This document shows, in pieces, positions 1 through 21,239 of a DNA stretch of 21,239 nt. Position numbers and translations under genes: made by a program. The stretch covers positions 64,001 to 85,239 of IMG/VR virus record IMGVR_UViG_2556921669_000003. The stretch is one strand, 5' to 3'. The notes beneath the pieces are model-generated. The model had not been told where the DNA came from, searched no databases, and saw only the letters and a program-made list of their open reading frames with translations. This DNA comes from a virus. Lineage: Duplodnaviria > Heunggongvirae > Uroviricota > Caudoviricetes. Position 1 is the stretch's first letter. Each line of letters opens with the position of its first letter.

Positions 1-1
1 C

Positions 2-70
2 TACTACCGGCTGCTGCTGGATAGCGTCCGCGGCGCGATCGACAACGGTCCGCTGACCATCGCCGCCTAA
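2..70 (+). CDS. 3' end of probable tail sheath protein (P2 FI-like), partial
   Basis: Open frame YYRLLLDSVRGAIDNGPLTIAA* directly upstream of the tube gene. The identity is inferred from synteny only. Confidence 0.65.
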   Translation, partial: YYRLLLDSVRGAIDNGPLTIAA

Positions 71-86
71 GCGCCAGGAGAACTTC

Positions 87-602
87 ATGACCCAGAAACA
101 TCTCCCGCGCTACATCCTGCGCAACTGCATGCTGTGGACGGACGGCAACCTGCAGCTCGGCCAGATCGCCGATGTGTCGCCGCCCGTCCCGACGGTCAAG
201 ACCGAGGAAATGCGCAACGCCGGCATGGCGATGCCCATCCAGGTCCACCTCGGCTACGAGGCGCTGGAGTTCAGCTTCAAGATGCCGGGTTTCGACCCGG
301 CCGTCCTGAAGCTTTTCGGCCTCCAGCCGGGCACCGAGACCCCGTTCATGATCACGGGCGCCACGATCGACGAGGACGGCACGGAACACTCCGCCGTCCT
401 TTCGGTCCGCGGCATGCTCACGGCCGGCGATCCCGGCTCGTGGAAGCCGGGCGACATGGCCGAGAACAACTACACGGTTCAGGTCCGCTACTACAAGCTC
501 GAGATCGACGGCGAGGAGATCTACGAGGCTACCCCGTTCGACTTCAAGGTCGCCGGCGTGAGCCAGTACGCCAAGGTTCGTCGGTCGCTGCTGCTCGACT
601 AA
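87..602 (+). CDS. Major tail tube protein (P2 FII family)
   Basis: 171 aa, AGGAG RBS; motifs TEEMRNAGM, YYKLEIDGEEIYE and the WKPGD segment are typical of FII tubes. Confidence 0.9.
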   Translation: MTQKHLPRYILRNCMLWTDGNLQLGQIADVSPPVPTVKTEEMRNAGMAMPIQVHLGYEALEFSFKMPGFDPAVLKLFGLQPGTETPFMITGATIDEDGTEHSAVLSVRGMLTAGDPGSWKPGDMAENNYTVQVRYYKLEIDGEEIYEATPFDFKVAGVSQYAKVRRSLLLD

Positions 603-614
603 CCGCATCAGAAA

Positions 615-645
615 AAGGCCCGCCGTTGCGCGGGCCTTCCCTTTT
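615..645 (+). terminator. Hairpin / partial intrinsic terminator after the tube gene
   Basis: 9-bp stem AAGGCCCGC/GCGGGCCTT (615-623/630-638) followed by CCCTTTT. Confidence 0.5.
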
Positions 646-661
646 CCAAGAGGAGACGTCC

Positions 662-931
662 ATGTCCACCAAGACCGTCAAGCTTTCCGCCCCCATCGAA
701 GTCAACGGCCAGCAGGTTTCCGAACTGACGTTCCGAGAAGCAGAGGTCGGCGACCTTATGATCAGCGGCCGGTTCAAAGACGAGATGAGCCAGACCATTG
801 CCGTGCTGGCGTCGATCGCCGACGTGCCGCTTCCCGCCTTCCAGAAGATCAAGGCACGCGACCTCAAGGTCATCATGGCTGAGGTGGGAGACCTCATGGG
901 AAACGAAGCGGCGGCGAAGACTGGCGACTGA
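662..931 (+). CDS. Tail assembly chaperone (gpE-like), 89 aa
   Basis: GAGGAG RBS; MSTKTVKLSAPIEVNG...LTFREAEVGDL...IKARDL; lies between tube and tape measure. Confidence 0.85.
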   Translation: MSTKTVKLSAPIEVNGQQVSELTFREAEVGDLMISGRFKDEMSQTIAVLASIADVPLPAFQKIKARDLKVIMAEVGDLMGNEAAAKTGD

Positions 932-1071
932 TCGTCTGCGTCATCGCCGCCGTGCTGCATGAGCCACCGCACATCACGGAGCGGTGGCCGCCCGAAAAGG
1001 CCGTGGCCTATTTCGACAAGGCCATCGAGGTGCGCAACCTCCTGAACGGCCACCATGACGAGGGCGCATAA
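898..1071 (+). CDS. gpE'-like extension of the chaperone, reached by -1 frameshift at GGGAAAC
   Basis: In-phase G GGA AAC at 898-904; the -1 frame reads ...DWRLIVCVIAAVLHEPPHITERWPPEKAVAYFDKAIEVRNLLNGHHDEGA* and its stop overlaps the tape measure ATG. Confidence 0.75.
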   Translation, partial: GKRSGGEDWRLIVCVIAAVLHEPPHITERWPPEKAVAYFDKAIEVRNLLNGHHDEGA

Positions 1072-3245
1072 TGGCCACCCTTTCCTCACAGCTTAAGCTT
1101 ACCGTTCTCGATGGCGTGACTGGGCCGATGCGCCGGATCAACGGCGTCCTGAACGGCTTTCAGCGGCAGCAGACGGCAGCCTTGGCCCCCTTCCGCGGTG
1201 TGGCCGGGCAGTTGCTTGCATTCGGTGGCGCCTATCTTGGCGTCACGAAGGGCATCAGCAGCACGGTCGGCGCCGCGATAGAATTCGAGTCCGCGTTTGC
1301 GGATGTGCGCAAGGTCGTTGACGCCAGCGACGAGCAGTTTGCCAACATGAGCCGCACGATCAAGGCCATGTCCCGCGAACTTCCGATGACGTCGGTGGAG
1401 ATCGCGCAGCTCTTTGCGGCAGCCGGTGAGTCTGACATTCCGGTTGAAGAGCTTAAGTCCTTCGCCGAGATGGCGTCGCGGGTAGGCATTGCCTTCGACA
1501 TGTCGGCCGGTGAAGCCGGCGAAAGCCTGGCGAAGCTGAAGTCCCAGCTTGGGCTGTCTGTTGGTGAGACCGGTGACATGGCGGATGCCATCAACCACCT
1601 CAGCAACAACATGGCATCCAAGGCCAAGGACATCACGGCCTATATGCTCCGCGTGGGCAAGCTTGCCGAGATGGGCGGCCTGGCGAAGGAGCAGGTTGCT
1701 GCTATCGGCTCGGCGATGATCTCCGCCGGCGCTGAAGCCGAGACGGCCGGCACGGCGATGCAGAACGTCGTCAGGGCCATGACCCGCGGCGCGTCAGCCA
1801 AGAAGTCTCAGCGTGATGCCGCCAAGGCGCTCGGTCTCGATCTCCCGGCGCTTGCCAAGCAGATGCAGAAGGATGCGCCCGGCGCCATCAAGAAGGTGCT
1901 CGGTGCTATTGCGAAGGCGCCGAAGGATCGGCACATCTCGCTGATTTCCGACTTCTTCGGCGATGAGGCAAAGGCATTTGCGCCGCTGATCGGTAATATC
2001 GGTCTGCTCGACAAGGCGCTCGACGCTGTAGCGAACAAGACGAACTATTCCGGATCGGCTTTCCGGGAGTATGTAGAGCGCGCCAACACCACCGCCAACG
2101 CGCTGCAGATCCTCCGCAACAAGATCGCCTATGTCTTCGAGGACATGGGGGAGGCGTGGCTACCAACGATCAAGGAGGGCGTTGCTGCAATCGGCGGCGT
2201 GCTCGACACACTCGGCGAGCGGGCCGGTGTCTTTGACAAGCTTGGCGTGGGGCTCAAGGGCTTCATGCATGGCCTCGGCTATAACGGCGGCGTCAAGGAG
2301 GCCATTGAAGGTCTCGGCGACCTGCTGTTTGGCGAAGTGGATGGCGAAGGCGCGGCCGACAAGCTGGGCCGGATCTTCAAGCAGTTTGAGGGTTATGGGC
2401 AGTCGGTGCGCGAGTTCAGCGCGGCAATCCGTGACAACCCGGTGGCTCAGTTCCTCGGCGAGATCGGTGCGCAGGGCTTCAAGCTCATGGCGGCTTCGGT
2501 CGGCATAGCCCTGGTGGCGGGGGCCGTCATGAAGCTGGCGAGGGCGGTTGCGTTCCTGACCGGCATCACAACGGCGATCGGGCTGCTGAAGACGTTCGGG
2601 AAGATTGGTGGGATTCTTGGTGGCGCCGCAGGCTTCCCCGGTCTCGGCGGCGGCAAGCCTGGCGCTACGACGGGCGGTACGCCGGCTGGAAACGCGCCAG
2701 CCGTCGGCTGGTGGTCTCGTGTCGGAACCTGGTTCAAAGGACTCGGGATGGGTGCCGCGATCGGCTCCGTTCCGCAGATCTTGTCCGACACGCCGGGCGA
2801 CACCTTTGAAAAGCAGGTCGAGAATCAGGCAAAAGCCAAGGAGGGGCTGCGCAATCTTCTCGGGTTAAACTCCGACGAACAGGGCGTGCCCGGTTGGAAG
2901 CGCTTCCTGTTCGGCGCCGCTGCCGACCCGAATTTCGACTCCCGCCAACACTTCGGCATTCAGACGAAAGCGGGCGACGACACTAGCGGCTCTCCTCGCA
3001 CGACGGGGGAGATGCTGGCTGGTCTAGACAAGCCCGTCACCCTGGACTCCGCAACCATTAGCCAGATTGTGAATCCGCGAGGGGTTCAGGACGTTCGTGT
3101 AACCAACAAGGAGCGGCCGAACATCACGGTCCACGCCCCTGTTACTATCACCAACATCTCGTCTCCGCAGGAAGCCGTTGATGCGGCTGCGTCACGACTC
3201 GGTCAGCGCATCAAGGCTGAAATCGAGGCGGCGGACACGGATTAA
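1071..3245 (+). CDS. Tail tape measure protein (TP901-type core), 724 aa
   Basis: AIEFESAFADVRKVVD motif, Ala/Gly-rich helical composition, position after the chaperone. Confidence 0.93.
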   Translation: MATLSSQLKLTVLDGVTGPMRRINGVLNGFQRQQTAALAPFRGVAGQLLAFGGAYLGVTKGISSTVGAAIEFESAFADVRKVVDASDEQFANMSRTIKAMSRELPMTSVEIAQLFAAAGESDIPVEELKSFAEMASRVGIAFDMSAGEAGESLAKLKSQLGLSVGETGDMADAINHLSNNMASKAKDITAYMLRVGKLAEMGGLAKEQVAAIGSAMISAGAEAETAGTAMQNVVRAMTRGASAKKSQRDAAKALGLDLPALAKQMQKDAPGAIKKVLGAIAKAPKDRHISLISDFFGDEAKAFAPLIGNIGLLDKALDAVANKTNYSGSAFREYVERANTTANALQILRNKIAYVFEDMGEAWLPTIKEGVAAIGGVLDTLGERAGVFDKLGVGLKGFMHGLGYNGGVKEAIEGLGDLLFGEVDGEGAADKLGRIFKQFEGYGQSVREFSAAIRDNPVAQFLGEIGAQGFKLMAASVGIALVAGAVMKLARAVAFLTGITTAIGLLKTFGKIGGILGGAAGFPGLGGGKPGATTGGTPAGNAPAVGWWSRVGTWFKGLGMGAAIGSVPQILSDTPGDTFEKQVENQAKAKEGLRNLLGLNSDEQGVPGWKRFLFGAAADPNFDSRQHFGIQTKAGDDTSGSPRTTGEMLAGLDKPVTLDSATISQIVNPRGVQDVRVTNKERPNITVHAPVTITNISSPQEAVDAAASRLGQRIKAEIEAADTD

Positions 3246-3562
3246 CGGCTTGCGTAGTCGTTGGCGGTCTGCATCGCGATCATAAAGAAGCTGTCGCCAG
3301 TTGCGTAACGGCAATTGGCGACAATGCTCTTGTCAAAGCGCGAAAGCTTATCCTCATCGACTTTGAAGTCGCCGCGCCAATTCCCCATGTAATATGCCCC
3401 ATATGTGAAGCCGATAGCCTGGTAGAATGCCGTGGTTTTCTCACTCGCAGTGAGATCGGCAAGGTACTGGCCGCAGGTGTATGGTGGAGGGGATTGCGCT
3501 TCAGCGTTGTGCCACGATAGAATGGCGAGCAATGTCACCGTTCCAAGGACTAGATTCCTCAT
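3242..3562 (-). CDS. Small secreted protein, 106 aa, two Cys, weakly HdeA/HdeB-like
   Basis: GGGAGG RBS before ATG 3562; signal peptide ending AEA|Q; TCGQYL...VANCR cysteine pair. The fold call is tentative. Confidence 0.6.
   Translation of the reverse strand: MRNLVLGTVTLLAILSWHNAEAQSPPPYTCGQYLADLTASEKTTAFYQAIGFTYGAYYMGNWRGDFKVDEDKLSRFDKSIVANCRYATGDSFFMIAMQTANDYASR
3494..3523 (+). promoter_or_regulatory. Candidate sigma70 promoter for the nuclease gene, inside the antisense gene
   Basis: TTGCGC-N18-TAGAAT. Confidence 0.35.
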
Positions 3563-4068
3563 TGTTTCGTCGCCTCCCCGCACTCGTAGCGTGCATCATC
3601 ATCTTAGCCGGATTTCCGGCCTCCGCTCAAGAGGTTCGCGGCCGCGCATCCGTCGTCGACGGTGACACGATCGAAATCTCTGGCGAGCGCATCCGCTTCA
3701 ACGGCATCGATGCACCGGAAAGCTGGCAGCGCTGTAAGGACGCGGCCGGCAAGGAATACCGGTGCGGGAAGGAAGCGGCCTTTGCGCTCGGCGAGTGGCT
3801 TGCCGCATCTAGGCCGACGCGCTGTGAGTTTGTCGAGCGAGATCGCTACGGGCGGATGGTGGCTAATTGCTTCCGCGCCGATGGTGCGTCCGTAGCCGAT
3901 TGGCTAGTCCGCAATGGATGGGCGCTGGACTGGCCGCGGTACAGCGATGGCGAGTTTGCGGATGCGCAGGAAGAGGCGCGTGGCGCGAAGCGTGGTGTGT
4001 GGCGCGGGACGTTTGAACAGCCTTGCGAGGCGAGGGCGAAACGGGCCAAACGCACTCCTAGCTGCTAA
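3562..4068 (+). CDS. Secreted thermonuclease (SNase family)
   Basis: VVDGDT, RFNGIDAPE, DRYGR and LVRNGWA motifs. TTG 3562 (AAGGA upstream) gives a clean signal peptide ending ASA|Q; alternative start ATG 3532. Confidence 0.88.
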   Translation: MFRRLPALVACIIILAGFPASAQEVRGRASVVDGDTIEISGERIRFNGIDAPESWQRCKDAAGKEYRCGKEAAFALGEWLAASRPTRCEFVERDRYGRMVANCFRADGASVADWLVRNGWALDWPRYSDGEFADAQEEARGAKRGVWRGTFEQPCEARAKRAKRTPSC

Positions 4069-4095
4069 CCGCATCACACCCACCTCCACCACAGA

Positions 4096-4120
4096 GCCTG
4101 CCAGCTACCAACTGGCGGGC
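4096..4120 (+). promoter_or_regulatory. Leader hairpin with CTACCAA loop (copy of a recurring element)
   Basis: Stem GCCTGCCAG/CTGGCGGGC; near-identical to the hairpin at 15432-15454. Confidence 0.55.
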
Positions 4121-4152
4121 CGCACCCATTTGTCACAACGGCAGGAGCCCCA

Positions 4153-4599
4153 ATGTCCGGACCAACACCAATGGCGCTCGGGGCTTTCGCCTTCGAGGCG
4201 CATGGCTTCGGCTTCCAGGGCCTTCAGCGTCGTGTCCAGACGCCGTGGGCCGATGTCGCCGTCGCGCAAACACTGAACCAGCAACAGTGGACCGGCCCGA
4301 CTTCTGAGGAAGTCACGATCAACGGCGTCGTCTTCCAAGTGGAGTTCGGCGGGCAGGGGTCGCTGGATGGCATCATTGCCGCGGCCAACGCTGGCGTGCC
4401 GCTCATGCTGGTATCGGGCAGCGAGGATGAAGGCATCATCCACGGCATGTTCACGATTCAGTCCGTCTCGGAGGACCGCAGCTTCATCACCGGAAGCGGA
4501 ACGGCTGGCAAGAACGCCTATTCGATCGTGCTGAAGCGGTATTCCGGCGTTGCGCCGGGTGGCTCGCTGTTTAAGCCGATCTTCGATCTGTTCGGGTAA
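4153..4599 (+). CDS. Tail protein, P2 gpU family
   Basis: MALGAFAF...QQWTGPTSEEVTINGV...LMLVSG; synteny. Confidence 0.88.
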   Translation: MSGPTPMALGAFAFEAHGFGFQGLQRRVQTPWADVAVAQTLNQQQWTGPTSEEVTINGVVFQVEFGGQGSLDGIIAAANAGVPLMLVSGSEDEGIIHGMFTIQSVSEDRSFITGSGTAGKNAYSIVLKRYSGVAPGGSLFKPIFDLFG

Positions 4600-4603
4600 T
4601 GCC

Positions 4604-4816
4604 ATGCCGACAACGTACACCACCAAGCAAGGGCAGACGGTCGATCTCGTCTGCCTGGATCACTATGGCCGCACCGCCGAGGTGACGGAGGCTGTGCTCG
4701 ACGCCAATCCCGGCCTTGCAGCGCGAGGCCCGGTTCTGCCGATGGGCACCGCTATTGTGATGCCCGATATCGCGAAGAAGACGACGGCGACGAAGCTCGT
4801 CAGTCTCTGGGATTAA
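4604..4816 (+). CDS. Tail protein X (P2 gpX family), 70 aa
   Basis: TKQGQTVDLVCLDHYG...VLDANPGLA...LWD signature. Confidence 0.9.
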   Translation: MPTTYTTKQGQTVDLVCLDHYGRTAEVTEAVLDANPGLAARGPVLPMGTAIVMPDIAKKTTATKLVSLWD

Positions 4817-4837
4817 CCCCCACTAGCGGGGAGAGCT

Positions 4838-5980
4838 ATGAACCCCCAAGTCCAAATCACGGTCGACGGCAACCCTGTTGCCGGCGGCTTCTACGAACGC
4901 CTTGTCTCCATTTCGGTGACGGATAAGGAGGGCCTGGCATCCGACACGTTCCAAATGGAGCTCAACGACGGTCCGCCCCAGTTCCTGGCCCTGCCGCGCA
5001 AGGGCGCCATCGTCGACATTCGCATAGGCTACGGCGCGGCTCGCAGCCTGGGCACCTACGTCGTCGACAAGGTCAGCGCCAAGTGCCTGCCGTACTCGCT
5101 CTCCATTTCCGGCAAGGCCCGCGATATGCGGGATAGCAAGGCGAAGGAGCGCAAGGAACGGCACTGGGACAAGAAGAAGGTCAAGGACATCGTGTCCGAC
5201 CTTGCCGGCGACATGGGCCTGTCCGCTTCCGTGGATAGCGAGATCGGCGAGCACGAATATGAGTGGTTCGGCCAGCAGGACGAAACCCCCATTCACGTCC
5301 TTCGCCGCTTGGCCGAGCGCCACAACGGTCTCTTTAAGGTCAAGGACGGGCGGTTGGTTTTCTCCAAGCGCGGATCCGGCAACGCGGCTTCCGGCTCGTT
5401 CATGGGTTCAGTTGTCGTCACGCCGCCGCGGGTCATTCAGGGCACCTGCACCTTCGAGGCGAACGACCGGACCAAATACAAGAAGGTTGTCTCGTACTAC
5501 GAGGACAAGGACAAGGCGAAGCGCGTCGAAGTCGAGGCGGACAGCGATGCCGACGGAGACAGCGTCTATCGCATTGCCGAGCCTTACGCCGACGCGGCAG
5601 AGGCCGACAAGGCCGCCCAATCCAAGGCGAAAGACCTGAAGCGCGGCGAGGGTGCGGCGTCCGTCACAGTCATCGGTGACACTGCGATCGTCGCCGGCGC
5701 ACCGCTGTTGTTCGAGGGTGTGCGGCCCGGCCTGGATGGCGTGCCTTATATCATCGACACGGCGACGCACACCTACAACAAGAAAGACGGCTACCGCACG
5801 GCCATCAGCGCCAAGCTCTACGACGGCAAGTCGGGTGGCAGCAAAAAGGGCGGCGGGAGCGAGAGTACGAGCGGCGGCGCCACTGAAGACAAGGTCGCGG
5901 ACAACGCGCCCGACGGGACGCCTGCCACGCCGGCCGAGTGGACGAACACGCGCCGCTATGGGCGGACGGATGAGAATTAG
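4838..5980 (+). CDS. Late control / baseplate hub protein (P2 gpD family)
   Basis: VTDKEGLASDTFQMELND, QQDETPIHVLRRLAERH and VKDGRLVF motifs. Confidence 0.88.
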   Translation: MNPQVQITVDGNPVAGGFYERLVSISVTDKEGLASDTFQMELNDGPPQFLALPRKGAIVDIRIGYGAARSLGTYVVDKVSAKCLPYSLSISGKARDMRDSKAKERKERHWDKKKVKDIVSDLAGDMGLSASVDSEIGEHEYEWFGQQDETPIHVLRRLAERHNGLFKVKDGRLVFSKRGSGNAASGSFMGSVVVTPPRVIQGTCTFEANDRTKYKKVVSYYEDKDKAKRVEVEADSDADGDSVYRIAEPYADAAEADKAAQSKAKDLKRGEGAASVTVIGDTAIVAGAPLLFEGVRPGLDGVPYIIDTATHTYNKKDGYRTAISAKLYDGKSGGSKKGGGSESTSGGATEDKVADNAPDGTPATPAEWTNTRRYGRTDEN

Positions 5981-6270
5981 TCGTAGCGACCCACTGCTGC
6001 CTTCAGCGCATATTCCATCTCGTCGATATAATTCAGGGCTGAATCCTTGAGTGCGGCGTCGCTTTTCACCCCACTGATGCTGAAGAGGTACTGACGAACA
6101 CCCTTGGCAGCCGAGCTGACCGCCTCTCGCATCGGATCATCCATCAGGATCTGATGCTGCATGTTCACAAGGTCGGCTTCGATGTTCTGGGCTCTCACCC
6201 TCGCATCAATTGCAGTCGCGGTGTTCACATAATGCCGCCACGCTTTCGAGTAGCCACCATCTCCGGCCAT
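5977..6270 (-). CDS. Hypothetical protein, ~97 aa (alternative start 6282)
   Basis: Open frame antisense to the late operon; GGGGGA before ATG 6270; stop overlaps the gpD stop. Confidence 0.55.
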   Translation of the reverse strand: MAGDGGYSKAWRHYVNTATAIDARVRAQNIEADLVNMQHQILMDDPMREAVSSAAKGVRQYLFSISGVKSDAALKDSALNYIDEMEYALKAAVGRYD

Positions 6271-6292
6271 TTGTTCCCCCATAGGTGTATCA

Positions 6293-6496
6293 ATGAAGCA
6301 AGCACACGCACAGTATTTTCACGACATTGCACGTGCCGAGGTCAAGGTAATTGTCGACGAAAAGCGCAGCTATGACACGCTCAATATTCAGCTCGTCCAC
6401 GATGATGGCTCCAGATCGAATATAGCGGTCTTCTTTACGGGCGCCGCCAATATTCATGGTGCCGAAATGACCGACGTCATCAGGGCCGACGCGTAG
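6293..6496 (+). CDS. Hypothetical protein, 67 aa
   Basis: AGGTG RBS; fills the gap before the endolysin. Confidence 0.5.
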   Translation: MKQAHAQYFHDIARAEVKVIVDEKRSYDTLNIQLVHDDGSRSNIAVFFTGAANIHGAEMTDVIRADA

Positions 6497-6545
6497 TCGT
6501 CCCCCGTCCCAGGACCGCGGACACCCAATCCCAAAAGGAAAAATC

Positions 6546-7286
6546 ATGGACCGTAGCAAGCTTTACGCTTCGCTGCGCACGTCGCTGTTCAAGGGCGGCG
6601 TGTCGCAGACTCAGGTGAACGGCATCGAGGGAATCCTTGACGCGTTCGCCACCCACGGCGACGGCAAACCGGACACGCTGGCCTATGCGCTGGCGACGGC
6701 CTACCACGAGACCGGCACCCGCATGGTTCCGGTGCGCGAAGGCTTTGCCTCGACCGACGCTGGCGCTCGCGCCGCCGTCAACAAGCTCGCCGTGAAGCGC
6801 GGCCCGAAGAGCGCCGTGGCGAAATACGCCAAGCCGGCCGGACCGTACAACCACGTCTACTATGGGCGCGGGCAGGTGCAGCTCACCTGGCTGGAGAACT
6901 ATGAGAAGTCCAGCAAGGACGCGGGCGTTGATCTCGTCAAGGACCCGGACAAGATGCTCGATCCCGTTGTGTCGGCGCGCGTCCTGATAAAGGGACTGCT
7001 CGACGGTCGCTGGAATGGCGCAGGGAAGGGGCTTCGCTACTACCTCGACAAGGGCGACGTTGTGCAGGCACGCCGCACCGTGAACGTGGTAGACAAGGCC
7101 GAGACCATCGCGGGCTATCACCGCACCTTCCTGGCCGCGGTCAATGCGGCCGGTGGCGTGCCCACCAACACGCCAACTCCGCAACCCAAGCCCGAATCCC
7201 CGCCGAGCGCCACCCCGACGCCCAAAGCCGGCTGGGGCGAAGTGCTGGTTGCGCTGTTCGTGGCGATCTTTGGAGGCAAGAAATGA
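6546..7286 (+). CDS. Endolysin, glycoside hydrolase family 19 / lysozyme-like
   Basis: LAYALATAYHET and YYGRGQVQLTWLENY motifs; AAGGA RBS; first gene of the lysis cassette. Confidence 0.85.
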   Translation: MDRSKLYASLRTSLFKGGVSQTQVNGIEGILDAFATHGDGKPDTLAYALATAYHETGTRMVPVREGFASTDAGARAAVNKLAVKRGPKSAVAKYAKPAGPYNHVYYGRGQVQLTWLENYEKSSKDAGVDLVKDPDKMLDPVVSARVLIKGLLDGRWNGAGKGLRYYLDKGDVVQARRTVNVVDKAETIAGYHRTFLAAVNAAGGVPTNTPTPQPKPESPPSATPTPKAGWGEVLVALFVAIFGGKK

Positions 7287-7474
7287 CCGCTGTTATCGCA
7301 CGCATTCTCCTGCGCTACGCCGCGGCCGCTCTGGTGACGGCCGGCCTGCTGGATTCGGATATCGCCCTCCAGATCGGCGCTGACCCGGACCTGTTGGCGC
7401 TGCTTGGCGCCGGCCTCGGCATTGGCGTCGAGATGGCCTACACCGCGGCCAAGAAGCTCGGCTGGGCAACGTGA
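7283..7474 (+). CDS. Putative holin, 63 aa, two hydrophobic helices
   Basis: ATGA-coupled to the endolysin; IARILLRYAAAALV and basic C-terminus. Confidence 0.6.
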   Translation: MTAVIARILLRYAAAALVTAGLLDSDIALQIGADPDLLALLGAGLGIGVEMAYTAAKKLGWAT

Positions 7475-7884
7475 TCCTGCAGTGGATCCTCAAGTGGGTG
7501 GGTGGCGATCTCGCCACCGCACTGACCCGCGCCTACGAGCTTAAGCTGCGGGCCGCCAACGACGCCGACCGCATCAAGGCCGATGTCTCCATCAAGGCCC
7601 TCGAGGCCCAGATGGAGGCGCAGGCTGCCAGCGCTGCCGTTGTGCGCGAGGGCATGCAGCACAAGGCGTTCTGGGTGCCCTGGCTCATCGCGGCCGTACC
7701 GTGCTCGCTGTGGTTTGCTCTGGGCATGTTGGATTCCGCCACGGGCGGCAGCTTGCCGGATGTTGCGGCGTTGCCGCCGCAGCTTAAGGAATATGCGGAC
7801 ATCGTGTTCGCGAACATCTTTTATGTGGGTGGTGGCGTTGCCGGTGCCCAGTTGATCGCGAAAGCGATAGGGGGCAGGAAGTGA
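7471..7884 (+). CDS. Lysis-cassette membrane protein (3TM-holin-like), 137 aa
   Basis: GTGA coupling; amphipathic N-terminus, coiled segment and two C-terminal hydrophobic stretches. Confidence 0.55.
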   Translation: MILQWILKWVGGDLATALTRAYELKLRAANDADRIKADVSIKALEAQMEAQAASAAVVREGMQHKAFWVPWLIAAVPCSLWFALGMLDSATGGSLPDVAALPPQLKEYADIVFANIFYVGGGVAGAQLIAKAIGGRK

Positions 7885-8234
7885 CAGCAGAACTATGGGC
7901 GCAACTTGTCGGCGGAATCGGCTTCTTCATCCTTGTTTCCGGCACGCTTTGGGGTATCTGGTGGAGGATCGAAGGTAAGGTCGACAAGGCGAAGGCGGAG
8001 GTTTCAACCGTGGCGTCTTCGGCCAGCGCCCTTGCATCGCTCGCACGGCAAGAGCTCGCCGAGCACCGCTTGCACGTTGCAGAGACCTACATCACCAAAC
8101 AGGGTATGCGCGAGACGACCGAGCAGATCATGGAAGCGATCCACGGAGTGAAAACCGCTGTGGACCACATGACGTTGCGCGTCGACCGTATCGTTGAGAA
8201 CCAGGCCAAGCCGCGCACGACGCGGGCGGGTTGA
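7881..8234 (+). CDS. Membrane-anchored coiled-coil protein, 117 aa
   Basis: N-terminal TM followed by heptad-like helix; coupled to the previous gene. Confidence 0.65.
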   Translation: MTAELWAQLVGGIGFFILVSGTLWGIWWRIEGKVDKAKAEVSTVASSASALASLARQELAEHRLHVAETYITKQGMRETTEQIMEAIHGVKTAVDHMTLRVDRIVENQAKPRTTRAG

Positions 8235-8616
8235 CCAAAGAACGGTTCCCTACGAAAGTGGGGACAAGTTCTGCTTTCGGTCTTGCAATGGCGACGTTGA
8301 CGGGCAATTGATAATTCATCTCGTATCAACGAGATCGGGAAGCGCCGAGAGAAAAGGGTCGGATTTGGAGTCCATCCTTTTTCTCTCGACTTCGCGATGT
8401 GCCGCTATTCCAGTTCGGTTTGGACCCGCCCAGTCAACAGGGGTGGAAGCCGTCGCCGCTTCACATCACGCAGGAATCACAAAACCAAATGCTGCGAATT
8501 CCCGCAAGCACTGGTTCTTGTTGTGTGCAGGTTATTCCGACTTTTCCCATGATGATTTGATCGGCATTGTAATCCCGGCGAAAAACAGAGTCTGTTTCGC
8601 AGCCAAGTTCGTCTTC

Positions 8617-8651
8617 AAGCGCCTCTGCCCTAACCGGCAGGGGCGCTTTTT
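8617..8651 (+). terminator. Intrinsic terminator, probably bidirectional, between the late and SOS operons
   Basis: 13-bp stem AAGCGCCTCTGCC/GGCAGGGGCGCTT (one G-U pair) ending in TTTTT. Confidence 0.75.
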
Positions 8652-8669
8652 GCGTTTCTAGGCTGGAAA

Positions 8670-9314
8670 CTAGAGCAGGCTAGGCTGCTCGGTCTCGCCT
8701 TTCTTGCGCACCCAGAGTTCGGGCGTCCGGTTCATTTCGATCAGATCGGGTGGAAACACGCGCTTCTGAAAGGCGACGGCGTCGTCAAAGCTGCCATGCA
8801 GCCATTGCTCATATTCATCGCGGCGAAGCAGGACCGGCATGCGGTCATGGACCGGCGCGACGGCTTCGTTGGCATCGGTCATGACGCCGGAGTAAACCGG
8901 CCCCCATTCGTCGCTGACACGCCACAGGCCGGCCCATGCAGCGATCTCCTCACCGCGCACGCTGAACCATGTTCTGGTCATCTTGCCTTTCGGGCCTTCC
9001 GCTTCAGCGAAAGCGGTCAGGGGGATCAAGCACCGCCACTGCGGCTTTCTGGCAAGGCCGACCCACATCGGCTTGTTGAGATCGGCGATATTGTTGACCG
9101 GCTTCGGCTTGGCGTCGGGCTTCATGCCTTTCAGACGCAGCGGGAAGCCCCAAGTCATGGATTGCATGACCGGTGCGCCGTCCTCTTCACGGACGACAAC
9201 TCCCGGCGTCCCAGGGTAGATTTCCTCCGGTGCGTTTGAGCTCGTGGTCTTCGCCACGCGGAAATGCGAGGCGACCTCGTCTGCCGACTTCCTCATGCTG
9301 TAGAGATTGCACAT
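8670..9314 (-). CDS. SOS response-associated peptidase (SRAP/YedK/HMCES family), 214 aa
   Basis: Starts M-C-N-L-Y (catalytic Cys2); RCLIP..AFAE and HDRMPV motifs; TGATG overlap with the upstream gene. Confidence 0.93.
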   Translation of the reverse strand: MCNLYSMRKSADEVASHFRVAKTTSSNAPEEIYPGTPGVVVREEDGAPVMQSMTWGFPLRLKGMKPDAKPKPVNNIADLNKPMWVGLARKPQWRCLIPLTAFAEAEGPKGKMTRTWFSVRGEEIAAWAGLWRVSDEWGPVYSGVMTDANEAVAPVHDRMPVLLRRDEYEQWLHGSFDDAVAFQKRVFPPDLIEMNRTPELWVRKKGETEQPSLL

Positions 9315-9595
9315 CAACTGTTCCCGTTGTTCAGCGTCTGAATTGCCGCCTTGGTCTTTTCATTGCATTCCATGGCCAGGATGTGATGGTCCGCCAATGA
9401 GGCGATAGCCACGCAGGCTTCGCCTTCATCCCATCCCGCTTGGAGGGCCTTCCAAACAAGCTTTTGAAAGTCCGCCTCCAGGTCCTCTTCGCACTGAAGG
9501 AACCTGTCCTCATGATCTTGGTTTGATCTTGGTCCTGATATCGGCATGCGGGGAGGATAGGGCGCTGCGTTGATTGTGCAAGAGTTGGCCATCAT
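9314..9595 (-). CDS. Hypothetical protein, up to 93 aa
   Basis: ATGA-coupled within the operon; helical core CEEDLEADFQ...AGWDE. Confidence 0.7.
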   Translation of the reverse strand: MMANSCTINAAPYPPRMPISGPRSNQDHEDRFLQCEEDLEADFQKLVWKALQAGWDEGEACVAIASLADHHILAMECNEKTKAAIQTLNNGNS

Positions 9596-9933
9596 CCGGA
9601 CTTCGCGCCTCGTTTATCGAGCCTGCGTATCACTGACGCCACGCTCGCCGGTCTTGGCCCGGTCGCCGCACAACCCTCATCATACCAATCTTCAACGGCC
9701 TTGGCGGCTTGCCACGCTTCATCGGCCCTGCCGCTGTGGGGCATTGGACGTTGAAACCCCCACCATTCCGAGCACCCTCCCGACCACATGAACGTTCCCT
9801 TCTTTAGGCTCGTCTTGTCCCGCGATACACGGCCGATATAGAGGCCATCGTCATATGCGGACCAGTCTTCTGCCTCCTCGCCGGGCCAGGTGAGGACCCA
9901 TCGGTATTTTCGCTTCCAGTCGTTTCGCGCCAT
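9592..9933 (-). CDS. Hypothetical Trp-rich protein, 113 aa
   Basis: TGATG overlap with the upstream gene. Confidence 0.7.
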   Translation of the reverse strand: MARNDWKRKYRWVLTWPGEEAEDWSAYDDGLYIGRVSRDKTSLKKGTFMWSGGCSEWWGFQRPMPHSGRADEAWQAAKAVEDWYDEGCAATGPRPASVASVIRRLDKRGAKSG

Positions 9934-10190
9934 CACCGACTCACTTTCCCGATGATCCATGTGTTGCTGCCTTTGTTGCCGCAGGCCATGCACCGGAGCG
10001 CGGGCCGAAATTGGTGGATGTATCGGTCCGCGCCGAATCGTCGCTGTAGCTCCCAGCGATCAACCCAGCCCTCACGTTCGCAATTCGAGCAATGTCCACC
10101 GAGCTCGTACCATTCCGGAAGGCGGGCGAACGTCGGTCGGTCCGCGCCAAAGAACGCCTCAAAGTCTTGTGGTATCAATTGTCGCGCCAT
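9933..10190 (-). CDS. Small putative Zn-binding protein (CxxC...CxxC), 85 aa
   Basis: HCSNCE and RCMACG; first gene behind the LexA box. Confidence 0.72.
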   Translation of the reverse strand: MARQLIPQDFEAFFGADRPTFARLPEWYELGGHCSNCEREGWVDRWELQRRFGADRYIHQFRPALRCMACGNKGSNTWIIGKVSR

Positions 10191-10205
10191 GTTCTATGTT
10201 TGTTC
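10191..10205 (-). promoter_or_regulatory. Alphaproteobacterial LexA (SOS) box
   Basis: GTTC-TATGTTT-GTTC (GAAC-N7-GAAC on the minus strand) abutting the ATG of an operon that ends in SRAP. Confidence 0.85.
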
Positions 10206-10248
10206 TATAGAGCAACCAGAGTCAAGTGCGTCGCGTTTCGAGATTTCG

Positions 10249-10278
10249 CTTGACAAATTTGTAAAAGCAATCTAATGT
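10249..10278 (+). promoter_or_regulatory. Sigma70 promoter with palindromic operator overlapping the -35
   Basis: TTGACA-N17-TAATGT; ACAAATTTGT palindrome at 10253-10262, repeated at 18699-18708. Confidence 0.72.
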
Positions 10279-10286
10279 CTCATAGT

Positions 10287-10338
10287 TGGCGTCACCAGCG
10301 CCATAGGACCCACCAAGTCCACCGGCCTCACCGGGCCG
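10287..10338 (+). promoter_or_regulatory. Three tandem leader hairpins with CACC-containing loops
   Basis: TGGCG-TCACCAG-CGCCA, GGAC-CCACCAA-GTCC and CGGCC-TCACCG-GGCCG. Confidence 0.5.
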
Positions 10339-10362
10339 TTCACCACAACAGAGGAGGCGAAG

Positions 10363-11103
10363 ATGAGTCTTATCAGACGCATGCTATTCGGCATTGCCAT
10401 CGCAGTGCTCTCCGCATTGACGGTGCTTCTTGCGCCGACTGCTGCAGCCTACATCAACAAGCCGGCCGTTCCCGCCGCTCTCACCACCATGATCGAGCGG
10501 GCCGCGTTTATGGTCCCGGTCACGGCTGATGCCGCTCTTCTCATCAAGAGACCCAACGGATTGGGTTCCGGTGTCTATATAGGGGGGGGCAGAATAGTCA
10601 CGGCGGCTCATGTCGTGGTTGGTGCGAAAGTCGTGTCGCTTAAGAGCGCCGATGGGCGGATCTCCTCAGCTACCGTCATGGCCGTCGACGAAAAGGCCGA
10701 CCTTGCCATCCTCCAAACCGACATGCGCTTGCTGGCCGCCGATCTGTTCTGCGCCCCCGTGCCCGTCGGCACGCCAATCGTCGCTATCGGCAATCCTCAG
10801 GGCGTGGAGTTCGTCTCCGCCTACGGTCGGATTGCCGGCGCGGCGCGGGAAGTGGCGACCAGCCGCTTGGTCTATGTGACCGACATGACGACCGTCATGG
10901 GGCAATCCGGGAGCGGCGTTTTCGCTGACGGCAAGGTGGTCGGCATCGTCTCTGCTGTGATGCTCGCGCCGCTGCAGGTTCCTGGCCGGGATGGGGTCTA
11001 TGTGCCCTCTCTGGTCGGCTTCGGCTATGTCGTTCCGTCAACTCTGGTTTGCGAGATGATCGCGAAGCTGGATGCGGAATCAGCGCAAGGTGGCGCCGCA
11101 TGA
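10363..11103 (+). CDS. Exported trypsin-like serine protease (no PDZ domain), 246 aa
   Basis: Signal peptide/TM; triad motifs TAAH, ADLAIL and GQSGSG; GAGGAGG RBS. Confidence 0.88.
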   Translation: MSLIRRMLFGIAIAVLSALTVLLAPTAAAYINKPAVPAALTTMIERAAFMVPVTADAALLIKRPNGLGSGVYIGGGRIVTAAHVVVGAKVVSLKSADGRISSATVMAVDEKADLAILQTDMRLLAADLFCAPVPVGTPIVAIGNPQGVEFVSAYGRIAGAAREVATSRLVYVTDMTTVMGQSGSGVFADGKVVGIVSAVMLAPLQVPGRDGVYVPSLVGFGYVVPSTLVCEMIAKLDAESAQGGAA

Positions 11104-11531
11104 CCGCCCGCCTCATAATCCTCAACACCTGCTGGCTTGCCGCTCTCCTAACCGCGACGATACTCGGCTACACCGCATTCGTCTTCAACGGCGACGGCTC
11201 CTATGTGTCTTACGTGATTGCCGTCATCCTGGCGGGCAGCGTCCTTGCCGTATTTACCAAGCGCACCGAGCACATCCTGCCGGCCGCATGGCTCTGCGAA
11301 ACGCTCGGCTTCGTCGGGACGCTGATCGGCATCACAATCGGGCTGGCGGGCGTGGACGTGAGCGCCCTGCAATCCACGGAAGGCGTGATTGCGGCAGGCA
11401 ACGCGCTGTTCGGCGGCATGTCCACGGCCTTCTGCTCAACCATTACAGGCGCGGTCGCAATGCTGTGGCTGTGGTCGGTGAGTAAGGTGGCCGGGGACGG
11501 GAAGGCGGTGGCAGCCGAGGCGGGTGCGTGA
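11100..11531 (+). CDS. MotA/TolQ/ExbB-like proton-channel membrane protein, 143 aa
   Basis: Four hydrophobic segments; the last two read LGFVGTLIGI and GMSTAFCSTITG, matching the ExbB/TolQ channel helices. Confidence 0.7.
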   Translation: MTARLIILNTCWLAALLTATILGYTAFVFNGDGSYVSYVIAVILAGSVLAVFTKRTEHILPAAWLCETLGFVGTLIGITIGLAGVDVSALQSTEGVIAAGNALFGGMSTAFCSTITGAVAMLWLWSVSKVAGDGKAVAAEAGA

Positions 11532-11710
11532 TGGAGACTATTGGTCGCTACACCGTTGCCGTGGTTCTTCTCATCGCCTTGTTCGCTACTTTGAGGCTCG
11601 TGTTCTATGGTCTTGGCTACGCCATCGATTCCGGATCGGCCACATACTGGTATGGTGCACTGGTCGGCTGGCTAGGTCCCTCCATTCTGAGGAGGGTGAC
11701 AAAGTGCTGA
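11531..11710 (+). CDS. Small two-TM membrane protein, 59 aa
   Basis: TGATG coupling; two hydrophobic stretches. Confidence 0.6.
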   Translation: METIGRYTVAVVLLIALFATLRLVFYGLGYAIDSGSATYWYGALVGWLGPSILRRVTKC

Positions 11711-12231
11711 AGCTCGACGCGCTATTCAACTTCCTTGGCGTCCTCATTTTCTTCATCGTCGCGCTGCTCGCCCAGGTCAATCCGCCGACAGACCCAATCA
11801 TCGACCCGCCCGGCAACTTGGTGGCGTCAATCGCATGGCCTGCTGGATCGATCGATGTGGATCTGTGGGTCAAATCGCCCGGAGACGAGGCAGTCGGCTA
11901 CAGCCGCAAATCCGGCAAGGTGTGGTCGCTCCTCCGGGATGACCTCGGCACGGCCAATGATCTTTCCGGAATGAATTTCGAGTCCGCGTTCACGCGCGGG
12001 CTGCCCGACGGCGAGTACATCGTCAATGTCCGTTGCTACGGCTGCGCCGGCAAGTTGCCGGTGCCTGTCGCCACGGAAGTGCGGCTGGCTGATGGCACAC
12101 TGGTCTGGTTCGGCGTTGTGACGCTGGTCAGCGACAAGCAGGAGAAGACGGCGCTGCGGTTCGTGATGCGGGCCGGGAAGGTTGTGCCTGGTTCGGCTAG
12201 CCATGTTTTCAGAGAGATTAGGGGGGTGTGA
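11704..12231 (+). CDS. ExbD/TolR/MotB-like single-TM protein with a YfaP/DUF2135-like soluble domain, 175 aa
   Basis: GGAGG + GTG; N-terminal TM LDALFNFLGVLIFFIV with Asp; then DVDLWVKSP...LLRDDLG...GEYIVNVRCY. Confidence 0.65.
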   Translation: MLKLDALFNFLGVLIFFIVALLAQVNPPTDPIIDPPGNLVASIAWPAGSIDVDLWVKSPGDEAVGYSRKSGKVWSLLRDDLGTANDLSGMNFESAFTRGLPDGEYIVNVRCYGCAGKLPVPVATEVRLADGTLVWFGVVTLVSDKQEKTALRFVMRAGKVVPGSASHVFREIRGV

Positions 12232-12467
12232 TGGACCATGTCTTGTGGATTTTCTTGTGGCTGCTCAGCGGCGCGGCCGGGTCGGCTATCATTCTGGAAT
12301 TCGTGTTTCGACGCGACGGTCTCGATGTGATGCGATCTGACATCGTTCTTGGAGCCGTCATGGCGTTCTTCTTTGGGCCAATAAATCTACTAGTTGCGCT
12401 GGGCTGGGTCCCATTCACACTCCTCCGCATGCGCAACGCTGTCGTCTTCAAGGCTTGCCGCCCATGA
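12231..12467 (+). CDS. Small two-TM membrane protein, 78 aa
   Basis: TGATG coupling; two hydrophobic stretches. Confidence 0.6.
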   Translation: MDHVLWIFLWLLSGAAGSAIILEFVFRRDGLDVMRSDIVLGAVMAFFFGPINLLVALGWVPFTLLRMRNAVVFKACRP

Positions 12468-12895
12468 CCCACTCCCTGCTCCTGTGGCTGGCCACAGTCC
12501 TCGCCATCGGCATCGTCGCCACCACTAACCCCAAGCGCCGACAAGCCATCGCCTTCGCCATCATAGCGGCGGCCACCATTGTAATCCCGGTCGGCGCGCT
12601 AAGCTACCCTTCGCCATGGCTGCCTTCAGGCCCGCAGACCGTCCTCGGCGTCCGCGTCGATGTCGACAAGGCCATATACGTCATGCTGGACCCGTCCACG
12701 GGAGGCGAGCCCCGTCTGTTCGTCCTGCCATACACCGAGCAAGCGGCCCAGCAGCTACAGCAGGCGCAGGACGGCGCGGCCGACGGCGAGGGCACTGTTG
12801 TCATGACCCAGGGCGAGGACGGCTCGCCGGGCTTTGCCGAAGAGGAGGCGGGCGGAAGAAACCCGCCGAAGAACGCGGAGGTGCCGCTGCTATGA
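12464..12895 (+). CDS. Membrane protein (two N-terminal TMs, EPRLFVLPY domain, acidic tail), 143 aa
   Basis: ATGA coupling; hydropathy pattern. Confidence 0.7.
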   Translation: MTHSLLLWLATVLAIGIVATTNPKRRQAIAFAIIAAATIVIPVGALSYPSPWLPSGPQTVLGVRVDVDKAIYVMLDPSTGGEPRLFVLPYTEQAAQQLQQAQDGAADGEGTVVMTQGEDGSPGFAEEEAGGRNPPKNAEVPLL

Positions 12896-13038
12896 GCGCC
12901 TTGATCCTGACCGAAGTGGAGCGAGCAGCCATGATTGAGCAAACCATCTGGCTCTGCGGCGGGCTGACGACGGCAACGGCAGCGCTCGTCTTCGCCGCAT
13001 GGTGGTTCTGGTATCCGGAGGCGGCCGGTGACACTTGA
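12892..13038 (+). CDS. Small single-TM protein, 48 aa
   Basis: ATGA coupling; hydrophobic IWLCGG...AWWFW. Confidence 0.5.
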   Translation: MSALILTEVERAAMIEQTIWLCGGLTTATAALVFAAWWFWYPEAAGDT

Positions 13039-13207
13039 AAACCTGTACCGCGAGATCGAGGCGCTAGGTGGCGCCACGATCATGGATGACTACGACGAGG
13101 GCTATGCCGACGGTCTTGATGAGGCGTTGGCGGTCCTTCGGAAATATGGGTTCGGCGTGGAGATGGCGCCGGTGGCGAAAGGGGAGAATGGCGATGGCAA
13201 ATCTTGA
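13028..13207 (+). CDS. Hypothetical protein, 59 aa (not in the ORF track)
   Basis: GGAGG + GTG; MTLENLYREIEALGG...YDEGYADGLDEALAVL. Confidence 0.6.
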   Translation: MTLENLYREIEALGGATIMDDYDEGYADGLDEALAVLRKYGFGVEMAPVAKGENGDGKS

Positions 13208-13421
13208 AGGACAGGAGTTCCCGATAGCGATGATTGACTATGCTGGCAGTCGCGTCAGCCTCCGTGACTACCTCGCCTCCATAGCGATGCCGTCCTTGAT
13301 TGCAAAGGTTGAAGGCCAGGCCACCAATGAAGAGGAGCTGGCTGGCGTGATCAACGAGGTGGCGACCGTCTCGTACCGCATCGCCGACGCCATGCTGGCC
13401 GCACGGAAGGCGGCGGCATGA
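13194..13421 (+). CDS. Phage hypothetical protein, 75 aa
   Basis: GGAG RBS; SLRDYLA...YRIADAMLAAR pattern common in phage early proteins. Confidence 0.72.
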   Translation: MANLEGQEFPIAMIDYAGSRVSLRDYLASIAMPSLIAKVEGQATNEEELAGVINEVATVSYRIADAMLAARKAAA

Positions 13422-13771
13422 CACGGAACATCTTTGTATTCGGCAGCAACCTAGCAGGCCGCCATGGGAAGGGCGCTGCCCTCTACGCCCGGCAGCACCA
13501 TGGCGCGGTCTACGGGCAAGGTGTTGGACTGCAGGGGGATAGCTACGCCATCCCCACTAAGGATGAGGCAATCCACACCCTGCCGCTGCGCGAGATCAAA
13601 GGCTACGTCAACGCCTTCATCGGATTTGCGTGCCGGCACCCCGAGATGACGTTTACTCTCACGCCCATCGGATGCGGCCTGGCTGGCTACAAGCCTTCCG
13701 ATATCGCGCCGCTGTTCAGTCACGCCCCGGCCAACGTCGTCAAGCCAGCCGAATTTCAGGAGACCACATGA
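13418..13771 (+). CDS. Phage protein of the IFVFGSNLAGRHG type (putative macrodomain-like), 117 aa
   Basis: FVFGSNLAGRHGKGAA, SYAIPTK and IGCGLAG motifs resemble macrodomain ADP-ribose-binding loops. Confidence 0.65.
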   Translation: MTRNIFVFGSNLAGRHGKGAALYARQHHGAVYGQGVGLQGDSYAIPTKDEAIHTLPLREIKGYVNAFIGFACRHPEMTFTLTPIGCGLAGYKPSDIAPLFSHAPANVVKPAEFQETT

Positions 13772-15018
13772 CCACACCACCCCTGACCGATGAACAGCTT
13801 GCCGAAGCCGTCGCGGCACTCCAGACGCACGGCAGCCAGGCGGCTGCGGCAGACGCTCTTGGCCTTGCCAGATCCAGCTTGCAGAACCGCCTTAAGCGGG
13901 CGGCGGAGCGGGGGTTGCTAGGCATGGAGCCGGTACTGCCGGGGTTCCGGATTGCCAAGATCACGAACACCCCGAACGGCGACTATATCCAGCAAAAGCC
14001 TGAGAAGGGCGAAGAGTTCGCCGTCCCGGCAGGCCATACCATAAAAGGCGTGTCGGCCCTCGTGGATGCGGATGGACGCACGATCCAGCAGTGGGTGAAG
14101 ACCCGCAACGAATACGCGCCGCAAGACATTGCCGCCATCCTCAAGGAAGCCTTCGCAGATGTCCCGCCGGCCCGCCCGGCCTTCGCCCCGTCGATGCTCT
14201 GCCAGGATTTGCTTACGCTGACGCCGCTTGCCGACTGGCATATCGGGCTCTTCGCGTGGCATCGCGAGGCCGACACCAACTGGGACTTGAAGCTGGCGGA
14301 AGACATCATCGGGCGCGGCGTCGAGGACCTGATCAGCCGCACGCCGCGGAGCGCTCACGCTATCGTGCTGGGCGGCGGGGACCTTTTGCATAGTGACAGT
14401 AACGAGAACAAGACGGCCCGGTCGGGCAACGCCCTCCAAGTCGACGGGAGGTATCAGAAGGTGTTGATGACGGCCTGCCGGCTGGTGGTGCGGACCATCG
14501 ACGCGAACCTGCGCCGCCATGGTCATGTCACGGTCCGCATTCTGTCCGGCAACCACGATGAGCACGCCTCGGTCGCCGTCGCCTACTTCCTGCTGGCTTG
14601 GTATCGCAACGAGCCGCGCGTGACGGTCGACGTAGACCCGTCGCTGTTCTTCTGGTTCCGCTTCGGGAAGGTGCTGCTGGGCGCTACGCATGGCCATACC
14701 GTCAAGCTCAAGGACATGGCGAGCATCATGGCGCACCGCCGCGCCGAAGACTGGGGCGCAACCCGCCATCGGTTTGTGCACGGGTTCCACATTCACCACC
14801 ACACAAAGTTCGCCACCGAGGGCGGCGGAGTGATTTCGGAGTCTCACCAGACGCCGACGCCCCAGGATGCGTGGCATTTCGGTGCGGGCTTCATCTCTGG
14901 CCGGTCGATGCAGGCGATTAGCTACCACAAGGAGTTTGGTGAGGTGTCGCGCGTTCGAGTGGCGATGATGGATGCGGCCAACGACAACGCGCCGGCGGAA
15001 CAGCGGAGGGTGGCGTGA
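13768..15018 (+). CDS. N-terminal HTH + calcineurin-like metallophosphoesterase, 416 aa
   Basis: HTH SQAAAADALGLARSSLQNRL; motifs DWH, GD, GNHD, HGH and HIHH. Confidence 0.85.
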   Translation: MTTPPLTDEQLAEAVAALQTHGSQAAAADALGLARSSLQNRLKRAAERGLLGMEPVLPGFRIAKITNTPNGDYIQQKPEKGEEFAVPAGHTIKGVSALVDADGRTIQQWVKTRNEYAPQDIAAILKEAFADVPPARPAFAPSMLCQDLLTLTPLADWHIGLFAWHREADTNWDLKLAEDIIGRGVEDLISRTPRSAHAIVLGGGDLLHSDSNENKTARSGNALQVDGRYQKVLMTACRLVVRTIDANLRRHGHVTVRILSGNHDEHASVAVAYFLLAWYRNEPRVTVDVDPSLFFWFRFGKVLLGATHGHTVKLKDMASIMAHRRAEDWGATRHRFVHGFHIHHHTKFATEGGGVISESHQTPTPQDAWHFGAGFISGRSMQAISYHKEFGEVSRVRVAMMDAANDNAPAEQRRVA

Positions 15019-15422
15019 AAGAGGAGAACGCAGGCGAGCGGCTGCCGTATGACCTGCGGCTGCGGATTGGCAAGGCGCTAGATGAAGTGATCTGCGAGGA
15101 CAGCACTCCGGAGCAGGTAGATCAGTTTGTCGCCGTGTTTCGTGATTTTGGGCTCACAATAAGCGACAGGAGAAGCGTGATACATCACGACATCATCAAA
15201 CGATACGACGACATGCTGTCGGCATTCACACACAGCGTAGAGTGTAGGCCGCAGCCGGGAACCGAGCCCTGCCATTTACGGTGGATGCTGCAGGAAATGA
15301 GCGGCTTCCCCGACGCGGGCAAGGCGGGTCGATGGCTAGGCTTCGTGCAGGGCTTGCTGATCGAACGCGGCCTCACCACCGTTCAGGTCGAGCGAGATTT
15401 CACCCGCCCTTACTTCATCTAA
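15015..15422 (+). CDS. Phage hypothetical protein, 135 aa
   Basis: GTGA coupling; C-terminal KAGRWLGFVQGLL...ERDFTRP. Confidence 0.7.
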   Translation: MKEENAGERLPYDLRLRIGKALDEVICEDSTPEQVDQFVAVFRDFGLTISDRRSVIHHDIIKRYDDMLSAFTHSVECRPQPGTEPCHLRWMLQEMSGFPDAGKAGRWLGFVQGLLIERGLTTVQVERDFTRPYFI

Positions 15423-15431
15423 CCACACCAC

Positions 15432-15454
15432 CCTGCCGGCCACCAACCGGCAGG
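15432..15454 (+). promoter_or_regulatory. Leader hairpin with CCACCAA loop (copy of a recurring element)
   Basis: Perfect 8-bp stem CCTGCCGG/CCGGCAGG. Confidence 0.55.
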
Positions 15455-15475
15455 ACTACCACCAAGAGGAGAAAA

Positions 15476-15931
15476 ATGATGAGTACCAGAGACGATATCT
15501 CTGAGATGTACCGTAACCCTGCCGTTCGCGAAGCAATGCTGAAACAGGCCAACGACAACACCCCAAACCACGCCGCCGCCATCAACCTGTTTGCGGCTGA
15601 CTGCCACGCAGCAAGCCGCAAGGCCGGCTGGTACACGAACCCGACGACGGGCCTGGCGCTTGAGCGAAACGTGCCGGAAATGCTCTGCCTGATTCACAGC
15701 GAGATCAGCGAGGCCATGGAGGGCTACCGTAAGGATCTGCCCGACGACAAGCTGCCTCATCGCAGGATGATCGAGGTCGAGCTCGCCGACGCCATGATCC
15801 GCATCGGGGATCTTGCGACCTATCTTGGCTGCGACCTTGGCGGTGCCATCGTAGAGAAGATGGCCTTCAATGCAACCCGCGAGGATCACAAGCTGGATGC
15901 CCGTAAGGCTGCCGGCGGGAAGGCGTTTTGA
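15476..15931 (+). CDS. MazG-like nucleotide pyrophosphohydrolase, 151 aa
   Basis: GAGGAG RBS; LIHSEISEAMEG...EVELADAMIRI (ExxE...ExxD). Confidence 0.85.
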   Translation: MMSTRDDISEMYRNPAVREAMLKQANDNTPNHAAAINLFAADCHAASRKAGWYTNPTTGLALERNVPEMLCLIHSEISEAMEGYRKDLPDDKLPHRRMIEVELADAMIRIGDLATYLGCDLGGAIVEKMAFNATREDHKLDARKAAGGKAF

Positions 15932-16680
15932 TGGGCTCGCTCACAAAAGCAGCGGCACTTCGCGCCGCAGAGAAAGAGCGAGCGGAGCGCAAGTCCGCGC
16001 CGGCTATAACCAAATCGCAGAAAGCTTATAACGACAACGACCGCGGCCTGTATGTCGGGCTGCGGCGGAGCATCGCGGATGATCCTAGCTATCAGGAGTT
16101 CGAGCGCCTCGCCAATGAACAGGGCGTGCAGCATGGCGACCCATCGAAGGCGCCGTGGGCACCGGAGAACCGCGGCATACCGTTTGATAAACTGCTTGCC
16201 GCACATGTTGCTCATCGTCCCGCGTCCACGGACAGCGGACAGTTCCGCGGCGACAACCCGCACATGGAAATGACGCCGGAGGAACGGTTGCCATCTGGCC
16301 TTGCCTTGCTGTCCGCACGACACGGCTACCTCTACCTCGGCTCCCCCTACAGCAAGTACGAGGCCGGTCACGACGCGGCGGCTCGTGTCGTCGCAGACGC
16401 GGCAGCCACTTTGATGCGGCGTGGGCTCGTCATTTACTCTCCGATCGCGCACGGGCATGCCATCGCAGCTCACGGACTGCCGCTCGACTGGGCCTTCTGG
16501 AAGGCGCAATGCCAGCCGCTGATCGACGGTGCGGTTGGGCTGATCGTCCTCACCATGGACGGATGGCAGGAGTCCGTCGGCCTCCAATATGAGATCGAGG
16601 AGTTTGTGCGGACTGGCCGGCCGATCCTACATGTCCCGCCGGCTTGGCTGGCGGCGAGTGAAGTGGGGAGGGCTGCATGA
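15931..16680 (+). CDS. DUF1937-like (nucleoside deoxyribosyltransferase-fold) domain with N-terminal extension, 249 aa
   Basis: YLGSPYS, YSPIAHGH and GWQESVGLQYEIE motifs. Confidence 0.75.
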   Translation: MGSLTKAAALRAAEKERAERKSAPAITKSQKAYNDNDRGLYVGLRRSIADDPSYQEFERLANEQGVQHGDPSKAPWAPENRGIPFDKLLAAHVAHRPASTDSGQFRGDNPHMEMTPEERLPSGLALLSARHGYLYLGSPYSKYEAGHDAAARVVADAAATLMRRGLVIYSPIAHGHAIAAHGLPLDWAFWKAQCQPLIDGAVGLIVLTMDGWQESVGLQYEIEEFVRTGRPILHVPPAWLAASEVGRAA

Positions 16681-16853
16681 CCTACCACCGTGAAAAGCTC
16701 ACCGGCCGCAGTCGCCACCGCACTGACGAAGCGGGCAAACTCATCCTGCAGGTGGAGGTGGACCGGCACAGCAACGCACCAACCGTCCGCTATTGGCGGG
16801 ACGCCAAGGCGGAAGACCTGACCGTCAAGAACAGCATTCCGGAGGTAGTATGA
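16677..16853 (+). CDS. Phage hypothetical protein, 58 aa (not in the ORF track)
   Basis: ATGA overlaps at both ends; KLILQVE...WRDAKAEDL. Confidence 0.68.
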   Translation: MTYHREKLTGRSRHRTDEAGKLILQVEVDRHSNAPTVRYWRDAKAEDLTVKNSIPEVV

Positions 16854-17131
16854 AGCCCGGCGACAAGGTGATTTGCATCGACGACAAGGTGCCCCTGGCA
16901 GGCGGCGCCGTGGTGAAGGACGCCAACCTCACGGAAGGAGAGATCTACATCGTGCGTTGGTACGGCGTGGAGACCCACTACACCCTCGGCACCTACTACG
17001 GCGTGAAGTTGGAAGGCATCGACAGCAAGTTCGGCGACGTCTGGGCGACGCCTGACTGCGCTTACAATGCCTCCCGCTTCCGCCCCCTCGTAGAGCCCAA
17101 GACCCAACGCGAACTGGAGGTGGCGGAATGA
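16850..17131 (+). CDS. Phage hypothetical protein, 93 aa (SH3-like pattern)
   Basis: GGAGG RBS; MKPGDKVICID...YNASRFRPL. Confidence 0.72.
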   Translation: MKPGDKVICIDDKVPLAGGAVVKDANLTEGEIYIVRWYGVETHYTLGTYYGVKLEGIDSKFGDVWATPDCAYNASRFRPLVEPKTQRELEVAE

Positions 17132-17307
17132 CCTGGAAAGACTGGACCGGCGGTGAGGCACCAACCGGGCAGGTGGATATCCGCCTGCGCTCCGGGCGTG
17201 AGATCAAGGATACGGCGGCTCGCAAGTGGCTGTGGGGTCGGCCGGAGGCCGACAATGACAACGGCGGCGTGATCGTCGCGTATCGGGAAGTGGGGGAGGC
17301 GGCTTGA
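17128..17307 (+). CDS. Phage hypothetical protein, 59 aa (not in the ORF track)
   Basis: GGAGG RBS; ATGA/TGATG overlaps; MTWKDWTGGEAP...IVAYR. Confidence 0.68.
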   Translation: MTWKDWTGGEAPTGQVDIRLRSGREIKDTAARKWLWGRPEADNDNGGVIVAYREVGEAA

Positions 17308-17627
17308 TGGCGGAAAGCATGATCGAGAGGGTGGCGCGGGCTATCTTTGAAGAATGCAACAGGCAATCCCCAGTCGCAGGCTTCGGCTACGCCGACGCCG
17401 ACGGCGACAAGACTGTGCTCGACGGCGCGTATGACCTCAAGGCCGTAGCGCGCGCTGCCATCGAGGCGATGCGGGAGCCGAGCGGCGAGATGCTGTCGGC
17501 AGGCATAAAGCGGGGTGTCGCGTGGGATTATGGAGAGCGTGGCGATCCTGATGAGCCGCCTCACACTTCGGAGGAAGCCATCTACATCGCCATGATCAAC
17601 GCCGCACTGAAGGAGACCAACCCATGA
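17307..17627 (+). CDS. Phage hypothetical protein, 106 aa
   Basis: MIERVARAI...ARAAIEAMREPS.EM...AMINAAL pattern. Confidence 0.72.
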   Translation: MAESMIERVARAIFEECNRQSPVAGFGYADADGDKTVLDGAYDLKAVARAAIEAMREPSGEMLSAGIKRGVAWDYGERGDPDEPPHTSEEAIYIAMINAALKETNP

Positions 17628-18289
17628 CCGAACTCACCGTAGGCTCCATCAACTTCGCCCCCTCGCAAGTTGCCGCCCTCGGCGCAGCGATCGGGAAGGA
17701 TGTCCCGATGTTCTGGTACGATATCCCCGGCAACATCCCCCGCCGCCCCGCCAACGACAACTACCCCCGCGTCGTCGCCCTGACCGGCGCGGCAGGCAGC
17801 GGCAAGTCCACCGCGGCCGACTACCTCATCCGCCATCACGGCTACGAGCGAGTCAAGTTTGCGGGGCCTTTGAAGGATATGTGCCGGGCGATAGGCATGA
17901 CGGAAAGCCAGATCGAAGGTGAGAGCAAGGAAGAGCCTGCCGCAATGCTTTCCGGCAAGACGCCTCGGCATGCGATGCAAACCCTGGGCACGGAATGGGG
18001 CCGAAAGTGCATGGGCGAGGATTTCTGGGCGAACCTGTGGCTGTCACGAGTGAAAGCCATCCTGGCGTTCGATGGCCGCGTCGTTGTCGACGACTGCCGC
18101 TTCCCGAACGAGGCGGAAGCCGTCCGCAAGCTGGGCGGCGTCATCATCAAGCTAGAGGGCAGGGGCGGCATTGCCGGCACGCACGCCAGTGAGGCGGGCT
18201 GCGGCACTTGGGATGGGGTCGTAGTCAATGATGGAGGGCTGGTCGAGCTTTATGCCGGCGTCGATGAGGCGGTCAGGAGGGCGGCGTGA
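17624..18289 (+). CDS. Deoxynucleoside monophosphate kinase (T4 gp1-like)
   Basis: P-loop GAAGSGKST; TPRHAMQTLGTEWGR; DDCRFPNEAE. Confidence 0.9.
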   Translation: MTELTVGSINFAPSQVAALGAAIGKDVPMFWYDIPGNIPRRPANDNYPRVVALTGAAGSGKSTAADYLIRHHGYERVKFAGPLKDMCRAIGMTESQIEGESKEEPAAMLSGKTPRHAMQTLGTEWGRKCMGEDFWANLWLSRVKAILAFDGRVVVDDCRFPNEAEAVRKLGGVIIKLEGRGGIAGTHASEAGCGTWDGVVVNDGGLVELYAGVDEAVRRAA

Positions 18290-18519
18290 TGGAGGTCTAC
18301 CGCGAAGACATCGTTGAGCTAGCGAATGATATTCTTGATCAAATCCTTGAGGAAAAGGAGGCGGAGTTCCAGCTTCAGATGATCATCGACGCGCTCATGT
18401 CTGAACGTATGCGTTGCGCTTGGCTGGCCGAGCACTATTTCGATTCCGAGGAGTACGGCACGAACTACAGGCTGGCCGCAGCTCAGATTGCAGAGGCGAT
18501 CGGGAGGCGTCCGTCGTGA
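18289..18519 (+). CDS. Hypothetical protein, 76 aa
   Basis: TGATG coupling at both ends. Confidence 0.6.
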   Translation: MEVYREDIVELANDILDQILEEKEAEFQLQMIIDALMSERMRCAWLAEHYFDSEEYGTNYRLAAAQIAEAIGRRPS

Positions 18520-18677
18520 TGTCCTACTGCGACCACTGGCTGTTCCAGTACGAAAAGAACTGCGTGGGCTATCGCTTGTTAGCGGAGCATGGCTGGTCCG
18601 GGATGGCCGGAATCGCCATCGGCGTAGTTGTGTTGTTGCTAATCGCGAGTCTTCTCAGGAGGACGGCAAAAGGTTGA
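18519..18677 (+). CDS. Small single-TM protein, 52 aa
   Basis: TGATG coupling; IAIGVVVLLLIASLL. Confidence 0.5.
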   Translation: MSYCDHWLFQYEKNCVGYRLLAEHGWSGMAGIAIGVVVLLLIASLLRRTAKG

Positions 18678-18694
18678 GTCGCAACGGGCCAATA

Positions 18695-18726
18695 CTTGAC
18701 AAATTTGTAGAAATAATCCTTTATGT
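18695..18726 (+). promoter_or_regulatory. Second operator-overlapped promoter, upstream of the excisionase gene
   Basis: CTTGACAAATTTGTA is identical to 10249-10263; -10 candidates CTTTAT (N17) or TTATGT (N19). Confidence 0.7.
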
Positions 18727-18762
18727 GGATACCGGAAACTTCACCACCTAGAGGAGACCAAG

Positions 18763-18966
18763 ATGCCAGATTCCAGCTACAACGTACCAACACTGGTAAG
18801 CCTCAATGAGGCATGCAGAATGACGTCAATGTCTCGGAGTATGCTGAACCGATATCGAGCCGAAGGCCGCTTTCCGGTCGCCGTCGAACTCGGCGACCGC
18901 CGCGTTGCATTCGTCCGCTCCGAGGTTGTCGAGTGGATCCAGGCAAAGATTTCGGCGCGTGGCTAA
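18763..18966 (+). CDS. AlpA-family excisionase / recombination directionality factor, 67 aa
   Basis: GAGGAG RBS; LVSLNEACRMTSMSRS...GRFPVAVELG.RRVAF..SEV.EWI; near att. Confidence 0.88.
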   Translation: MPDSSYNVPTLVSLNEACRMTSMSRSMLNRYRAEGRFPVAVELGDRRVAFVRSEVVEWIQAKISARG

Positions 18967-19637
18967 TGCCCGGAACTGCACTGTATAGGCATTTCGACAG
19001 CAGCGGAGCTCTTCTGTATGTGGGTATTTCTGCTCGACCACTGACTAGACTGGCGGAACACGAAGACTCGCATTGGATCAACGATGTGACTCGTGTTGAA
19101 ATGGAGCGCTTCTCAAGTAGGGAGGTTGCGGCGGAAGCTGAACGTACCGCGATCAAGTCCGAAAATCCGATCCACAATATTGTTCACAACAGGTCGCAAA
19201 AGAGTACGCCAAGGTCGCGATCTCGTCACTTGTTGACGTTTAAGGAAGTGAGGAGTTTGTGCGGAATCAATCCAGTTTATTCAAAGAGTTTTCCGCTCCC
19301 TGTAAATCCGGACGAGGTTGGCAACTGGCGCTGGACGGCGGACGAAGTGCGACAGTGGATTGAGAAGAGGTCGGAAACAAAAAAAGGTCGATGGAAACCC
19401 AAGATTGAAGAAGGTGATACGTGGGTCACGTTGTCAGAGATTAGGGATCTCGCCGATTACAGAGTTTCGAGCATCTGTCGTACACTGCCACCCCCTTCGG
19501 CAAAATCCATAAACTATAGCAAAGGCAACGCCTTTGTTATGAAGGGGCGAGACCTATGGAGACTTTCAGATGTAATGGCGGCAGTAAACAAGCACAGAAA
19601 GATACCCTTGGGTGCATCTGACTTGCCTCTTGATTGA
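18966..19637 (+). CDS. GIY-YIG nuclease fused to two AlpA-like winged-helix repeats, 223 aa
   Basis: LYRHF...LLYVGIS...R..EH...E...E..AI..ENP.HN; repeats LLTFKEV...FPLPV...RWTADEVRQWI and VTLSEI...LPPP...LWRLSDV. Confidence 0.75.
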   Translation: MPGTALYRHFDSSGALLYVGISARPLTRLAEHEDSHWINDVTRVEMERFSSREVAAEAERTAIKSENPIHNIVHNRSQKSTPRSRSRHLLTFKEVRSLCGINPVYSKSFPLPVNPDEVGNWRWTADEVRQWIEKRSETKKGRWKPKIEEGDTWVTLSEIRDLADYRVSSICRTLPPPSAKSINYSKGNAFVMKGRDLWRLSDVMAAVNKHRKIPLGASDLPLD

Positions 19638-19648
19638 GAGCCTAATTC

Positions 19649-19679
19649 AACCCCGCCCAAACGGCGGGGTTTTCCTTTT
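19649..19679 (+). terminator. Intrinsic terminator after the xis/GIY-YIG unit
   Basis: 9-bp stem AACCCCGCC/GGCGGGGTT followed by TTCCTTTT. Confidence 0.78.
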
Positions 19680-19685
19680 CCCCGC

Positions 19686-19934
19686 CTACCGTCTAGGACA
19701 CCTCAGAAGCATGCAGCCGTCGCACTCGGCGCTGCCTCGTCTGGTCAATACAAGCGCGTCGCCCAAGATGGTCCGCCTGGCGACTGCGCTCTTCGCCGTC
19801 CGTTCGATGCGGTATTGCTCTCTGCCAGCTGCCGTCATTCCCCGTCCGACAACAATCGATGCTAGCGAACCGCATTTATGGTTCACACATTCTCCCTCAG
19901 TGAATGCATACGACAATTGCAACTCCATACCCAT
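19686..19934 (-). CDS. Hypothetical protein, 82 aa
   Basis: Open frame with an upstream promoter match; converges on the terminator. Confidence 0.55.
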   Translation of the reverse strand: MGMELQLSYAFTEGECVNHKCGSLASIVVGRGMTAAGREQYRIERTAKSAVARRTILGDALVLTRRGSAECDGCMLLRCPRR

Positions 19935-19948
19935 ACAACTGCATACGG

Positions 19949-19977
19949 ATAGTCATATCAGCCTAATTTTTAGTCAA
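19949..19977 (-). promoter_or_regulatory. Candidate sigma70 promoter for 19686-19934
   Basis: TTGACT-N17-GACTAT on the minus strand. Confidence 0.45.
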
Positions 19978-20178
19978 GGTAAATAAATGGTTAACCGGGA
20001 ACAATAGGTGGCGAATCGCCCCGCACGAAAAAGCAGTCGAATAGATCTGTCTCCCCATCCCCGAGGCGGATCTGCCGACCACGGTCCCTCCCGCGAATCG
20101 AGCGCCGATGGGCAAGGCCCAGCGCACGACGTACAAGCGACGTCTGCGGGGCGGGTCGTCTTTCAGGACTGGCTGCAT
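19963..20178 (-). CDS. Possible hypothetical protein, 71 aa
   Basis: Strong GGAGGGA RBS; shares a VVGR...GR(Q/E)xY segment with the neighbouring ORF. Confidence 0.35.
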   Translation of the reverse strand: MQPVLKDDPPRRRRLYVVRWALPIGARFAGGTVVGRSASGMGRQIYSTAFSCGAIRHLLFPVNHLFTLTKN

Positions 20179-20559
20179 GATTCCCTCCGCGGCGTGCGGC
20201 GCCGAAGCCGGGGGTTAGTAACCTGCCGTGAAGACAAGCCGGATGCTTTTAGCCGAAGCCTGGACATGACGATCCGCCCCCGGCCACGAAGGCCTTGGCG
20301 AATGCGCCAGCCGCCAAGCTGCGCAAAGGTTCGGCTGCAGCGAGGCAGCCTATTCACGGTCAGGGTTACTAAGCCCGTAACAGTTATAGCGGGTGGGTGA
20401 CGGGAGGCAATATGGTTAGATTTGGGGAGAGGATTGACCGCCGATCGCGTCAGCAGTATCATGAATTACAGTTTGCAAACGACATGTAACCTATTGAATT
20501 CGTTTTATCGGAATTTGATCTGGTTTGAAATCAAGCCCTAAAAATCATTGAATAAAGAC

Positions 20560-20608
20560 CTGACTCTTAATCAGCGGGTCCACGGTTCGAGCCCGTGATC
20601 ACCCACCA
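20560..20608 (+). tRNA. 3' half of tRNA-Lys(CTT): prophage att core duplication, not a complete gene
   Basis: CTGA-CT-CTT-AA-TCAG anticodon arm, GGTTCGA T-loop and CCA end; the upstream sequence lacks a D-arm and acceptor 5' strand. Confidence 0.9.
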
Positions 20609-20759
20609 TTTTTCTCTTAAGAGAGAAATGGTTACGCTGATTTCTTCCTGTAAAACATAAACTAGGCCCTAGGGGCCTCTCCGCTGGTCCGGGACGTTTT
20701 CTGCCGTGCAGGTGCTTGCTGCTGAAGGTGTTGGCTGGGCCTGTTCTGCTGCGTCCTTT

Positions 20760-21239
20760 TCAGGCGTATTGCTGGCCGGCGCGGGTCTGGGCGGGGACCG
20801 GTTTTGGGTCGAACCTCTCCGGGAGGTCGGTGCCAAACTGCATCTGCCAATAGAGGGTCAGGATGTAGTTGCGCGTCAGCGGGGCGAGCGGCAGGGCGGG
20901 GGTTTCCTGGACCGGGGTCCATATCGCCTCGTCGATCTCCGTCGTCGGTGCGACCGTTTCATCCTGCAACCTGACCAGAAACACATAGGCGATGACGAGG
21001 TGATCCGGCGCATCGGCCGCCTCGGCTTCGAAGCAGCCGAAGGGTGCCATCCGCGAGGGCGGGATGACAAGGCCGAGCTCCCCATGCAGCCGGCGGGCAA
21101 GGGCCGCCTTAGGCGCTTCCCCATCCCGTATGGTGCCGCCCGCCTGCATGAACAGGGGCATGCCGCGCTTGCGCAGCAGGAGCGTCTCGCCGTTTTCGCG
21201 AACGACGAGGGCGACAGCGATGCGAATTTCTTCCTGCAT
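20760..21239 (-). CDS. Host NUDIX hydrolase (may extend 5' beyond the window)
   Basis: AVALVV...LLLRK; degenerate Nudix box GGTIRDGEAPKAALARRLHGELG; outside att. Confidence 0.82.
   Translation of the reverse strand: MQEEIRIAVALVVRENGETLLLRKRGMPLFMQAGGTIRDGEAPKAALARRLHGELGLVIPPSRMAPFGCFEAEAADAPDHLVIAYVFLVRLQDETVAPTTEIDEAIWTPVQETPALPLAPLTRNYILTLYWQMQFGTDLPERFDPKPVPAQTRAGQQYA

Follow-up and report, generated by a model that had tools for sequence, protein, structure and literature searches.

(A)ANDN motifs in prophage proteins as putative genome-encoded mimics of the alphaproteobacterial SsrA tag

A short peptide, (A)ANDN, recurs in the proteins of an 85-kb rhizobial prophage of the class Caudoviricetes and is here interpreted as a linear motif under selection that reproduces the start of the host SsrA (tmRNA) tag, where the adaptor binds. 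This interpretation is strongly supported by sequence comparison. Together with the Ala-Ala C-termini of many of the carriers, the motif probably constitutes a genome-encoded mimic of the tag that is read by host SspB-alpha and ClpXP, with binding and degradation as the putative outcome. A first-pass annotation had proposed that the phage mimics the tag and thereby routes its nucleotide enzymes to SspB-ClpXP for timed turnover or uses them as decoys. The mimicry draws strong support from the identity of the motif with the start of the tag, its conservation, its frequent pairing with Ala-Ala, its restriction to one phage clade, and the presence of SspB-alpha and ssrA in related hosts, while the mechanism is putative.

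SspB binds the tag's seven leading residues and tethers its substrates to ClpX (PMC9963277). A C-terminal Ala-Ala encoded in the genome suffices for degradation by ClpXP (PMC7142297), and an encoded Caulobacter tag, AANDNFAEEFAVAA, leads to rapid proteolysis that is slowed by deletion of sspB (PMC9393093). A literature search found no publication on genome-encoded tmRNA-tag mimicry of the kind described here.

RESULTS

Enrichment of the motif

The window analyzed, that is, the whole stretch of 21,239 nucleotides (positions 64,001 to 85,239 of IMG/VR record IMGVR_UViG_2556921669_000003), contains exactly five NDN tripeptides in its six-frame translation, each on the + strand, in a coding frame, and one per gene in the five genes listed in Table 1. 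The five positions given by the first-pass annotation were all correct to within 3 nt. The amino acid composition of the window proteins predicts 0.22 NDN (Poisson P(>=5) = 4e-6), and 100 dinucleotide shuffles of the DNA gave an expectation of 0.67, with none of the shuffles reaching five. The statement of the first-pass annotation that NDN is missing from the tail and lysis proteins of the window also held in six-frame translation, and the same is true of the membrane genes.

Table 1. Genes, motifs and C-terminal signals in the window
Feature	Coordinates	Strand	Family match or remark
HTH + SbcD/Mre11-like metallophosphoesterase gene, 416 aa	13768..15018	+	phrog_704, weak HTH Pfam matches
Phosphoesterase C-terminal tail AANDNAPAEQRRVA, 14 residues	14974..15015 (stop to 15018)	+	putative near-complete SsrA-tag mimic
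MazG-like pyrophosphatase gene, 151 aa	15476..15931	+	phrog_5658 pyrophosphatase, E 6e-66
QANDN, residues 24-28 of 151	15545..15559	+	N-terminal edge of MazG domain
DUF1937 / nucleoside 2-deoxyribosyltransferase-like gene, 250 aa	15928..16680	+	PF09152, phrog_355
AYNDN, residues 33-37	16024..16038	+	disordered N-terminal extension of DUF1937 protein
C-terminal Ala-Ala of DUF1937 protein (...EVGRAA)	16672..16677	+	
59-aa protein gene	17128..17307	+	no known family
ADNDN, residues 41-45 of 59-aa protein	17248..17262	+	17 residues from C-terminus
C-terminal Ala-Ala of 59-aa protein (...EVGEAA)	17299..17304	+	
Deoxynucleotide monophosphate (dNMP) kinase gene, 221 aa	17624..18289	+	PF21448, phrog_139
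PANDNYP, residues 42-48 of dNMP kinase	17747..17767	+	end of low-confidence N-terminal extension
C-terminal Ala-Ala of dNMP kinase (...AVRRAA)	18281..18286	+	

Enrichment over background, the lack of which the first-pass annotation had named among the refuting outcomes, is present both in the window and in the whole record. There, NDN exceeds its expectation more than any other tripeptide does (19 observed vs. 1.3 expected, P = 4e-16), and AANDN is the commonest pentapeptide (9 observed vs. 0.02 expected). In-frame AAYGAYAAY occurs 20 times on the + strand of the record vs. 3 times on the - strand, and all 20 of the + strand sites lie in the coding frame. All synonymous codons for Ala, Asn, and Asp are used at the motif in the phage genome and its relatives; the exact 9-mer AACGACAAC is common to four of the five window sites.

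Besides these five, about a dozen further proteins of the phage carry the motif, giving some 20 sites genome-wide. The cluster of five neighboring proteins reported earlier is real and forms the right-hand edge of a pattern that spans the genome. The carriers are mostly proteins of replication, recombination, and nucleotide metabolism. The five-gene module, whose early expression is presumed, follows the genes for tail, lysis, and membrane proteins; in a cultured relative it stands directly before the integrase. In the phage consensus, NDN is followed two residues on by a Pro (ANDNxP), and three of the window motifs differ from AANDN at flanking positions (Q-A, A-Y, and A-D). Each window motif is kept in relatives (that of MazG in the closest relatives only) while its flanks change or carry indels.

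A phage tmRNA gene, or true tagging by tmRNA, was considered and rejected: ARAGORN found no genes in the window, and neither tmRNA nor any other RNA family was found there by Rfam. Since the window has no tmRNA and the motifs lie inside long, high-GC3 open reading frames, they are better regarded as a mimic than as an added tag.

A tag-like tail in the phosphoesterase

The phosphoesterase, whose ATG at 13768 overlaps the stop of the upstream gene, matches phrog_704 ("DNA repair exonuclease", E 7e-104) over residues 6-400 of 416. Its tail begins with AANDN beyond that domain match and agrees in both start and length with the host-type tag (A)ANDNNAKEYALAA; the first-pass annotation had noticed such agreement with the alphaproteobacterial tag. 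NDN is retained in the tail by 99 of 120 homologues, and in 96 of these 99 tails the distance from the first Asn to the C-terminus is 10-12 residues, compared with 12 in the native tag. Across the homologues, entropy is 0-0.3 bits at AANDN, 2-3 bits in the spacer, and 0.3-0.95 bits at the terminal [AV]A. The window protein itself ends in Val-Ala, not Ala-Ala; Ala-Ala does occur in 85 of the 120 homologues.

Motifs in the other four proteins

The closest relatives of the MazG-like protein have EANDN, PANDN, or AANDN at the equivalent place, and any NDN is found in only 9 of 150 distant representatives. MazG ends in GGKAF in all relatives and, lacking Ala-Ala, carries the ANDN half alone.

In the DUF1937 protein, the PF09152 match (E 1e-16) covers residues 135-234, and the motif lies inside a segment (residues 28-48) with pLDDT below 50 in the AF2 model. 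NDN is found within the N-terminal extension of 81 of 98 homologues, mostly as [VP]AANDN[VK]P; the region cannot otherwise be aligned, yet N35, D36, and N37 reach a conservation of 90% or more. An Ala-Ala end is present in 48 of the 98.

Searches of the 59-aa protein against Pfam and PHROG gave zero matches. Four homologues from related loci have AANDN at the same place, in an indel-rich loop, and the orthologue in the cultured relative RHph_X2_25 has AANDNGG at -17 and the end EEAA.

The dNMP kinase matches PF21448 (E 5e-15) and phrog_139 (E 1e-51, residues 44-219). Its motif immediately precedes strand 1 (residues 50-55 in the AF2 model) and the Walker A motif, at the end of a coil (residues 23-49) with block pLDDT values of 51-76. 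ANDN[YL]P stands 11 residues before Walker A in 118 of 120 homologues, some of which have two or three ANDN, and 154 NDN were observed vs. 1.8 expected; Ala-Ala ends 75 of the 120. Non-rhizobial phage kinases can be aligned only from residue 66 onward or later. In the three carriers of a "split" form (the DUF1937 protein, the 59-aa protein, and the kinase), the motif is 17 to 216 residues from the end, which is not a tag-like spacing. The terminal or linker-like placement described earlier is supported by the phosphoesterase tail, which is outside the domain match, and by the kinase and DUF1937 motifs, which lie in low-pLDDT coil.

Host tag, adaptor, and restriction to the phage clade

The hosts compared were genomes with related prophages; the record's own host is probably Shinella. 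According to ARAGORN, the tag is ANDNNAKEYALAA in two Agrobacterium genomes that host related prophages, and in Xanthobacter it is ANDNYAPVAVAA. A gene for SspB (PF04386) adjoins ssrA in three genomes with related prophages, and the host SspB matches PDB 2NYS and the Caulobacter SspB-alpha structures 2QAS and 2QAZ.

The motif count in phage, host, and other phages that the first-pass annotation had suggested shows enrichment in the phage clade: ANDN is absent from 320 kb of host DNA (0 among 94,000 residues) and from three unrelated phages, whereas RHph_X2_25 has 15, together with Ala-Ala ends in 25 of its 90 proteins. AANDN-coding sites number 12 and 11 in two 5-Mb host genomes, and in each genome 8 of them fall in a prophage of ~50 kb; in one host the sites beyond the prophage are in non-coding frames.

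Ala-Ala ends and gene junctions

Ala-Ala is the C-terminus of 26 of the 116 proteins of the record vs. 5.3% of host genes called in the same way, an excess that the first-pass annotation had not noticed. Among early-like genes, NDN and Ala-Ala ends co-occur (odds ratio 4.1, P = 0.02).

The Ala-Ala excess is partly entangled with gene-junction architecture. At 19 of the 26 genes, the junction is ATGA, GTGA, or stop-ATG/GTG, with the Ala codons forming a 6-nt spacer after the downstream Shine-Dalgarno (SD) sequence; in the DUF1937 gene, for example, they also separate the downstream SD from the overlapping ATG that it serves. The residues preceding Ala-Ala at such junctions are SD-coded (RR, GR, and GE), and GCAGCATGA is found eight times, with over-use of GCA despite its being a rare codon. 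These features would be expected if the Ala-Ala ends, as distinct from ANDN, were a by-product of translational coupling in which GCN-GCN is a handy spacer between GGAGG and the overlapping ATG/GTG and not a degron. We consider this unlikely, because coupled junctions lacking Ala-Ala use many other spacers, and A-rich spacers that do not encode Ala would be at least as suitable for initiation. Moreover, Ala-Ala also terminates 7 of the 55 uncoupled genes (13%, compared with 1.6% predicted from composition and 5% among host genes), and the ends amount to 34% in the replication and accessory part vs. 6% in the structural part, although both parts consist of coupled operons.

DISCUSSION

If the motif is indeed a tag mimic, the ANDN segment would be bound by the host SspB-alpha dimer, whose own C-terminal ClpX-binding tail would tether the phage protein to ClpX; ClpXP would then engage the Ala-Ala (or weaker Val-Ala) C-terminus and degrade the protein. 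At the C-terminus of the phosphoesterase, AANDN, an unconstrained spacer, and a small, hydrophobic Ala terminus would make up nearly the whole tag. The split form would be that of the dNMP kinase, the DUF1937 protein, and the 59-aa protein, in which ANDN occupies a flexible stretch, N-terminal or internal, and Ala-Ala-COOH closes the chain. SspB/ClpXP capacity would then govern how long an entire group of DNA and nucleotide enzymes persists, such that the enzymes are kept low during prophage leak and build up only when synthesis outruns the protease.

Some observations fit this reading poorly. With Val-Ala on the window phosphoesterase and GGKAF on MazG, a ClpX-type end is not universal among the carriers, and destroying its own replication and nucleotide enzymes seems costly for a phage. 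The motif is also found in a few structural proteins of relatives (at the portal end, in the tape measure, and at the capsid N-terminus), a misfit with simple turnover of early proteins.

The first five residues of the native alphaproteobacterial tag (Caulobacter, PMC9393093; Agrobacterium) are identical to the phage motif. Both have a bipartite layout that opens with the adaptor site and, in the tag as in most phosphoesterase homologues, closes with Ala-Ala-COOH; their lengths are also similar, the phage tail in the window having 14 residues. However, the phage version is encoded in the gene and not added by trans-translation, does not copy the middle of the tag, has an added Pro, and is often split, with ANDN far from the C-terminus, or reduced to ANDN alone.

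Genome-encoded C-terminal Ala-Ala degrons for ClpXP occur in MuA and Caulobacter CtrA. In Streptomyces sigma-AntA, Ala-Ala is kept in 67 of 71 orthologues, and changing it to DD blocks ClpXP (PMC7142297). Like several of the phage carriers, such proteins have a conserved terminal Ala-Ala on a full-length protein, one that is functional in sigma-AntA. They are single regulators without an SspB site, whereas in the phage a quarter of the proteome has the end and about twenty sites have the adaptor-binding head. A parallel in logic is offered by the engineered DAS-type tags, which combine a weak ClpX end with an intact SspB site (PMC8138137, PMC9382460; mycobacterial system, PMC3064785) and make degradation depend on how much adaptor is available. 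The phage termini Val-Ala, Glu-Ala-Ala, and Arg-Ala-Ala could behave like these weakened ends. DAS-type tags are designed, whereas the phage mimic would be natural and in phage-wide use.

Phage proteins that are substrates of ClpXP include lambda O, Mu transposase, and Mu repressor. As is putatively the case here, these replication or transposition proteins have their activity or lifetime set by host ClpX(P). They use idiosyncratic degrons of their own, on one or two proteins each, and to our knowledge none copies the SspB site of the tmRNA tag across many unrelated proteins.

Instead of marking the carriers for turnover, the motifs might bind SspB-alpha, and the Ala-Ala ends ClpX, in order to occupy adaptor and protease, with loss of the carriers being incidental. 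Such titration might stabilize other ClpXP substrates of phage or host (e.g., cell-cycle regulators) or blunt tmRNA-linked quality control. The many putatively abundant carriers per genome, the kinases with up to three motifs, and ANDN-only carriers such as MazG, which would fit binding without degradation, agree with it, and the identity with the tag start and the host SspB serve it equally well. Nonetheless, a single dedicated, abundant peptide would do for that purpose, rather than motifs maintained on some twenty enzymes. Conservation of the terminal Ala-Ala jointly with AANDN at tag-like spacing also suggests that ClpX engages the carrier itself, and a decoy function is the less probable reading.

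There is a similarly small chance that the motif is a docking peptide for a reader other than SspB-alpha, such as a phage hub or another host protein that gathers enzymes, the likeness to the tag being coincidental or secondary. Hub-docking tails are frequently shared by proteins of replication, recombination, and nucleotide metabolism, which are the main carriers here. An SSB-like DDSIPF tail is also present on the helicase of this phage, and the Pro of ANDNxP is missing from the Agrobacterium tag. On the other hand, among 3.2 million possible pentapeptides the enriched one is precisely that with which the host tag opens, and Ala-Ala-COOH repeatedly follows at a tag-like distance. No candidate emerged for such a reader, and an SspB-like gene (PF04386) is absent from the phage. 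Recognition by SspB-alpha remains the preferred reading.

Chance, composition, or a signal read as DNA or RNA, which the shared 9-mer might suggest, is effectively refuted by the frame and codon data, the shuffles, and the conservation of the peptide in hundreds of homologues.

Results

NDN motifs in the window and in the whole record

Six-frame translation of the window revealed exactly five NDN tripeptides, all on the + strand and all in coding frame. As the first-pass annotation had claimed, they lie in five neighbouring genes (those for the phosphoesterase, MazG, the DUF1937 protein, a 59-aa protein and the dNMP kinase) and none lies in a tail or lysis gene. Its rough estimate of well under one NDN for the window also held: the number expected by chance is 0.22 from the protein composition of the window (P = 4e-6) and 0.67 from dinucleotide-preserving DNA shuffles, none of 100 of which reached five.

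Features of the window, of the full provirus record (G000) and of two relatives
Feature	Position	Strand	Remark
Tape measure, baseplate hub, GH19 endolysin, trypsin-like protease, membrane proteins	window, before 13.0 kb		first part of window
SRAP (SOS-response-associated peptidase)	window 8670-9317	-	among lysis and tail genes
Trypsin-like protease, secreted type	window 10363-11103		C-terminus GGAA
Run of small nucleotide and DNA enzyme genes	window 13.0-18.5 kb	+
HTH + SbcD-like metallophosphoesterase	window 13768-15018	+
135-aa protein	between phosphoesterase and MazG genes	+	no named family
MazG-like pyrophosphatase	window 15476-15931	+
DUF1937/deoxyribosyltransferase-like protein	window 15928-16680	+
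Three small proteins	between DUF1937 and dNMP kinase genes	+	one of 59 aa (17128-17307)
dNMP kinase	window 17624-18289	+
Junctions where the ribosome site of the next gene sets the last residues	window 15004-15018, 16663-16680, 17290-17310, 18272-18292		also 19 junctions across G000
Low-GC stretch	window 18800-20400		GC 0.51 vs 0.61
274-aa ORF	window 18813-19637		within low-GC stretch
NUDIX	window 20760-21239	-	runs off record end
SF2 helicase	G000 16841-18727
Large terminase	G000 32217-34190
424-aa protein	G001:C10:536764-538038
779-aa protein	G001:C10:544056-546395
Major capsid protein, RHph_X2_25	MW960032 53336-54625
Large terminase, RHph_X2_25	MW960032 49708-51300

With 61% G+C, the window forms the final 21 kb of an IMG/VR provirus record of 85,239 bp, and the motif finding concerns the window's 13.7-18.3 kb run; "early" expression of this module is an assumption. 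The nearest named homologues belong to Shinella, Rhizobium, Agrobacterium, Ensifer/Sinorhizobium and Rhizobium phage RHph_X2_25, which places the phage host in the Rhizobiaceae, most likely in Shinella. Compared by megablast with GenBank phages, the region had only one short match (Sinorhizobium phage AP-16-3), and relatives were found via their proteins. The corresponding module of RHph_X2_25 sits between lysis/membrane genes and the integrase.

The five carriers of the window are the edge of a pattern that spans the genome. The full record has 20 copies of AAYGAYAAY on the + strand, each in frame in a high-GC3 ORF, and three on the - strand. Among 116 called genes, no other tripeptide comes close to NDN in over-representation (19 vs 1.3 expected, P = 4e-16), and AANDN is the commonest pentapeptide (9 vs 0.02 expected); the calls are crude (longest ORF plus a GC3 filter, missing MazG and one small window gene) and per-proteome counts are approximate. 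All 19 NDN belong to the replication and accessory genes (67) and none to the structural genes (49). Besides the window's five, the carriers comprise an AAA_24 ATPase, a DUF669 protein, an SF2 helicase, a DNA methylase, a PrimPol-helicase, a VRR-NUC protein and the large terminase, and several end in whole-tag-like C-termini (...AANDNEEARVAA, ...AANDNDLFSAAAA, ...AANDNLMAAIDAYAA). The terminase has PANDN 29 residues before its end. The SF2 helicase combines AANDN, 25 residues from its end, with an SSB-like DDSIPF C-terminus, a tail made of two different host-derived, putatively docking peptides.

Conservation of the motif in homologues

The Ala, Asn and Asp positions use all their synonymous codons, and the comparisons below indicate that the motif is a peptide under selection. 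Among the 120 best phosphoesterase homologues, 99 have NDN within the last 30 residues, 85 end in Ala-Ala and 111 in Ala. When these tails are anchored on NDN, entropy is 0.2-0.3 bits at the two preceding Ala, 1.9-3.1 bits at the five following positions and 0.95 and 0.28 bits at the final two residues. The sequences after NDN are of 82 different kinds in the 99 tails; counted from the first Asn, 96 of them run for 10-12 residues to their end (12 in the native tag), and AANDN is more conserved than the final strands of the folded domain. The tail matches the tag in start and length, as annotated; in the window the phosphoesterase ends Val-Ala.

DUF1937 homologues carry NDN in an N-terminal extension (81/98; 84 NDN vs 0.56 expected) that is otherwise unalignable, with N35, D36 and N37 each at least 90% conserved. 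In dNMP kinase homologues, ANDN[YL]P lies exactly 11 residues before Walker A in 118 of 120, and many contain one or two further copies of ANDN (154 NDN vs 1.8 expected), which suggests that ANDN was gained repeatedly and independently within this family. In some rhizobial kinases two or three copies occur, at around residue 22, 11 residues ahead of Walker A and some 20 residues from the C-terminus; in kinases of non-rhizobial phages the N-terminal extension is wholly missing. Homologues of the 59-aa protein have AANDN inside an indel-rich loop. In the closest relatives of MazG, the same N-terminal edge carries [EPA]ANDN, and distant representatives have any NDN in just 9 of 150. In AF2 models built on homologue alignments, the kinase motif falls in coil of low confidence right next to strand 1, and the DUF1937 motif within a segment of pLDDT < 50.

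The host tag and its adaptor

Related prophages reside in genomes of Agrobacterium pusense, A. tumefaciens and Xanthobacter, whose tmRNA tags, according to ARAGORN, are ANDNNAKEYALAA in both Agrobacterium and ANDNYAPVAVAA in Xanthobacter. Once the Ala from charged tmRNA is added, these tags start AANDN. The SspB gene (PF04386) adjoins ssrA in all three genomes, and the host SspB matches solved Caulobacter SspB-alpha structures; a search for an SspB (PF04386) gene in the phage found none. In Agrobacterium and Xanthobacter, sspB stands directly beside a two-piece tmRNA gene and shares its strand. A gene-encoded Ala-Ala-COOH, the key ClpX determinant, is functional (PMC7142297), and proteins that carry the encoded Caulobacter tag become very unstable, an effect that is weaker when sspB is missing (PMC9393093).

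Ala-Ala ends and gene junctions

Ala-Ala C-termini are found in 26 of 116 proteins of the record vs 1.9 expected by composition, namely in 23/67 replication and accessory genes and 3/49 structural genes; MazG of the window has no Ala end. In 19 of the 26, the two Ala codons serve as the 6-nt spacer that separates GGAGG of the next gene from its start, which overlaps or abuts the stop (ATGA, GTGA or stop-ATG/GTG). This GGAGG also encodes RR, GR or GE right before Ala-Ala, and GCAGCATGA is present eight times in the record, even though GCA is rare among Ala codons. Such entanglement might mean that the Ala-Ala ends are a by-product of translational coupling, through spacer use, and not a degron. 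However, coupled junctions lacking Ala-Ala use many different spacers, uncoupled genes share the excess (13%), and structural operons are coupled too, yet without such an excess. A by-product therefore appears improbable, and we read Ala-Ala as selected at the protein level, with the wobble bases tuned for initiation.

Controls in other genomes

AANDN-coding DNA occurs at 12 and 11 sites in two 5-Mb Agrobacterium genomes, eight of each in a prophage of about 50 kb; the four non-prophage sites of A. pusense fall in non-coding frames that are short and low in GC3. The same crude caller, applied to 320 kb of the A. pusense chromosome, gave no ANDN in 94,000 residues (vs 16 in the prophage) and 5.3% Ala-Ala ends. 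RHph_X2_25 has 21 NDN, 15 ANDN and Ala-Ala ends in 25 of 90 proteins, and includes orthologues of all five window carriers. One Rhodobacter, one Pseudomonas and one Streptomyces phage of similar G+C have no ANDN. For this sample, the enrichment check proposed earlier gave 16 ANDN in the A. pusense prophage and 15 in RHph_X2_25 vs 0 in 320 kb of host chromosome and in three unrelated phages.

IMG/VR was scanned for GCC-AAC-GAC-AAC followed by 15-30 nt (5-10 residues) and Ala-Ala-stop. Among the matches listed, 71 had true stops; 62 of these (87%) lay in the reading frame, and 42 formed the end of an ORF of at least 60 codons. A control of equal composition (ANND) yielded a total of 87 stretches, 39% in frame. 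Drawn from the matches listed, this comparison is supportive and only semi-quantitative. About 20 of the matches listed are tmRNA genes, with short frames such as ...ANDNGYAPAALAA and ...ANDNYAPFEIALAA up to the stop, located within viral or proviral contigs or next to them.

Structural proteins are not entirely free of the motif. In a relative (G001), a 424-aa protein, taken as the portal from its position, ends QANDN...AEAA, and PANDN occurs in a 779-aa protein, tape-measure-like by size and position. The major capsid protein of RHph_X2_25 has AANDN at residue 21, and its large terminase ends KAA.

Discussion

The motif pattern is genuine, conserved and far from random. Its most economical explanation, which we consider moderately probable, would be an SsrA-tag mimic, encoded in the phage genome, by which the carriers are tied to SspB-alpha/ClpXP. 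This mechanism is tempered by the link between Ala-Ala ends and translational coupling, by the Val-Ala end of the window's phosphoesterase and the lack of an Ala end on MazG, and by the motif in the putative portal, the tape-measure-like protein and the capsid N-terminus of relatives. Of the earlier proposal, tag mimicry in the service of either timed turnover or titration of the adaptor, the mimicry is borne out by enrichment, conservation and tag identity; turnover of the carriers seems more likely than a pure decoy role. It is unlikely, in our judgement, that the motif is read by something other than SspB-alpha. A DNA-level repeat or binding site is ruled out by frame, strand and synonymous-codon variation. 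Neither does a tmRNA gene or ssrA fragment in an att site account for the motifs (ARAGORN and Rfam found none in the window), nor an ssrA-linked att origin, the related prophage being 90-190 kb away from ssrA in two hosts.

A more far-reaching proposal, to which we give little credence, is that this temperate rhizobial phage family uses the host-derived tag as a shared "currency" and threshold switch. Tagged DNA and nucleotide enzymes would all queue for the same limited SspB/ClpXP capacity; under prophage leakage no enzyme would accumulate, and upon an induction that outruns the protease all would accumulate together. High load could then starve host ClpXP clients, for example tmRNA products and cell-cycle regulators, and so might couple arrest of the host cell cycle to the development of the phage.

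ClpXP degrons and adaptor sites written into genes are known already; what appears new is their proteome-wide use by a phage clade, and our literature search found no publication describing phage-encoded tmRNA-tag mimicry. If SspB/ClpXP reads the motifs, this would be, to our knowledge, the first virus systematically encoding a host quality-control degradation tag in many genes, and a post-translational layer would be added to phage gene regulation and lysis-lysogeny control. The hundreds of tag variants (split, weakened, multi-copy) would then form a natural catalogue defining the tolerance of SspB-alpha and alphaproteobacterial ClpX, and could provide ready-made tunable degrons for engineering Rhizobium, Agrobacterium and Caulobacter. 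Likewise, ANDN density together with Ala-Ala ends would be a simple signature by which to recognise the clade, along with its satellites, in genome sequences.

At the right-hand end of the window, the 274-aa ORF matches no Pfam family, and the low-GC stretch and the NUDIX gene may represent a prophage boundary, cargo or host flank.
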